This document shows positions 1-64,000 of a stretch of DNA of 64,000 bases, one piece after another. The notes beneath the pieces are model-generated. The model saw nothing but the letters and a program-made list of their open reading frames with translations, had not been told where the DNA came from and made no database searches. Source of the stretch: a virus. Location: IMG/VR virus record IMGVR_UViG_3300045996_002572, positions 10,298 through 74,297 of that record; one strand, written 5' to 3'. The translations under genes were made by a program, and so were the position numbers. Positions within the stretch are counted from its first letter, which is position 1. Every line of letters begins with the position of its first letter.

Positions 1-391
1 AGATGAAGAGCGTGAGCTGCTGAAGCCACAGATCAGCATCGACCGCGCACATGGAAAGCGGCGACGCCGACACCCCGGAGGAGCCGTGAACGCCCGGATC
101 CAGCAGCGGATCTCCAGGCGCAGAGGTGGGAGCAGGCACCATATCTTCGGGCCGCTTCGTGGGGCTTGGGGATGGGACTATTTCGGGGAACGTCTTCATG
201 GCAGGGTCTCCTCGGGGGTGCCGGCGGAACCGGCAGGCTTGGAATCGGAATCGGGACGGTCGAAGGTCGCAGCGATCGCGGCGCGGCAGCGGGCGCACGT
301 CGGCGGCCAGATCGGGCTCGAGCCGCCGCCCATCAGGTGGAGCTCCAGGGCGCGGGCGTACTCGGTTGCCCGGCAGCGGCAGCAGAGGCCG

Positions 392-745
392 TCAGGAAAC
401 ACGAGCACGCACCTCCAGGCCCCATGACAACAGGGCGTCCTCGGCTTCGTCGATCGAGCGGACGATGCGGCAGGGGATACCGAGGCGGTCGCACTCCGCG
501 AAGAACGCCACCTGCGCCGCGCTGGGGTTGCGCTTGCCGGCCTTCAGCTCCAGGAAGCCGGCGAACCCTTGGCCGACGATCACCAGGTCAGGAACGCCGG
601 CCCGGACACCAAGACCCGAGAGGATCGAAGCCTCGACCTTGCTCCTCGCCCCGCCGTTGGGGATGTGGAGCACCAGGTGGCGCGGCAAGGCGTAGCCGAG
701 GTACTCCAGGACTTGGCGTTGAAGGGACTGCTCTGGGCGTTTCAA
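392..745 (-). CDS. VRR-NUC domain nuclease
   Basis: EQSLQRQV...HIPNGGARS...GVRAGVPDL...LELK...SAAQVAF pattern typical of stand-alone phage VRR-NUC. Confidence 0.9.
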   Translation of the reverse strand: MKRPEQSLQRQVLEYLGYALPRHLVLHIPNGGARSKVEASILSGLGVRAGVPDLVIVGQGFAGFLELKAGKRNPSAAQVAFFAECDRLGIPCRIVRSIDEAEDALLSWGLEVRARVS

Positions 746-1497
746 GCTGCGCCTCCCTGAGCCGGAGCCGTCCAGGCGGTCTTGAAGTAAACGACGGCAG
801 CGTCTTCCACAATCCTGCTGTAGAGCGGTGGGTGCTCATCCACAAGACCGAGCACCGGTGGCTTCGTTTTTGAGTTGCCCCGAAGGGGGCGGTTCGTGGT
901 CACCAACGTCCGCCGGACGCCGCGATGTCGAGCGGCCAGAAGGTTGGCGAGCGCACCCCAGGTGTTGCCGCTGTGGCCGAGCCCGAGGTCATCCACGAGC
1001 AGCAGGTCGCAGGTTTCCAGCCGCTCGGCCTCGTCTTCGTCACCGCGGTAAATGACGCGCACGGCGTCTGCCGCGGCGATCCACACTGCGCTTTTGGCCG
1101 CGCCGAGGTTCCGCGCGAACAGCTCCGTAGCCATCGCGGTCTTGCCGCCCCTGGAGATGCCGAAGAACGTGACGCACCAGGGCTCGCCGCGCCACGTTGC
1201 GAGGTCAATCCCGGGGCGGTTGGCCACCCTCGGCCAGGTCGCCGGCTCTTGATACACGCACCGCGCATACCTTTCGGGGCAACCGGTAGCGAGGAGGGCG
1301 GAAGTGCGGTCCAGGGCGGCGCGTGTCTTCTTGGGCTCGCAATTCCCGCAAGGCTGGCCCACTGAGCACTCGAACGCCGCAACGCCTTCCGGCTGCATCA
1401 GCGTTTCTTTGCAGCCGGGGCACTCCCAGGTGTTCCAGCCGTCTCCGGGCTTAGGCATCGCCCCCTGGAGCACGTTGCGGAGCCAATTCCAGCTCAC
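742..1497 (-). CDS. DnaC/IstB-like helicase loader ATPase
   Basis: Walker A GISRGGKT, Walker B LLLVDDLG, TLVTTN sensor; GTG start overlaps the initiator stop (GTGA). Confidence 0.85.
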   Translation of the reverse strand: MSWNWLRNVLQGAMPKPGDGWNTWECPGCKETLMQPEGVAAFECSVGQPCGNCEPKKTRAALDRTSALLATGCPERYARCVYQEPATWPRVANRPGIDLATWRGEPWCVTFFGISRGGKTAMATELFARNLGAAKSAVWIAAADAVRVIYRGDEDEAERLETCDLLLVDDLGLGHSGNTWGALANLLAARHRGVRRTLVTTNRPLRGNSKTKPPVLGLVDEHPPLYSRIVEDAAVVYFKTAWTAPAQGGAA

Positions 1498-2300
1498 GCC
1501 TCGACCTCCTGCTGAAGGCGTTCCGCAGCGTCGCGTTGCGCGACCGATCCTCCGGCCGGCAGGGCTGCCTCGGTGGGAGATTTTCGACCACGAAAGAGCT
1601 GCGCAAACTTCTCGACCTGGCTCCCGTCGCGCAGCAGGACGGCGAGGTCGTTGTGCCCCGGCCGGTCCTCCCACGGATCGAAAGGCCATCCGCGAACGGC
1701 GTCCAGCAGGTCGGCTTGCTTGTAGCCCTCCCGTCGGCGGGCCCGGAGCTTCTCCCGTCGCTTGGCGTTCAGGCGGTAGCCGGCCCCTCCGTGCGGCAGG
1801 GTCTCGCACCAAGCTGTGAACACCTCGCGGTCCTGCGCCGAGTCGGTGAGTTCGCCCGTTGCGCCGCCCTCCTCCTGCACCTCCTCCCTGCCTGTCTCTC
1901 CAGCCAGGGGGAGAGATATAGAGAGGGGGGAGGAGGGGTGCAGGGGAGGAGGGGGTGCGGGCTCCTCGTGTTCCCCGGTGCGTACCGGTGCGTACCGGTG
2001 CGTACCGGTGTTCCCCGGTGCGTACGCGTGCGTACCGGTTGGCAAGCCTGCGAGAAACCGTTCAACGGCCTTTTCCTGTTGGGACGCCTCTTCTTCCTGC
2101 GTACCGGTGCGTACCGGTGCGTACGCGTGCGCACCGGTACGCACAACCGATTCGCCGCGGATCGCTCGGCGCCGCTTCAACGCCTCGGCCAGTTCCGCCC
2201 GGACGATGTCCTGCGGGTCAACGCCCTGCTCTCTGGCCTCTACCAGCAGTGCTTCAAAAACGTTGACATCCAGGCTCAGGCTCATCCGCGTCTTCCGCAA
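1494..2300 (-). CDS. Phage replication initiator (lambda O-like arrangement)
   Basis: Directly upstream of the DnaC-like gene; internal DNA repeats; C-terminal RREKLRARRREGY...DLLDAVRG helical domain. Confidence 0.7.
   Translation of the reverse strand: MRKTRMSLSLDVNVFEALLVEAREQGVDPQDIVRAELAEALKRRRAIRGESVVRTGAHAYAPVRTGTQEEEASQQEKAVERFLAGLPTGTHAYAPGNTGTHRYAPVRTGEHEEPAPPPPLHPSSPLSISLPLAGETGREEVQEEGGATGELTDSAQDREVFTAWCETLPHGGAGYRLNAKRREKLRARRREGYKQADLLDAVRGWPFDPWEDRPGHNDLAVLLRDGSQVEKFAQLFRGRKSPTEAALPAGGSVAQRDAAERLQQEVEA
1971..2144. repeat. Iteron array, probable replication origin
   Basis: Tandem 10-mers related to CGTACCGGTG (seven at 1971-2040, more at 2100-2144) inside the initiator gene. 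Confidence 0.8.
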
Positions 2301-2428
2301 GCAGCGACTCCTCAGAGGTCAGGCCAGTACCCGAGGGCACCAGCACCAGCGTGTTGTCCTATCCACTCAAGAGGGGGCCGGAGCGATCATGCTGAGGGGC
2401 GCCGGCCCTGGCTTCAGGGGATGGGCGG

Positions 2429-2668
2429 TCAGACGGCGTTGGTCGCGCTTGACCTGGAGAGCCGACGTCGGACCTCGGCAGCATCCTCGGCCTCCTCGAC
2501 AGCGCGCCGGATCCGCATCTCGCGGAGAACCTTGCGCTTCCGGGCCGGCGAGAGGCTGACGAAAACCCCCTCTCCGGCCATGAAGGCGTCCACCATGTCG
2601 CTCCGTTCGGGAGTCGTGGCGGCGTACTGCGCGAGGGCTGCAGCGACGGCTCGTTGTTGCTCCTTCAT
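2429..2668 (-). CDS. Hypothetical protein
   Basis: Purine-rich RBS-like sequence before ATG; helical composition; same orientation as the operon. Confidence 0.6.
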   Translation of the reverse strand: MKEQQRAVAAALAQYAATTPERSDMVDAFMAGEGVFVSLSPARKRKVLREMRIRRAVEEAEDAAEVRRRLSRSSATNAV

Positions 2669-2704
2669 GTCTCTTTCCTCGGGGCTCCCGCCCCGGTCTC
2701 AGGT

Positions 2705-2878
2705 CTAATCCAAGCTCCGGAGCGCCACCACCAGCAGCACCGCTCCGCCAGTCACGAGCATCACCATCGCCACTCCCAAGAGGCACCCCCAGACAGTCCC
2801 CTCCTGGTACTGGGGATCGGGACAGAGGGGCTGGGGATCCTCGGCTTCGAAGTGGTCGAGCTCGGTGGGCCGGGTCAT
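2705..2878 (-). CDS. Small membrane protein
   Basis: ATGA-coupled to the MTase stop; one C-terminal hydrophobic segment. Confidence 0.55.
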   Translation of the reverse strand: MTRPTELDHFEAEDPQPLCPDPQYQEGTVWGCLLGVAMVMLVTGGAVLLVVALRSLD

Positions 2879-5121
2879 GAGGAAGATTCCTCCGGCTCGA
2901 CCGCTAGCGCGATGGCGAGCATGCGGTCCTGCGGCGTCACCCAAACGTCGGTGTTGCTCATCAGCATGAAGCCGTGGCCGAGGTCGGCGGAGAGTAGCGT
3001 CCGCAGCATCACGCACCCCACGGCGCGCGCCGCCGCCGGCGGCACCGCGTTGCCGATGCGCTCCCGGTGGGCGGTGTCCCGGTCGCCGACGAGGCTCCAG
3101 GGCGTTCCGTCCGGCTGCCAGAGATCCTCCGTGGTGACGAGGGACTGCAGGGCAGCCAGTTCCAAGGTGGTGAAGGGCCGGTGCCAGGTGTCGTCGTCCG
3201 AGATGATGACCACCTCGCACCGCTCGTCCGCGCCGGGCAGGGCGACGAGGCCCGGCTCGAGGTCGGCGACGCCGGCGCGCGGGTCGGCAACGTTCCAGGC
3301 CCCGTTGTCGTGCCCGGCCGACGCTGTGACGGTGCCGCTCGCCGCCTCCCAGTCCCGGACGCCGTAGTGCCCGGCGCTGCTCCAGTCGCCGGCCGGGTCG
3401 AGCCCGACACGCGGATCCGCGACGGAGAAGGCTCCGTTCGAAGGCAGCGTCTGCCCGGCCACGGTCCCGCACGGCTCGTCCCACCGCCTCACGCCCGTGG
3501 CGCCAGCATAGCCGCCGGCGCCAGGCCGGGGGTCCGCTACGGCCTGCCCGCCGCTCGACGGCCCGGCGCCGGCCGTCACTGCCTGCGACGGTGCGTCCCA
3601 TCGGACCACCCGGAAGACGTTGCGGAAGCGGGCAACGTCGGACGTTCCGCGCGGGTCGGCCACCGCGTAGGCGCCATTCCCGGTTGCCGCCGCCCCGATC
3701 ACAGCGCCCGCCGGCTCCGGCCACCTGACGATCCTGTACTTGCCGCGACCGCCCCAGGTGGTGCCCACCCGCGGATCAGCGACGGATTGCCCGCCGCTCG
3801 CCGGGTGCTGGCTCTTGCCGATCACTGTGCCCGCCGGCTGGTCGTGCGCCACGAGGCGGAACTTGTTGCGGTGGGCGCCAGGTTTCCAGGCGAAGCGTGG
3901 GTCGGCGACGACGCCGGCGCCGCCGCCAACGGCCCGCGCCGCGGTGATCGTCCCCATGGGCCCCTCCCACTCCCGGACCTTGAAGACGTTGCTGTGCGCC
4001 CGCTCCACGCCGAGGTTGACGCGGGGGTCCGCCACCGAGTAGCGGCCGCCGCCCGGGAGCGACTGCGCCGTCACAGTGCCGGCCGGCTGCTCCCAGGCGC
4101 CGACGCCCAGCGAGCGGTAGTCGCCGAGCTCGCCCGTGCGAGGGTCGGCGACCGCGAAGCCGCCCTGGTGTGGCCGGCCGCCGCCGGTCACCACGCCCGC
4201 CGGGTCGGTCCAGGGCACCACCCCCATCGCACCGTTGTGCCAGCGGCCCACCGGCTCGATCGACACGTCGCGTAGGAAGCCGTCCTGGACGGCCAGGTCC
4301 TGGAGAGCGCGCCAGTCCTTGCCGGCCGGGATCAGCGCCAGCCGCACCCAGGTGAGCCACCGCAGCCGGCGGAGGGCGTGCATCGGGCCCGCAGAGGGAT
4401 CGCCCGGCAGCGGCAGCCGCTCGAGCACCTCGCCGACGCCGCGCAGCGGGTGAGTCTCAGGCTGGTAGAGGAACGGCGGCACCGTGGCACGATGCCGTGC
4501 GACCAGCAGCAGGCGGCGGCGGGTCTGCGCGAGCCCTCCGATTTCCCCGCAGTCGTGGGCGGTCTCCGCCACGGCGTAGCCCTCGGCGGCGAGCAGCGCC
4601 TTCACCTGGTCGAGGAAGCGCCGCCCGCGCTGGGCCATCATGGGGACGTTCTCGAAGACGACCAGCCGCGGCGGCTGCGCCTTGAACGCCTCCAGGGTGA
4701 GCCACATGCCGCGGATGGTGAGCCGGTTGAGGGCCTGGTAGCGGGGGGTGACGGACTTCGCCTTGGCGAGGAGGGCCGAGAACCCCTTGCAGGGTGCGGA
4801 CAGGAAGACGACGTCGGGGTAGCGGCCCTGCGCTGCGCGAAGGATGTCGGCCGGCTGGGCCTCTCGCCAGCCCTTCGGCGGCTCGTGCCCCCAGAAGTCC
4901 TGGTACTGCTCACGGTCGAAGAGGTCGAGCGTCGTCGCGTGCGTCCCGGTGGCGGCGTAGAAGTCGGCGCAGCCCTCCGGGTCGACGTCGACGCCGCCCA
5001 GGCAGACCAGCCGGCCCCGGACCCCGTCGACCATCTCCTCGGCCTGGTTCATCCCCTTCGCGCCGCCGCCGAGGCCGCAGAAGACGTGGAAGTGCGAGTA
5101 CTCCCTGACGGTCCCGATCAC
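2875..5121 (-). CDS. DNA cytosine-5 methyltransferase with internal VADPR repeats
   Basis: Motifs FCGLGGG (I), SAPCKGFS (IV), FENVP (VI), QTRRR (VIII), IGNAVPP (X); GTG start coupled to upstream stop. Confidence 0.92.
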   Translation of the reverse strand: MIGTVREYSHFHVFCGLGGGAKGMNQAEEMVDGVRGRLVCLGGVDVDPEGCADFYAATGTHATTLDLFDREQYQDFWGHEPPKGWREAQPADILRAAQGRYPDVVFLSAPCKGFSALLAKAKSVTPRYQALNRLTIRGMWLTLEAFKAQPPRLVVFENVPMMAQRGRRFLDQVKALLAAEGYAVAETAHDCGEIGGLAQTRRRLLLVARHRATVPPFLYQPETHPLRGVGEVLERLPLPGDPSAGPMHALRRLRWLTWVRLALIPAGKDWRALQDLAVQDGFLRDVSIEPVGRWHNGAMGVVPWTDPAGVVTGGGRPHQGGFAVADPRTGELGDYRSLGVGAWEQPAGTVTAQSLPGGGRYSVADPRVNLGVERAHSNVFKVREWEGPMGTITAARAVGGGAGVVADPRFAWKPGAHRNKFRLVAHDQPAGTVIGKSQHPASGGQSVADPRVGTTWGGRGKYRIVRWPEPAGAVIGAAATGNGAYAVADPRGTSDVARFRNVFRVVRWDAPSQAVTAGAGPSSGGQAVADPRPGAGGYAGATGVRRWDEPCGTVAGQTLPSNGAFSVADPRVGLDPAGDWSSAGHYGVRDWEAASGTVTASAGHDNGAWNVADPRAGVADLEPGLVALPGADERCEVVIISDDDTWHRPFTTLELAALQSLVTTEDLWQPDGTPWSLVGDRDTAHRERIGNAVPPAAARAVGCVMLRTLLSADLGHGFMLMSNTDVWVTPQDRMLAIALAVEPEESSS

Positions 5122-5324
5122 TTCGCCACTCCCGCCACTCGGATGCGGCGCACCACGGGGGGCTTCTGATTCCGCTCGGGAGCCACCTTGGCCTCGCAGT
5201 TGACGATCACGCGGCAGGACAGGCAGGTGGCGGGGCCGGCGACGATAGGGGCCCATGGATCGGCGAGCACCGAACGCAAGGTGAAGGGCACCAGGTCGGT
5301 ACAGTCGTGGCAGGTGACGCTCAC
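5118..5324 (-). CDS. Small CxxC protein
   Basis: CHDC and CLSC pairs; GTGA coupling at both ends. Confidence 0.5.
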   Translation of the reverse strand: MSVTCHDCTDLVPFTLRSVLADPWAPIVAGPATCLSCRVIVNCEAKVAPERNQKPPVVRRIRVAGVAK

Positions 5325-6388
5325 GCTGCGGGCTCCACCAAGTTGAGGTCCAGCGGCCGATGATTGGCCTTGAGGTAGAGCTGCAGCGAGGAGAGTCCCT
5401 CGTTGAGCAGGCTGAGGGGCGATGCAAGGAGGTCGTCCTCCGTCACCGCGCCGGCGAAGTGCTCGCCCAGCATCTGCGCCCGGAGCACCTTGGACCGGTT
5501 CGCGTTGGTGCCCAGGCCGTAGAAGCTCCAGAGCGTCTTGACGGTCTCGACGATCCGGTGACGCTCGCCGGACTCTGCCGTGTCCACGGCCTCGGGCCAG
5601 TACTCCACGGGCTCGTTGACGTTCTGCCATGCCGCGGCGTCCTCGTCGCCTGCTCGAATCAGGTCCTCGATCGAGTGCCGGAGGAGCTTGCGGAGCATCT
5701 GGAGCGCCGCGGACCGATCGTCCGCGCCCCGGAAGTCGGGGAGGATCCGCACCGCGCCCACTTCCTTGCCGCTCGCGTCCACGGTCACCACCATCGAACG
5801 TTCCCGGCTGGCGGAACGCACGCCGCGGACCTGGAGCCAGAAGCCCGGGGCAATGGGCCCCTCGTTCCGGCCGCGGGGCTTGTACCCTTCGGTTTCGACG
5901 GTCGCCCCTTGCCCGTCTTGCAACACCAGCGCGGCCTGGTTGTGGACCTCGATCACGTCCACTCCTGGGGTGAGCATTACGGTCCGGTATCGATCGTTGA
6001 TGGCGCCCCACGCGGAGGTCGGGACGCCGTGGAGGGGCGGGCGCCCAAGCCGGTTGAGCTCGGCGTTCGCATGATCGAGGTAGCTCCGCACCCCCAGCAG
6101 GTAGAGGTTCGGGGCAGAGTCAACGATCGCAACGCCACCCGCCGCCGAAGCCAGCGCTTGGGCGGTCCGGTTGAAGGTGCGGCAGCGGACGATCTGCTCG
6201 GCGCCGAAGCCGGCGGACTGGTAGACCGGGGCCGCGCCGAGCTCGTTGAGGATGGCGACCAGCGGCGCCCACTCGCGAGCCGCCCCCTTCTTCGCCCGAG
6301 GCGTCCTCACCTCGCGGATCAACGTGCCCAGCATCGCGGCGACCGTGGACTTTCCGGCGCCGGTGTGTCCTGAAACGGCGGCTCTCAT
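5321..6388 (-). CDS. AAA/P-loop ATPase, Sak4-like recombination protein
   Basis: N-terminal GHTGAGKST, IVDS Walker B, WGAIN motif; located in recombination module. Confidence 0.7.
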   Translation of the reverse strand: MRAAVSGHTGAGKSTVAAMLGTLIREVRTPRAKKGAAREWAPLVAILNELGAAPVYQSAGFGAEQIVRCRTFNRTAQALASAAGGVAIVDSAPNLYLLGVRSYLDHANAELNRLGRPPLHGVPTSAWGAINDRYRTVMLTPGVDVIEVHNQAALVLQDGQGATVETEGYKPRGRNEGPIAPGFWLQVRGVRSASRERSMVVTVDASGKEVGAVRILPDFRGADDRSAALQMLRKLLRHSIEDLIRAGDEDAAAWQNVNEPVEYWPEAVDTAESGERHRIVETVKTLWSFYGLGTNANRSKVLRAQMLGEHFAGAVTEDDLLASPLSLLNEGLSSLQLYLKANHRPLDLNLVEPAA

Positions 6389-6984
6389 GAAGGCACCTCG
6401 ATCCGGCTCATGAGCCGCCGCGCAAGCTCCGCGGTCGCCCTTACATCTGCCAGGGCGTCGTGAGCGTTATCTGCTGCGATGCCGGCCCATGAGCAAAGCG
6501 AGCCGAGCTTGTGATCCACGGGAGGTGCCGAAGTGCCCAGCGTCAGCCAGCGGGCGAGATTCAGCGTGCAAAGCGCCTCGAAGCAGGCCGCTGGCAGAAA
6601 CTCGCCCGCGCTCTTGAACCAGGCCGCGAGAAACTCCGCATCGAACCGAGAGTTGTGACCGCAGAGCCGGGCCACCCGATACGTCTTTCCGCCCCGCGAC
6701 GTCTTCTCCACGGTGGCATGCCGCCGCAGGAAGTCAGCGATTTTGCCGCGAGCAATGGGACCGGCGACGGCTTCTCGAGCCCAGACCGATGGGTCGTAGT
6801 GGTTCAGCGCGAGCGCCTCGGCGTCGGCGAGAGTTTCTTCGAAGGCCACTTTGACCTCGACCGCCTCAACCTCAGACCATTCCCCATCGCAGGCCACGGC
6901 GGCGAACTGGATTACTGGATGGCGGTAGGGGTCGAGCCCCCCCGTCTCCACATCGAAAACGACGACTCGATCTCCGGGATTCAT
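6385..6984 (-). CDS. DEDDh 3'-5' exonuclease (DnaQ-like)
   Basis: FDVETGG, GHNSRFD and HDALAD motifs. Confidence 0.92.
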   Translation of the reverse strand: MNPGDRVVVFDVETGGLDPYRHPVIQFAAVACDGEWSEVEAVEVKVAFEETLADAEALALNHYDPSVWAREAVAGPIARGKIADFLRRHATVEKTSRGGKTYRVARLCGHNSRFDAEFLAAWFKSAGEFLPAACFEALCTLNLARWLTLGTSAPPVDHKLGSLCSWAGIAADNAHDALADVRATAELARRLMSRIEVPS

Positions 6985-7514
6985 ATCGGTCCCTCCGGGG
7001 CGCACTTCGCGGTGCAGACCCTGGTCTTGGAATCGGTTTTGGGATCAACGAGGTCGACCATGTAGCGCTGCGAGTGCCAGGTGCCGCAGCTCTCGCATTG
7101 CTCGACTGGGAGAAAGCCCTGGGCGTAGGCGGCCTGGGCGAGCTCCGCGGCTTTCGCGGTCAGATCGACGCCGAACTGCTCCTCAAGCTCGCGGAAGCTG
7201 TGATACGGGCTGTCGCCCTTGACGTGGCAATGCCGGCAGAGCGGAACCTGATCGGCTGCCTTACCCAGGCGCCGTCGGGTCGTGACGTGGTGGATGTCGC
7301 ACGGCCCGCGCCACCGTCCGCAGAGGCAGCAACCGTGGTCGTTGTAGTAATCCTTGAGGGCGCCCTTGTACTCACACCCTTCGACCTCGGCCAGCTTCTG
7401 GGCCTCCCGTGCTCGATCCCGCTTTCGCGAGGCGAGCACCATGGCCCGCTTATTCCCCTTCAACTTGGGGACCGAGCGATTCCAGGGTCCGGGCTTGAGG
7501 GCGCTGCGCAGCAT
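6981..7514 (-). CDS. HNH-like zinc-binding nuclease
   Basis: CCLC...DIHHV...VPLCRHCH. Confidence 0.75.
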   Translation of the reverse strand: MLRSALKPGPWNRSVPKLKGNKRAMVLASRKRDRAREAQKLAEVEGCEYKGALKDYYNDHGCCLCGRWRGPCDIHHVTTRRRLGKAADQVPLCRHCHVKGDSPYHSFRELEEQFGVDLTAKAAELAQAAYAQGFLPVEQCESCGTWHSQRYMVDLVDPKTDSKTRVCTAKCAPEGPI

Positions 7515-7517
7515 GGC

Positions 7518-7718
7518 TCAGGCTCCGGCGAAGATGCGGGCAATCTGCTGGCGCTGCTCGGGCTTGCCGTCGGTCAGGGCGCAGAGCAGGGTGGTGAGCG
7601 TCTCGACGCGGGCGAGGTCGGCCTCCTCGGTTACCTCCTCCGCGGGTCGTGGGCGCCACGCGGCGCTCGACTCCAGGAGCCGGCGGGCATGGCGGCGGAG
7701 CACGTCGTCGCCTCTCAC
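7518..7718 (-). CDS. Hypothetical protein
   Basis: Coupled ORF in early operon. Confidence 0.5.
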   Translation of the reverse strand: MRGDDVLRRHARRLLESSAAWRPRPAEEVTEEADLARVETLTTLLCALTDGKPEQRQQIARIFAGA

Positions 7719-8044
7719 AGCGCACCGCCGGGGTTCTCGTCAGGGGCGTGGAAGAGGCCCATGACCGGGACCTCGATCTCGGCCAAGTCGACACCTTCGA
7801 CTGTCCGGAACGGCGAGGCAGGAAGAACGGCGTCCACCACCTCGGAGGCGTCGACGTCCGCAGCCTTCGGCATCACCAGGACCGGCACAGGGCGGCCAAG
7901 GATGGCGGCCTGCAGGCGGGCCAGCAGCTCGAGTCGGCGATTGTCCCCTTCTACCGAGCGGTCCTCTGCGTCCGGAGCACCGAGGAAGGCGAGGGCGGCA
8001 AGCGCCTCGCGGGCCTGGTAGGCGTGCAGGTGGCGGACGCTCAC
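7715..8044 (-). CDS. Hypothetical protein
   Basis: GTGA-coupled ORF preceded by GGAGG-like RBS. Confidence 0.55.
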   Translation of the reverse strand: MSVRHLHAYQAREALAALAFLGAPDAEDRSVEGDNRRLELLARLQAAILGRPVPVLVMPKAADVDASEVVDAVLPASPFRTVEGVDLAEIEVPVMGLFHAPDENPGGAL

Positions 8045-8982
8045 GCCTCACCGCCTTCGTGCCGGAGGTAGGAGGCGATCACCCAGGCGCTCGTCAGGTA
8101 GGAGGCGAGGTTCTGGACGCGGGGCGAGGTCGGAAGCGTCTCGACCAGTTCCTGGGCCTCAGAGATCAGAGCAGCCAGCTCCCGGAAGTCCGCGGCGTCA
8201 CCCGTCAATGCCCGAGCGGCGCCGGCGCGCTCCACCGCGGAGAGGTAACGCGCGAAGGCAATGCCGGCCTCGGCGATCTCATCGGAGGAGGCCATCCCGT
8301 CCAGGTCGAAGCTGGCGAGAAGCTCCCGGGTTGAGTCGGCAAGCTTGCCAGCAGAGATGCGGACTCGGCGCTCGGCGCGGTCGAGGAGGGCCGTCGCTCG
8401 ATCCTTGTCGAGGAACGCCGAAGGATCGGCCGACATGAGGTTGTGCGTCGCTGCCACTACCGACTTGAGGGCCTCGGTAGCGCGGGGTGAGTGGCCAGCA
8501 GCTTCGATCGCGCTGTCCAGTTCGAAGGGCTGCAGGGCGAGCTCCAGGGCTGTCTCGGCGTCCGCCATGTACTCGCCGGTTCGGAGCGCCTGAAACGCCG
8601 CCTGGGCCGCGTGGACGAGTTGCTGGACCGCTGCGTCGCGGGGCGTGGACTCGCCCGTGACCCGCTCCACGAACGCCTCGGCGTCCTCATCGCCGGTCAG
8701 GTCGAGCCAAGGTGTCGCGTCCGCCGCTTCCGCGATGCTCTCGACAGGCGCAGGCGCAGCCTCCGCCGCCTCTGTGGACTCGGCGGGTGCCGGTCCTGGC
8801 TGGGCGAGGCTGGCCTTCAGGGCCTGGCCGTTCTGCGCGATGTCCTGGGCGAGGTAGTCGACGTGGTCAGGGTCGAGTCCTCCCCAGCGAACGAGCTGCG
8901 GGGACACGGCAAGGCCGGCTATTTCCTCGCCCTCGAATTTGAAGGCGTCGGTCCTCTTGGCTCCGGCGAGCTGGGTAGGCAT
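8041..8982 (-). CDS. Hypothetical helical protein; N-terminus weakly resembles the start of a ParB-like domain
   Basis: RBS AAGGA before ATG; HVDYLAQDIAQNGQ segment. Confidence 0.6.
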   Translation of the reverse strand: MPTQLAGAKRTDAFKFEGEEIAGLAVSPQLVRWGGLDPDHVDYLAQDIAQNGQALKASLAQPGPAPAESTEAAEAAPAPVESIAEAADATPWLDLTGDEDAEAFVERVTGESTPRDAAVQQLVHAAQAAFQALRTGEYMADAETALELALQPFELDSAIEAAGHSPRATEALKSVVAATHNLMSADPSAFLDKDRATALLDRAERRVRISAGKLADSTRELLASFDLDGMASSDEIAEAGIAFARYLSAVERAGAARALTGDAADFRELAALISEAQELVETLPTSPRVQNLASYLTSAWVIASYLRHEGGEA

Positions 8983-9230
8983 GGTCGTTCGTGTCCTTGA
9001 TTACCGGCCCGGGCGGATCCCGAGCCGCAAGACTTCGTAGATATCCGCCGCTTCCGGATAGGTTCTGAGGACGGCGTCCAGGGCAGCGCGAAGCTCGACC
9101 GCGGTAGCGCCAAGGGCCTGGATCTCTGCGAACTCGACCTGGCCCACCGCCCAGCCCGCCCAGGTGTCCGGGTAGTCCGTCCAGTTGGCGAAGGAGGGCG
9201 ACAGGGCAGCGATCGCGAGCGCCTGCACGG

Positions 9231-9306
9231 TGGAGGGCCCGGCCGGAGTTGAACCGGCGACATCCGACTTACAAGGACGGCGCTCTACCGTCTGAGCTAC
9301 AGGCCC
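9231..9306 (-). tRNA. tRNA with anticodon UGU (Thr-decoding), atypical acceptor stem, CCA encoded
   Basis: Full 76-nt cloverleaf: GGGCCTG TA GCTC AGACGGTA GAGC G CCGTC CTTGTAA GTCGG ATGTC GCCGG TTCAACT CCGGC CGGGCCC T CCA. Confidence 0.9.
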
Positions 9307-9947
9307 AATGCACGGGGCTCCCACCCGCTGCCCGGGATCGCCGGTCTGTCCCGCCCGCTGACTGCCAGGCTTCACCGCAGAGGGGAACGGCTGCGGCTCG
9401 CTGTCCCGAGGGAGCGAGGCCTCATCGCGAGGTCCAAGCACCTCGACTCCAGCGGTTCGCGGTGGCCGGTGCGAGGAGGGCGACTCACGAAATAGCGGTG
9501 CCCCATCAAGAGGCTCCAGGCGGACATCGAAGCAGATGTCGGGCTTCCACCGACCGCGGGGCGCTACCCCCTCTGCGCTATCGCCCGAAGCCACCCCCGC
9601 TGGCGCGCTCGCAAGTACAACTGTCGCCAGCGTCTCCCTCTCGCCCCCGGGCTGGGGCAACCTCCCGAGCGGGGCTTGGGCCCCGTACGAAACGATAGAT
9701 GCTCCGGACGGCTCGCTTACAGGCTCTGCGGAGTCGGGCCGGGCGGCCTGAGCCATCGAGCGAGCCTCACTCCCTGAGGTTGCAGGGGCCGTGGCGCCGT
9801 AGCTCGCCACGGGATGTACACCGCGATTGCCGAAGCCGCGGTTGTCGGTCAAGGCAGAGAGACGGGCGCCGACCCGGTCATGGGCCGTAGCCCGCGCAAG
9901 CTCCAAACTCCGGAGGTCCGGGTCCGTGTCGACGATCACGGGGCGGT

Positions 9948-10163
9948 TCACGGGCGAACCTCCTCAAGGCGGAAGGTTCCGTAGCGCACCACCGGATTCC
10001 GAGCGGCCCAGGCAGCAGCGTCCCGGTTCTTGGTCTTGACCAGGATCTCGGCGCCCTCTCGGGTGTGGCTCACTGAGCCAAGGTCGACCCAGGGACCGGA
10101 GTTGTCGACCCGAACAGCGGCGATGACCACCGCGCCTTCGATCGGCTGAGTGATCGCGCTCAC
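9948..10163 (-). CDS. Hypothetical protein
   Basis: Coupled small ORF with GGAGG RBS. Confidence 0.6.
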   Translation of the reverse strand: MSAITQPIEGAVVIAAVRVDNSGPWVDLGSVSHTREGAEILVKTKNRDAAAWAARNPVVRYGTFRLEEVRP

Positions 10164-10384
10164 GGGCGGACCTCCCAGAGGCCAAGGCTCCCGATCTGCC
10201 GGATCTGTTTGTCGGTCAAGCCGCCGATGAAGGCGGTGTCATCCCTCTGGTTCCCGGCCCCACGACGAAGCGTCCAGCTCCAGGCCCCGGCGCTTGAGCG
10301 CTCGCGAACGAGGGTCACCGGTTGGCCGTAGATGTTTCGCCCGAGGTCGTATTCGACGCGGCTCGGCATCGGCGCGGTACTCAC
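10160..10384 (-). CDS. Hypothetical protein
   Basis: Coupled small ORF with GGAGG RBS and GTG start. Confidence 0.55.
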   Translation of the reverse strand: MSTAPMPSRVEYDLGRNIYGQPVTLVRERSSAGAWSWTLRRGAGNQRDDTAFIGGLTDKQIRQIGSLGLWEVRP

Positions 10385-10593
10385 GGGCGAGCCTCCATCT
10401 CCGGGAACAGCGGCAGCGTTAAGCCGTAGAGCCAGACCTCGGCCGCCGTGATCGCCACCGGGCGGCGAGCTACGGACGGAGCCGTCTTGCAGTGCTTCGC
10501 TAGCCCGTGCCCCTGGACGCAGACCAGCACTCCAGACCGACCAGGACGGGGGATCTGCGGGAACCCGCAAGCAGGACAGGCCGGGGCGCTCAC
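10381..10593 (-). CDS. Small putative zinc-finger protein
   Basis: CPAC...CVQGH; GTGA coupling. Confidence 0.5.
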   Translation of the reverse strand: MSAPACPACGFPQIPRPGRSGVLVCVQGHGLAKHCKTAPSVARRPVAITAAEVWLYGLTLPLFPEMEARP

Positions 10594-10724
10594 CGGCTGC
10601 TCCTCAGCCAGAAGGGGCGGCGGAGGGCGGCGAGCAGGCCACGGCGGCGGGCCCGGTCCAGGAAGGTCCAGGTGGACTCGACCAGGGGCACCATGGGGTG
10701 CCACCACGCCGTCGGCTCTTCACC

Positions 10725-10818
10725 CGCATTGGCACTGGCGAGCCACCTCACGCCGCCACCCCGTATTGCCCTTCGCCCGGCCGTCGACCGTCTTGGCGCA
10801 TTGGCACTGGCGAGCCAC
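10725..10818. repeat. Perfect 22-bp direct repeat pair
   Basis: CGCATTGGCACTGGCGAGCCAC at 10725-10746 and 10797-10818. Confidence 0.9.
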
Positions 10819-11083
10819 GCAACGCCTCTTGAAGTGCAAGGCGGTCGTAGAGGTAGGGAGCGTCGATCGACCGGTTCCCGTCACACCGGGGGCACTCAAC
10901 CGGGTCTTGGTCGTAGATCCCCGAGCGGTCCTGGTAGATCGCGGTCCCGGTGGAGACGCCGCGCACTTTGCAGTCGGGGCAGTCGATGCACTCAGCCGCC
11001 GGATCGGCACCGCAGCGCGGGCAGGAGGTGGCGCTGGCCTCAACATCGCCGCAACACGAGGAGCAAAAGAGGAGGGCGCTCAC
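10748..11083 (-). CDS. Cys-rich zinc-ribbon protein
   Basis: CSSC, CPRC, CPDC, CPRCDG motifs. Confidence 0.65.
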   Translation of the reverse strand: MSALLFCSSCCGDVEASATSCPRCGADPAAECIDCPDCKVRGVSTGTAIYQDRSGIYDQDPVECPRCDGNRSIDAPYLYDRLALQEALRGSPVPMRQDGRRPGEGQYGVAA

Positions 11084-11628
11084 CGGCGGCCCCCGATCTT
11101 GAGGGCAGCCTCGACTGCATGGAGCTCGGCCGAGCTCGCCTGCCGGAGCCGGCGGCGGATGACCGTGAGCCGGATCGACTTGTCACGAGCCGGAGTCGTC
11201 TTACCGCGTCCGAGCTCGGCCACGTCGCTGGCGTCGAGGTCTACGCCGAGAGCGCTGAGCTTGCCCGCGTATTTCGGGGTCGGGCGCTGGACGTCCCGCT
11301 CCCAAGCTCCCAAGGTCTGGACCGAGCAGCCGACCCGGACGGCGAAGACCTTCGTAGGCAGCTCGCCCCGGACGGCCCGGATCCGCTCTCCCGTGGAGGG
11401 CCGGCCCGGGACCATGGTGTCCGAGGTCACCGAGCAGCCCTCCCGGTGGAACTGGTAGGCGCCGCATTCCTCGCAGGGTGGCAAGGTCAGGCGGCGGACC
11501 TCGATGGGCTCGCGGACCCTGACCACCCGGATGGAGTTGCGGAGGTTGTCGAGCACCTCGCGGGCGGCGGAGCGGTTCGCTTCCGGCCCGAACTCGACCC
11601 GACCGACGGGGATCGCCGAGCCGCTCAC
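11080..11628 (-). CDS. XRE-family HTH protein with CxxC/HxxxC motif
   Basis: GERIRAVR...FAVRVGCSVQTLGAWERDVQRP. Confidence 0.75.
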   Translation of the reverse strand: MSGSAIPVGRVEFGPEANRSAAREVLDNLRNSIRVVRVREPIEVRRLTLPPCEECGAYQFHREGCSVTSDTMVPGRPSTGERIRAVRGELPTKVFAVRVGCSVQTLGAWERDVQRPTPKYAGKLSALGVDLDASDVAELGRGKTTPARDKSIRLTVIRRRLRQASSAELHAVEAALKIGGRR

Positions 11629-11879
11629 TGCAAGCTCTCCAGCATCTCGGCATGGGCCTCGTCACTCGCAAGGCACCAGACGTTGCGCCGCAGGTTCACC
11701 CACCAGGCGATCTCCGCCTTGCGGTCGACCTCGGTGGGCCGGAGCAACTGCCCGTCCGTTGAGGCCGCCGCCTGCTCGATGATCCGGAGATCGGACTCGG
11801 TCAGCGCCGGCTCAGGGTTCGGACCCTGCAGGGGGGCGAGATCCTGCGGCCATACTCGGGAGAGGGTCGCGAGGATCAT
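11625..11879 (-). CDS. Hypothetical protein
   Basis: ATGA-coupled to cro. Confidence 0.55.
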   Translation of the reverse strand: MILATLSRVWPQDLAPLQGPNPEPALTESDLRIIEQAAASTDGQLLRPTEVDRKAEIAWWVNLRRNVWCLASDEAHAEMLESLQ

Positions 11880-12091
11880 GCGGACCTCCGGGCCCAGCTG
11901 CCGGCCGGCACCTTGGTCACGGCCTCAAGCCGGGCGGCGAGATCCAGCGAGGGCTTGTCGTGCCCGTTCAGAACGTTGCAGAGGTGTACCCGCGATACGC
12001 CCAGCTCGCGGGCGAGGCTGGTTTGGGAGCGCCGTACCTTCTTGAGAAAGGTCCGCACTCTCTCGGGAGCGTCGATCTCGTGAGGTGCCAT
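11876..12091 (-). CDS. Cro-like HTH regulator
   Basis: SQTSLARELGVSRVHLCNVLNGHDKPS; first gene of early operon, divergent from repressor. Confidence 0.85.
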   Translation of the reverse strand: MAPHEIDAPERVRTFLKKVRRSQTSLARELGVSRVHLCNVLNGHDKPSLDLAARLEAVTKVPAGSWARRSA

Positions 12092-12098
12092 TGGGCAT

Positions 12099-12183
12099 AA
12101 TGTAGGACTGATCCAACCTGTTGTCAAGCCCCAACTAGGCCTGATGCGGCCTCTTGTGTATGACCACTCCAACCTGTTAGGCT
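12099..12183. promoter_or_regulatory. Divergent cro/cI promoters with repeated operator
   Basis: Minus strand TTGACA(12127-12122)-17 nt-TACATT; plus strand extended -10 TGnTAGGCT (12175-12183); TCCAACCTGTT at 12112-12122 and 12168-12178. Confidence 0.75.
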
Positions 12184-12191
12184 TCCCGGCC

Positions 12192-12608
12192 ATGCCTCCT
12201 CTGGAGACACTTGGCCCGGCGTTGCGCGCGCTTAGGGAAGCCGCTGGCCTTTCGCAGGACCAGGTCGCGGCGGCTATGGGTGCGGGCCAAAGGCAGGTCA
12301 GCAGGTACGAGGCCGGCGACGCCGACCCGCGCACCCGCACTTTGCTGCGGTTCCTTGATGCCGTGGGCTCAGATCTCGCGGAGCTTCAACGCGCCATGGA
12401 GGGACAATCCATACAGCCTCGCGGCGGAGGTCATGGTCAGGCAGGTAGCGGGGGCGGACAGGAGATAGACGGCTCGACCGCGGCCCGCAGCCTTCAGGCC
12501 TTGGCGGAGGCGTTGGCGCGTCCCCCGGTCACGGAGGAGCGGCTGAGGGAGATCGTGAAGGAAGAAGTGGCGCGCCAGCTACCGCCGAGCGCCAGCGCGT
12601 CGAAGTGA
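12192..12608 (+). CDS. CI-like XRE repressor lacking an S24 autocleavage domain
   Basis: LRALREAAGLSQDQVA...QVSRYEAGDADP HTH, then Gly-rich linker and short helices. Confidence 0.85.
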   Translation: MPPLETLGPALRALREAAGLSQDQVAAAMGAGQRQVSRYEAGDADPRTRTLLRFLDAVGSDLAELQRAMEGQSIQPRGGGHGQAGSGGGQEIDGSTAARSLQALAEALARPPVTEERLREIVKEEVARQLPPSASASK

Positions 12609-13703
12609 CGCCCCGGCCCTCAGGAGACAGTCGGCGGCGCGGTATTCGAACTGGGCAGCGGCCGCCCTCCGGAGAAGGCGAGCCGCTATTGCTTCGGACG
12701 GGATTGCCGCCCCCTCGAAGGCCGACTCGACCAGCGCCGCGGAGTGCTCCGCCTCGCTCGATCGGCCGAGCACCACTAAGAGATGCGACAGTTCGAGGCC
12801 TACGAACGCAGCCTCGTACCAGACGCGGGCCGCAAGGTAGCCGTCTAGCGCGCCGCGCAGCTTCAGTTCCGCCAGGGCGGAGCAGCCCAGCTCTCGTGCC
12901 ACCCGGCCGTGAATCCACAGACGCCGCAGAGCGAGCAGATGATCGCCCACCTCTTTGTAGAGCGACTCGGCGCCGTCCAGGGCGACCAAGGCATCGGCAG
13001 GCCTCTTGCCGTCGAGTAGATACTCGGCCAGATTGTGCGCCGCCGCTAGCATCAGGCGCGGATCCCGGTGTCGATCGATTAGCGGCATGGCCTCGGTCAA
13101 AGAGTCGACCGCATCGCGATGGTTCCCCAGCTCGTTTTCGGCCACGGACCGGCGCACCAAGGAGAACGCGAGCGCGTGTGGGTTATCCTGCGACCGCCGC
13201 ACGGCCACGACGCCGTTGAGCAGTCGGAGCGCCGAGCGCAACCGACGCTGCCGGAGATAGATCGCCGCGCGCTCTTCTCGGAGGTTTGCTGCGACCACCG
13301 GAGAGCCGGTGCCGCTGAGCGCGAAGCGCATAGCCGCGTCGATAGCGGAGTGAGCGGCCGAGAAGTCGCCAGCCACCCTCAGGCCGGCACCGAACGCTCG
13401 ATGGGCATCGGCCGCCAGATCCGAGATTTCGGGGCGCTGATCAAGGCGGGACAGGGCATCGGCGGACGCTGCTGCAGTACGAGCAAGCTGCAGCATCCGA
13501 GCGGGCTCCACGAACCGCGCAGCGAAGCTTTCGGCGATCAGGGAGGAGATCACCTCTGGCCGCTGGCAGCGAGTAGAGCTAGCGAGAGCCAGACTTGTCC
13601 CCCGTGGGACGCGGCGAACGGCGAACTGCATGATGGCGCGGAGTCTATCACGAAGCGGTGAAAAGCGGCGAGGCTCCGCCTGGTGAAAATGGCGGAGCCC
13701 CAT
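12579..13703 (-). CDS. TPR-like all-helical repeat protein with no evident HTH (start may be ATG 13633)
   Basis: Repeated A/G/L helical pairs: AHRAFGAGLRVAGDFSAA, AAAHNLAEYLLDGKRPADAL, LWIHGRVARELG, YEAAFVGLELSHLL. Confidence 0.8.
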   Translation of the reverse strand: MGLRHFHQAEPRRFSPLRDRLRAIMQFAVRRVPRGTSLALASSTRCQRPEVISSLIAESFAARFVEPARMLQLARTAAASADALSRLDQRPEISDLAADAHRAFGAGLRVAGDFSAAHSAIDAAMRFALSGTGSPVVAANLREERAAIYLRQRRLRSALRLLNGVVAVRRSQDNPHALAFSLVRRSVAENELGNHRDAVDSLTEAMPLIDRHRDPRLMLAAAHNLAEYLLDGKRPADALVALDGAESLYKEVGDHLLALRRLWIHGRVARELGCSALAELKLRGALDGYLAARVWYEAAFVGLELSHLLVVLGRSSEAEHSAALVESAFEGAAIPSEAIAARLLRRAAAAQFEYRAADCLLRAGASLRRAGARR

Positions 13704-13712
13704 CGTGTCGGC

Positions 13713-14075
13713 TTAGGGCTGCTTGGGGCAGAGAATGCCGCCCGGATCGATCGCGCAGCCGGTGTCCCCGCCGCCGCTCTGCGTGGTCGAGCCTCCGCCC
13801 GCACCCGAGGTGCCGCCGCTGCCGTCTGCCGGCGGCGTGGTCTCTGCCCCGGTGACGTAGGTCCAGAAACTGGAGAGAGCATCAGAGAGCAGGTTCCAGA
13901 TGGAATCAGCAGCCACACTTGTGTCCGCGGCGAGCAGCGGTGAACCGATCCCCGCCAGCGCGACACAGATGACCAGGGCGCCGGCAAGTGATCGGCGCGA
14001 GCGCGCTCCAGACGGGTCGACACCAGATCCACAGGGCTTGAGCTTCGGCATCCGGGTCGTGCTAGACTTTTTCAT
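13713..14075 (-). CDS. Small secreted pro-peptide with C-terminal GCAIDPGG motif
   Basis: GGGAGGGAG RBS; basic n-region and hydrophobic h-region ending LLA-A; Gly/Ser/Thr linker; C-terminal GDTGCAIDPGGILC. Confidence 0.75.
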   Translation of the reverse strand: MKKSSTTRMPKLKPCGSGVDPSGARSRRSLAGALVICVALAGIGSPLLAADTSVAADSIWNLLSDALSSFWTYVTGAETTPPADGSGGTSGAGGGSTTQSGGGDTGCAIDPGGILCPKQP

Positions 14076-14206
14076 CAGAGTCTCCCTCCCCCGCAGACGC
14101 ACACCTCCCCTGCCATAGGGGACCGGCTCGCGGGGGTCATGCAGTCGATTGTACGGTGCTCAACCGCGTCCGCGACGTGACAACATTATTTTCCGGAGAC
14201 ATCGCA

Positions 14207-14740
14207 ATGTTGCAATTCCGCCATGTTGTCGTGTCAGGAGCACTCCTGCTATGTGCGATGGGGTGCGGAGATGGCGAGGAGGTGGATGTCTCGCCCCTGC
14301 CGCAGCTCCAGCAGGTGAAGGCCGCGCAGGCGAAGGCAGCCGCTCCCGCGGTGCTTCCCGGGGTGCGTCTCGCCGAGGTCCGGCGGCTGCTCACAGACAG
14401 TTACACCGCCTGCTTGAAAGCAGTCGAGGCCACGGACGTTTGCTGGGACATCCTCGGCGCGAAGCTCGTCTTCGAGCACTGCATGAAGGATCGCGACCAG
14501 GTGCGGGCCGACCACGATCTGGCAGCGAGCGAAGCCGCGACGCTGATCCGGGATTTCTCCGGGGCCGCCCGCGATCCTCTCGTTCGGCTCGCCGCACTCG
14601 AGAGCCGGATGTGCCGCCTTGCCACGGATCCAGAGGGCGAAACGCTCGTCTCCTATCGGCAGAAGCGGACAGGATTGGAAGACGAGCGCAGGGGGTTAGA
14701 GGCCGAGCTGGACATCCTGGGATCGGGGGTGGCGCCGTGA
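14207..14740 (+). CDS. Putative lipoprotein
   Basis: Signal peptide ending LLLCAMG-C; helical body. Confidence 0.65.
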   Translation: MLQFRHVVVSGALLLCAMGCGDGEEVDVSPLPQLQQVKAAQAKAAAPAVLPGVRLAEVRRLLTDSYTACLKAVEATDVCWDILGAKLVFEHCMKDRDQVRADHDLAASEAATLIRDFSGAARDPLVRLAALESRMCRLATDPEGETLVSYRQKRTGLEDERRGLEAELDILGSGVAP

Positions 14741-15375
14741 CGAGGTGGTTTGTCGTGCTGTTGCTCCTGCTGCCGTCGGCGGCCCAGGGTGGCTGGATTG
14801 TGCTCCGCAACGGAACCTCCATCGAAACGAAGGGTGTCTGGGTGGCCTCAAAGACCCACGTCGCCTACTACGACCCCAAGACCGGCAAGGCGAACGTCGT
14901 CCCCGTAGGCTTCGTAGATCTTGAAAAGAGCCGGGCAGCGACCAAGGCGGGCTCTCCTCCCCCAGCGCCCGCTCGAGAGAAGGTCGTCATCACAGATGCA
15001 GACGTAGGAAACTACCCGGCCGCGGTCGCGGCGGCGCTCGCTCGCTTCAATGATGCCGTGGCCGCCGACAACATCGCCGCAGCTCTGGCGGCGCTAGACG
15101 AGATGGTGAAGGCCGGCGGAGCGAGCCTTAGGCTCAACATGGTCGCGGAGCGCTGCGCTATCTCGTATGCGAATCCTCAAGCGCAAGCTCTTTGCCGAGT
15201 CGGCCGCCCGGTTCCTACCTACATGGCTGGCGAATACGATCCTGCAGCTCAGGCTAAAGCGGACCTCCTAGGCGTCAGAGAGGCCTATTTGAGCTGCTAT
15301 GAATCGTCGAGCGTACCGATGGAGCGTAGGAAGTGTATCGAGCGGGTGCGACGGGAATCAGGAGGCGCACCGTGA
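14737..15375 (+). CDS. Secreted hypothetical protein
   Basis: GTGA-coupled; signal peptide VVLLLLLPSAAQG; small beta domain WIVLRNGTSIETKG...VDLEKS; paired cysteines. Confidence 0.65.
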   Translation: MTRWFVVLLLLLPSAAQGGWIVLRNGTSIETKGVWVASKTHVAYYDPKTGKANVVPVGFVDLEKSRAATKAGSPPPAPAREKVVITDADVGNYPAAVAAALARFNDAVAADNIAAALAALDEMVKAGGASLRLNMVAERCAISYANPQAQALCRVGRPVPTYMAGEYDPAAQAKADLLGVREAYLSCYESSSVPMERRKCIERVRRESGGAP

Positions 15376-15378
15376 CTC

Positions 15379-17484
15379 TCAGCCGCCGTACGGCGCCACC
15401 AGCCACGTCGGTACGGCTGCGTACCGGTCGGGGAACGCATTGACCGTGGCCTTGTGCATCGCCGCGTAGTACTCGTCCGCTCGCGGCAGGCCCCAGCTCA
15501 CCGCCGCAGCGAGGGCCGCCTGAGCGATGGCCTGGTAATGCTGCGGGTCGCGCGGGTTGAAGACCCCCGGGTCCGGCGGCCGGACGAAGCGGACGAGCGT
15601 TTCCCAATCCCGGATCCGCCCGCCGACCTTGAGCTCCCCGGGAAGGTCGTAGGGAGTGCAGTTCGGCTCCAAGACCCCGAAGGTGGCGCACCGGCCGAGC
15701 AGGTTGCCGACGATCCACGTGCCCACCTGCCGGACGAGCTCCGCCGGCAGTGCCCCCATGCGCTCGATCCACGGCAGCGTGGCGGCGTACATGTCCTCCT
15801 GCCAGCTCCGGTAGAAGGAGGCGAGAGCAGTAATACCGGCCTTGGTGTACCGGTCCATGGTGTCGGTATTGCGCCCGATGATCCCGAGCGGCGAGGTGGG
15901 CGCCTCGACCTCCATGTACCAGCGGAAGCTCCGCTCCAGCACTGCCGAGAAGAACTTCTTCGCCGGCTCCTCCCAGTGGGGCGCAAAGGCTGCCGTGACG
16001 GCGATCGTCCTGACGACCCATGCCTCGGCTCGGGTGGTGCCATGGGCAGGGCCGATCAGTCCGAGAGACTCCTTGCGGTACTTCCAATTCCGGGCGTAGA
16101 GGTTGAAGTGGGAGAGCATCACGAGCCCGGTGTGGTATTGCTGGAATCCGGTCAGGAGCCAGGGGCCGAGGCCGAGCGCCGGCTGGTGCTCACTGTCCAG
16201 CCTGTAGACATCGGAGTAGGCCACGGGGGGGAGGCGGTCTGCGGCCGGCACGTTGTCGCCCGGGTTTGAGAGCGTCGCCCGTGGGTGCTGCTCGATCGAG
16301 TAGGGGTCGTCGGTCACTGGGTCGCGCAAGGCGGCGCCGAACAGGCCCAGCGCCTCGCCAGCCTTGAGGGACACCGGGAAGAGCCGCGGGTCGCCGGTCA
16401 GCAGGAGCAGCACATCCCAGCCGGGCAGCGGCCCGATATCTTTTCGGCCGCCCGGCGTCCCCATCGCGGGAAGCACCAGGCCATGGGGCTTGGCATTGCT
16501 CTCGGCCACGAGGTCAAGAATGGTCTTCTCGGAGACCGGCGCCGGCAGGGCGGCATAGTTCGGGATGGCGCCGGCCGCCTTCCACCGGGCGAGGTCTGGC
16601 GCCACGAAGCCCAGCTTGTCGGGATGGCTGTGGAAGATCCGCCGCTCTCGGTAGGGCAGCGACACGGCACCGCCGCCGGCGACCGTGCCCCCGATCGTCA
16701 GCTCCCAGGTGCAGGCGACGGTTCCCGGCAGAACGTCCAGCGTGGCCAGGCTGTTGTCGATCGACACGCACCAGGTGGAGGAGCCGTCCGGGTAGTGGCG
16801 CAAGGTCACCTCGCCACACAGCTTGCCGGCTTGCCAGGTGAAGTCCCGCAGGCAGATGTCGGGGCCGTGAACGAGCCGCCGGAGTTGCCCCTGAACCTCT
16901 CGCCCGTCGATTCGGAAGAACGTTCCGACCGGCATCGTCGCGGATCGCGGATCGGGGACCGCCAGCGCTTCGATGGTGAGGTGTCCTTGAGCTGCCTCGG
17001 CAGAGAGCAGGGCGTGGCGCACGCTCCCGTCCGGCCAGTAGGAATAGGCGATCAGGGTCGCGGGGGCCTCCCCGGCGAAGAGGCGGTCGACCTCGCGGAC
17101 CTCCCCCTGCCGGAAGAAGTGCCCGAAGCTAACGTAGGTCGCCGAGCCCGGGTGCATCGTAACCTCGCCGACAACGCGCCTCTCCGGCTCCGGATTACCC
17201 CCGCCACGCTGGCACTCCCCGATCTGTGCCTCCAGCTCTGCCACCCGGGCGAGGGCCGCACCGAGGCGCTCCTCTGCCGCAGCAAGCAGCGCCTGCTTTT
17301 CGGCCACCGCGGCCTCGAGCCACGTCTCCCGCTCAACGGCTTCCGCAAGATCGGCCGCCAATCGGACCCGCTCTCCTTCCACCCGTCGCACCTCATCTTG
17401 TGCAGCGGCAAGGGATCCGAGGTCGGCTTGCCACTGCACAGCAGCAGCTTCCACGGAGGAGGCGAGGAGGTCCGGCGTGGTCAT
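15379..17484 (-). CDS. Coiled-coil plus beta-barrel and alpha/alpha toroid protein, distantly PcRGLX/YetA-like
   Basis: N-terminal heptads; WPDGSVRHALLS, GGRKDIGPLPGW and DSEHQP...WLLTG motifs. Confidence 0.6.
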   Translation of the reverse strand: MTTPDLLASSVEAAAVQWQADLGSLAAAQDEVRRVEGERVRLAADLAEAVERETWLEAAVAEKQALLAAAEERLGAALARVAELEAQIGECQRGGGNPEPERRVVGEVTMHPGSATYVSFGHFFRQGEVREVDRLFAGEAPATLIAYSYWPDGSVRHALLSAEAAQGHLTIEALAVPDPRSATMPVGTFFRIDGREVQGQLRRLVHGPDICLRDFTWQAGKLCGEVTLRHYPDGSSTWCVSIDNSLATLDVLPGTVACTWELTIGGTVAGGGAVSLPYRERRIFHSHPDKLGFVAPDLARWKAAGAIPNYAALPAPVSEKTILDLVAESNAKPHGLVLPAMGTPGGRKDIGPLPGWDVLLLLTGDPRLFPVSLKAGEALGLFGAALRDPVTDDPYSIEQHPRATLSNPGDNVPAADRLPPVAYSDVYRLDSEHQPALGLGPWLLTGFQQYHTGLVMLSHFNLYARNWKYRKESLGLIGPAHGTTRAEAWVVRTIAVTAAFAPHWEEPAKKFFSAVLERSFRWYMEVEAPTSPLGIIGRNTDTMDRYTKAGITALASFYRSWQEDMYAATLPWIERMGALPAELVRQVGTWIVGNLLGRCATFGVLEPNCTPYDLPGELKVGGRIRDWETLVRFVRPPDPGVFNPRDPQHYQAIAQAALAAAVSWGLPRADEYYAAMHKATVNAFPDRYAAVPTWLVAPYGG

Positions 17485-18322
17485 AGGCGATGCACCTCTA
17501 CGGCTGTGCGTTGTGGGGCAGGATGTCGCGCGCCTCCCAGGATAGCGCGGCATTTTGACCAAGGCAAGGCAAAATGTCGCAGTCCGGTGGTACGATTGTG
17601 CCGTGCCTACTGGAGGGACAAGGAATGTTTGAGGCTCGTATCGGATGGTATAGCCCCGGTCGCGCGGGCGGATGGCGCCGGTGGATCGCCGACTACTATT
17701 CGCTCTCGCTCATCGTAGGCTGGGGCAACTCCGGCGCCGTCGAGCCCGACTGGGCCTGAATGCTCCGCGCTGGCGTAATCAGCTCCGCGAGCGAGCCCGC
17801 AAGGAGGTCGAGAAGCGCACCGCCCCTGGCCGCGCCGCCCCCGCTGCATGGTGTTGGAGCGGCGGCTGCGACACCGGAGGAGCTGGAAGCGTGGTGCGTC
17901 GGGAGTCTCGCCTTCTCCCGGGCCGATTCTGGACGTTGGACCTGGTGCTCCGACGCCGGACCGCCGGCGTCGGCATCCTTTGGGAGCTGCTCCCTTATCC
18001 CGAAGACCCCGAGCTCCAGGCTGATCGCCTCCGCGTCTTCCTCGGCCCCATCGCCGTCACTCCCTGGGGAGAGGTCGAGGGGCTTGGAGCTGAACGTCGG
18101 GTTCGGTGGCTCGGTGAGGTGGTGAGGTGCAGGCCCTCGTATTTGACCCCCGCATGGCCGATTCGAGAATCCACCTGATCGACCTCTCCACGTTGACGCT
18201 CGGCGCGGCCACCACCGAGCAGGCCGGCTGGAACGAGGCCATCTCTCACCTCCCGGCTGAATACTTCTGCTGGCTCGTCGACTGGAGCGAGCTGGGCAAG
18301 AGCGAGGGGCTCAGGTAGATAG

Positions 18323-18814
18323 ATGCCCAAGCGCTCGCCCACCACACAGGAGAAGACCGCCGCACGGCCCGCGAAGCCCCGGGACGAGACGAGCCAGAAG
18401 GGTCGCCCATCGATCTACACTGCCGAGTTGGCTGAGAGGATCTGTGAGAGGGTTGCTGCCGGCGACAGCTTGCGGACGATCGATACGACCGCAGATCTGC
18501 CGGCCGTGACGACCATCGTTCGCTGGCTCGCAGAGCGTCCGGATTTTCGGGCACAGTACGCGCACGCCAAGGCAGTGCTCGCCGACCATTTCGCCGAGGA
18601 CGTTGTGGGAATCCCGGACGCCCTGCGGCCGGATGCCGACTGGGAGCCCTCCGCCCTGGTCCAGCTCGCCAAGCTCCAAGTGGACGCCCGGAAGTGGGCG
18701 GCCGAGAAGCTCGCCCCCAGGAAGTACGGCAACAAACTGGAGATCGAAACAGGCGCCAGCCTCGAGGACGCCCTCCGGCAGATCGCGGAGAAGAGGGGCC
18801 TTGCTCGGGGTTGA
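18323..18814 (+). CDS. terS: Terminase small subunit
   Basis: GRPSIYTAELAERICERVAAGDSLRTI...QVDARKWAAEKLAPRKYG. Confidence 0.9.
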   Translation: MPKRSPTTQEKTAARPAKPRDETSQKGRPSIYTAELAERICERVAAGDSLRTIDTTADLPAVTTIVRWLAERPDFRAQYAHAKAVLADHFAEDVVGIPDALRPDADWEPSALVQLAKLQVDARKWAAEKLAPRKYGNKLEIETGASLEDALRQIAEKRGLARG

Positions 18815-18845
18815 GGTGACTCGGGGAGGACTCTCGCCGCGTGCC

Positions 18846-20402
18846 ATGGCGGCGCTTGAGCTGCTGGTCGATGACTGGACCGTTTGGGCGGAAGAGCTGT
18901 ACAAGATCCGAGTGCAGGGGGGGCGCCTGGAGCCGCTCATCGCGAAGGCCGTCCAACGCGCAATCTATGAGGAGGAGCTCCGGCAAATCCGGGAGAAGGG
19001 GCAGGCCGAGATCTTCTGCCTGAAGGCTCGGCGGGCCGGCGTGAGCACCGCCGAGCAGTCAAAGAGCCTGCATCAGGCGTGGAGACAGCCCTACTTCGAC
19101 TGCATCACCTTGGCCCATACCGGCGGCGCCGCCTACGAGCTGTTCGAGATCACCCGCCGGGCAGTGCGAGCCTTTCCGGGCGCTCTCCTCCCCGACACCG
19201 GCGACAAGGACACCTATCAAGTCTCCTTCCCGCGCATGGATTCGAACTTCTTCACCGGCACGGCTGGGTCGAAGAAGGGGGTTGGCCGCGGCGCCACACT
19301 GAAGCGGGCTCACCTGTCGGAGTTCGCCCATTACGAGGATCCGATCGGCACGCTCGGCTCCCTCCTGCCGGCTCTAGAAGGCGTCCCCGAGAGCGTCGTC
19401 GTCCTGGAGACCACCGCCACCGGCTCCGAAACGCCTGCCCATGTCTACTGGCAGGAGGCGGTGGATGGGAAGAACGGCTACGCCCCCATGTTCTTCCCAT
19501 GGTGGGTTTGCGACCCGGTCAAGTACCGTCGTCCGCTTCTTGCTCCGGACGAGCTCGGGGCATTAACGGAGGAAGAAAAACTTCTCATCGCGGCTCACGG
19601 CCTAGACCTGGAGCAGATCAAGTGGCGCCGCGCGATGATCGGCAAGATGCACCGCGACATGTTCCTGACCGAGTACGCGGAAAGCTCGGAAGGGTGTTGG
19701 ACGGCGCCGGGTGGTATGTTCTTCGAACACGACCTGGTGACCAAGCTCCTCCACCTCGCCCCCGAGCCGCGGGCGGTGCTGCTCAACGGTTCGCTGGAGC
19801 TGTACGATGAGAGGCCTGAGAGCGAGAGCGTAGTCATAGGCTGTGACACGGCGGAAGGAAGCAGGGATGGGCGAGGCGACCGGTCCGCCTGGGTAGCCCG
19901 GGCCGTACCTTCGGGGCGCCTGCTGGCGACCTTCGCCGACTCCGCCATCACGCCTGGCGATCTCGGTGATCTGCTCTCGACATGGGGAACCAAGTTCTCG
20001 CATAACGGCATGCCGGCCTTCCTCGTGATCGAGAAGAATGCCCACGGCATTACGGTGCTGCGCAAGCTTCTGACACTCGACTACCCGGCCCGAAGCATCT
20101 ACCACCGCACGCCCTTGGACCGCGAGCGCGACGAGAAAACAGAACGCATCGGTTGGGCCACGACGGCCGAGAGCAAGCCGCTGATGCTCGGTGCCGGAAG
20201 GGAACTGCTCGCCGCTGCTGCCGAGGGCTTCACGGGTACCCCCTCGGCAGCAGCCCTTCGAGATGCCTTTCGAGTCCGCAAGGACGAGCATGGGCGGGTT
20301 GACCTCAACGGACGCGACGTGCTCGTTGCAGAGATGTTGGCCTGGATCGGCCGCACCGCGATCCCGGCTCCGGGCGAACTCCGCGTAACACGCGCCCGCT
20401 GA
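18846..20402 (+). CDS. terL: Terminase large subunit (start may be GTG 18816)
   Basis: LKARRAGVST Walker A, HLSEFAHY Walker B, ETTATG coupling motif, IGCDTAEG and IEKN nuclease motifs. Confidence 0.92.
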   Translation: MAALELLVDDWTVWAEELYKIRVQGGRLEPLIAKAVQRAIYEEELRQIREKGQAEIFCLKARRAGVSTAEQSKSLHQAWRQPYFDCITLAHTGGAAYELFEITRRAVRAFPGALLPDTGDKDTYQVSFPRMDSNFFTGTAGSKKGVGRGATLKRAHLSEFAHYEDPIGTLGSLLPALEGVPESVVVLETTATGSETPAHVYWQEAVDGKNGYAPMFFPWWVCDPVKYRRPLLAPDELGALTEEEKLLIAAHGLDLEQIKWRRAMIGKMHRDMFLTEYAESSEGCWTAPGGMFFEHDLVTKLLHLAPEPRAVLLNGSLELYDERPESESVVIGCDTAEGSRDGRGDRSAWVARAVPSGRLLATFADSAITPGDLGDLLSTWGTKFSHNGMPAFLVIEKNAHGITVLRKLLTLDYPARSIYHRTPLDRERDEKTERIGWATTAESKPLMLGAGRELLAAAAEGFTGTPSAAALRDAFRVRKDEHGRVDLNGRDVLVAEMLAWIGRTAIPAPGELRVTRAR

Positions 20403-20420
20403 TCTCTAGGAGAGAAGACC

Positions 20421-22007
20421 ATGGCCGAGCCCTCGAAGGTTGACGTCAACACCCCCGGCGATGTCGGCGGCAGCACGTACGAAGCCCTGGAGACTGCGCG
20501 CCGCCCCTGTCGCCACCTCATGGGCGGAACGTCCACGGTGCGTGCGAACGTAGGCACTTACCTCCCCATGCTCCCCGAGGAGGCGGGCCCCGAGTACCAA
20601 GAGCGCTACATGGGCGCGGTGGTGAAGCCGTGGTATCCGGACGCCGTCGACGACCTGGTGGGCAAGCCGTTCTCCGGAGAGATCCGGCTCGAGTCGGACG
20701 TGCCGCTCGCCATCCGAGGCCAGAAGGCGACGGACAATGTGCCGGCCGTCAGGGGGTGGGCTGAAAACGCCGACATGGCCAAGGCGGACTTCCAAACGTT
20801 CCTCTCGCGGGTCTTCCATGAGGCCGTGGCGGAGGGCGGTGGCGCGGTCCTGATCGAACACCCTCCCACGGATCTCCCCACCAACCCGAGCAAGGCCGAC
20901 AACAAGGCCTCCCAAAAGCGGCCCTACCTCGTGCATCTCCACCCCGAGCAGATCATCGAAGCCTCCACTGCGACGGTGGACGGCAACGAGGTACTCGAGG
21001 TGCTCCGCTACCGGAGCAGTCGCAAGGGAGCCAAGACGCAACTCGGCGGCTGCCGTCCGGTGATCCCTCAGGTCTGGGTGCTTCATCGGGGGAAGCCCGA
21101 TGTCGAGGGAGGTTGGGTGCGGTGGGAACTTTACGAGCCCAACGCGAAGGGGAACTGGAGCGAGGCTCCCATCGAAAAGGGCACGCGAGAGCCCTTCACC
21201 GAGATCCCGGTCGAGCCGGCGATCGAATGGGACCTCTTGCCACCGCTGCGGAACCTCGCCGACCTAGTCTTCGAGGACTGGCGGGCTGAAATTGGGATGG
21301 CGGGCCACATCACCACGGGTCTGCGGATGACGGTCGGAACCTACGGTTTTGACACCGACAAGGTTATCGCAGCCTTCCGGTACAGCGCTGGCCTTCGCAT
21401 CCTCTCCACCCCGAAGGGCCCCAACGATGCCAAGATGGAGATCCTCGAATCATCCGGAGCGGTGGTGGCAGCATGGCAGGGAGAGCGCGACAAGAGGCAC
21501 GAAGCCATCCGCCTGGCCTCGAAGCGGCCCGAGATGCCCGAGAAGACGCAGACACTCGGCGAGAAGCGGATCGACACCGCCGGCGCCAATGCCGCCCTTC
21601 GTCGGATGGTTGACCGCTTCAAGGACCGGATGGAGTCCATCCTTCGACTGTGGGCGGAGGCCGGAGCCTGGGCTCTTGAGGCCAACGAAACCCCCGGCGG
21701 TACGATCACCTTCCCCGACGACTACCTGAAGGAGGGCGCTAACCCGGCCGTGCTTCAGGATCTTCAGGCGATGCGCAACCGGCCGGAGGGACCCGACATC
21801 TCCCGGCTCACAGCATGGGAGCGGCGGGCAGCGCTTGGAGCACTGCCCCCCGACTTCGACTACAAGCAAGAGTTAGCGAGGCTCGCAGAGGAGGCTAAGG
21901 AGGACGACCCCGGCCTCTTGCGCACTGCGCGAGAACTGCTCGACACGCCGAAACCTCCCCGGGCGGGAGAGCCGAAGCCAGAGACGGAACCGCCGGCCGC
22001 GAACTAG
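20421..22007 (+). CDS. Portal protein (DUF4055-like)
   Basis: Follows terL; YLPMLPEE...YQERY, KRPYLVHLHPEQII, LPPLRNLADL. Confidence 0.85.
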   Translation: MAEPSKVDVNTPGDVGGSTYEALETARRPCRHLMGGTSTVRANVGTYLPMLPEEAGPEYQERYMGAVVKPWYPDAVDDLVGKPFSGEIRLESDVPLAIRGQKATDNVPAVRGWAENADMAKADFQTFLSRVFHEAVAEGGGAVLIEHPPTDLPTNPSKADNKASQKRPYLVHLHPEQIIEASTATVDGNEVLEVLRYRSSRKGAKTQLGGCRPVIPQVWVLHRGKPDVEGGWVRWELYEPNAKGNWSEAPIEKGTREPFTEIPVEPAIEWDLLPPLRNLADLVFEDWRAEIGMAGHITTGLRMTVGTYGFDTDKVIAAFRYSAGLRILSTPKGPNDAKMEILESSGAVVAAWQGERDKRHEAIRLASKRPEMPEKTQTLGEKRIDTAGANAALRRMVDRFKDRMESILRLWAEAGAWALEANETPGGTITFPDDYLKEGANPAVLQDLQAMRNRPEGPDISRLTAWERRAALGALPPDFDYKQELARLAEEAKEDDPGLLRTARELLDTPKPPRAGEPKPETEPPAAN

Positions 22008-22013
22008 AGTCCC

Positions 22014-22958
22014 GTGGCTACCCCCTTTCAGCGGAGAGCCATCGCGGCGGCTCTACGCCGCGGTGATGTGGTACGCCTGGACCGGATCGCCGGAGCCCGA
22101 GAGGATCTGATCACAGCCCTCTTCCTGGCTTCTATGGAGGGAGCATCCCGGGCCGTGGACGTCGCTGCCCTGGAGAAGGCACTCGAGCAGGGAGACGAGG
22201 CCGCCCTGATCCGGCTCATGCCGGCCGGCGAGTACGCCACGGCAGCCCGGATCCTCGCGAACGGCCTCAGCCCCACGCTCTCGGCAGCGGCCCGGCTGGG
22301 CCTGGAGCAGGTGGCGGCGCAGATCGGCGACGCCGGCACGATCGATCCGGCAGGGCTCACCCGGTGGCTCAGGCGCTACCGCCTCCGGCTGGGCACCTAC
22401 CTGGTGAAGACCTCGGGAGAGGCGGCGCTGGAGATCCTTCGGGAGCAGGTGGGCAAGGGGTTGCTCGATCCGAAAGCGGCGGCGCGGGCGATCAAGGACG
22501 GCATCGGCCTGTCCAAGCCGCAGGCAGTCGAGATCGGCAGGAAGGCCATCAACTGGAAGGCGCAGGGCCTGCCGGACAGCGTCATCGCGGAGCGCATGCA
22601 GGCTGAGAGGGACAAGACGCTCCTCGAACGGGCCCGCCTCTTCGGATCCGATCAGGCGTACGTGACTGCCGAGCAGGGTCAGCTTGAAGCCTGGAGGCAG
22701 CAGCTCGCGGATGGCCGCCTTGCCCCTGAAACGAGGCGGTTTTGGGGGACCCGGCAGGACGATCGAGTCTGCCCCGTGTGCGAGCCCATGAACGGGCAGA
22801 CCCGTCCGCTCGGGAGGAAGTTCCGCTCGACCGAGCACAACGGCCTGGGCGAGGAAGCTTTCGACTCACCGGGGCCCCCGCCGTACGGGCCTCACACTTT
22901 CTGCCGATGCTACGTGGTGCTGTTGGCGGTGGCGGGAGAGGTGAGGCTGGCGGCGTGA
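22014..22958 (+). CDS. Minor head morphogenesis protein (Mu gpF/SPP1 gp7-like)
   Basis: W...DDRVCPVCEPMNG...HTFCRC. Confidence 0.85.
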   Translation: MATPFQRRAIAAALRRGDVVRLDRIAGAREDLITALFLASMEGASRAVDVAALEKALEQGDEAALIRLMPAGEYATAARILANGLSPTLSAAARLGLEQVAAQIGDAGTIDPAGLTRWLRRYRLRLGTYLVKTSGEAALEILREQVGKGLLDPKAAARAIKDGIGLSKPQAVEIGRKAINWKAQGLPDSVIAERMQAERDKTLLERARLFGSDQAYVTAEQGQLEAWRQQLADGRLAPETRRFWGTRQDDRVCPVCEPMNGQTRPLGRKFRSTEHNGLGEEAFDSPGPPPYGPHTFCRCYVVLLAVAGEVRLAA

Positions 22959-23285
22959 TCCGCTTCGAAGACCTTCGAGTGCCAGGGCGCGCGGGCAATC
23001 AGGGCTTCTAATGGGTCTCGGCTAAAATCGATCACCCGCGCCACGGTGCCGTCCGCTTTGTGGATGTAGACCTTATCGGCCCTTGCCTTGGCCCATGCTG
23101 TAGCTGCCCGCCTTGTGGGGAACAGGCGCGAAGCGCGTCGCTCCTTGACGCCTCGCTGCCCATCGGCCTCCTGAGGGGTACACATGGTACGCGACGATCA
23201 ACCCGTCAGAACGGCACCACAGGATCCCGCAGTCGGTACTGCCGCAACGGAAGCACACCAGACGCCCCACGTCGCCTGCCGTCAC
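22910..23285 (-). pseudogene. DUF2188-like gene split by a frameshift near 23135
   Basis: YHVYPSGGRWAARRQGAT in one frame continues as RASRLFPTRRAATAWAK...YIHKADG in the +1 frame. Confidence 0.6.
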
Positions 23286-23509
23286 TTCGACCTCCGCCGC
23301 AGTTCGTGAATCGCGGCCGAGGTCATCTCCCTGATCTTGATGCCGTAGAGTCGCTCCAGTTCGATCTCTGCCTTTATCGCGATACCGAGATCGATAGGGA
23401 TGGGCACCAGTTTTCCGCCCTCTCGCCGGCACGGAGTAGTCACGGAGTTCGGGTCGGCTCGCGCGATCAGTACCCGCTGCCAGAGGAGGTCCGCGTACCC
23501 GTCGCTCAC
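23282..23509 (-). CDS. Hypothetical protein
   Basis: GTGA-coupled in antisense cassette. Confidence 0.5.
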   Translation of the reverse strand: MSDGYADLLWQRVLIARADPNSVTTPCRREGGKLVPIPIDLGIAIKAEIELERLYGIKIREMTSAAIHELRRRSK

Positions 23510-23775
23510 GACGCAGACGCCCCACCAAAGCCAACGGCATCCAGCACGACCGTCGGCGGCACCCCAATCGCCTCCAGCACGAAACGTAGCGGATCCTCCG
23601 GATCGTCGACGCTCATGGTCGAGCGGTTCCTGAGGTCGCGCACCTGCCGCTCGGTGATCTCTCCGCCGGGCGCTCCGGCTTTCCTGCGCAGTGCCGACGC
23701 GCGCTCTGCCACCTTCGCAGCACTGAGCTTCCGCTCCCGCATCTTGTCCCGCATCGCCTCGCCTATCGTGGTCAT
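23506..23775 (-). CDS. HTH-like regulator
   Basis: GAGGAG RBS; IGEAMRDKMRERKLSAAKVAERA...ITERQVRDL. Confidence 0.6.
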   Translation of the reverse strand: MTTIGEAMRDKMRERKLSAAKVAERASALRRKAGAPGGEITERQVRDLRNRSTMSVDDPEDPLRFVLEAIGVPPTVVLDAVGFGGASAS

Positions 23776-24054
23776 TCGACGCTCCTCACGTAGCTGACGC
23801 AAGTATACCACCTGTCGTTACTGACGGAAGTTGCGTCTCGTGCCCGCCACTATATGTGGTGTCCCATTAGAGGTGATGGTTCTCCACCTTCACCCGGCGT
23901 ACGCGCGAGTTGCCGTCACGTCGTGGAGCGAAAGGCTCTCGCGGTCGAGCAGTGCTCGCCATGCAGTGACAGGTAGTGATCCATCCGGCGCCTCCCCGGC
24001 GTCGTCCTCGGGCCAGTGGCCCACCGACCGGTCAGTGACCGCGGAGATTCCCCG

Positions 24055-24849
24055 ATGAAGCCGAAGGTGTTGAAGGTGGCCCTCGATGGCCAAGAGGTCG
24101 AGGTGTGCCCGGTCCGCAACGGCTGGCCCGTCTGCGTGGATCCGGATGGCAACGAGCGCGAATTCAACACCGAGGACGCCTTTACCAAGCTGAAGAAGCA
24201 CCCCGAGGAGCGCACAACCCTTCAGAAGCGAGCCGAGACCGCGGAGCAGGCCCTCGCCGGCCTGGCTGCGCTCGGTGACGTCGACACGATCAAGGCAGCG
24301 CTCGAAACCCAGAAGAACCTCAAGGCCGGCCAATTGATGGCGGCAGGGGAAGCCCAGAAGGTCCGTGACGACGCGGTCCGTGAGGCGACCGAGCGCATCA
24401 GGACGATGGAGGCGGACCTCTCGGCGGCGCGATCGGAAACCGACCGCCTGGCGATCAGCCACGCCTTCCACGCATCCAAGCACTTCGCCAAGGACGACAA
24501 GGGCAACACCAAGATCCGGCTGAAGCCGTCGGCCGTCCAGGCACTCTTCGGTCACCTTTTCCGCCGCGAGGCGGACGGCACAGTTGCGGCCTACAACGGC
24601 GACAGCCGCGTGATGTCCCACCAGAACATCGGCGACCCTGCCGACTTCGATGAAGCCCTTCAGATCCTGATCGATAAATCCGAACACCGAGACGACGTCT
24701 GGGCAGGTGTGGCTGCCAACGGCAGCGGTGCAACCGGCGGTGGTCGTGGCGGCGGCGACGGCAAGAGCATCCCGCGCAAGCAGTTCGAATCCATGAGCAC
24801 GGCTGAGAGAAACAAGTTCCTCGCCAACGGCGGGGTTCCCACGGACTAG
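24055..24849 (+). CDS. Capsid scaffolding protein (DUF6651-like)
   Basis: Coiled coil; ALFGHLF, GDPADFDEALQILI, GSGATGG; directly before capsid gene. Confidence 0.8.
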   Translation: MKPKVLKVALDGQEVEVCPVRNGWPVCVDPDGNEREFNTEDAFTKLKKHPEERTTLQKRAETAEQALAGLAALGDVDTIKAALETQKNLKAGQLMAAGEAQKVRDDAVREATERIRTMEADLSAARSETDRLAISHAFHASKHFAKDDKGNTKIRLKPSAVQALFGHLFRREADGTVAAYNGDSRVMSHQNIGDPADFDEALQILIDKSEHRDDVWAGVAANGSGATGGGRGGGDGKSIPRKQFESMSTAERNKFLANGGVPTD

Positions 24850-24896
24850 TCACAGAGGCCGCGAGCGACGCAGCCCCGGCCAGGGAGAACAAGTCA

Positions 24897-26060
24897 ATGC
24901 CAGATCCGACGAACACCCTGACGGGGCTGATTCCCCACATCCATGCTGGCCTGAACATGGTCGCCCGCGAGCGCACCGGCTTCGTCGCCGCGGTCGCCCG
25001 GAACAGCGACGCCGAGCGCGCGGCCGTGGGCCAGTCGATTCGGTACCCCATCGTGGGCACGAATCCCGCCGTGACCATCGTCCCCTCCATGACGCCGCCG
25101 ACTCCGCCGGGCCAGAACATCACCTACGGAGAGATGACGATCTCCAACATGAAGGCGGTGGAGATCCCGTGGAACGGCGAGGAGACTCGCGGCCTGGAGA
25201 ACGCTGGATCTTTCGAGGACGTCATGGCGCAGCAGTTCGCTCAGGGCTTCCGCACGCTCGCCAACGAGATCGAGGCCGACCTCGGCGGCGCCTACGCCTA
25301 CGCCTCGCGCGCGGTCGGCACCGCTGGCACGGCTCCCTTCGGCACGCCCGAGGATCTCACGGACGGCGCTCTCGCCATGGCCGTTATGGAAGACAACGGC
25401 GCGCCGACCAACGACCTCCACATGGTGCTCGGCACCGCCGCGATGACCAACATCCGCGGCAAGCAGACCGTCCTCTACAAGGCCAATGAGGCCGGCACCG
25501 ACGAGCTGCTCCGCAAGGGCACCATCGGCGAGCTCCAGGGCTTCCAGCTTCACAACTCGGGGTTTGTCAAGGCGCACACCAAGGGCACGGCGGCCAGCTA
25601 CCTGGTCGATCTGCTCGCGGGCTACGCGGTCGGCACCTCCACGGTCCATCTCGACACCGGCACCGGCACGCATGTGGCCGGCGATGTGATCACCTTCGCA
25701 GGTGACACCAACAAGTACGTGATCACCACCGGCGCCGCGGGCGACGGCGACAAGGACATCGTCCTCGGCGCCCCGGGCCTGCGTGCGGCGCTCGCCGACG
25801 GCGTCGCGGCCACGACCGGCAACTCCTACCGGGCCAACATCTTCTTCCACCGGAGCGCGATCCAGCTTGTGACGCGCCTCCCCGCCATGCCCCGCGGCGG
25901 CGACCTCGCCGTCGACACCTACACCGTCCGGGACGAGCACTCCGGCCTGGTCTTCGAGATCGCCCTCTACAAGGGCCACCTGATGAACGCCATCTACATC
26001 CGCATCTGCTGGGGCTGGGAAGTCGTGAAGCCGGAGTTTCTCGGCATCCTGCTCGGCTAA
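24897..26060 (+). CDS. Major capsid protein (P22 coat-like family)
   Basis: NTLTGLIP...VARERTGFV...QQFAQGFRTLANEIEADL...WGWEVVKPEF. Confidence 0.9.
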   Translation: MPDPTNTLTGLIPHIHAGLNMVARERTGFVAAVARNSDAERAAVGQSIRYPIVGTNPAVTIVPSMTPPTPPGQNITYGEMTISNMKAVEIPWNGEETRGLENAGSFEDVMAQQFAQGFRTLANEIEADLGGAYAYASRAVGTAGTAPFGTPEDLTDGALAMAVMEDNGAPTNDLHMVLGTAAMTNIRGKQTVLYKANEAGTDELLRKGTIGELQGFQLHNSGFVKAHTKGTAASYLVDLLAGYAVGTSTVHLDTGTGTHVAGDVITFAGDTNKYVITTGAAGDGDKDIVLGAPGLRAALADGVAATTGNSYRANIFFHRSAIQLVTRLPAMPRGGDLAVDTYTVRDEHSGLVFEIALYKGHLMNAIYIRICWGWEVVKPEFLGILLG

Positions 26061-26075
26061 GGAGGAGCCTACATC

Positions 26076-26477
26076 ATGGCTGACACACTGAAGTTGTACG
26101 CCGCGGGCGAGCCGGTCAACGGCAAGCTCTCTGTGATCGTGGATCCCGGCTCGGAGGCGGAGGCCCTCTGGCGAGAGAACGGCTATCTGCCCGAGGACGA
26201 GCTGGCCAAGCGCAAGCTCCACTCGCTCCAGGCCAAGGAGGAGAAGGAGGCGCAGGAGGCTGAGGCTGCCGCCAAGAAGGCGGAGGCGGCAGAGCAGCGC
26301 GCGGCGGTCAAGCTGGCCGAGCAGGCGGCTGCCGAGGCAGCGCTCCGAGATGCACCGCATGTCCCCGAGCCTCCCCTGGTGCCGTCGGCTCCTGTCGAGG
26401 AGGTCGAGCCGGCTCCTAAGGCCACCACTACTCCGAACAAGGGCGGTCGTCCTCGCAAGGAGAAGGGGAAGGCGTGA
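26076..26477 (+). CDS. Hypothetical head-associated protein
   Basis: GGAGG RBS; A/E/K-rich; ends GGRPRK. Confidence 0.65.
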   Translation: MADTLKLYAAGEPVNGKLSVIVDPGSEAEALWRENGYLPEDELAKRKLHSLQAKEEKEAQEAEAAAKKAEAAEQRAAVKLAEQAAAEAALRDAPHVPEPPLVPSAPVEEVEPAPKATTTPNKGGRPRKEKGKA

Positions 26478-27082
26478 CCTGCATCGTTGGGGTGGATCTC
26501 GGGGATCGGGTGGTGATCGCTGCGGACCGGCGAGTCACCTGCGGTGACGAGTTGATTTCCGACTCCGAGGAGAAGCTGCTTGCGTTCGGGCCCTGGGTGC
26601 TGGGGCTAGCCGGCACCGTGGCCGCCAAGCAGGCCTTTCTGAAGGCAGCAGGTCCGCTGACGGCAGCCACGAGCGTTGATGAGTTCACCGCCGCCGCCAG
26701 CGACGCACTAAGGGCCGCCGACTTCAATCTGCACAGTGACCGCGGCGGCCCAAAGGATCACGGTACGTCCTGCGTGCTCGCTTCGCGATTCGGTATCGGG
26801 ATCCTGTACTCGTCCGGCGGGGTCACGATGCTCGAGCAGGGCCGGCCCGTGGCGGTCGGCTGCGGATCGCCGTACGCCCTGGGCTACCTGACCGGACGAA
26901 AGATCGATGAGACGGAGGTGGCGGGCGCCATTCGAGCCGCATGCGATTGGAGTGTCTTCTGCGGCGGTGAGGCGGTAGTCAAGGTGGTGCACCGAGCAGG
27001 GCTGATTGGCCGAGGGCTCGCGTGCGCTCCTGCAGTTTCCTGGACTGCAAACCTGGCGACGGTCGCCCTCGTGGAGCAGTGA
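26474..27082 (+). CDS. HslV/proteasome-beta-like Ntn hydrolase
   Basis: MTCIVG N-terminal Thr, AADRR, EK, GLAG, AVGCGSPYALG. Confidence 0.8.
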   Translation: MTCIVGVDLGDRVVIAADRRVTCGDELISDSEEKLLAFGPWVLGLAGTVAAKQAFLKAAGPLTAATSVDEFTAAASDALRAADFNLHSDRGGPKDHGTSCVLASRFGIGILYSSGGVTMLEQGRPVAVGCGSPYALGYLTGRKIDETEVAGAIRAACDWSVFCGGEAVVKVVHRAGLIGRGLACAPAVSWTANLATVALVEQ

Positions 27083-27519
27083 TGGCCCTCACGGTCGAGG
27101 ACGGCACCGGCATCACGGGCGCAGACTCCCCCAACTCGTTGGAGGAGATCACTGCGTACTGTGCCGCTCGACCGAGGATGGCGGGCTGGGCGTCGCTTTC
27201 GGAGGCGCGGCAGGAAGCTGCAGCGCGGGACGCTTCCCGCCGCATGGAGAAGGTGTTTCGCCACCGGATCACAGGGCGGCGAGTGACGGCGGACCAGGGC
27301 CTTTCCTTCCCGAGCGCCGGCGCCTGGGATGCTCGGGGGCTGTCCATCCTCGGCACGTCGGTCCCAGCAGCGTGGAAGGAGGCGCACTGCGAGATGACCT
27401 ACAGGGTCGCTTTCGAAGAGCAAGCGCCGATCGAAAGCGTGTCGGATCTCCTTGAGGAGTTCCTCTTCGACCTGGTACAGCCTGCCGGGAAAGTGCTCGT
27501 GCAGCAGGGGTGGGCCTGA
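27082..27519 (+). CDS. Head-tail adaptor (DnaT-like family)
   Basis: MALTVEDGTG..ADS, QGLSFP, VPAAWKEAHCEM. Confidence 0.75.
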   Translation: MALTVEDGTGITGADSPNSLEEITAYCAARPRMAGWASLSEARQEAAARDASRRMEKVFRHRITGRRVTADQGLSFPSAGAWDARGLSILGTSVPAAWKEAHCEMTYRVAFEEQAPIESVSDLLEEFLFDLVQPAGKVLVQQGWA

Positions 27520-27893
27520 CCGTGGCAGCCTACATTACCGCCGAGGAGCTTCGCCTGGATCTTTCCGGAAGGGGCAAGCGCCTTGAGACCCTGATGCCGC
27601 CGGGCGCTTCCTCGCCGGCCGACATCACTCGGCTTTGCGCAACCGCCTCCGCGGTCCTGGATGGAAGGCTCGCGGCCTGCCCCTACGTGGTGCCCATCGA
27701 CACCACGGGCAACGAGCCGCTCGCGGCCCTGCTGCGAGCTCGCGCCACAGATCAGGCGCTGATCGAGTTGAGCGACGGGCTCGACGTGCGCCCGGATTTC
27801 ATCCGCGCCGCACAAGAGCGGGTGGACGCCTGGATCAAAGATCTTGCCGCCCGGAAGGCTCACCTTCCCGGCTACACGAGGATCGTGCCGTGA
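27510..27893 (+). CDS. Head-tail connector (Mu gp36/DUF1320-like)
   Basis: YITAEEL...ASAVLDGRL...YVVPI...AWIKDLAARKAHL. Confidence 0.7.
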   Translation: MGLTVAAYITAEELRLDLSGRGKRLETLMPPGASSPADITRLCATASAVLDGRLAACPYVVPIDTTGNEPLAALLRARATDQALIELSDGLDVRPDFIRAAQERVDAWIKDLAARKAHLPGYTRIVP

Positions 27894-28612
27894 GCAATGT
27901 GGCGCGCATCAACGTGCAGTACCAGCGGGCGGGCCAGGTGCTCGACTCAGTGGCGGCCCGAGCGAGGAATCCGGCGCCGGCCCGGGCGAAGGTGCCAAAA
28001 ATCGCGCGGGCTGGCCGGCAGTCACTGATGGAGGCGGTCACCACCCGCCGCTACATCAACCGGGAGGGAGTCGCAACTGTCTGGCAGGAGCCGGCGCACC
28101 TTCAGGGCCGCCCGATCCCAGACCGCATCCGGGCAGGCGAGCAGATCATGTGGGACGCGCTCACCGGCCGAGGCCCGGGCACTGTCACCCGGATCGGATC
28201 GCGTGGCGTGGAGATCGGCGCCAACGACCTGGTGATCCGCGTGTTGGCGGCCCAGATCGGCAACCGCATCGTGTCGGGAGAGGAGTACCTCCCCTTTGTG
28301 ACCGGCCGCTTCACGGAGCGCACGACGCCGGCAAGGTCACGGTTCAGCAAGCCCTCCCTGTGGCGCACCGGACGCGCGCCGCGGCAGGGTCCGCGGCGCG
28401 CCATCTCCACGCCACCCAAAGGCTTCGACCCGCGTGCGGCGCGGCTGGCAGTTTGGTGGCTCCTCGGGCTCAGCCTGGACCTCTGGTTGAGCTACGACCA
28501 GATCCGCACCGGTCTCCTCGTGCCGCCCAAGAACATCAATGCCTGGACGCCCGGGGTGCTCACCCGGATTTCGGACACCTACGGCCGCTACATCGTCACG
28601 GGGAAGGCATGA
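27890..28612 (+). CDS. Putative neck/tail completion protein
   Basis: Position in morphogenesis operon; basic; coupled start and stop. Confidence 0.55.
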   Translation: MSNVARINVQYQRAGQVLDSVAARARNPAPARAKVPKIARAGRQSLMEAVTTRRYINREGVATVWQEPAHLQGRPIPDRIRAGEQIMWDALTGRGPGTVTRIGSRGVEIGANDLVIRVLAAQIGNRIVSGEEYLPFVTGRFTERTTPARSRFSKPSLWRTGRAPRQGPRRAISTPPKGFDPRAARLAVWWLLGLSLDLWLSYDQIRTGLLVPPKNINAWTPGVLTRISDTYGRYIVTGKA

Positions 28613-29151
28613 GGTTCCTGCAGGGTCACTTCTCCGACCGGGACCTCTCGGCCGGCGACCTCGCCCGAGAGGATCTATTCGCGGTCTTCGAGGGCGATCC
28701 GAAGATGCAGGCGATTTTCGGGCCGAACCTGCACACGACGCCGCTCATGCCCTCCACTGTGGATGGAGCTCTCCCGGACTTTTGGGTAACCAACCTGCTG
28801 ACATCAGCGGAGGACCGACCGGGTTGGGTGCAAGGCCAGATCACGCTGCACCTGGTGACGCGGTTCCCCTGGCCGACGCACGAGCCTGTGAGGCGCGGCC
28901 AGCCCGGCCTTGACACGCTCCGGGCTTACTACTGGCGCCTGATCCAGGAGCGGGCGCAGATCCTCTACCGCGAAGTGAACAGCGTCCGAATCCCCTACAC
29001 CAAGGCGCCCAAGCCGGGCGGCACCGGCTACGGCCAGATCTCTTTCGACCCCGATCAGTACCTCTTCCGCCTCGCCACTGAGGTGCGGATCGACATCGAC
29101 GTTCACGCCGAGAGCGGCAAGCCGCTGAACCTCGTCAACGCAGGCTGGTAA
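28609..29151 (+). CDS. Putative tail terminator
   Basis: Position before tail tube; size and alpha/beta pattern. Confidence 0.5.
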   Translation: MRFLQGHFSDRDLSAGDLAREDLFAVFEGDPKMQAIFGPNLHTTPLMPSTVDGALPDFWVTNLLTSAEDRPGWVQGQITLHLVTRFPWPTHEPVRRGQPGLDTLRAYYWRLIQERAQILYREVNSVRIPYTKAPKPGGTGYGQISFDPDQYLFRLATEVRIDIDVHAESGKPLNLVNAGW

Positions 29152-29160
29152 GGAGTTCCC

Positions 29161-29412
29161 ATGCTCTACACGATCAAACGCGGAGCGAGCGTGCAGGCCG
29201 GCGTGCCTGAGGTGAAGCTTGAAATCGAAGGCGGCCTGATCTTCGGCGCACCCAACACGACCGGTCACCAGGTCGAGCTGGAGCCTGATCGGGCCGCCAG
29301 CCTTGCCGCCGACGGTTGGCTCGTCGAAGCCGTCAAAACCGCGAAGAAAAAGTCCGAGCCGGAGTCTCCGGCCGAGCCGCCGGCTAAGCGCCGGGGAGGT
29401 AGCGACCGATGA
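29161..29412 (+). CDS. Hypothetical protein
   Basis: AAGGAG RBS; coupled to tail tube gene. Confidence 0.6.
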   Translation: MLYTIKRGASVQAGVPEVKLEIEGGLIFGAPNTTGHQVELEPDRAASLAADGWLVEAVKTAKKKSEPESPAEPPAKRRGGSDR

Positions 29413-30746
29413 GCCTCGGCTTCTTCCAGAACCAGACCGGCAACCCGGCGGCGGAGTTCCTGCGCCGCATGGCCGTACAGACAGACGCCGGCATTCCCGC
29501 GACTTCGGGGTGGGTGGACTTCTACAGCAACGGCGGGCCCTTCGCCATCACGCCGACGGTGATCCCGCGAGGCATCATCGGTCGGAGCGGCGAGCGCCAA
29601 GCGCCGATGCTGGGCCCTATCGAGATCGGCAACACACCGATGGACATGGGCGATCTCAATGTGGGCAAGGAACAGCTCCTCGCGATCGCGGCCTACCACC
29701 GGAAGTACACGGCCACCACGCCGACTGCTGGCGTCTACCGCTACGTCATCTCGAGCGCCGGCGCCACGGACGCCGAGACGCTTCTCTCGATCCTCACTCA
29801 CTCCGGGACCGGTAAGCCCTTCCGCTTGACCGACTGCATGCCAGCGGGCTACAGCCTCGCGGCCCAGCCGAGCCAGAACCTCCGCCTGATCGTCAACATG
29901 CTGGCGACTCGGGCCGACTTCTATGGGTTCGCCACTCAGACCGAGGGCACGGGATCCACGCTCCCGATCTTCCGAGGTCAGGTGGCGGCCTGGTCGGCCA
30001 GCGACAAGGATGTCGTCATCCTCGTGGTGGACGATACGCCTCTGTCCGTCAAGTCGAAGATCGCGGCAGCTACCACCTTCGACGGTGCCGCGATCTCCGG
30101 CACGGCGGGCGAGTGGATCCTCCTGAACGATGGAACCGCGGTCAGCATGCCGCTGGGCGGCTGGGCCGACCAGGGTTCGATCTACTGGCCGGCGAGCCCG
30201 ACGCTCGCAGCTAACGACGAGTTTCTGATCCCGGCGACTATTCCTCTCTGGACGCCGTCCTTCGCGACGGTTCAGCCACTGCCGGTGATCAACACGCGCG
30301 TGCTCATCAACGGCTCCGTGGTCAACACCGAGGGCTGGACGATCACGGCCAACAAGCCCGGCGCCGTCGTTCTGCGTGGTACCAACAAGCAGGGGTACGC
30401 AGTCCTCGACCGCGGCGAGTCGCAGATCTCGGTGCAGATTCAGCGGCGCCTCGTGGACCTGGACCTGCAGAATGCCCTGCTCCACGGTACGCCGGTCCAG
30501 ATGGTCCAGGAGTGCCGCGGCGGCCAGATCGGCTCGACCTCCTACTACTACCGGCAGGTGGCGCTCTTCCCGAAGCTCATCGCCGAGGGCGCTCTCTTCG
30601 ACACTCCGGCCGGCGGTCAGGACGACCAGGAGAACCTCACCCTGCAGGCCTACGAGTCGAGCACCAACCTCTCCTACGAGGGCAACAACTACACCAAGCC
30701 CGTCACCTGGCTGATCGACACCGACGTCGCCAGCATCGCTTCGTAA
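29409..30746 (+). CDS. Major tail tube protein
   Basis: Beta-rich; TPAGGQDDQENLTLQAY C-terminal pattern; directly before tape measure. Confidence 0.7.
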   Translation: MSLGFFQNQTGNPAAEFLRRMAVQTDAGIPATSGWVDFYSNGGPFAITPTVIPRGIIGRSGERQAPMLGPIEIGNTPMDMGDLNVGKEQLLAIAAYHRKYTATTPTAGVYRYVISSAGATDAETLLSILTHSGTGKPFRLTDCMPAGYSLAAQPSQNLRLIVNMLATRADFYGFATQTEGTGSTLPIFRGQVAAWSASDKDVVILVVDDTPLSVKSKIAAATTFDGAAISGTAGEWILLNDGTAVSMPLGGWADQGSIYWPASPTLAANDEFLIPATIPLWTPSFATVQPLPVINTRVLINGSVVNTEGWTITANKPGAVVLRGTNKQGYAVLDRGESQISVQIQRRLVDLDLQNALLHGTPVQMVQECRGGQIGSTSYYYRQVALFPKLIAEGALFDTPAGGQDDQENLTLQAYESSTNLSYEGNNYTKPVTWLIDTDVASIAS

Positions 30747-30758
30747 GGGGGATCTGTC

Positions 30759-33626
30759 CTGGGGAACAACGACCTCGTCTTCACCCTAAGGGAAGACGAC
30801 CAGGCGTCCGCCGGCATCGTTGCGGCGAATGAACGCATCCAAGACGCGGTCAAGGAGACGGCTGCGGTCTCGGATGCGGCAGCGGACGCTCAGGTCCAAC
30901 GCCTACGGGAAGAGGATGAACAGCTTGAGATAATAGCAGCACAGTACGGCATCACCGCCGAAAAGGTAGAGGAACTCGGCCGGGCGGGCAAGGTCGCCGG
31001 CGAAACCCTGGGGCAGGGGCTCGAGTCAGCCACCAATGATGCGCGCCTGCTTGCCGATGAAGCGGAGCGCGCGCGGAGGGAACTGGAGAAACTGCCTGCT
31101 GGGCCTGCTGTTCGTCCCGCGACGCCGTTCGAAACCGCGATGGTGCGGCGCGGAGACAAGCCGCTACCGCCGGTCGCATCGCCCGGCATTGATCTGCTCC
31201 CTGCAGAGGAGCGCGCCCTTTCCGGAGCGGAGACGGCGATCAAGCGCCTCGGTCGCGCTAGTTCCCAGCGCGGATTTGAGACGAGCCTGACCCTCGCCGC
31301 GGTTGCCGCCCAAGAGCTTGAGAAGGCGATCGACAAGGCCCGGCGCGCGGGCGTCTCGGATATTTCAGCGCTCGAGACGCAGAGCGATCGGCTGCGCCAA
31401 TCCATCCAGGACGGGACGGCTCAAGCCGGCACGTTCCGGGCCGCTCAAAAAGACGTTTCGGACGAGCTGAAGCGCTCCACGACCGGCGCCGGCGAATTCC
31501 AGGGTCAGCTTGGCGGGATCGACCAAATCCTCGGGCAGATCAACCCCAAGCTTGGCAACATGGCAGGGAACGCCCTCGCCGTGGGCGGCGCGCTGGCGAT
31601 CGTGCAGGGGGCGGGCCGCGAACTTGCGACCGGGGTATCCGACCTAGCCTTGAGCCTGGGCGCTACGCAGGAGTTTGCGAATAGCCTTGGCTCCAGGATT
31701 GAGACTGCCTTTAGTATCAATCCGATCAAGGTCTTCTCTGCCTCCCTAAGAGAGGCCGACTCTGCGCAAGAGAAATTCTTCGGTAACCTCGCGGAGAAGT
31801 ATGTCGAGATCACCGCGGCCGGCGACGAACTACTGAACCTTCAGCGACTGCTTGCCCGCGAGGGCTTCGAAGTAATTGGCAAGAGCGTAGAGCAGTTGCG
31901 GGGCGAGTACGAGCGCCTCCGCACGGAAGGCAAGCTTCAGGTCCAGGTTCAGCAGGATATCCACGCCGCCGGCCAAGCATTCGCAGACCAGGTGGAGGGC
32001 AACACCGAGCGGCTCAGGACTCGCAACAAAGAATTGGCCGATGGAATAGCGATCGCCGAGAAGGATGGCGAAGTCAGCTACCAGGCCGCGCGGCTCATCG
32101 TCACGGCGCTGGATGAGCAGCTCGCCGCTCTGAGGCGGAACGGCGAGGAATCGGATCCCCTGCTCGAGCGAAAGCGCGCTCAGTATGTCGCGATCGCCGA
32201 AGCTGGCGAGGCGGCGGCCAAGGCGGCTCAGGAGCTGGCGGATCGCGAAAAGCGGATCGAGGAGTCCGCCGCGGGGCTCTCCGCTGCATGGGAGGGCAAC
32301 GCCGCCAGGCTGGACGAACGTACGGAGGCGGTTCGACGCTCGGTCGCTCAGGTTGAGCAGGATGGTGTGGTCACAGCCGCGGCGGGCGCAGCGCTGCTAA
32401 AGGATATTGATGCGCAGATCAAGGCTTACGAGCTCCTCGGTCAAGAAGCTCCAGCGGATTTGCGTAGACTGGCCGGTGAGTATCGGGGCATAGAAGCTGC
32501 GGCGCGGGCAGCCGATCTGGCAGCGCAAGGCTTGTCAGAGACGAGCCGGCAGAAGCTCGGGGTTCAAACGCCAGCGGCCATCCGCGAAAACATCACCGCC
32601 CTCAAGGAATACGAGGCCGAAGTCATCCGAGGCGGAGAACTGACAAAGGAGGCCGCCGAGAAGCTGGCACAGGATTACCGCCAGCGCCTGGTCGACATCT
32701 CTCTTCTCACCGCCGCAGAGCGTGAGGCTATGGGCGAAGAGGTAGCCTTCCTGCGCGAGCGGTCGAGCTATTACGCCAAATACGCCGAAGACCGCAAGTC
32801 GTTCGCTCGCGACGCCGCCGCCGAGGAGCGCAAGCTAGCTGCAGAGGTAGCCGAGGCCGAGAAGAAGGCGCTAGAGGAGCGCGCCGAGCAGCAACAGAAA
32901 TACGTGGAGTCGCTGGCGTCGGCGCTGGAGCAAATTCGTTCCGACATTGCCGCGGCCACGCCGCCCGGACCCGACACCTCGGCCCTGCAAAAGGAACTGG
33001 TCGAGCTCCAGAAAAAACGACGGGACTCCGCCGTGCTCACGCAGGAGGAGCTGACCCGGCTTGACGAACTGGAAACTCAGTACCGCGACACAGGGGCCGC
33101 AACCAGGGATCTGACCAAGGAGATCGCCGGCCTTGGAGATGCCAACACGGAGGCGGTGGTTTCGTCGGAACGGGTCAGTACTGCCCTCAACGGCGTGGTC
33201 GATACCATCCGCAACGCGCCTGAGGCATTCCAAAAGCTGGACCAATCCTCGCGGGAGGCCCTCGGGAACATCGCCGATGGCCTGCAAGCGACAGCAGATT
33301 CCGGCCGGGCTACGCAGCAAGCGGTGGACGACGCCTTCAGCCAGATGGCGAACGTTCTTGAAGGCGCCGGGGTGGACGCTAGTTTTCTTAGGGCCGAGAT
33401 CTCGAAGGCCGGGGGCAGCGCCGAGTCATTCAGCAAGCAGCTATCTAACATTTCCAACGGCCTAGACCCCATGACGAAGAAGCTGAAGAAGCTTTCTGAC
33501 GAGGAGAAGGGCATCGCCAAAATTTCCGAGACCACGAAGGGATGGGCCACGAACATGCAGGTGGTCGCGCAGCAGAGCGCGCGCGCCCTCGGCATCATCA
33601 CGCAGATTTCCAAGGTGCAACTGTAA
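30759..33626 (+). CDS. Tape measure protein, probable CTG start
   Basis: Frame open from 30747; AAGGGGGA upstream of CTG at 30759; long Ala/Glu-rich helical protein. Confidence 0.75.
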   Translation: MGNNDLVFTLREDDQASAGIVAANERIQDAVKETAAVSDAAADAQVQRLREEDEQLEIIAAQYGITAEKVEELGRAGKVAGETLGQGLESATNDARLLADEAERARRELEKLPAGPAVRPATPFETAMVRRGDKPLPPVASPGIDLLPAEERALSGAETAIKRLGRASSQRGFETSLTLAAVAAQELEKAIDKARRAGVSDISALETQSDRLRQSIQDGTAQAGTFRAAQKDVSDELKRSTTGAGEFQGQLGGIDQILGQINPKLGNMAGNALAVGGALAIVQGAGRELATGVSDLALSLGATQEFANSLGSRIETAFSINPIKVFSASLREADSAQEKFFGNLAEKYVEITAAGDELLNLQRLLAREGFEVIGKSVEQLRGEYERLRTEGKLQVQVQQDIHAAGQAFADQVEGNTERLRTRNKELADGIAIAEKDGEVSYQAARLIVTALDEQLAALRRNGEESDPLLERKRAQYVAIAEAGEAAAKAAQELADREKRIEESAAGLSAAWEGNAARLDERTEAVRRSVAQVEQDGVVTAAAGAALLKDIDAQIKAYELLGQEAPADLRRLAGEYRGIEAAARAADLAAQGLSETSRQKLGVQTPAAIRENITALKEYEAEVIRGGELTKEAAEKLAQDYRQRLVDISLLTAAEREAMGEEVAFLRERSSYYAKYAEDRKSFARDAAAEERKLAAEVAEAEKKALEERAEQQQKYVESLASALEQIRSDIAAATPPGPDTSALQKELVELQKKRRDSAVLTQEELTRLDELETQYRDTGAATRDLTKEIAGLGDANTEAVVSSERVSTALNGVVDTIRNAPEAFQKLDQSSREALGNIADGLQATADSGRATQQAVDDAFSQMANVLEGAGVDASFLRAEISKAGGSAESFSKQLSNISNGLDPMTKKLKKLSDEEKGIAKISETTKGWATNMQVVAQQSARALGIITQISKVQL

Positions 33627-33893
33627 ATGGGGATCGTGGCGCAGTCGGCCAATTTGGCCTCCAAGATGGCCGCTTTCGCCGACGCGCTGCAGGCGAAGCT
33701 CAACGCGCAGCAGGAGCAGGAGGAGCGGGAGGAGCGCAAGCGCCGCCGTCGCCACCAAGGCCCATTCCAGGGCATGCCGCCGTGGGCCTTCGGAGGGCAC
33801 AACCCTTTCTCGGGCGTGGACTACGGCGACCTCGACAAGGATCGCCCGACGGACGAAGACCTGCTCCGCGGTGGACTGGTGAGGCTCGATTGA
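33627..33893 (+). CDS. Hypothetical tail-region protein
   Basis: Abuts tape measure stop (TAA ATG). Confidence 0.55.
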   Translation: MGIVAQSANLASKMAAFADALQAKLNAQQEQEEREERKRRRRHQGPFQGMPPWAFGGHNPFSGVDYGDLDKDRPTDEDLLRGGLVRLD

Positions 33894-33894
33894 C

Positions 33895-34416
33895 ATGGGC
33901 CTAATCGACCAACTGGAAGCGCTGAACCGCCTTGCCGAAGATGCTGTTGGGATCTCGGAGCGTCAGGCCGAGGTGGACGAGCGTCAGGTTGCCATCGCTG
34001 AACGCGGCGTTGCGGTGCTCAGGGAGGCCGCAACGATCGCGCCGGTTGTTCCTGTCGCCGGCGGCACCGGTCCGCAGCCGTTCCGGTTCGCACGCCTCGA
34101 CCCGATCTCGACCGGCGGCGGTGGCGAGGGCGGAGGCAACAGCCGCGTCGTCCCGGGAGGCCAGGCAGGGTCGGGCGGCGCCTCGCGCAGCACCGGAGGA
34201 GGCGGTGAAGGTGGCGGCAACTCGCGCATCCCGACCGGTCGTGCACAGCCGGACCCTGGCTCTCAGGCCATCGTGCGGGCGATCGGAGGGCTTCGGCAGG
34301 ACGTCACCCGAACGAGCACCGGCGTGGAGCGGGCAGTCGGTCAACTCAACCGAGATCTTCAGCGCACAGTAGGACGCCTCGGCTCCGTGGACCTTCGCGG
34401 GGAGGGCCTCGATTGA
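33895..34416 (+). CDS. Hypothetical protein with duplicated STGGGGEGGGNSR
   Basis: Operon position; internal peptide repeat. Confidence 0.6.
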   Translation: MGLIDQLEALNRLAEDAVGISERQAEVDERQVAIAERGVAVLREAATIAPVVPVAGGTGPQPFRFARLDPISTGGGGEGGGNSRVVPGGQAGSGGASRSTGGGGEGGGNSRIPTGRAQPDPGSQAIVRAIGGLRQDVTRTSTGVERAVGQLNRDLQRTVGRLGSVDLRGEGLD

Positions 34417-35069
34417 GCGGCATTGAGAGCTGGGTGACGCCGCATCTCCGAGGGGTTTACCTCGGTGGGGTGAAGCTTTACGTCTTAGAGGGCGGCTTCA
34501 GTCAGGCAAGGCCGCAGGCCGGTGGCGTCGTTCGAATGCACGGTGGCCCCGATGTAGTGCAGTACGAGTTCACCGGCGCCACGGGGCCACTCTACGTCCA
34601 GCGGCTGGAGTGGTCCGGCCTATCCTTCGACGTTTCGAGCGAGGAGGCCTACCGCGCTGTCGACCGAGCGACCCGCGCGGCCCAGACCACCTGGTTTCCT
34701 GAACTGGCGATCGAGGATGAATGGTCCGCAACAGGGGGCCAGACGCTGTTCTCGCTCTCCCGCGTGGCGGCCTACGGGGCCGTGACCGGCGTCACGCTGG
34801 CGTCGCACCCGCCGTCTGCCACGCTCAACGGCACCGCCCTGACCCGCGTCACGGGCACGCCGGGCGCCGGAGAGTTCAAGGTGTCGGCGACTGCCGGCGC
34901 TCAGTGGGGGGCGATCACTACCCCCGCGCTAACCGCCGGAGACGTGCTGCGGGTGATCTATCACCCTCTCTTCGCCGTAACCGGCGAGATGGGCGTCGAG
35001 TACCCGGTCTTCAACGGGTTGGCCGCGGACGCGTCAATGCGCGAGATCCGGGTCGGGAGGTTCGATTGA
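34413..35069 (+). CDS. Putative distal tail protein
   Basis: Beta-rich; downstream of tape measure; coupled. Confidence 0.55.
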   Translation: MSGIESWVTPHLRGVYLGGVKLYVLEGGFSQARPQAGGVVRMHGGPDVVQYEFTGATGPLYVQRLEWSGLSFDVSSEEAYRAVDRATRAAQTTWFPELAIEDEWSATGGQTLFSLSRVAAYGAVTGVTLASHPPSATLNGTALTRVTGTPGAGEFKVSATAGAQWGAITTPALTAGDVLRVIYHPLFAVTGEMGVEYPVFNGLAADASMREIRVGRFD

Positions 35070-37231
35070 TCCTCCTCGGTCGCCTCCCCGTCGTCGCTCA
35101 GGTCGTCGCTGTCTCTGGCGTGGCCGTGCTCTCGGCCTCGATCCAGGTGGTTGCCGATCCGCCCTCGCCTCTCACCCTGGAAATCCAGGTCGAACCCGGG
35201 GCCGCAGCAGCCGCGCTCGCCCAAAAGCAGTGCGTCGGCTGGTCAGCCGCTCTCGACGGCGCCTCGGTCCCCGTGATCCAGGATAGCGTCACCGTAACGC
35301 CTGGAAGCCTCGACAACCGCCTGGGCACCTGGAGCCTGGGGTTGCCCAGTCCCTCGGCGTTCGGCGATCCAGTGAGCTACAGAGGCGCCGCGCCGCCGGG
35401 TCTGCGGTCCGTTGGAATCTCGGGGATCTACAAGACGGACGCCGGAATCTTCGAGGTGCCGCTGATCACCAACGGCATCGTGGAGACCGAGAGCCGCGAG
35501 CTCAACGACAACGGCGTGCTGACGGCAACCTACTCCGGCCGTTGCGCCATCGGCCGGTACGACCGCGCGATCGGCGACCTCAGGCTCCCTCCTGGCCACG
35601 GCCTCTCGCGGGCTGAGGAAGTGCGGCGGCTCTTCGTCTCGGCGGGCATCCCGAGCACGGCACTCCCTCACGGCGGAAGCTGCATGAAGCCTCTCCAGAC
35701 GAGAGGGGAGGCGGCGATCGAGCTGGCCGAGCAGATCATGCGCGTCCCGGGCTACGTGCTCCGGATGGATCCCTTCGGCCGCATCGAGGCGCTGGTCGAC
35801 GGCTACAACCCAGGGCGCCCGGTGGACATGCAGATGTACGTGGCGGCCGGGAGCTTCCGCAGTGGCCCCGCGAACGCCGACGCCGGCACCCGCATCACCC
35901 TGACCGGCACGGGCCAGGTGACCCGCGATTCGTGCGCTCGCACGCAGAAGCCCGTCCACGAGCAGGAGACGCGCGCCACCGTTGCCCCGGTGATCCAAGG
36001 ATTTGAGCAGCAGGGCGACGGCTCGCTGACGCCGGTCACCGGCATCACCAGCGAACCCTACGAGCAGACCGTCTCGCTGGTGGTGACCTCGGGCGAGGAG
36101 GAGTGCGGCGCCGCCATCCTCGACCGTACCGTGACGTGGGGGCTCTACAACCAAGGCGCGGCAAGGTACCAGCAGGACGGCGACGGCAACCGCACGCCGC
36201 AGCAGTTCGTGTTCCTGCCGACCGATGCGGTCGAGGCGGATGACTCGCTCGGCGTGCGGGACCGCTACGAGACCTTGCAGGTGATCGGGCACGAGGAGGT
36301 CCGGCACTACTACGACGCGGAAGGCTACCTCTCGCGGCGCGTCACCCGCCGGCAGGCTCCCCGCTTCACGCAGGCCGCGCTCCAGCTCCGGTCCAGCGTC
36401 CTGGTCGATTGGGACGCAGCCGGGTACGAGCCGGATCAGTACCTGCTAGGAAATGGTGCAGGCGTCCTGGAGCCCGAGGAGTGGATGCCGATCGCCGAGC
36501 AGATCCCGGCGGGGATGGAGTCGGAGATAATCGAGGAGACCTTCCACCGCGACGGCGCCTTCCTCACCGGCACGACCTCGGCCCGCAGCACCTGGTGGCG
36601 CCCCTCGGGGCGGTTCTACCTCTACTCCGATGGGGAGTTCGGTGCGCCCGCCGCCACCTTCGGCGCCTACGAGACCGTCTACGTCAACTACCTCGCCGAC
36701 GGCAAGGGCTCGCACTACTCGGTCACCTCCACTGTCACGGGCGAGGATAAGCCTCGCATCGAGATTGACCGCGGAACCCGGGGTTACCAGCCGCCGGCGC
36801 CGCGCAAGCCCGGGCTCGAGCCGGACCCCGCGCTCTTCGACAACGAAGCCCAGGCCTCCTCTGCCCGCCCAGCGCACCGTCAAGAGGTCCAGCCGATCGA
36901 GGCCACCTACGTCAATTGGGCGCGGGAGGCGGTGGCGGGCATCCACGAGCTGCCAACACGGGCCGAGCAGTTGGCCGAGAACGAGATCGAACTGGCGGCG
37001 ATGGCGCAGCGGGAGATCCGCGAGGCTGGGGCAATCCCCGTCACCTGGGATCATCCGGTCGTGTTCCAGGCGCGGCCCGGCTGGCACGTCAAGCTCCAGG
37101 TGCCGGGCGTCAACCTGCTCGGCCACGGCTCCGGCGTGCCCTTCTCCGTCTATGTGCGCTCGGTGACGCACAAGAGCAGCAACGGCGGTCGGACGTGGAT
37201 CTCGTCGTTCACGGGGCGGGTCTATGTCTAG
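35066..37231 (+). CDS. Putative tail hub/tip protein
   Basis: TTGA-coupled; YVLRMDPFGRI, RPGWHVKL...VRSVTHK hub-like pattern. Confidence 0.6.
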   Translation: MILLGRLPVVAQVVAVSGVAVLSASIQVVADPPSPLTLEIQVEPGAAAAALAQKQCVGWSAALDGASVPVIQDSVTVTPGSLDNRLGTWSLGLPSPSAFGDPVSYRGAAPPGLRSVGISGIYKTDAGIFEVPLITNGIVETESRELNDNGVLTATYSGRCAIGRYDRAIGDLRLPPGHGLSRAEEVRRLFVSAGIPSTALPHGGSCMKPLQTRGEAAIELAEQIMRVPGYVLRMDPFGRIEALVDGYNPGRPVDMQMYVAAGSFRSGPANADAGTRITLTGTGQVTRDSCARTQKPVHEQETRATVAPVIQGFEQQGDGSLTPVTGITSEPYEQTVSLVVTSGEEECGAAILDRTVTWGLYNQGAARYQQDGDGNRTPQQFVFLPTDAVEADDSLGVRDRYETLQVIGHEEVRHYYDAEGYLSRRVTRRQAPRFTQAALQLRSSVLVDWDAAGYEPDQYLLGNGAGVLEPEEWMPIAEQIPAGMESEIIEETFHRDGAFLTGTTSARSTWWRPSGRFYLYSDGEFGAPAATFGAYETVYVNYLADGKGSHYSVTSTVTGEDKPRIEIDRGTRGYQPPAPRKPGLEPDPALFDNEAQASSARPAHRQEVQPIEATYVNWAREAVAGIHELPTRAEQLAENEIELAAMAQREIREAGAIPVTWDHPVVFQARPGWHVKLQVPGVNLLGHGSGVPFSVYVRSVTHKSSNGGRTWISSFTGRVYV

Positions 37232-38396
37232 GCTCAAAGACCTGCTCAACCGCAACGCGCAGAAGACGCGCGACCTGATCGTCGCCCGTGCCGTCGAGCC
37301 GGTCGGGGCTGGTGGTCTGTACGTGATCGAGATCATCGGCACGGGGCAGCGGGTCACGGCGCAAGCCCCGCCGGGGGTCACATGGGAGCCGGGCGCTCAG
37401 GTGCTCGCGAGCCAGGATCTGGGATACGCCGCGCACCACGTGCTCTCGGCTCCGCCCTCGGGCCAAGGCGGCGAGACGGTCTACCCGACCATCAAATACC
37501 CGCCGGCCCCTGCTCCGGTCCTGACAAAGCGCTACCTCGCCCTGTGCTGGACGCCAGACGGCGAGACGGTGACGGCAGTGCTCTACCGCGACGGCACCCA
37601 GCATTCCGACCTCGCCACCCGCGCATTCTCCTACTTCTCCCTGAGCCATCCCGAGGTGATCGGGACCGACCCGCCGTCCGTGCTCTTCGTCGAGACCGCC
37701 GAAGGTGAGCCCGTCGGCATACGGGCATGGGACACCGGTGCGGACGTGATCCACGAGTACGAGCCGGCTGGGGGCACCCTCTTCTCGGTCCCGCACTACG
37801 TAGGCGGGCACGTGTATTGGATGGAGTACCCGGAGCAAGTCGTGGCGCCGGCTGCAGCAGCGATCAACCTGATCCGCGCCCTGCCGAACCTTTCGTCGCC
37901 AACCCTGGTCGGCACCTACTCGCTCGTGGCAACGGAGGAGATCGGGCCGACCGTCACCTTCACCAACGGAGCCGACACGGCCGCCAGCTCCTCGGCCATG
38001 ACGGCCTTCCTGATTTGGGCGGCGGGAGGCGGCGGGGCTGGCGCGCCGGCGGTGCGCCTCCAGCTGGACGGCGGCAGCGGTGCGGAGGCGGCATCCAGCG
38101 CGCAAGCCTCCGGCCTCGCCGCCGAGGACCGCTCGGTGATGGCGATTTGGCACGAGGGATTCTCGTCTCTCGCAGTGCGCCTTGACGAAATCGCCGCCAC
38201 CTACTCCGTCATCTGGCCGACGGTTGTTGGCGACCCCTGGCAGAACGCGTCGATCGCGGGATCCGCCGTAGTGATCTACGGCAACGCCATCGCCGCTCGC
38301 GGTTCAGTCTTCCTTTCGACCGCTACCTCGACTTTCGAGGTCACGGCGCATCCGACCACCGCCACGGTGCCGGATTACTTCTTCGCCCTGGAGTAG
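37224..38396 (+). CDS. Tail protein
   Basis: N-terminal OB-like segment then beta-rich body; operon position. Confidence 0.55.
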   Translation: MSRLKDLLNRNAQKTRDLIVARAVEPVGAGGLYVIEIIGTGQRVTAQAPPGVTWEPGAQVLASQDLGYAAHHVLSAPPSGQGGETVYPTIKYPPAPAPVLTKRYLALCWTPDGETVTAVLYRDGTQHSDLATRAFSYFSLSHPEVIGTDPPSVLFVETAEGEPVGIRAWDTGADVIHEYEPAGGTLFSVPHYVGGHVYWMEYPEQVVAPAAAAINLIRALPNLSSPTLVGTYSLVATEEIGPTVTFTNGADTAASSSAMTAFLIWAAGGGGAGAPAVRLQLDGGSGAEAASSAQASGLAAEDRSVMAIWHEGFSSLAVRLDEIAATYSVIWPTVVGDPWQNASIAGSAVVIYGNAIAARGSVFLSTATSTFEVTAHPTTATVPDYFFALE

Positions 38397-38398
38397 AC

Positions 38399-39892
38399 AT
38401 GGCTCCGCTTCTCGCCTGGTATGACGACACCGACACACTCCTGGCGAGCTTCGTCATGCCGACGGACGTGACGGCCGGTGTTGCCACAGCAGCGACGGAA
38501 CTGCGGTACTGGAACCACAAGGGCGCGCCGGGCGGAGACGAGGCCCCGGACGTGGCGCTGCAAGCCCAAGTGGAGTTCCCGGCCGCGAGCGGAACGTTCG
38601 TCGCAAGCGGGGCCCCGCCCGTCGATGAGAGATGGATGCAACTGCGCGTGGAGGGCGGCGACTGGGTGCCGATGGGGTTCGGGTCGATGCTCTCGGTCGG
38701 CAACATCCCGGCCGATAGCTACGCCGCGGTGTATGTCCGCTGGCTCCTCCCCATGACGGCGAACGCCTTGAACTCGGCGGCTTGGCGCTGGGATCTTGTC
38801 GGCTGGTCGCGGGCGGTGATCTCCCTGGGGGTGGGGCACTCCGAGTCCTCGCCAGACGGGGTGCTCCGGCGCATCGGCGATCGTTCCTTCTCCGGCCTGA
38901 TCGTGGGCTCGACCGCGTACACCGACGGCGGCACCTCGGTGGGCGCGCCTTACGAGGCGTGGTGCGTCGACGGCGTCCCCTACGCAGCGCCCGCCGAGAC
39001 CATCACCGTCAACGACACCGACAGTGCCGCCGCCACCCTCTCGGCCGGGCAGGAGTACACCGCCCTCGTGGTGATGTCGGCGAGCGGGCGCACCTTGCTC
39101 AAGGGGGTCAAGGCGGCGATCGGCGCGAGTGTTGACCCGACGGTGCCGGCGGGCAGCTTCGCCCGGGCTCGCATCGTCCGGGACGACACCGAGGTCACCA
39201 GCATCGAGATGTTGGTGAACCCCGACCGCTTTTCGTTCTGGGCGACCGGCGGGCTCAACGGCAAGCTCGGCCCCGGGGCAGCCCGGCAGGCGAACGCGCT
39301 CACGGGCACGCGCCTCTCGCGCGAGGTCTCGTTCACCGCGAGCTCCACGAACCGCATCTGGGCGCTCCCGGACAATGAGGTGGACGTGACTACGACGGCC
39401 GCGGTCCCGACTCCAGGCGCGCTCCTGCTCTGGGAGGCAGTGACCGACGGCAGCGCCATCACCTCGATCGTAGACCGCCGGCGCTTCATCGGCCCGGAAC
39501 CGGTGCGCTTCTCGCTGCGGCTCGGGTCCACCTTGGCGGCCGACGCGGTCTCCGGCCCCGAGGTCAACAACACCGGGGCGGATCTCTACCTGGACCCGGA
39601 GCGCTCGATCACGGTAGCGCTTGACGACCTCGGCTCGAGCGCGGCATCCGGCGAGACCCGCATCGATCTGCAGACCTCGGCGGCCGGAGCGGCGTGGGCA
39701 TCGCTCTACGCGGGAGACAACGATATGCCGGATCTTGCTTGGGACGGTACCGACCCGGTGGTGACCGAGGGATTCCCGGATGTCCTGGTGATCGCGAAGG
39801 GTGCGCGGTTTCGGGCGCGGGTGGACGCGATCCCGAGCGGGGGAACGGCGCCGAGCGGAGCCGTGGTGGTGGTGGAGGGCTATCAGCGATGA
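38399..39892 (+). CDS. Tail protein
   Basis: LLLWEAVTDGSAITSIVDRR motif of minor tail proteins. Confidence 0.6.
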   Translation: MAPLLAWYDDTDTLLASFVMPTDVTAGVATAATELRYWNHKGAPGGDEAPDVALQAQVEFPAASGTFVASGAPPVDERWMQLRVEGGDWVPMGFGSMLSVGNIPADSYAAVYVRWLLPMTANALNSAAWRWDLVGWSRAVISLGVGHSESSPDGVLRRIGDRSFSGLIVGSTAYTDGGTSVGAPYEAWCVDGVPYAAPAETITVNDTDSAAATLSAGQEYTALVVMSASGRTLLKGVKAAIGASVDPTVPAGSFARARIVRDDTEVTSIEMLVNPDRFSFWATGGLNGKLGPGAARQANALTGTRLSREVSFTASSTNRIWALPDNEVDVTTTAAVPTPGALLLWEAVTDGSAITSIVDRRRFIGPEPVRFSLRLGSTLAADAVSGPEVNNTGADLYLDPERSITVALDDLGSSAASGETRIDLQTSAAGAAWASLYAGDNDMPDLAWDGTDPVVTEGFPDVLVIAKGARFRARVDAIPSGGTAPSGAVVVVEGYQR

Positions 39893-39988
39893 ACTTCAGG
39901 GGCCCCCGGCGATGGAGTTGAACCATCCTGCGCCCGTCGGCGACAGTCCGCTAAGCCGAGAGCCCTGGAAAGTCTATCAGGTGGAGGG

Positions 39989-40177
39989 CTACGCGCGATG
40001 ATCGTCCGAGCCGAGGCCAGTGCGCCATTGCGGAAAGTCTTTGTAGGGCATCGAGGCGCAAACCGTGTCGAGGAAGGATTCGAGCAATGTGGCCAGATCC
40101 CGGTAGTCATCCGCCTGCTGCTGGCGCACTTCAAGGAGGCGAAGGCATTCTTGCTTGGCGGCGGCGTCAGATTCCAT
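39989..40177 (-). CDS. Small hypothetical protein, probably leaderless
   Basis: TATAAT (40190-40185) 7 nt before ATG. Confidence 0.45.
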   Translation of the reverse strand: MESDAAAKQECLRLLEVRQQQADDYRDLATLLESFLDTVCASMPYKDFPQWRTGLGSDDHRA

Positions 40178-40195
40178 GTCCGGGATTATATCCGA

Positions 40196-40268
40196 CGCAG
40201 GGTGGCGCAGTCGTTAGCGCGCGGGGTTCATACCCCAGAGGTCGCAGGTTCAAGTCCTGCCCCTGCAA
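40196..40268 (+). tRNA. Initiator-type tRNA-fMet (CAU), no encoded CCA, possibly degenerate
   Basis: C1-A72 mismatch, GGG/CCC anticodon stem, TTCATAC loop, GCAGG TTCAAGT CCTGC T-arm. Confidence 0.8.
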
Positions 40269-40413
40269 GCAACGCCCTCCCTCGCGGCGAGGGCCTTCTG
40301 CGCTCCCATGGTGATTGCAGGTTGTACTCGGCCCGCCGGAAGCCGCACTTCTTCATCACCGCTTCCACCTCGCGCAGCACCTTCAACGCTTCGGTCACAT
40401 CAGTCGCTTTCAT
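40228..40413 (-). CDS. Small hypothetical protein
   Basis: GAGGAGGAG RBS and TACAAT (40441-40436) upstream. Confidence 0.45.
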   Translation of the reverse strand: MKATDVTEALKVLREVEAVMKKCGFRRAEYNLQSPWERRRPSPRGRALLAGAGLEPATSGV

Positions 40414-42253
40414 CGCGCTCCTCCTCGCACACCTAATTGTAACGCCGACTGCTGCCCAGCCCGGCACCTGGACTCCCGGCCCCGGCCTCTCGGGCGACCC
40501 GCACTGGCGCCCGCCGGTAGCAACCTCGGCCGCTCTCCCCCTGACCGGAAACCTGGTGGGCGACACCCGGCTGGTCATCGACTCGATCACCATCTACGCC
40601 TGGGACGGAGACTCCTGGGAGGTGCCGCCGGCGGGTCCTCCGGGCGGCTCGGCTGGTGGTGACCTGGCCGGCACCTACCCGAATCCGACAGTTGCGCCGA
40701 ACGCCGTAGCGCTTGGCACGGACACCACCGGGGGATACGCGACCTCGGCATCTGAAGGCGGACCCGCAACAACGGCTCTTGCCTTCGCTTCCGACCCCGC
40801 CGATTGCGATTCGGGCGAGGTCGCCGTCGGCATCACCACCTCCGGATCCCTGATCTGTGCGCCCGACGCGGGCGGAGTCACAGGCCCCGTCTCGGCCGAG
40901 GACCGGCAAGTCCCCAGCTTCGACGGCACGGACGGGCAGGCGATCGAGGCCTCGGTCCTTCGGGCTACCGACGTCGACATCGCCTCGACCTCGGACTACA
41001 ACCACCCGGCGCTGCTCCAGCTCGGATCGTCGCGACCGTTCGGACCGAGCGGGGCAATGATCCCGGCCCCCTGCTTCAGCCGGTTCCCCTCGCAATTCAC
41101 GCCGAACTCCTCGGCCTTCGCGGTCGAGAGCTGCCAGGACGGCGGGCCCGGTCCGGCAACGGGGGAAATCCTCGCGATCCACTTCAGCGACGAAGGCGGG
41201 CAGCCGCCGAGTTTCGCCTTGACCTCCGACATCTACCAGACGGGCGGCGGCGGGCTGGTGCTCGCGGGCTACTACGACACCTTCTCGAGCCAGGCGTACC
41301 GCTTCATTTCCTGGACCTCCGATGACTTCGTGCCGGCGATTGGAAGCGGGAGCACGGGCAACGTCGGAATCATCCGGAAGGGCGACGGCCTGCTCCAGGT
41401 CAACGACGGCACCCGATCGGGAACAGCCTTCCGCGACATCCAAGTGCGCAACTTGATCGCGGCCAACGTTCGCATCACCCCAAGCGCTCCACCGGCCAGC
41501 GAGACCGCCGCATGCGCGGCCGGCGATGCCGCATGGGATGCTCTCTATGACTACCGCTGCATCTCGGATGACACGTGGACCCGCGCTCCTCACGCTTGGA
41601 CGGTGCCGACCTACGCAGGAAGCGCGACGGCAGGCGGACCCGCAACGACGGCGCTCGCCCTCAACGCCAACGGGACGAACTGCTCGGCAGGGAGCTATCC
41701 CGTCGGCACCGATGCCGCCGGCAACGCCGAGGGATGCACGGCGGCTTCGGGCGGCGTCACGGACCACGGCGCGCTCACCGGCCTCCTCGACAACGACCAC
41801 CCGCATTACCAGCTCACGTCCGGGCAGTACCTGGTGCCCGCCGGAACCGTCATGACTCCGGGCTGGTCTTTCGCTGCGCAGCCGAGTCTCGGCATGAGGC
41901 GGCGCGCGGAAGACCAAATGGAGATGACCTTCGGGGGCACCAACTCGGTGGCCTTCCTGTACAACCTGATCGCGATCGAGAGGACTGACGGCGCCTTCTG
42001 TGCGGCAGATGGTGACGGGGTTCTCGACGTCTGCTTCAAGCGGACCGGCGCGAACGAGGCCACCGTATCCAACGGCGGATCCGGTAAGGGCAAGCTGCTC
42101 GCCGATGCCTTCCGCGCCTCGCCGCGCGCTACCGAGCCCTTTGCCTGCGGCGCCGGCACCGAGGGTTACACCTACACGAACAGCGTCTCCCACGAACTCT
42201 GCTTTTGCGATGGCACGTCTTGGACCGGCCTGAAGGCTGGCGGGGCTTGCTGA
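40322..42253 (+). CDS. Tail fibre-like protein (start uncertain; frame open from 39998)
   Basis: AGGDLAGTYPNPTV, DHGALTGLLDNDHPHY, duplicated GGPATTALA...C...G...C units, C-terminal LCFCDGTSW. Confidence 0.7.
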   Translation: MYSARRKPHFFITASTSRSTFNASVTSVAFIALLLAHLIVTPTAAQPGTWTPGPGLSGDPHWRPPVATSAALPLTGNLVGDTRLVIDSITIYAWDGDSWEVPPAGPPGGSAGGDLAGTYPNPTVAPNAVALGTDTTGGYATSASEGGPATTALAFASDPADCDSGEVAVGITTSGSLICAPDAGGVTGPVSAEDRQVPSFDGTDGQAIEASVLRATDVDIASTSDYNHPALLQLGSSRPFGPSGAMIPAPCFSRFPSQFTPNSSAFAVESCQDGGPGPATGEILAIHFSDEGGQPPSFALTSDIYQTGGGGLVLAGYYDTFSSQAYRFISWTSDDFVPAIGSGSTGNVGIIRKGDGLLQVNDGTRSGTAFRDIQVRNLIAANVRITPSAPPASETAACAAGDAAWDALYDYRCISDDTWTRAPHAWTVPTYAGSATAGGPATTALALNANGTNCSAGSYPVGTDAAGNAEGCTAASGGVTDHGALTGLLDNDHPHYQLTSGQYLVPAGTVMTPGWSFAAQPSLGMRRRAEDQMEMTFGGTNSVAFLYNLIAIERTDGAFCAADGDGVLDVCFKRTGANEATVSNGGSGKGKLLADAFRASPRATEPFACGAGTEGYTYTNSVSHELCFCDGTSWTGLKAGGAC

Positions 42254-42265
42254 AAGGAGGCTCCC

Positions 42266-42715
42266 TTGAAGAGATTCGCCTGCCTGCTGCTCCTGCTTCT
42301 GCTGATCCCCGTCGCCCCGGCCGTGGCCGCGGACACGGACTTGCTGCTCTCGAAGATCACCTACGCCCTTGCCGGCCTGGTGGACGCCATCGCTTCGGAG
42401 TCCGAGTCGACGCCCGATCACGCCGAACGCCTCGCCACGGCACGGACGATCGACGCGAACCTCGCCCAGCAAGCAAGGCGCTACTGGACCCGCGTGGCGA
42501 AAGCCTACCCGGCCTCCCAGGACGTGTGCGTCACCGACACCTTGACCGGCGAACGCAACTGCATGAACAGCGTCACGCAGGCCACGATCGACGGCCAGGT
42601 GATCGCGCTGTTCGGGAACTCCGTCAAGCTCCAGGCGCTGGCGAACGCGATGAACGCGGAGCCGGAGCAGCGGGCCAAGGTCGGGAGTCCTCCGGTGCTG
42701 GCACGGAGGCCTTGA
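42266..42715 (+). CDS. Signal-peptide protein
   Basis: AAGGAGG RBS; MKRFACLLLLLLLIPVAPAVAA. Confidence 0.7.
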   Translation: MKRFACLLLLLLLIPVAPAVAADTDLLLSKITYALAGLVDAIASESESTPDHAERLATARTIDANLAQQARRYWTRVAKAYPASQDVCVTDTLTGERNCMNSVTQATIDGQVIALFGNSVKLQALANAMNAEPEQRAKVGSPPVLARRP

Positions 42716-42717
42716 CG

Positions 42718-43425
42718 ATGCGCCGCCTCGTTCTGCTCGCGCTGCTCCTGCTGGCCGCCCCCCTCGGCGCCGCCCAGACCACCCCAGCCGTCCACCTGGG
42801 AGCAGAGGGGCTCGACCTCGAGCTGAGCCTGCTTCTGGTCGAGGTGGGCGCGAGCGAGGCCGGGGAACTGGCGGTGGACGACGTGCAGGTGATCGAGATT
42901 GGCGAGGGCGCCTACATGTTCGCCGGTCTTCCGGACGCAGGCGGGACGGATCGAATCACCTTCTCGGTGGCCTCCTCGAACGATCCGCTGCGGCCCCTCT
43001 ACAGCTACACGTACGGAGCGGAGCCGGGCACAAGCGTGATCTTCCGGAGCGAGGTCTCAGCGGTCACCGGGAGCACACTGGTGGAGGACGACACCTTCGG
43101 GACGGTCCAGGTGGTGGTGCGCTCCGGACTCCCGGAGGTGATCGGCGATCCGAGCACGACGGTAACCTTCACGGCTGCGAACGCCGACTCTGGCGCCGCC
43201 GTCGTGACCGCGCGTCCGGCCACGATCAGCAACGTGGTGCAGGACGTGGCGACGGGCTCCTGGGGTTGCACCTTGGCCTACCAGGTAGAGGCGGCTCTAA
43301 CGGCCAACCCGGCCACCCTGTCGGCTAATTTCGTGATCGCCTTCCCCTCGGGCTGCGCCTCGCCGCCGTGCCCGTTCACCCAGCCTGACGAACCTCTGCG
43401 GATCTTGGTGAGGCGGAAGCTGTGA
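42718..43425 (+). CDS. Signal-peptide protein, beta-sandwich-like
   Basis: MRRLVLLALLLLAAPLGAA; beta-rich body. Confidence 0.7.
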   Translation: MRRLVLLALLLLAAPLGAAQTTPAVHLGAEGLDLELSLLLVEVGASEAGELAVDDVQVIEIGEGAYMFAGLPDAGGTDRITFSVASSNDPLRPLYSYTYGAEPGTSVIFRSEVSAVTGSTLVEDDTFGTVQVVVRSGLPEVIGDPSTTVTFTAANADSGAAVVTARPATISNVVQDVATGSWGCTLAYQVEAALTANPATLSANFVIAFPSGCASPPCPFTQPDEPLRILVRRKL

Positions 43426-43661
43426 CAGGTCCCCCGGCGGCTCGCCCGGCTCGCGGCAATTTTCAGCGACCATTCGGTCCTGACCGCTTGCCTCGTGTTC
43501 CGTGTCCTGCCTCCCCCCGGGGGCCCGGGGGCTTGGATTCGCCAGCGTCCGGTGGAGTCGGCCTTACCACTGACTGCCCGGCGCCGCTCCAAGCTGGGCG
43601 GCTAAAAACCATTTCTATCACCGCTCCGGATCACGGTCCGGAGGAAGCTCTAGGAGGCTCA

Positions 43662-44213
43662 ATGTCTAACGGTGAACCGCTCGGACGGCCTGAGGCCCGG
43701 CTCTATCAACCGGTGACAGCTTGTGCACCCGATTCGCTGTCCGCAGCCATTGATCGGCTGACGACGCGAATTGCGGCGCTGGAGGCGAAGATCCCGGATC
43801 CGGTGGACCTTTCGGAGATCGCCTGCACGATCGGTGAGTTCTCGGTTGACCCGAGGGTTGATGCGCGGCTGTGCTCGATCGAGGGCGAGCTGCTGTCCCA
43901 GGCGGACTACTTCGGCTCGAATTGGCAACCGTGGCGTCCTCCGTCGGGCCCGCCCCCTTCTCCGGAAGAGGTCGGCGCCGCGTTGGAGAGTGTTGCCGCG
44001 TCGGCTCGCTCTCTCGCGAACGTTCACGCCGAATTCGGCAACGATCCGGCAGTTCTGGGCGAGTACCTGGAGGGGCTCGGCCGGGCACTGGACCTGTTCT
44101 CGGACCTGCTTGGGCGCCTAGCCGATGCCGACCCCGGGCCGCTCCAAAACACCGTCGGCGAGGCCGGCATCGCCCACTATGCCACTCGACAGGAAGCCGA
44201 GGTGCCCAAGTGA
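43662..44213 (+). CDS. Hypothetical protein
   Basis: AGGAGG RBS before ATG. Confidence 0.6.
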   Translation: MSNGEPLGRPEARLYQPVTACAPDSLSAAIDRLTTRIAALEAKIPDPVDLSEIACTIGEFSVDPRVDARLCSIEGELLSQADYFGSNWQPWRPPSGPPPSPEEVGAALESVAASARSLANVHAEFGNDPAVLGEYLEGLGRALDLFSDLLGRLADADPGPLQNTVGEAGIAHYATRQEAEVPK

Positions 44214-46297
44214 CCACCGGCCGCCGCTCCACCTTCGGCCGCGGCGCTCTCGGGCTGGCGCTCCTCCTCGCGGCCCTCGTGGCCCCCTGCGCCCTGAGAG
44301 CCGACGTCGGCTACAACCCCCAGGCCCTCGGTCAGGCAACGGCGAAGTGGTACACCAAGGACGCTACGGGGAAGCTCCAGTCGCGATCTGCCTTGATCAA
44401 CTTCGCCGCAGTGCCGTCGACCTTCACGGGCCCGGCGACCGAGGCTCAGTTCGATGCCCGCTGGGGGACCGGTTCGTTCAGGCGGTTCCGGTGGCAGGGC
44501 TTGGACAACGAGAGCCGCCTCTCGGTCAAGGCCGCGATGGAGTGGGCCTGCAACGCCGGCCGGGGCGACCTGCTGGGGTGGCGCTCGGGACGACCGCCGG
44601 GAGTCTCCTGTGTGGCCTCCGAGGTCGAGGTGGTGGACGCTCTCGCCGTGGGCTACGGAGGGACGCTAGGGGCTGCTCACCAGGTGGCGGAAGGGGCGGC
44701 CGGCACGACGCCGGAGCTGGCGATCCCGGTTCGGGACTCTCTCGACAAGAAGGGGCTGCCGCGCCCTGCGGGCCTCTTCTCCGAGCGAGACCCGACCTGG
44801 CCCCTCACCCGGTGGTACCTCAACACCGTCACAGCGTCGACGGTGCCGACACCGGTCGACCCGCATCCAGTGCCGGACCCTGAGCCGCCTGTCACGCCGA
44901 CTCAAGATCCCGCCACCGAGGAGCGCCTGGCTGCAGCCGAGGCCAAGCTGGCGGACCTGACGGCAGCAATCGGAGCCGGAGTACGTCGCCTAGAGGCGGC
45001 TGAGCGGTCGGTCCTCGACCTCTCGCGGAAGGATGCCGCGCTGGAAACCGAGCTGGCGCGCGTCGAGGCCCTGGTCAAGGCGCTCACGGCCCCGGCTCCA
45101 AAGGTGGTCCCAGGCGACCCGCCGAAGCTGCCGCGCCCTCCGCCGACCAAGCCCGGCGCCAAGCCTCCGCTCAAGGATCCGCTCGCCGCCTTCCCCGCAG
45201 ATCGGAGGGGATCTGCAGAGATCTGGGGGCCCATCTGGCTCCTGCATTTGTCCGGCGTCCAGCCGGTCGACGAGCCGGCACAGGCGCAACTTCAGAAGCT
45301 CGCGGACGCTCACGCGGCGGGCGCCGGCGCAAGAGCACTGGCCCGCCTCATGAACACCGACGGCTCGTGGAACGTGCCGTTCATCGACCTCGCCGTCCGC
45401 CTGTTCGAGGGCCGCCCGGGCGCCCGTAGCGACTGGATCAAGCTCCTGAAGTGGCAACTCCGGGATGAGCCGCCGCCCACAGGCTCGCGGTTCGTCGATT
45501 TGCTCGGCGGTTCCGAATCGGTCTCGGCAAACTACGCTCCTTGGAGAGCTGGCGCGGTCGGGGGTGTTTGGCTCTGGGCCGTACGCAACGGCGATGAGGA
45601 ACTCGCGGAACTGGTGCGGCGCTACACCCTCCGGGCCGCCGCCCTCGCCACTCTCCTCTCGACCGAGCAGGTCCCCGACGGGGAGCTCGGCAGGAACAAG
45701 AAGGGCGAGCTGCTCGCGACCTCCCGTCATATGGCCTCGGTCTCCAACCGCTCGAACCCGGCCCACGCCTGGACCGCCTCCGGCACGCTGCTCGACCTGG
45801 TGCTCGGCCGCGGAACCAAGCTGCGCCGGCAGCCGGAGTGGTTCTTCACCATCATCGAGGCGGCAAACGACGCGCGCCCCATGATCCGCGCCGAGGACCG
45901 CGCTGTGCTGGAGCGCTACTTCCGCGAGCCCATGGCTTCCGGTGCCTCGGAGGACGTCGCCCGCCTCGTCTCGCCATCCGGGATCCACGGCACCATCCGT
46001 GTCCTGTGGTGGGACGGCTATCGCGCGGTTATTCTCGACAAGAGGTTGAACGGCAACACCCCCGCGATCATGTTTGAGGGCTTCGACCTCCGCACCGGGA
46101 AGGTCTTTATGGCCTACCCGTGGCCGGAGGGACGCTGCTTCAAATGCGGCGGGCAGGCAACTGCAGGATGGCGGCCTGGAGCGCTCTGGACGACATCGCC
46201 GTTTTCGGAGATCACCTACCCGGCGCCGGCGAATGACCCCACCGTCGAGATCGTCATTGACGGGCAGGGCGCCCGCGTCACCAGGAGGGCTGCGTAG
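44210..46297 (+). CDS. Large signal-peptide protein with Pro-rich linkers and central coiled coil
   Basis: GTGA-coupled; RRSTFGRGALGLALLLAALVAPCALRA signal. Confidence 0.7.
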   Translation: MTTGRRSTFGRGALGLALLLAALVAPCALRADVGYNPQALGQATAKWYTKDATGKLQSRSALINFAAVPSTFTGPATEAQFDARWGTGSFRRFRWQGLDNESRLSVKAAMEWACNAGRGDLLGWRSGRPPGVSCVASEVEVVDALAVGYGGTLGAAHQVAEGAAGTTPELAIPVRDSLDKKGLPRPAGLFSERDPTWPLTRWYLNTVTASTVPTPVDPHPVPDPEPPVTPTQDPATEERLAAAEAKLADLTAAIGAGVRRLEAAERSVLDLSRKDAALETELARVEALVKALTAPAPKVVPGDPPKLPRPPPTKPGAKPPLKDPLAAFPADRRGSAEIWGPIWLLHLSGVQPVDEPAQAQLQKLADAHAAGAGARALARLMNTDGSWNVPFIDLAVRLFEGRPGARSDWIKLLKWQLRDEPPPTGSRFVDLLGGSESVSANYAPWRAGAVGGVWLWAVRNGDEELAELVRRYTLRAAALATLLSTEQVPDGELGRNKKGELLATSRHMASVSNRSNPAHAWTASGTLLDLVLGRGTKLRRQPEWFFTIIEAANDARPMIRAEDRAVLERYFREPMASGASEDVARLVSPSGIHGTIRVLWWDGYRAVILDKRLNGNTPAIMFEGFDLRTGKVFMAYPWPEGRCFKCGGQATAGWRPGALWTTSPFSEITYPAPANDPTVEIVIDGQGARVTRRAA

Positions 46298-46322
46298 GTG
46301 GGCCGTCAGGTTGGAGAACCAG

Positions 46323-46742
46323 ATGAAACTGATTCTTCAGCGAGGGCCAATCGATTGCGGAGTCGCGACCCTGGCCATGGTCGCTGGTGTGTCCTACGAG
46401 GAGGCGGAGAGAGAGGTCGCGCCGCACATTGGGAAGGGCGGCCTCCACGCAATCGCTATTGAGGGCGCTCTCGCTCGTATGGGCTTCGCTGTGCAGACGT
46501 TCTGGCGTCCGCCGATCTTCGGGGTGACCACATTCTCACCTTGTCCCTTCGGCTGGCCACCGCGGCCATTCGCGCCGGCTCACATCGCCTTCATGCTCGC
46601 TCGCGGCGCTCACTTCGTGGCGGTCGACCACGAGGGCACGATCCTCGACCCGTCTGGCGCGGCGCCTCCCGATCCATCGTTGATGGAAACCATCATGGGT
46701 GTGTGGCGAACCGCCGACATCACCGCACGGAAGGGGGACTGA
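46323..46742 (+). CDS. C39-like cysteine peptidase
   Basis: QRGPIDCGVATLAMV...HFVAVD (Q, C, H residues). Confidence 0.75.
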   Translation: MKLILQRGPIDCGVATLAMVAGVSYEEAEREVAPHIGKGGLHAIAIEGALARMGFAVQTFWRPPIFGVTTFSPCPFGWPPRPFAPAHIAFMLARGAHFVAVDHEGTILDPSGAAPPDPSLMETIMGVWRTADITARKGD

Positions 46743-46745
46743 CCA

Positions 46746-46994
46746 ATGCCTATTCGCAAGTCACATCAGCGTCGCCGCTCCCCCCGTGTCCAAGTGGGAC
46801 GCTGGTCTGTCTTGCTAACGAGCAAGACCGTTTGGGCGAACGTGCTCTCCGCGCTCGCGGCGTTCCTGGCCCTGCCCGAGCTCCAGTCGCGAGGTATCGA
46901 TGAGCGGGATCTACTGCTCGCCTTGGCCGCTATCAACATAGTCCTGCGATTCCTGCCGCGGGAACCCCTGGTGGAGCGCCGCCCGCGGCGGTAA
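46746..46994 (+). CDS. Holin-like membrane protein
   Basis: SKTVWANVL, two hydrophobic segments, INIVLRF. Confidence 0.65.
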   Translation: MPIRKSHQRRRSPRVQVGRWSVLLTSKTVWANVLSALAAFLALPELQSRGIDERDLLLALAAINIVLRFLPREPLVERRPRR

Positions 46995-47075
46995 TTGCGC
47001 ATGGCGGCAATCAGCATTGATCCAACTCCGGCGTACCTCAATGATCGCGCTGTACGGCGAGGAGCATGGCGGGTC

Positions 47076-47462
47076 ATGACACAGCGAGCGATCGACCTTA
47101 GCAAGGGGGTGCTGCCGGTGGGCCTCGTGGTGGCCTTGGTGCTGGGGGCAGCCGGCGCGATCTACGAGTCCGGCCGCCGAGCCGAGAAGCTCTCGCAGAT
47201 CGAGGAGATGGCCAACGCAGCACCGACTGCCGCTGATCTGGAGAAGCTGAGCGGAGCCATCGCCGACCTCGATCAGCGCCTCGCCGAGTTGAAGGAAGAG
47301 AACGACGACGTGGCGGCCATCAAGAACTGGATGATCGCCGTCTACGAACGAGCCAGCGCCCACGGGTGGGATCTTCCGCCGCTACCACAGGGAGTCCAAG
47401 ATGAGCACGATCAAAAAAAAGCTGTGCAATCCCCCGGCGCAGCGCGTGGCCGCGGCCGGTGA
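47076..47462 (+). CDS. Membrane-anchored coiled-coil protein
   Basis: N-terminal TM segment then heptads. Confidence 0.6.
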   Translation: MTQRAIDLSKGVLPVGLVVALVLGAAGAIYESGRRAEKLSQIEEMANAAPTAADLEKLSGAIADLDQRLAELKEENDDVAAIKNWMIAVYERASAHGWDLPPLPQGVQDEHDQKKAVQSPGAARGRGR

Positions 47463-47676
47463 CCCGCTGGTGCTCGGGATGTTCGAGGGGGCCGGCGCCG
47501 CCATGGACGACGTGCCGCTGGCCATCCAGGCGAAGTGGGCCGCCGAGGTCGTCGCTGTGGAGGAGGACTACATCGCGCAGCGACGTGCTCTGGACGCACG
47601 GACCTGCGAGGCGATGCAGAAGCTGTTCGCGTGGGCGGTCGAGTCCCCGGCCGCGAGCAAGGCCAGCAAGGAGTAG
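47401..47676 (+). CDS. Hypothetical protein
   Basis: GGGAG RBS before ATG. Confidence 0.5.
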   Translation: MSTIKKKLCNPPAQRVAAAGDPLVLGMFEGAGAAMDDVPLAIQAKWAAEVVAVEEDYIAQRRALDARTCEAMQKLFAWAVESPAASKASKE

Positions 47677-47704
47677 GGCGCCGTGGCGCATTTCACAGTA
47701 ACCA

Positions 47705-48064
47705 GTGTGGGCCTCCGTGGCCGATGACGTGCTCACGCACCTGGTGGCGCTAGTGGGAGGGGCGGCTGGCACATGGGCCGTCATCTCCCGGCTTCGGCCA
47801 GAACGGGAGAAGCTCGAGGCCGAAGCCGAGCAGCTGCGGGTGAGGGCAGCCGCGGAGCAGGACGCCCGGATCGAGCGGCTGCACGAGCGCCTGGAGGCGG
47901 CAGAGTCTGCGCTCGGTGACGCCGAAGAGTCGGCTTGTGCGCTGGAGTCAACGGTCCGGGCACTGCGCGGGGATCTGTTAGCCCGAGGCGTCGAGCTGTC
48001 GCGGGCCCGGGAGGAGGTGGCGCGGCTTCGGTCCGAGGTGGCGCACGAGAGGAAAGAGCGGTGA
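47705..48064 (+). CDS. Membrane-anchored coiled-coil protein
   Basis: LVALVGGAAGTWAVI then heptads. Confidence 0.6.
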   Translation: MWASVADDVLTHLVALVGGAAGTWAVISRLRPEREKLEAEAEQLRVRAAAEQDARIERLHERLEAAESALGDAEESACALESTVRALRGDLLARGVELSRAREEVARLRSEVAHERKER

Positions 48065-48310
48065 CTACGCCTGACCCTCCTTGCGGTCGGATGAACTCGG
48101 CAACTCCTGCAGTACGTCTTCGACCTCCAGTAGCCGGATCTTCAGCAGACGCACCAGCTCCGGCCAGGTCGAAGGTGGGATCTGCCGATCCCCCGACGCC
48201 CAACGCCTCACCTGTCGAGGAGGCACCCCAAGCTCGCTGGCTAGAGGGGTCTGCCACATCTCCCCGTAGAGGAGGGAGGCGGCGCGGGAGAGGAGGTCGG
48301 GGCCGGTCAC
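48065..48310 (-). CDS. HTH regulator
   Basis: LYGEMWQTPLASELGVPPRQVRRWASGDRQIP. Confidence 0.8.
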   Translation of the reverse strand: MTGPDLLSRAASLLYGEMWQTPLASELGVPPRQVRRWASGDRQIPPSTWPELVRLLKIRLLEVEDVLQELPSSSDRKEGQA

Positions 48311-48741
48311 CTCGCCTCCTTGGGCTTGATGGGGTCATCCAAGTCGTCCCAGGTCAGCGGGCGAAGCGGCAATTTGTGGAGCATGCACTCGGTCGGGAGG
48401 ACGCCCTCCGGGCCCTCCCCCCAGGTGTCGCCCATCTCGTGAGGACAGAGCGCCCAGCGCCATCCGGTATCTACGTCCGGGAAGAGCAGGGCGAGGCGCA
48501 TCCTCAAGTAGCCACGCCAAAGGTCTTCAGAGTTCGCGGCGTAGGGCTTCAGCGCGGCAACAGAAAGCGCGAGTGCGTCACCTCCCGGCCTCCCCTGCGC
48601 CCAGAATCCCTGACCCGGCGCGCCACTCTGGCGGTCGCAGGCGGCAAGTACGCCCGCAGCGTCTCGCAATGCTGCGTACATCCGTCGAACCTCGATCACC
48701 AAGTCCTCGCGACTCCAGTCGTCCCAGGGCGTTTGACTCAA
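48307..48741 (-). CDS. Hypothetical protein
   Basis: GAGGAGG RBS with TTG start; coupled to HTH gene. Confidence 0.55.
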   Translation of the reverse strand: MSQTPWDDWSREDLVIEVRRMYAALRDAAGVLAACDRQSGAPGQGFWAQGRPGGDALALSVAALKPYAANSEDLWRGYLRMRLALLFPDVDTGWRWALCPHEMGDTWGEGPEGVLPTECMLHKLPLRPLTWDDLDDPIKPKEAR

Positions 48742-48882
48742 GATTCCTCCTCTGGCGCCGCTGGCGCCTCCATCTCTACCCCGGAGAGCTGGAACCTGGA
48801 TCGCCTTTCTGCTTACGGGTCGCTACGCCGCAGCCTACACTCAGCAGTCCAGGCCCCGGCGCTCCGGGGCAGAGTGGTGGCG

Positions 48883-49269
48883 TCAGTCCACCACGTCAAA
48901 ACCATCACGGTCGATCTGAGCGTAAAGGTCGCTGAGGCTGGCTGCGACATAGTCGGCGGCGTCGACGGCGGGAGCCGCGAACATCTCGCGCAGGCCGAAC
49001 GTCGCGAGAAGATCGCCGCTTCCGCCCTCCCAAACGATGAGTGGGTCGCCACGGTCGTCGTCGCGGCTCTTGACGTGGAGAAGAAGCGGGAACTCAAGCT
49101 CGGTGACGTCCCACTCCGCTTCAGTTCTCACGCTCTCGGAACCGTATTCGCCGCCAGCATCCACGGCCATAGCCCGAAGAGCGGCCTCCGGGGAGCTGCC
49201 GGCCCAAACGCCATGGTCAACGCCAGCCTTCGAGGCGATGCGGAAGTAGCGATTCTGATCGGCCGTCAT
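48883..49269 (-). CDS. Acidic hypothetical protein
   Basis: GGAGAG RBS; first gene after strong promoter. Confidence 0.6.
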   Translation of the reverse strand: MTADQNRYFRIASKAGVDHGVWAGSSPEAALRAMAVDAGGEYGSESVRTEAEWDVTELEFPLLLHVKSRDDDRGDPLIVWEGGSGDLLATFGLREMFAAPAVDAADYVAASLSDLYAQIDRDGFDVVD

Positions 49270-49314
49270 TGGGTTCTCTCCGGCATTATTAGTTTCGGAA
49301 TGGTCAGTCGTGAT

Positions 49315-49351
49315 GGACCTAATAATAGGTCCACACTTGACAGGTGTCAAG
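49315..49351 (-). promoter_or_regulatory. Sigma70-type promoter with two palindromes
   Basis: TTGACA(49350-49345)-17 nt-TATTAT; GGACCT-aataat-AGGTCC and CTTGACA-gg-TGTCAAG. Confidence 0.75.
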
Positions 49352-49361
49352 AGGCCAGATC

Positions 49362-50048
49362 ATGAGCGCCCCCATCAGGCTGGAAGCGTCGTTCCCTGCC
49401 CCGCTGCTCACGTGCAACCAGCTCCGGGCTGTGATGCCGAAGCTGCCCGTGCAGGACGCGACTCGCTACCTACCGCACCTCTGCGCCGCCTTCGAGGAGT
49501 TCGACATCGCGTCGCCTGTCCGATGCGCGGCCGCACTCGCCCAGATGGCCCACGAGAGTGCCGAACTGCGCCGGTGGGAGGAGAACCTCCGGTATTCGGC
49601 CGGAGGGCTCCAGCGCACCTGGCCCAAGCGATTCCCGGCGCCGATCGCCCCGCGCTATGCCTACAAGCCGCAGCCCATCGCTAACCGAGCCTACGGCGGC
49701 AGGATGGGCAACGGCCCGGAGTCGAGCGGCGACGGCTGGCGGTACCGCGGCCGCGGGCCCATCATGCTCACTGGGCGGGACAACTACCGCGACTACGGAG
49801 ACCGGCTCGGCCTACCTCTCGAGGCGAGCCCGGACCTCGCCGCTTTGCCCGAGCACGGGTTCCGGATCTTCGGCTCCTACTGGAAGGGGCGGAGGCTCTG
49901 GGAGCCTGCAGACGCCGGGGACCTGGTCGAGCTGACGCGGAGAGTCAACGGCGGGACTATCGGATTGGAGGAGCGCCGGCGTTACTGGGTGCGGGCCCTT
50001 GACGTGCTCGCCGCCCGACCAGGTGAGGACGGGGCCCGGGTTGGCTGA
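49362..50048 (+). CDS. Endolysin, glycoside hydrolase family 19
   Basis: AQMAHES, EENLRYS, MGNGPESSGDGWRYRGRGPIMLTGRDNY, VNGGTIGLEER. Confidence 0.93.
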   Translation: MSAPIRLEASFPAPLLTCNQLRAVMPKLPVQDATRYLPHLCAAFEEFDIASPVRCAAALAQMAHESAELRRWEENLRYSAGGLQRTWPKRFPAPIAPRYAYKPQPIANRAYGGRMGNGPESSGDGWRYRGRGPIMLTGRDNYRDYGDRLGLPLEASPDLAALPEHGFRIFGSYWKGRRLWEPADAGDLVELTRRVNGGTIGLEERRRYWVRALDVLAARPGEDGARVG

Positions 50049-50134
50049 GCTTCGCCGACGGTTCGAGCGGGGGACGTTGCTGCGGCCGGACTGAGGGTGG
50101 CGCTTCGGGAGTGGGTGCCGGCGACGGCAAATTC

Positions 50135-50440
50135 TCACGGGACAGGCCTCCTCGGCCGTCCACCCCGTTTCCCGTTCTCACGCGCGGCGGCGGCCTTAGC
50201 GTCGCTCCGCTTGCTTCCGCCGGCGCGACCCAGTTCTGCCGCGACCTCGCTACGGAGCAGCGCCGACACGCGGTCCTCGCGCCAATCCGCAAGCCGCTGT
50301 CGCGCTTCCCCGTGTGGCAGCTCGTGGCTCAGCCAGTAAGCCCCCTTCGCCTCGTCCCAGGTGCTCACGATCCAGCCTGAGCCCTGGCGGTACATGCTCG
50401 ACTCCTTGACGGCTTGCTGGCGGGCGGCGGTGCGGCTCAT
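50135..50440 (-). CDS. Small DNA-binding protein
   Basis: AAELGRAGG...KAAAARENGKRGGRPR. Confidence 0.7.
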   Translation of the reverse strand: MSRTAARQQAVKESSMYRQGSGWIVSTWDEAKGAYWLSHELPHGEARQRLADWREDRVSALLRSEVAAELGRAGGSKRSDAKAAAARENGKRGGRPRRPVP

Positions 50441-50452
50441 GGCGGTCTCCTC

Positions 50453-50806
50453 TTAATCGGTAAGGGTTGCAACGTCGGCGGCGAACTCGGCGATCAGGGC
50501 CTCGTCCCACTCGGCGCCGATCCAGTCCGAGTACTCCTCGGGGAGGTCGGAGACGATCTGGACGGCCGGGAAGCCGAACTGGTCGCCGGTCAGATCGACG
50601 TGGAGCAGCTCGCCATCCACCTCGACAGCGGCCCACTCGTGCGAGTCGCCGCGGCAGAGGCCGGTCACCCGCTGGATGTCGTCGCCGAGTATCTCGCGGA
50701 GAGCCGCGGCGGCGAGGAAGCAGTTGCCGGCCGCGTCGAGGTCGGCTGCGTCAAGATTAGCGCGGACGCGAGCCGCGGCGGATTCGAGCTGTTCCCGGTC
50801 GACCAT
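50453..50806 (-). CDS. Acidic protein with transglutaminase-like C/H/D pattern, leaderless
   Basis: GNC...HEWAAVEVDGELLHVDLTGDQF. Confidence 0.6.
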   Translation of the reverse strand: MVDREQLESAAARVRANLDAADLDAAGNCFLAAAALREILGDDIQRVTGLCRGDSHEWAAVEVDGELLHVDLTGDQFGFPAVQIVSDLPEEYSDWIGAEWDEALIAEFAADVATLTD

Positions 50807-50812
50807 GTCGGG

Positions 50813-50841
50813 ATAATAACCCAACCGTTTGGGTTCGTCAA
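50813..50841 (-). promoter_or_regulatory. Promoter with palindromic operator in the spacer
   Basis: TTGACG-17 nt-TATTAT, 6 nt before ATG; AACCCAA-acgg-TTGGGTT. Confidence 0.8.
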
Positions 50842-51125
50842 GTGGGTCGACCGAGCACCTTCCACCCGAGCGCCGTCACGTGCAACGCCTCCCCCTCGCC
50901 CTTGACCAGCCCAGCGGCCTGCAGCTCCTCGAGCGCGGCCCCGGTCGCCATCGTCTTTCCCTCAACCAGCTCCGCCCCCTGGTGCTCCACCAAGCCCAGT
51001 TCCTGGAGCATCTCCCAGGCCAGAGACGAGAGCGAGTTCCTGAGGGCGTACACGGTCACGACGTCGAGCTTGTCTCGGAGGTTGCGGCAGAGGTGGGCGA
51101 TCTCTTGCCAGTCGCGGCGGGTCAT
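50838..51125 (-). CDS. Hypothetical winged-helix-like protein
   Basis: LEELQAAGLV...VTALGWKVL. Confidence 0.5.
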   Translation of the reverse strand: MTRRDWQEIAHLCRNLRDKLDVVTVYALRNSLSSLAWEMLQELGLVEHQGAELVEGKTMATGAALEELQAAGLVKGEGEALHVTALGWKVLGRPT

Positions 51126-51476
51126 TTAGGTCTTCGGCGCCGCCACAGTCAACCAGCCTGCCGTGGTTTCTACCGTCGTCGTTTGCCGCTGCACCTCGAC
51201 CACCGTCCACGTTTCGGGCGCGGCGTACCACGGATGCGGATCCCAGCTGCGCATAAAATCGTCTGCCGCCTCGCGCGTCTCAAAAACCTTCGCTCTCGCA
51301 GGCAACGATCCGCTCTCGGCGAACGCCGCCGCTTCTTTCGGCCACAGTCGGCGTCCGGTCGCGCTCGCCCATCCCTCCGGGTCTACCGCCAGGAGCATCA
51401 GGGTCCCAGCAGGAGTGACCACTGCGTTCTCTAGTGCTGAGCGAGCTTCCTTGGCCCGGAACGTCACGGCGAACAT
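51126..51476 (-). CDS. Hypothetical protein
   Basis: GAGGAG RBS before ATG. Confidence 0.6.
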   Translation of the reverse strand: MFAVTFRAKEARSALENAVVTPAGTLMLLAVDPEGWASATGRRLWPKEAAAFAESGSLPARAKVFETREAADDFMRSWDPHPWYAAPETWTVVEVQRQTTTVETTAGWLTVAAPKT

Positions 51477-51506
51477 GGTGCTCTCCTCATTGGCAGCCCT
51501 CGCCCC

Positions 51507-51890
51507 TCACTCTACCAGGAGAGGAGAGGGGCCGGCGTCGGCGGCATTCGCATCCCAGAGCACGGGTGCTTCCGGGCTCTCCCGCCAGCAGTAGATCCAA
51601 GCCGTGGTCTTGGAGCACGCTGCATCCACGAGCCAACGCCTGCCGTCCTCGCCCTCTGGAAGACCCCTGACGCTGATCGTGGTGAGGCCCCCGTCGGGAG
51701 CCACCGCATCGGGGCCGACCGACTCCGGCTCGAAATACACCGCTTCGTTGTCCACGCCGCCGCTGAACGCGAGCACGGACGGTCGTTCGGAGAAATCCAG
51801 CGACAACACCTTGCAATCAGGCGCCTCGGTCACGAGGCGGACGGAGTTGACGCGGGCTTGGCCTTGTACAACCTCGACCCTCAACTTCAT
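51507..51890 (-). CDS. Hypothetical protein
   Basis: GGGAG RBS; ATGA coupling. Confidence 0.55.
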   Translation of the reverse strand: MKLRVEVVQGQARVNSVRLVTEAPDCKVLSLDFSERPSVLAFSGGVDNEAVYFEPESVGPDAVAPDGGLTTISVRGLPEGEDGRRWLVDAACSKTTAWIYCWRESPEAPVLWDANAADAGPSPLLVE

Positions 51891-52077
51891 GCTGTCTCCC
51901 TCTCTGGGTGAGCGGCGAGCCAGGCCCGCCCCTTCGCGGTGATCTCGCACCAGCTGACGTGCGCCCAATCTCCAGGGCGCCAGATGGTCAGATGGTCTGG
52001 CAGGAGGACGTTCTCCCCCAGCTTCCGGAGCAAGGCCTCTTGGGGCCTGCTCAGCTTCAGGTCGTTCACAGGCTTCG

Positions 52078-52506
52078 TCATACGAGATGGAAATCCGCCG
52101 GATTCGCTTCTTCCGGCACGAAGAGGATTCGGCGCGTGCCCATTCTCGGCGTCAGCACTTTGAACACCTTGAGGCGACCGACCATCGGTTCCAGATCGGG
52201 ATGGCTCACGCAGGTCACCTGCACTATCACATCGGTCCGGTGCCAGTATCCGCCCTGTTCTTCGTAGTCCAGGACGACGCAGAGCGCATACCCCTTCGTT
52301 CCCCGGGGCTTCCATTCCACGGCGCCGGGGTCGTAGATCTCAACAATCAGCTTCCTTCCGGGAAACAGGTCTGGCCTGCCGCGGTCGGCCGAGCCCTCCT
52401 TCTTGTACTTCGCTGCCGGAGGAACTCTTGGCTCCACGACGCCTTCGATTTGCTCCCTGTCGAGCAGGCGGGTGACGATGTCGCGCCTCTGCTGTTCATA
52501 GGCCAT
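52078..52506 (-). CDS. Hypothetical protein
   Basis: AAGGAG RBS before ATG. Confidence 0.6.
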   Translation of the reverse strand: MAYEQQRRDIVTRLLDREQIEGVVEPRVPPAAKYKKEGSADRGRPDLFPGRKLIVEIYDPGAVEWKPRGTKGYALCVVLDYEEQGGYWHRTDVIVQVTCVSHPDLEPMVGRLKVFKVLTPRMGTRRILFVPEEANPADFHLV

Positions 52507-52756
52507 GGTGCGCTCCTTCTGCGGCCTCCGCCGCCTCCAAGCTCCGGGCCATCTCCACCAGGGCCCTGGGGTTGTCCATCGCTCTCCACTCTCCGAGCTT
52601 CTCGCACCACCACTGTCCGGCCTTCCCATCTCCTCGAATGCGGTAGCGTCCCTCTGGAGCTCGGGGAGGAGTTGGGACTTCATGCCAGGCGAGGGGATCC
52701 CGGAGCGTTGGGGAAGGCGCTGGGGCTGAGACTTCGAAGAGGGATGGCTGGGTCAT
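52496..52756 (-). CDS. Hypothetical protein
   Basis: ATGA-coupled. Confidence 0.5.
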   Translation of the reverse strand: MTQPSLFEVSAPAPSPTLRDPLAWHEVPTPPRAPEGRYRIRGDGKAGQWWCEKLGEWRAMDNPRALVEMARSLEAAEAAEGAHHGL

Positions 52757-53570
52757 GACTTCTGCGTCAGCAGGCGTGCGGCTGGGTTACACAGTGGGTG
52801 GCGTTCCTCTACGGAATCTAGAACGCCGGCGGCTGACCGGTGAGTGGTCATCGTGGCGATGTCTTTGACCGGTGTTCCTTCCCGTGCCGCGCTGGTGATG
52901 AATCCGGAGCGCAGCGAGTGCCCCGCGAATTCGGCCGGGTCCAGGCCCGCGAGCTCGGCGCGGCTCTTCACCACCCGGGCAATGGAGTAGGGGTGTATCG
53001 CAGTCGCCTGGACCCGGCCCCATCGATCGATGGGGCGGAAGATCGGGCCCGACGTGATCCCGCTTGCCGCGAGCCAGGCCCGCAGCGCGACCGCGGCATC
53101 GCCGAGGACGGGGAGCGCCACCCCCTCGCCCGCCCTGATCTGACTTTGACCGTCGCAGGTGGAAGAGAAACCCCTCGCTGTCTACCGCCTCGAGGTCCTC
53201 GACCGCGGCGCCGGCCACCTCTGAGCGCCGACGGCCGCCGGACTCCCAGGCGAACCGGAGCAAGGCAGCGTCCCGCAAGCCCGTGAGGTCCTCGCCGCAC
53301 GTCGCGAGCATGGCCTCGAGGATCTCGCCGGTTGCCGCTCGCATCTTCCGGGGGCGCACCCCGCGCCGAGCGCCGATCCGCCGGAGGCTGGACAGCAGAT
53401 CTCGGAGTGTTGCGCTCCGGCAGGTGTTCGCCTCTTTCGTAAAGCCGAGCATGTTGTGAGCCGCGCTGATCGAGGACAACCGCCGGTTGATCGTCGCGAG
53501 CGTCAACGGGCCGAGCTTCCGCTTGACCCCTCGCGCCACTAGCTCGGCGTCGACGTGCTCCGGCAGCCCC
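52753..53570 (-). pseudogene. Decayed tyrosine recombinase (resolvase-type)
   Basis: RDAALL...GGRRRSEV in one frame, GHSLRSGF in another; extra G near 53134; N-terminus missing; no catalytic Tyr after HRS. Confidence 0.8.
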
Positions 53571-54697
53571 TCATACCTGCTCGAAGCAGCCGGCGAGATC
53601 CCAGTCGAAATCGGTCCGCCACTCGTGGCGATATCCGGGCGGCGGATAGTCGGGGCTCCGCTCGTTCATCCCTCGTCTCCCGGGTCACGGTCGACCAAGT
53701 AGGGCGCGGGAGGGGCGGCGGCAAGCACGCAGGTTGCCTCTCCCGCAGCGCGCCAGCGGGGGTCCGCTGGCGAGGTTCCTCACCTGGACCTGCTCGCGCC
53801 CGGCACCGGTCGACGCCGAGAGCACGAACAGCACCTCCACCGTCCGCAACACCGCGCCGGCAGCGTCGCGCTCCTCCCAGCGAGTGCCTATCTCCGGACG
53901 CTCCATGCTTTCAGTCCTCCCCTTCAATTCGCTCGGCCGAGGCTCGCCCCTGGCACGCCGGCACCCTGCCCAGTTCAGACGCCTCGTTCCAGGTCTTGCC
54001 GCCGTCAACAGAGTACTCCTCGACCTCGACGGCGATGGAGCCGGAGCGGGTCTTGCCGCGCGCGTGGCGGCCTGCCGTTCGCCGCTGGACGGGGCAACCT
54101 GTACGAAGGCAGCCGCCGGCGCGCCGGGTGAGCGGCGATTCCCAGCGGTGGCGGGCTGGGCGGGGTGGGGCGCTGACGCCGTGGCACTCCGGGCACTCCG
54201 GAACCGCTCCCGAGCAACGGGGGCAACGCTGCTTGAGCCTCCAGGCCCAGTACTCCTCAGGGGTCTCGCTCACGGCTCAGCCCTCCCCTCGATCGACGAG
54301 GCGTGAGTCAGCAGTCAGGTAGAGCTTGCCCTCCACGAAGGCTTCCGCCCGGTGGTGGGACCCTGCCAGCAGCAGCACTGGCGTGGTGTAGTCGTCCACC
54401 GTGACGTCCGCCCAGACTCGGGAGAAGCCGTCGCAGGTCTCCAGGCGGAGGGCGGCGCGTGTCCGAGGGGCGGCCACGGCTCAGCCCTCCACCTTGGCCA
54501 CTGCGGGCCGGTCGTCGGGATTGGAGGGACGCTCCTCGGGCCGTCCCCTCCGGCCGTTCTCCATCTGCCATTGGTCATAGGCGTCCATTAGCGTCCACGC
54601 CTCCCGGAGCGGGCAGTCGTAAATCATTCGCTCCACCCAGGGCTTCGGGTGCGGCTCCTCGATCATGCTCCCTCCAGCGCCACGCTCTGGCGCGTCA

Positions 54698-56599
54698 TCA
54701 GGTACCCGGTTCAGAGTTCGGTCGGCGCAGCTTCGGCTTGATCTCGCGGTTGCCGGCGTAGAACTCCTCGGCCTCCAGGAGCAGCGGGGCCCAGCGGAGA
54801 TAGTCGGCCCGGGTCCGTGGGTCATCGAAGAACCGCCGGAAGTCGCCCGGCCGGTAGGCGTCGGCGTTCAACAGCTGCGAAGCCGGCACCGTGAGGGTGC
54901 GGCGGATGTCCAGACGCGGGTCGACCCTCCACGCCTCGCGGGCCCGCGCGCGGTACCACTCGAATGTACAGGCCGCCGCTCGGGGGTGGTAGCGGTGGAC
55001 CCGCGCCGCCCGCCCCGGTCCAGGGTCCCCGTGGGGGCGCCAGCGCTCAGGCCGATAGTTGCCCTTGTCGCGCCAGTCGTTGTCCCGGCGTCGGCACTCG
55101 CGCTCTGCCTCCTGGATTTCCCACGCCTCCACCTGGCCCACGGTCACGGAGCCCGTGGCCAGCGAGGCGTTGCACGCGGCCCGGTAGGCTTCGAAGTCGG
55201 GCGCCGCGCCGGTGGTGAGCGCCCGGGAGTCGTCATAGATCAGCACCAGGCCAGCGCTGAATCCCTCGGGGGTCCACAGCTGCCACGGCGGATGAGGGTG
55301 AAGAACGGGCGAGCGGTCAAGGAGCCCCTGGAGGACCAGCACCAGCCGGTTGTGGCGGTCCATCTCCTCGGCCAGGTGCTGCATCACGTCGTCATAGAGC
55401 ACGGAAGCCGGCGAGACCACCTCGTAATCGGGGGCCTTGGCGGACTCCGTCATCATCGAATTTGGGAAGCGCTTCTTCCCGGCGTGCTCGCGGTCCCACT
55501 CCTGAAGCGCCTTGAACTCGCCCTCCGTGATGACCCCGCCGCTGAAGCCGAACCCGCCGCGGGTCCTCGCGTAAAGCTGCTCCGAGGTGCCCACCATGGA
55601 CATGTCCGGGAAGAGGTTGGCCCCAAAGTCAATAGCCGTGCTGAGCCGGAAGAGTTGGTCACCGTTGCGGATGTACAGGAAGGTCAGCTTGTCCAGCTTG
55701 TTCGCCTCTATGATGTGGATGAAATCGCGGAGGTCGACCAACTCCCGCTCCTTCTGGTTGCGGCGCACCTGGAAGCCGATGACGCACCGCGGGAAGGGCA
55801 GGATGCGGTCCAGGTTGGCCGGGCGGGCCAGCCAGGCATCGAACGCGGGGAGGTCCTTGAACTCCATCCCCCCGACCTCGTACTGGGCCAGGCACTCTTC
55901 GTCCATGTAGGCGCGCCGCTGCATCAGGTGGACCTTGGCGCCCACCGGGGCCGGGTCGCCGTCGGTGATCTGCTCCACCTTCTCAGTCAGGCCGGCGTAC
56001 AGCTCCACGCTGAAGATCCGGCGCTCCACCGCCCTGGTCAGCGCGTGCAGCCCCTCGGCGCGGGCCTTGAGCGGGATGAGCGGCGCCGACATCCAGGCCG
56101 CCGCCAGCTTCTGCTCGCGCTCGATTATCTTGAACAGCGCGGGCAGGTCCTCCTTGCTGGCCCGCACCAGGGCGGCCTTGTAGTCATCCATCGACTCCCC
56201 GCCGGTGCGCAGCGCGAGCGCGCCGGCCTCAGCCTCCGGCGCCGAGGTCAGGGCTCCGGACGTCACCGCCAGCCGGCCGGTCAGCCCCTTGACCTCGCCA
56301 AGCAGCCGCTGGACCTCGCCCTGGTGGCCGGCGACCCGGCCGGCGATGATGGCCTCCGCGTCCGGGGCCGGCGCCACCTGCTCGGCCAGCCGGTCGAAGT
56401 GGACACGCGCCGTCCGGGTCGTGCCGTATTGGTCCTCTGCCACCCCGCGGACCGCCACGTAGTTGCTGCCCACGTGGGTGACGCACCCAAGCCAGTCACC
56501 GTCCGCGTTCTTGACCCACAGCCAGGTGCCGGGCGCGGGCGTGTCGTCCTCGGCGGGCAGGCGCACCACCGCGGGGCGAGCCGCGAGCCAGTCGGCCAT
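54698..56599 (-). CDS. Large phage protein of unknown function
   Basis: 633-codon ORF with strong GC3 bias; GGAGG upstream; TGATG coupling. Confidence 0.75.
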   Translation of the reverse strand: MADWLAARPAVVRLPAEDDTPAPGTWLWVKNADGDWLGCVTHVGSNYVAVRGVAEDQYGTTRTARVHFDRLAEQVAPAPDAEAIIAGRVAGHQGEVQRLLGEVKGLTGRLAVTSGALTSAPEAEAGALALRTGGESMDDYKAALVRASKEDLPALFKIIEREQKLAAAWMSAPLIPLKARAEGLHALTRAVERRIFSVELYAGLTEKVEQITDGDPAPVGAKVHLMQRRAYMDEECLAQYEVGGMEFKDLPAFDAWLARPANLDRILPFPRCVIGFQVRRNQKERELVDLRDFIHIIEANKLDKLTFLYIRNGDQLFRLSTAIDFGANLFPDMSMVGTSEQLYARTRGGFGFSGGVITEGEFKALQEWDREHAGKKRFPNSMMTESAKAPDYEVVSPASVLYDDVMQHLAEEMDRHNRLVLVLQGLLDRSPVLHPHPPWQLWTPEGFSAGLVLIYDDSRALTTGAAPDFEAYRAACNASLATGSVTVGQVEAWEIQEAERECRRRDNDWRDKGNYRPERWRPHGDPGPGRAARVHRYHPRAAACTFEWYRARAREAWRVDPRLDIRRTLTVPASQLLNADAYRPGDFRRFFDDPRTRADYLRWAPLLLEAEEFYAGNREIKPKLRRPNSEPGT

Positions 56600-56871
56600 C
56601 ACGCCACCTCCGCTATAGCAGCCGGTCGATTCATCACGTACCGCCGAACGATCCGCCCCACGCTTCGCCCCGTCCTGATCGCCGCACACACCAGCCCGAA
56701 CACCCAGGCCGGCACCGCATAGCTGTGCACCTTCCCCTTGATCCGGAGGTGCAGGAACCCCGAGACGCCAGGCAACTGGCCCCGGTCCTCAAGGGCGAGA
56801 GAGGAGTAGGAGACGGCCTGGATCCAGGTGGAGGCCGGGGTGGGGCGCCAGGTGAGGCGGGAGAGGTTCAT
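56599..56871 (-). CDS. Hypothetical protein, KTSC-like pattern
   Basis: STWIQAVSY...LHLRIKGKVHSYAVP...SVGR. Confidence 0.5.
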   Translation of the reverse strand: MNLSRLTWRPTPASTWIQAVSYSSLALEDRGQLPGVSGFLHLRIKGKVHSYAVPAWVFGLVCAAIRTGRSVGRIVRRYVMNRPAAIAEVA

Positions 56872-57188
56872 GCCGTCACCGCCTTGCTGTTGACATCCGC
56901 CAGGCGTGCCTTGAAGTGCGCGACCGACTCCGGGGTTCCGAAGCAGATGGCGGCGACGAGGCAGGCCTCTAGGGTCACGCGGGTCAGACCCTCACCGCGG
57001 TAGCCGGCGGCGTGGAACGCGGCGACGAGTCCGCCGAAGGCGTCCTGGTCCTCCGAGTAGTCGAGGCCAGGCGCAGGCGGGTTGAGCTGGCCCGGCTCGC
57101 GGAGCCTCTCTTGGCGAATCGGCTGGCGCTTGCCGCCGAGTTGGCGCCAGAGGATCTCTTGGTTACGCGGGCTGGTGCGGGTTCTCAT
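56868..57188 (-). CDS. Hypothetical protein
   Basis: GAAGGA RBS; first gene after AT-rich intergenic region. Confidence 0.55.
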   Translation of the reverse strand: MRTRTSPRNQEILWRQLGGKRQPIRQERLREPGQLNPPAPGLDYSEDQDAFGGLVAAFHAAGYRGEGLTRVTLEACLVAAICFGTPESVAHFKARLADVNSKAVTA

Positions 57189-57254
57189 GTCGGCTTCCTT
57201 CTGTAGTGTTGCAACGTTGTAACGCTACGTCATCATAGCGCTATAATGTCCGAC

Positions 57255-57470
57255 ATGCAAGAGGGATCGAAGCGAGGCAAGCGAGGCGGCACCACGACGG
57301 TCTACCCGGACACCGGCCGCCACCGGAAGACGATCTACCTGTACGAGGAAGAGGTGGAGGCGCTCCGCCGCCACGAGTACGAGAAGAACGAGAGCGCCTC
57401 CCAGGTGGTGAGGCGAGCGCTCCGCAAGGAGCTGGGACTTCCGCCGGACGAACGAGACGAGCCGAAGTAG
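57255..57470 (+). CDS. Ribbon-helix-helix (CopG-like) regulator, probably leaderless
   Basis: RKTIYLYEEEVEALRR...SASQVVRRAL; TATAAT at 57242-57247. Confidence 0.75.
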   Translation: MQEGSKRGKRGGTTTVYPDTGRHRKTIYLYEEEVEALRRHEYEKNESASQVVRRALRKELGLPPDERDEPK

Positions 57471-57472
57471 CC

Positions 57473-58867
57473 TCACCCCCGCTCCTCCCGCCGGAACTCC
57501 AGCACTCCCGCCTCCCTCCCCTCCCCCATCAGCTTCCGCGTGAACGTCTCCAGCTTGGCGGCGGCCTCGGCCAAACTCGGTCCGTGCTGGTGCAGGTAGA
57601 CGGTGTCCGTGATCGCGGCGCCTCGATGGCCGAGGAGCTGCGCGGCGTGCTCGGGTTTGATGCCGGCCCGCACCATCGTTGTCCGGGCGGTGTGCCGGGT
57701 GCTCTTGACCGGCACCCCCGACACGGAGCCGTCAGGCTGCAGGTGAGCGAGGATGGTGCTCCGTTCTCTGGAGCCTTCGAGGATGACCGCGGCATCCCGC
57801 AGCACTCGGGCCCAAGCCTCGTTCAAGCGGAAGAGAGACTTCCCGCGCTCCCTGCCGGGCACGAGCAGGTGCTCTGAGCCTCGCGGTCGATCGATGGCGA
57901 GCAGGCGGGAGACAGCGTCAGGGCCGAGATAGAGGTGCCGGCCCTGCCGGTTGCCCCTGTCTCCCTTAGCCCGGGGGATCTCGAGCCGGGGCACGGGCCC
58001 GCGGGGGTCACGGAGCCAGGACAGTAGCCCCCAGCACAGCTCCTCCCGGTGCCGGCACCCGGTGTAGAGCGTTACCCGGAGGGCACAGAGGGCGGTGAAG
58101 CTGGGGAGATGCCGGGAGAGCCCGGAGCCGCCGCGCGCCTGGAGCTCCAGGTTCCGGAGCGCCTGCCCGAGGGCCGCGAGGTCGGCATCCTCCAAGTACA
58201 CCTCGGCCGCCGCGACCTCCCAGGGCTCGACCTCGGCGAAGGGGTTGCGAATGACGTAGCCGCGCCGGCGGGCGAACTCGAAAAGGGTGAGGGCGTAGGC
58301 GAGGGCGTGATTCGCGGTGTGCCGCCCGTCGGCGTGGGGCCGGTCGACCCGGACGGCGTCCCGGATCTGGACCTTGAGGCGTTCCGCGATCTGCGGCGTC
58401 AACTCGCGCAGCTTCAGCTCCCCAATCGCCGGCCCCAGCCTCCCGCCCCACAGGTCGTCGTACCAGTCCAGGGTCCGCTTGCTCTTGCCCTCGCGCCGTC
58501 CGGAGACGTACCAAGCGCGGTGCTCCTCTCGCAGGCGAGCCACGCTCATCAACCGGCCATCCAAGAGGGTGGGCTCGGCCTCCTCGTCCTCGTGCTCGCG
58601 GCGGGCGGAGCGGGCGGCGACCCGGAAGTCTTCTAGGTCCCCGATCCCGACGTCCTGGGGGACGATCGCCACCTTCGCCCAGTTCTTTCCCCGGTTGTAC
58701 CGGACGCCGATCTGCACCTGCTTGCGGAGCACCCGGAGGTGCACCTGGTACTGGAGATCCTTCACGTAGTAGAAGCCCTCGCTTGGAGGGTTCTGGTAGG
58801 CGGCCCGGATCACGTCCACCGTGAGGCGGGAGACCAGGGAGGCGGGGCGGCGGAGGTTACGCGGCAC
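57473..58867 (-). CDS. int: Phage integrase (tyrosine recombinase)
   Basis: YTGCR, K, KSTRHT, LLGH, TDTVY catalytic set; N-terminal arm-binding-like region. Confidence 0.92.
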   Translation of the reverse strand: MPRNLRRPASLVSRLTVDVIRAAYQNPPSEGFYYVKDLQYQVHLRVLRKQVQIGVRYNRGKNWAKVAIVPQDVGIGDLEDFRVAARSARREHEDEEAEPTLLDGRLMSVARLREEHRAWYVSGRREGKSKRTLDWYDDLWGGRLGPAIGELKLRELTPQIAERLKVQIRDAVRVDRPHADGRHTANHALAYALTLFEFARRRGYVIRNPFAEVEPWEVAAAEVYLEDADLAALGQALRNLELQARGGSGLSRHLPSFTALCALRVTLYTGCRHREELCWGLLSWLRDPRGPVPRLEIPRAKGDRGNRQGRHLYLGPDAVSRLLAIDRPRGSEHLLVPGRERGKSLFRLNEAWARVLRDAAVILEGSRERSTILAHLQPDGSVSGVPVKSTRHTARTTMVRAGIKPEHAAQLLGHRGAAITDTVYLHQHGPSLAEAAAKLETFTRKLMGEGREAGVLEFRREERG

Positions 58868-60533
58868 CGTCGGCCGCCTTTCTGGCCGCGCTGGTTTCCA
58901 GGTCGACCACTTGAACCTCGTTCAGCAGCGGCGCATCATCGGCGATCCGTGCGACCGACTGCTGCACGTACTCGGGTTTCAGCTCGCACCCGACGAAGCA
59001 GCGACCCAGCCGGAGGGAGACCAGTGCCGTCGTTCCAGCTCCCGAGAAGGGGTCGAGCACCAGGCATGGGGCGGAGGGTGCACCGCAGAGGCAGGTGGGC
59101 CGGTAGCCCCGCACGGTTGAGACAGTGGTGCCGCGCGGGAAGCCCTGACGGCCGTTGCTCTGGTCAAGGGGCTTCTGCTCGCCGGCGCCGCGCACTCCCT
59201 TCTCTTGGGCGACATCGGTCTGCGGCTCGAAAGCCCAGTCGACGACAGGCGCCCACGGAGACCCGCACGCCTCGCACTGTCCACCCCCCGACGTCCCGGC
59301 CTTGACGCAGGGCTCGACCAGGTCCGGCGGGAAGGTGGCGAAGTGGGCGCCCGGGTAGGGGGCGGTGGCGACCACCCAAACGGTGCGGGGGTTGCGTCCG
59401 CCCGGGTTGCCGTCGACGCCGAGGTCCTCGCGCTGGGCGGTGCTGTAGGTCTGTGCCGGCAGCAGCGAGTCCGGTCGGGCCGCCTTCCTGCCGTTGGGGC
59501 GCGACTGCGGCCGCATCGTGCGGGGCTCGCGGACCGCCTCCTGGTCGGCGAAGTAGCGGTCGGACTTGGCGAGCAGAAAGAGATACTCGTGGCCCTTCGT
59601 GGGGCGCCAAGCTCCGCGCCGGAGCACCAGCCCGCCGTTCGGAGTGCAGTCCTCGCATCCGGGGCAGTCTTCCCACTCTGCGCGAGAGTCGAAGGAGCTG
59701 GAGTCCTCGGCCCCGCGCGCGCCGCCGGGCTTCCCAACCGCATCCCACGCCTCTCCCTTCTTCTCGCCCACCGCCCGCCTGCTCGGCCCCACCTGGATCC
59801 GGTGCCGCTCCCACCGCACCCCCGCCACGCTTTCAGGTAGCGGGTTCCTCTTGCTCCAGATGATGTCCGATCGGAGCCACCAGCCGTCTTCCCGGAGGGC
59901 GAACGCCATCGCCCAGGGTAGGCCCATCAGATCGCCCTGCTTGAATCGGCTGTCGGGCCCGTAGCTCTTGCGCAGCGCGCATGTCCGTCGATGTTCGGCG
60001 TGAGGAGCGATCGAGCCCTCCAACCCAGAGGTGCCGATCGAGCCATTGGGCCTGCTCCAATAGCTGTCCCCGAGGTTGAGCCACACTGTGCCGTCTTCCC
60101 GCAACACCCGCCGCACCTCCCGGAAGACCTCGACCAGGTGGGCGATGTAGAGGTCCGGCGTCGGCTCTAGGCCGAGGCAACCCAGCCAAGCCCCGCAATG
60201 GAAGCACGTCTGGGAGGCAGAGGGAGGGCGCTTCTGCGCTTCGATCTTGGACGCGATCGTGTCGCCGTTGAGGCCGTTCGCGTAGTTGCCCAGCCCCGAT
60301 CTCGCCGTCCTTCCGGTCTGCCCCGGCAGCAACTCGGCCTCACCCCAGACATGGACGCACCCTGAATCTCCGCCCCAGGCGCTCGGCGGCAGACCGTAGT
60401 CCCGGAGCCCCCAGTAGGGCGGCGAGGTCACCACCGTCTGCACACAGGTGGCAGGCAACGCCCGCAGCCCGTCCAGGACGTGCCCCTGGAAGATCGTCGC
60501 CCGCCTGCCGCTGGTATCATGAACACAACGCAT
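58857..60533 (-). CDS. DNA amino-methyltransferase (N4C/N6A, beta class)
   Basis: TSPPYWG, WLNLGDSY, AHFATFPP, LDPFSGAGTT. Confidence 0.92.
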   Translation of the reverse strand: MRCVHDTSGRRATIFQGHVLDGLRALPATCVQTVVTSPPYWGLRDYGLPPSAWGGDSGCVHVWGEAELLPGQTGRTARSGLGNYANGLNGDTIASKIEAQKRPPSASQTCFHCGAWLGCLGLEPTPDLYIAHLVEVFREVRRVLREDGTVWLNLGDSYWSRPNGSIGTSGLEGSIAPHAEHRRTCALRKSYGPDSRFKQGDLMGLPWAMAFALREDGWWLRSDIIWSKRNPLPESVAGVRWERHRIQVGPSRRAVGEKKGEAWDAVGKPGGARGAEDSSSFDSRAEWEDCPGCEDCTPNGGLVLRRGAWRPTKGHEYLFLLAKSDRYFADQEAVREPRTMRPQSRPNGRKAARPDSLLPAQTYSTAQREDLGVDGNPGGRNPRTVWVVATAPYPGAHFATFPPDLVEPCVKAGTSGGGQCEACGSPWAPVVDWAFEPQTDVAQEKGVRGAGEQKPLDQSNGRQGFPRGTTVSTVRGYRPTCLCGAPSAPCLVLDPFSGAGTTALVSLRLGRCFVGCELKPEYVQQSVARIADDAPLLNEVQVVDLETSAARKAADGAA

Positions 60534-60562
60534 CCCGCTCGCCCTCCTCAGCCTCCCGGCCG

Positions 60563-60822
60563 GATCTGTACAAATCTGGACTACAGGGGTGGCGAAAAGG
60601 GGCGAAATTTGTCGTCCGGTTGTCGGACGGGATGGGCAATGCAGGCGGGTAAGCTGCGGAGAATCAGCGGTACGGCGTGAACTTGGCGGGCTTGACCTCT
60701 GAATGGGGTTCAGGGGGTCCCGGGTTCAAATCCCGGCGTCCCGACCAATTTCACCACTGATTCCAAAGAACTTACCGTTCTTCAAGCCCATCGACAAACG
60801 CAGATCTGTACTCGATCTGTAC
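60563..60822 (+). repeat. Integrase arm-type sites flanking the att core
   Basis: GATCTGTAC at 60563, 60803 and 60814; variant AATCTGGAC at 60573. Confidence 0.75.
60699..60747 (+). other. attP: attP core matching the 3' half of tRNA-Pro(GGG)
   Basis: CTGAATGGGGTTCAG-GGGGTC-CCGGGTTCAAATCCCGG-CGTCCCG-ACCA; 5' tRNA half absent. Confidence 0.88.
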
Positions 60823-60848
60823 TCGCCCCATCACTCCCGCCAGCCATT

Positions 60849-61250
60849 CTACCGCGCCCGGCGGCCCCGCCGCTGCCCCTGCTCCACGCTCTTCTGCTCG
60901 CCCTTGCGTCGCCACTCCCAGACCTTCTTGACCGGGTAGCGGACGCTGCCCGCGTTGCGGTACGCCGGCCCCGTGCCCTCGGCGCGCCACCTCTGGACCG
61001 TCCGCGCCTTCACCTTCTCCAGGTGCGCGAGTTCGACCTCCTCGAGGTCGCGAAGGTCCACCTCGGCCTGCTGGGCGGCGGCGACCACCTGCTCCCAGGT
61101 GTCGAGCGTGAGGCACCGCGCCACAGCGGCGAGGTCGGGGCGGCACCCTTCCGGCACGGGCTCGACCCTCGCTCGGCCGATAGCGGTCAGGCCCTCCACT
61201 GCTACCGTGAGCCGGTCCAGGGCTTCGGAGTCAACTACGCTCAGGTTCAT
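60849..61250 (-). CDS. Excisionase-like HTH protein
   Basis: EVELAHLEKVKARTVQRWRAEGTGPAY...VRYP; adjacent to attP. Confidence 0.8.
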   Translation of the reverse strand: MNLSVVDSEALDRLTVAVEGLTAIGRARVEPVPEGCRPDLAAVARCLTLDTWEQVVAAAQQAEVDLRDLEEVELAHLEKVKARTVQRWRAEGTGPAYRNAGSVRYPVKKVWEWRRKGEQKSVEQGQRRGRRAR

Positions 61251-61260
61251 CGGCTGCTCC

Positions 61261-61770
61261 TCAAAACGGGATGTCGGAGTCGGGGAGGGGGTCCTGAGCA
61301 GGCGCGGGTGGAAGCCCCAGAGCCCGCAAGGTTCTTGACCAGAAGGCGCACCAGAGAGGTGCGTAGAGATGACCGGGCCGCTGTCGCCAGAGGAAGCGAG
61401 CGAGCCCAAGCCGGAAGCCACCGCTAGCGAGAAACTCTGCGCCGCAGTCGCACGACGGATACCGGCCGCCTGGAATGAACTCGATCGAGCAGACAGCGCA
61501 GATCGACGGCTCGGGCTCGTCTTCAACCTCGATCAGGTAGCTGCCGGGCCCGAACATGGCGCGGGCGAAGTGTGCGGCGAAGCCATCACCTCCTGCCCAG
61601 CGGTGCGCCGGCTCCAGATCTCGTGACCCAGGCAGGCCCACCTCTGCGGCGACGCATGCCACCTGCCAAGCCGCCAGTTCCTCGGCCGTCGCGGCGTACT
61701 TGTCGGGCCGGAACCCTCGGGGATCTCCGCCCGGGAAGGCGCCGTAGGATTCTTCGAGCGTCGGCATCAC
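61261..61770 (-). CDS. Hypothetical Cys-containing protein
   Basis: GAGGAG RBS; CAVC, CDC; ends DIPF. Confidence 0.55.
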   Translation of the reverse strand: MMPTLEESYGAFPGGDPRGFRPDKYAATAEELAAWQVACVAAEVGLPGSRDLEPAHRWAGGDGFAAHFARAMFGPGSYLIEVEDEPEPSICAVCSIEFIPGGRYPSCDCGAEFLASGGFRLGLARFLWRQRPGHLYAPLWCAFWSRTLRALGLPPAPAQDPLPDSDIPF

Positions 61771-61989
61771 TCTCTCCTCAGGTGCATCACCTCACCTGCT
61801 CCAGGGTCAGGCGAGGGGGTCGGGGTCGTTGACGGGCAGGGCCAAGGCGAGAATGGCGGCGGCCACCTCTCCGCAGGCGCGTTCCTCTTCGATGTGCGGC
61901 GCCGGGCAGACGACATGCGCTGCTGCTGCCAATCCGTCGTTAAAGGCCTTGGCATAGTCCGGGGCCACAGGCTTCGCCGGGCCGCTCAC

Positions 61990-62337
61990 CTACGTGGTCT
62001 CCCCAGGGTAGAAGCGGTAGTCCCGGGCGAGGTCGGCGTCGATCCGCGCCTCGCGGGCTGCGCAGGTGAGGGCGTCACTGGCCGGCGCCGGACCGAGGAT
62101 GGCGGCCAGCGCCTCGTTCAGGGTCTCGACCCGCTGCAGGGCCCCGTTCTTGGTGACGTTGCCGTCGTCCGGTCCCACGTACCAGCGGGCCAGCTCCTCG
62201 ACCTGCTCAGGCGTCCAGGGGGCGCGGGTCAGGTCGAGCGCCCGCGGCTTCTTGGCGCAGAGCGGCGAGACGCCTCCCTCGGTGTTGATGAGCTTCGCCA
62301 TGCGGACGGGCTTGGGCTTCAGGTAGTCGCGGGGCAT
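61990..62337 (-). CDS. Hypothetical protein
   Basis: AAGGAGGAG RBS before ATG. Confidence 0.55.
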   Translation of the reverse strand: MPRDYLKPKPVRMAKLINTEGGVSPLCAKKPRALDLTRAPWTPEQVEELARWYVGPDDGNVTKNGALQRVETLNEALAAILGPAPASDALTCAAREARIDADLARDYRFYPGETT

Positions 62338-62954
62338 CTCTCCTCCTTCGGGCCTTTCTTGTCCATGCTCCATCGCCACAGCAGGCATGTCACGCAGACC
62401 GGCTCCATGGGCGGGGCGACGAAGATCCAGCCGTGCAGCTTCCATGGCCCCGCATCCCTGCCGCACACTCGACACGCGGATTCCGGCATCTCTCTCCTCC
62501 TCAGTGCCAGCGCTCGGCTCCTGCCGGCGCTTGGACAACAGGTAGTGCATCAGGGTCAGGGACAGTGCAGGCAGCCACGAACCGGAGGCCGGTGTCGCGC
62601 TGGAGGGCTCGGGCCATCTGGTTCGCGTCGCCCTCGCTTCCCAGGTCTGGGGAGATCACTACCCAGCCGTGGTCAGGGGAGGCGGAGGGGAGGAGGGGCT
62701 CCGGTTCGCAGCGGATCAGCTCCCGGGCGATCCAGCCGCCGGCAGCACCAGCGGCGAAGGCGAGGAGGAGGCGCTTCATCGCGGGCTCCAGAGCAGGCAA
62801 TCGGTGATCGGGTGCGGTCCCTGCTGCAGGCACGAAGCACTCGCGGCATGACACGTCAGGTCGGGCGCGGCGATCGCAAACAGGACGGTTGCGTGCGCAG
62901 GGTAGACCGGCTCGTGGCGGCAGCACTTCGGCGCCGGACGAGGGGGCAGGCGCT

Positions 62955-64000
62955 TCATCGGGCCTCCCCGGTGGCGGCGAGGGGCTCGAGTTCGACCACC
63001 TGGACATCGTTGAGCAGGGGGGCGTCCGCTCGGATGCGGCGCTCAGAGTCTGCGGCGTGCTGCGGGTCGAGCTCGATCCCGATCACTGCTTCCCATCCGA
63101 CTCGCAGAGCGCCGATGATCTCGGATCCCGCGCCCGAGAAGGGCACCATGAGGTGGCGGGGCTCGCCGTTCCGGGCCGGAGGAAGCAAAAGCTTGGCAAG
63201 GTAGGCCGTGAGGTCGACCGGCTTCAGAGTGGGGTGTTCCGATCCACCACGCTCAGACGGGGAGACCTTAGCGCAGTAGAAGAAGCGGGACGCCGGGCCG
63301 GAGTCGGCGATCGTGTCGTGCCGGACCTCGCGGCCGAGATTTCCGCGCCAGCCAACCCCCTCCCGCTGCGTACCGGCCGCCATGAAGCCGCTCGAGAGGT
63401 TGCCGCTCTGGTGCTCCAGCTCGGCCACCTGACAGCTGGGGGCGCAGCGCTCCGCGCCGCACTCGTGGCGGTGGACGAAGATGGCGTTTGCCGGCCAGCG
63501 GCCCTCGGCCTCTGCTCGCGCAACGGCAACCCGGCTCCGCTCCAGCGCCGCCTCTCGAGCCGCCTCATCTGCCTTCCAGGGTCGGTCCCAGCCCTTTCGT
63601 CGACTGGAGATTGACCCGCCGCGCAAGTTGTCCCCGTTGGCCGGTATTCGGGCGCCCCCGATGTTCAGCCCCGCCACCCCGTGCTGCTGCGCGTTCTCCG
63701 CGAACGTCCCAGCGAGGGGCGCCATGGCGAGCACCACCGGCTCCCAGGCTGGTTTCAGGGCTGTGCCGTAGGCCGCCCATGCGACAGCCTCAGGCGACGC
63801 CGGCGCAGTCAAGAGCGCCGCCCCCGTGTTGCCACCCGAATAGATGCCGCCGTAGCCGACGCCGGAGTGCGGCGGGTGGTTCGGATTGGCGCCGATTACC
63901 TTGCGGGAGGCGCCCACGGCCCGGTCGAGCGATTTCGAGATGTCCAACGACTTCGGGAACCCCTGCCCATGTACCCAGGCCACCCCGACCGAGTCCCTCA
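62955..64000 (-). CDS. DNA amino-methyltransferase, C-terminal part (5' end outside window)
   Basis: WVHGQGFPKS, GTALKPAWEP, GRWPAN, SRFFYCAK, HPTLKP, PFSGAGS. Confidence 0.88.
   Translation of the reverse strand, partial: RDSVGVAWVHGQGFPKSLDISKSLDRAVGASRKVIGANPNHPPHSGVGYGGIYSGGNTGAALLTAPASPEAVAWAAYGTALKPAWEPVVLAMAPLAGTFAENAQQHGVAGLNIGGARIPANGDNLRGGSISSRRKGWDRPWKADEAAREAALERSRVAVARAEAEGRWPANAIFVHRHECGAERCAPSCQVAELEHQSGNLSSGFMAAGTQREGVGWRGNLGREVRHDTIADSGPASRFFYCAKVSPSERGGSEHPTLKPVDLTAYLAKLLLPPARNGEPRHLMVPFSGAGSEIIGALRVGWEAVIGIELDPQHAADSERRIRADAPLLNDVQVVELEPLAATGEAR

Follow-up and report, generated by a model that had tools for sequence, protein, structure and literature searches.

Communication by secreted peptides and TPR receptors, including the phage arbitrium system and Rap-Phr, has been described for Bacillota, and the RRNPP systems are recognized by a five-point signature: a propeptide of 10-100 aa, a Sec signal, an adjacent TPR receptor of 250-500 aa, common descent of the receptors, and re-import by Opp (PMC10075063). 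We found no paper linking RRNPP with Acidobacteria.

Here we analysed a 64,000-nucleotide stretch (the window) of a 74-kb IMG/VR phage record, described as a soil phage, for which an exported DPxG pro-peptide, a TPR receptor and a non-cleavable repressor had been proposed to form a peptide-signalling lysis-lysogeny module. The pro-peptide, TPR and repressor features of that original prediction are all present at their positions. Measured against the RRNPP signature, the receptor is in range (374 aa with a TPR_12 match, a superhelical model and 9-nt spacing to the pro-peptide gene), and the phage pro-peptide, with 120 aa, is above the 10-100 aa given for propeptides. The reading that we prefer, with a probability of roughly 0.5, is that the two genes are a phage-borne copy of an undescribed peptide/receptor cassette of Acidobacteriota, and that its most likely use is an input to the lysis-lysogeny decision.

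Results

Organization of the phage locus

The record carries phage genes for TerS, a portal and a P22-like coat protein, along with cI and cro genes accompanied by operator-like repeats, and a tyrosine recombinase was matched weakly; no sigma gene was found in it, and a tRNA was the sole match of the Rfam scan. The host phylum is presumably Acidobacteriota, judging only from the distribution of the family described below and from GC content. When the phage portal was searched against 301 genomes of the presumed host class, there was no match at 1e-10, and the search accordingly revealed neither a host nor a related prophage.

The switch consists of a cro-like small HTH gene of 71 aa (11876-12091, minus strand; Pfam HTH_3, E = 1e-6; PHROG transcriptional regulators; start read from the sequence), which heads the early operon running leftward, and a cI-like XRE repressor of 138 aa (12192-12608, plus strand; HTH_31, E = 1e-13; PHROG repressors). 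The divergent region between them (12092-12191) contains three 22-nt direct repeats found by repeat search (12101-12122, 12134-12155 and 12157-12178) and a sigma-70-like promoter directed towards cro (12127 to 12099), for which the promoter scan gave 10 of 12 matches with 0.2 expected. The repressor is composed of an HTH, a Gly-rich linker and a C-terminal helical tail, and has an alternative ATG at 12144. It was correctly predicted to have no S24 domain; indeed, neither S24 nor M78 peptidases were found anywhere in the 74-kb record.

On the minus strand the sequence reads, in order, the pro-peptide gene (13713-14075), a 9-nt spacer and the TPR gene (12579-13703). The TPR gene converges on the 3′ end of the repressor and overlaps it, as had been noted, and from the coordinates the overlap is 30 nt (12579-12608). 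No terminator-like structure was found in this overlap, and its RNA folding z-score of +1.9 indicates no special structure. Two genes adjoining the module, 14207-14740 and 14737-15375, encode accessory-looking exported proteins. The peptide-TPR operon is convergent to cI, is not co-transcribed with it, and lies within a block of accessory-looking exported-protein genes, an arrangement which also fits a lysogenic-conversion gene.

The pro-peptide gene

The predicted exported pro-peptide belongs to a DPxG peptide family defined from host genomes (host-peptide HMM, E = 1.1e-7). Its ATG is preceded by GGAGGGAG, with a strong Shine-Dalgarno sequence, and its C-terminus is ...GDTGCAIDPGGILCPKQP. The C-terminal motif quoted in the original prediction is present, but the protein ends four residues past it. 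The signal-peptide region (13932-14075, minus strand) was assigned from the sequence and by aligning it with the signal peptides of the host family. Its n-region is long and closes with SRRSL, and a hydrophobic segment of about 20 residues ending in LLA|AD follows. By inspection and hydropathy, the putative Sec signal comprises a basic n-region, the hydrophobic segment and an Ala-rich stretch for cleavage, and family members share these parts; SRRSL could be a Tat-like motif. A lipoprotein reading was rejected since there is no lipobox.

The predicted exported part contains a Trp-containing amphipathic helix, DSIWNLLSDALSSFWTYVT (13851-13907, minus strand; family consensus sWLdAALsWL), which is connected by a Gly/Ser/Thr linker to the C-terminus. 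There, a Cys-bracketed loop, GCAIDPGGILC (13728-13760, minus strand), is the predicted receptor-binding signal according to the family alignment and the co-fold described below. In the alignment D110 and G113 are invariant and P111 and G106 nearly so, and all invariant residues are kept in the phage copy. A second, weaker copy of the motif, CGSGVDPSG, was found in the cytoplasmic n-region (14007-14033, minus strand; HMM domain 1, conditional E = 6e-4), inside an insertion that is missing from host peptides; because the bare motif is common, the probability of such a copy by chance is about 0.02.

When an HMM built from host peptides only was run against 1098 six-frame segments of the window, the pro-peptide ORF was the sole significant match (the next best E value being 0.3), and the alignment spanned its full length, from the signal peptide through the Trp helix and linker to the motif. 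This result indicates that the arrangement is not due to chance. A tblastn search of the window peptide against the host loci gave no match at 1e-3, and thus the profile is needed for detection.

The TPR gene

The neighbouring gene (12579-13703, minus strand) encodes a predicted cytoplasmic TPR receptor, identified by homology to the ZAS-TPR family and by its AF2 model. Its length is 374 aa, not the ~350 aa first estimated; the GTG start at 13553 chosen by the gene caller (324 aa) was rejected, as homologues align from about residue 11 of the query, favouring the ATG. The only Pfam match is TPR_12 (E = 3e-6), and the expected lack of an HTH held in Pfam, NCBIfam and PHROGs. Searches of PADLOC, PHROGs and NCBIfam returned nothing for either the TPR or the peptide, and the receptor has no recognizable output domain.

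The AF2 model is an all-helical superhelix with a pLDDT of 91. The best structural matches by Foldseek were LGN/Pins (LGN, E = 6e-8), followed by peptide-bound RapJ, RapF and the Rap of phi3T, with TM scores of 0.64-0.70. When the TPR profile was compared with PDB sequences, RapF was matched with E = 1.7e-9, and consensus TPR, Pins and kinesin light chain were matched far better. Accordingly, the proposed analogy with RRNPP systems is sustained in so far as the fold is near to LGN and peptide-bound Rap, but common descent with RRNPP receptors is not evident, as generic TPRs outscore RapF.

We collected 2846 representative homologues of the phage TPR. Similarity to host copies is clear (phmmer E down to 2e-55), with identities of 30-37% and never above 37%, and the family-invariant groove residues N106, R109, N224 and W263 are kept. 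The branch of the phage protein is 1.48 long as compared with a median of 0.14, and because of this long branch its placement in the tree is unreliable.

The host cassette family

The host family was defined from 78 loci of Thermoanaerobaculia and Holophagales, for which the TPR had been the only query. These loci contained 3289 small ORFs, of which 94 had a hydrophobic N-terminal segment together with a C-terminal [ILVMG]D[PG]xG, and 91 of the 94 lay upstream of a TPR match on the same strand. The HMM census gave a similar result: 105 of 106 peptide-family matches preceded a same-strand TPR homologue, which strongly supports the predicted conservation of linkage between the TPR family and DPxG ORFs with a signal peptide, and a peptide gene was present for 96 of the 134 TPR genes with full upstream sequence. 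The expansion of the TPR family in Thermoanaerobaculia, as originally suggested, was also borne out, with 32-77 copies per genome. XRE repressors, which had been named as possible further conserved neighbours, are not so in host cassettes. The window XRE gave no tblastn match in the host loci at 1e-3, nor did it specifically resemble the HTH heads found on the rare family members of HTH-TPR type.

Host peptides have a median length of 102 aa (range 66-158), and those of loci L048 and L063 contain four copies each of the core motif. Dozens of paralogues share a nearly unvarying I-D-P-x-G core, and specificity would have to lie in x and in the 0-7 residues before the second Cys. This confinement is unlike most pheromone systems.

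Host receptors carry an N-terminal ChrR-like zinc anti-sigma head with invariant H5, H33, C38 and C41, and among PDB entries this head best matches ChrR (E = 0.004), the zinc ligands of the two coinciding in the alignment. The zinc motif H-x3-5-C-x2-C of ZAS anti-sigma factors (Pfam zf-HC2) was found in 98 of 154 representative homologues; it is invariant in host copies and missing from the phage protein. Some host receptors lie directly behind ECF sigma genes (175-183 aa, Sigma70_r2 and r4), the stops of which overlap the receptor start by 8 nt. The phage receptor starts right after the position of the head, a clean truncation at the domain boundary, and upstream there is no room for a head because the peptide stop is 9 nt before the ATG. 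Several headless homologues (P0008, P0156, P0015 and P0012) were also seen among its nearest relatives.

The phage pair thus has the peptide ORF, the TPR domain of ~320 aa with its invariants and the peptide-upstream order of the host cassette, and lacks the zinc head. We regard it as almost certain that the two phage genes are a cognate pair of this Acidobacteriota family. Judged from its sequence, the receptor is derived from the ChrR-type zinc anti-sigma/TPR family with loss of the head; since the head is absent, it cannot be a ChrR-type anti-sigma factor.

We found no paper, Pfam entry or NCBIfam entry for the family. Searches of IMG/VR contigs with the TPR, the peptide, the A3 alignment, P0156 or P0015 as queries found no relative, no second IMG/VR contig with the phage TPR or a CIDPxG peptide was found, and the metagenome scans found nothing. 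A DNA pattern for G-x-C-I-D-P-x-G was present in 110 IMG/VR stretches, none of which had peptide-family and TPR matches together, indicating chance matches.

Predicted peptide-receptor complex

Co-folding of the TPR with the peptide gave ipSAE values of 0.71, 0.71 and 0.73 in three runs, whereas the best of three controls scored 0.01; among solved complexes, 58 of 80 attain the mark used, as against 2 of 110 mismatched pairs. Contact agreement between runs was at least 35%, and the pLDDT of the partner was low (41-44). In these models the GCAIDPGGILC loop is placed in the TPR groove, in line with the binding that had been proposed. The confident interface is confined to peptide residues 106-116, and its receptor side includes N106, R109, N224 and W263. 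The pass may in part be recall, because solved Rap-Phr and LGN-peptide complexes exist; on balance, binding of the peptide to the groove is probable according to the model.

Discussion

In the scheme that we prefer, the small gene would encode a pro-peptide exported through its signal peptide, the ligand would be the C-terminal disulfide-bracketed I-D-P-x-G loop, and this loop would fit into the concave groove of the superhelix formed by the cognate cytoplasmic TPR receptor. Peptide binding in the host would presumably free or hold a sigma factor through the ChrR-type head, and the phage receptor, having lost the head, would have to act by protein-protein contact with another partner, as Rap does. 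Its most likely use would be to bring peptide-reported density or infection history into the lysis-lysogeny decision, because the pair adjoins the cI/cro switch and the repressor has no self-cleavage domain and the record no ImmA-type protease; such logic resembles, by analogy, that of arbitrium or RapI-PhrI. Here we infer export, processing, re-entry into the cytoplasm, the target of the receptor and the direction of the effect. A diderm host is not known to have an import route for such peptides, and we put extracellular signalling with re-import slightly short of an even chance. An output on the phage switch is tentative, and it is similarly doubtful that the pair amounts to arbitrium-like communication with an origin separate from that of the RRNPP receptors of Bacillota. 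The exported protein may also have a function of its own, as suggested by the 120-aa precursor and the conserved Trp helix.

The genes could serve the lysogen rather than the phage switch. The prophage peptide would then act on host ZAS-TPR anti-sigma receptors, and the headless receptor would soak up host peptides or pair with host receptors, and the ECF sigma regulons of the lysogen would be rewired. Such interference or lysogenic conversion accords with the many paralogous receptors in each host genome, some coupled to ECF sigma genes, with a phage copy from which precisely the sigma-binding head is missing while the groove invariants remain, and with an operon not co-transcribed with cI and adjoined by genes resembling exported accessory proteins. 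A sponge alone, however, needs no peptide gene of its own, and at no more than 37% identity to any host copy, the pair gives no sign of cross-talk with one particular host receptor; we consider this explanation unlikely, though not by far. It is less probable again that the pair does not act between cells at all, the TPR binding the precursor before export as a chaperone (like the class II TPR chaperones of type III secretion) or secretion-coupled regulator, or the small protein being an exported effector or bacteriocin-like product with the TPR as regulator or immunity factor. The size of the precursor, which exceeds that usual for pheromone precursors, its conserved Trp helix, the second motif copy in the cytoplasmic n-region, the nearly invariant core and the lack of a known importer would all be accounted for. 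Against it, Sec-type precursors are exported fast, the Cys bracket is suggestive of an oxidising compartment, the four-copy peptides of L048 and L063 resemble multi-copy pheromone precursors, and the head of host receptors is a regulatory anti-sigma domain.

The very long branch, the missing head and the lack of close relatives in public data might also be taken as marks of a non-functional, decaying passenger of host origin, with head loss as a remnant. Yet both ORFs are intact and tightly spaced, the peptide gene has its strong Shine-Dalgarno sequence, every family-invariant residue of groove and peptide is kept, the fold is confident and the truncation is clean; decay is thus very improbable.

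If the pair signals, it would be a case of genetically encoded peptide communication in a diderm soil phylum and its phages, with a new receptor lineage made of an anti-sigma head and a TPR sensor. It would also be a compact and testable case of a phage re-using a host signalling cassette, with one peptide, one 374-aa receptor and one switch. The headless receptor is a natural separation of sensor from output, which is useful for finding how the TPR responds to peptide.

Several known systems come close to the preferred reading. One is Rap-Phr of Bacillus mobile elements, as found in phage phi3T and, with RapI-PhrI and ImmR, in ICEBs1. There, as here, a pro-peptide gene adjoins a TPR receptor of ~370 aa on a temperate element beside a non-self-cleaving XRE repressor, and Rap, which like the phage TPR lacks a DNA-binding domain, works through contacts with other proteins, as the phage TPR would. 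The peptide gene, however, is upstream here and downstream there, the phage precursor has the greater length and carries a DPxG loop bracketed by Cys, the phage record has no ImmA-type protease, and the presumed host belongs to the diderm Acidobacteriota rather than to Bacillota. Arbitrium (AimR-AimP-AimX) of SPbeta-like Bacillus phages likewise combines a phage peptide with a TPR receptor at the lysis-lysogeny region, and in both cases the proposed signal would be the C-terminal portion of a precursor exported by Sec. AimR differs in having an N-terminal HTH with which it binds DNA upstream of aimX, whereas the phage TPR has no HTH; the gene order is reversed, the sequences are unrelated and no aimX-like target was identified. 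ChrR-type ZAS proteins (PDB 2q1z, 2z2s) share with the host relatives of the phage receptor, some of which are translationally coupled to ECF sigma genes, the H, H, C, C head followed by a C-terminal sensor, but this sensor is a cupin in ChrR and a 320-aa TPR superhelix in the host family. The TPR of LGN/Pins (PDB 3sf4, 6hc2) wraps its superhelix around an extended peptide in the inner groove, which has Asn residues along its length; LGN is a eukaryotic polarity protein, and its likeness to the phage TPR is one of fold and binding mode only.

Peptide and receptor genes beside the cI/cro switch

A TPR gene of 374 aa (12579-13703, minus strand) converges on a cI-like XRE repressor gene (12192-12608, plus strand; HTH_31, E = 1e-13), and their 3′ ends overlap by 30 nt. 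Only 9 nt upstream of the TPR gene lies a 120-aa pro-peptide ORF with a good Shine-Dalgarno sequence (13713-14075, minus strand). The original prediction had described this arrangement, including a repressor without an S24 domain, and its description of the locus was correct in every checkable detail. The cI-like gene diverges from a cro-like HTH gene (11876-12091, minus strand), and the 100-bp region between them is filled by two to three copies of a 22-nt direct repeat at 12101-12178, consisting of TGTAGGACTGATCCAACCTGTT and two variants (82% and 68%). The repeats are probably operators, and they overlap a sigma-70-like promoter, TTGACA-17-TACATT, that points at cro. Searches of the whole record detected neither S24 nor M78 (ImmA-type) peptidases and no sigma-70 region 2 or 4, nor does anything found there account for removal of this repressor.

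The source record is a linear IMG/VR virus of 74.3 kb, 91% complete according to CheckV, with a GC content of 68%. It encodes a Sf6-like small terminase, a portal, a Mu-F-like protein, a scaffold-like protein and a P22-like coat, together with a GH19-like lysin, and there is one weak match to a tyrosine recombinase. The tRNA genes are tRNA-Thr(UGU) in the early region (9231-9306, minus strand; Rfam, 66 bits) and tRNA-Met(CAU) (40196-40268, plus strand; ARAGORN). Between the switch block and the terminase, a 727-aa ORF (15379-17562, minus strand) has a coiled-coil-like N-terminal stretch and a sub-threshold match to a PcRGLX-like N-terminal domain (E = 5e-4). Two exported-looking genes at 14156-15375 (plus strand) diverge from the peptide gene and have the look of accessory or moron genes; the first is a lipoprotein-like ORF (...LLLCAMGC...) from 14156, or from the alternative start 14207, the other runs from GTG 14737 to 15375 with a signal-peptide-like start, VTRWFVVLLLLLPSAAQGG, and neither has a family match. 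A host in the Thermoanaerobaculia group is our best guess, but a search of 301 genomes of that class with the phage portal gave no relative.

The receptor family in Acidobacteriota

When 1.84 billion representatives were searched in full with HMMER, 2846 proved to be relatives of the phage TPR at E ≤ 1e-3, of which 1212 also passed E ≤ 1e-10. Among GTDB species genomes, the best 80 loci all belong to Acidobacteriota (Thermoanaerobaculia or Holophagales), and a genome often contributes several of them. Four genomes of this kind carry 32, 57, 60 and 77 copies at E ≤ 1e-10, and the expansion in Thermoanaerobaculia suggested by the original prediction proved right.

Most relatives have 440-460 aa: about 100 residues at the N-terminus, then a TPR domain of about 320 aa. 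In this N-terminal head, H5, H33, C38 and C41 are invariant, and among solved structures its profile matches ChrR best, a zinc anti-sigma factor from Cereibacter (E = 0.004), and the zinc ligands fall in register; a few family members also reach Pfam zf-HC2. In one host subtype, an ECF-type sigma gene (Sigma70_r2 and r4) lies immediately upstream, its stop overlapping the receptor start by 8 nt, and is itself preceded by a peptide gene ending in ...RIDPDGNH. A conserved block in six host loci (L039, L041, L046, L049, L056 and L061, at about 3000-8000 of each) has the order sigma, receptor with zinc anti-sigma head (ZAS-TPR), sigma, peptide (...RIDPDGNH), sigma, ZAS-TPR. The host receptors have no evident transmembrane segment (median best 19-residue hydropathy, 1.36). 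Because of the ChrR-like head, the coupling to sigma and this lack of a membrane segment, the host system reads as a soluble anti-sigma factor with a TPR-superhelix sensor, paired with an exported peptide.

The zinc motif is present in 98 of 154 representative homologues, in contrast to the phage receptor. In the 374-aa reading, host homology begins near residue 11, equivalent to host residue 80-110, right behind the head and a disordered linker, and there is no room for a head because the peptide gene stops 9 nt before the ATG. The phage protein is a clean headless form of the receptor. Its identity to any other protein is at most 37% and its branch is very long, so it is not a recent acquisition.

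A conserved peptide partner

Host loci were fetched by the TPR protein alone and the neighbours inspected afterwards. Immediately upstream of most host TPR genes, in the same orientation, is an ORF of about 100 aa that consists of a signal peptide, a Trp-containing amphipathic helix (consensus sWLdAALsWL), a variable linker and a C-terminal motif. The motif is either a loop, G-S-C-I-D-P-x-G-x(0-7)-C, a Cys-less ...IDPNG end, or 2-4 repeats of G-x-[ILM]-D-P-x-G. Precursors with such tandem cores (L048:3168-3545, L063:3133-3546, L079:852-1178 and L076:3179-3547), for example with GSGMDPDG four times, resemble multi-copy pheromone precursors. The expected linkage of exported DPxG ORFs with TPR homologues was borne out, as a position-blind regex screen and an HMM census agree that nearly all of them sit upstream of a TPR gene. 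Where a TPR gene lacks a peptide gene, it usually comes second among the receptors of a peptide-TPR-TPR array or lies behind a sigma gene. XRE repressors, for which the same test had been proposed, turned out not to be conserved beside the host cassettes.

When a profile built from 91 host peptides only was run against the window (1098 six-frame segments), the phage 120-aa ORF was the sole significant match (E = 1.1e-7; next best, 0.3), aligned from the signal peptide through the motif. Across the peptide family D110 and G113 never vary, and G106 and P111 hardly do. The peptides are represented by no model in Pfam or NCBIfam.

Relative to host precursors, the phage n-region has an insertion of about 20 residues. 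It holds a second, weaker motif copy, CGSGVDPSG (14007-14033, minus strand; HMM conditional E = 6e-4), before the hydrophobic segment and thus on its cytoplasmic side; since the window's six frames contain 15 copies of the bare motif, chance is about 0.02. The insertion also contains SRRSL (13986-14000, minus strand), which immediately precedes the hydrophobic segment and resembles a twin-arginine (Tat) motif, whereas host n-regions are short and Sec-type. The scaffold-like protein (DUF6651; 24016-24849, plus strand) contains C-V-D-P-D-G, a core shared with the peptide motif, probably by chance.

Predicted peptide binding

The AF2 model of the phage TPR (pLDDT 91, pTM 0.88) gave LGN/Pins as top Foldseek match, with peptide-bound Rap proteins close behind (TM 0.67/0.70 for RapJ-PhrC, 0.64-0.65 for phage phi3T Rap and RapF-PhrF). 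At the level of sequence profiles the domain is an ordinary TPR, RapF scoring E = 1.7e-9. The proposed co-fold of the TPR with its peptide was run with precursor residues 49-120, an alignment being supplied for each partner, and reached ipSAE of 0.71, 0.71 and 0.73 against 0.01 for the best control. Of 80 solved complexes 58 attained that mark, as did 2 of 110 mismatched pairs; the score expresses the confidence of a model rather than a measured value. The verdict, "supports binding", was accompanied by at least 35% of contacts in common between runs and a partner pLDDT of 41-44. The confident interface comprises exactly peptide residues 106-116, GCAIDPGGILC, and the inner face of successive repeats, including N106, R109, N224 and W263; the family has five nearly invariant polar or aromatic residues, and these are four of them. 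The model supports binding of the precursor's C-terminal loop in the TPR groove. Since Rap-Phr and LGN-peptide complexes have been solved structurally, part of this pass may be recall.

Proposed role and alternatives

On the most likely reading, the pair forms a self-contained signal/receptor module of the Rap type, in which the receptor, having neither a DNA-binding nor a sigma-binding domain, would act through protein contact, the peptide would release or switch it, and the outcome would feed into lysis-lysogeny control. The protein contacted may be the repressor, as the original prediction suggested. Such an input is suggested by the position of the pair against the switch, together with a record in which nothing explains repressor removal.

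Another reading is that the lysogen interferes with host peptide-to-sigma signalling; we regard this as unlikely but worth keeping in view. A chaperone or effector role with no signalling is less likely still, and a decaying passenger seems very improbable for a pair with a good Shine-Dalgarno sequence and family-conserved interface residues.

Comparison with known systems

The phage pair has most features of the operational RRNPP signature, which includes an adjacent exported propeptide and a TPR receptor of 250-500 aa (PMC10075063): the propeptide is adjacent and, with its signal-peptide-like N-terminus, probably exported, and the receptor is of fitting size, while the propeptide, at 120 aa, departs from it in size. 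Common descent with RRNPP cannot be shown, RapF scoring far below consensus TPRs, and RRNPP systems belong to Bacillota whereas the inferred host phylum is the diderm Acidobacteriota. We found no paper linking RRNPP with Acidobacteria, and in the passages searched, the ECF reclassification paper makes no mention of anti-sigma factors of this kind. The module is not arbitrium, its receptor lacking an HTH and its genes standing in the opposite order. If true, our reading would place peptide/TPR communication on a temperate element in a new phylum, built from an apparently unrelated receptor lineage. In its proposed working, the phage module would be most like Rap-Phr of phi3T or RapI-PhrI/ImmR of ICEBs1, but it has no ImmA.
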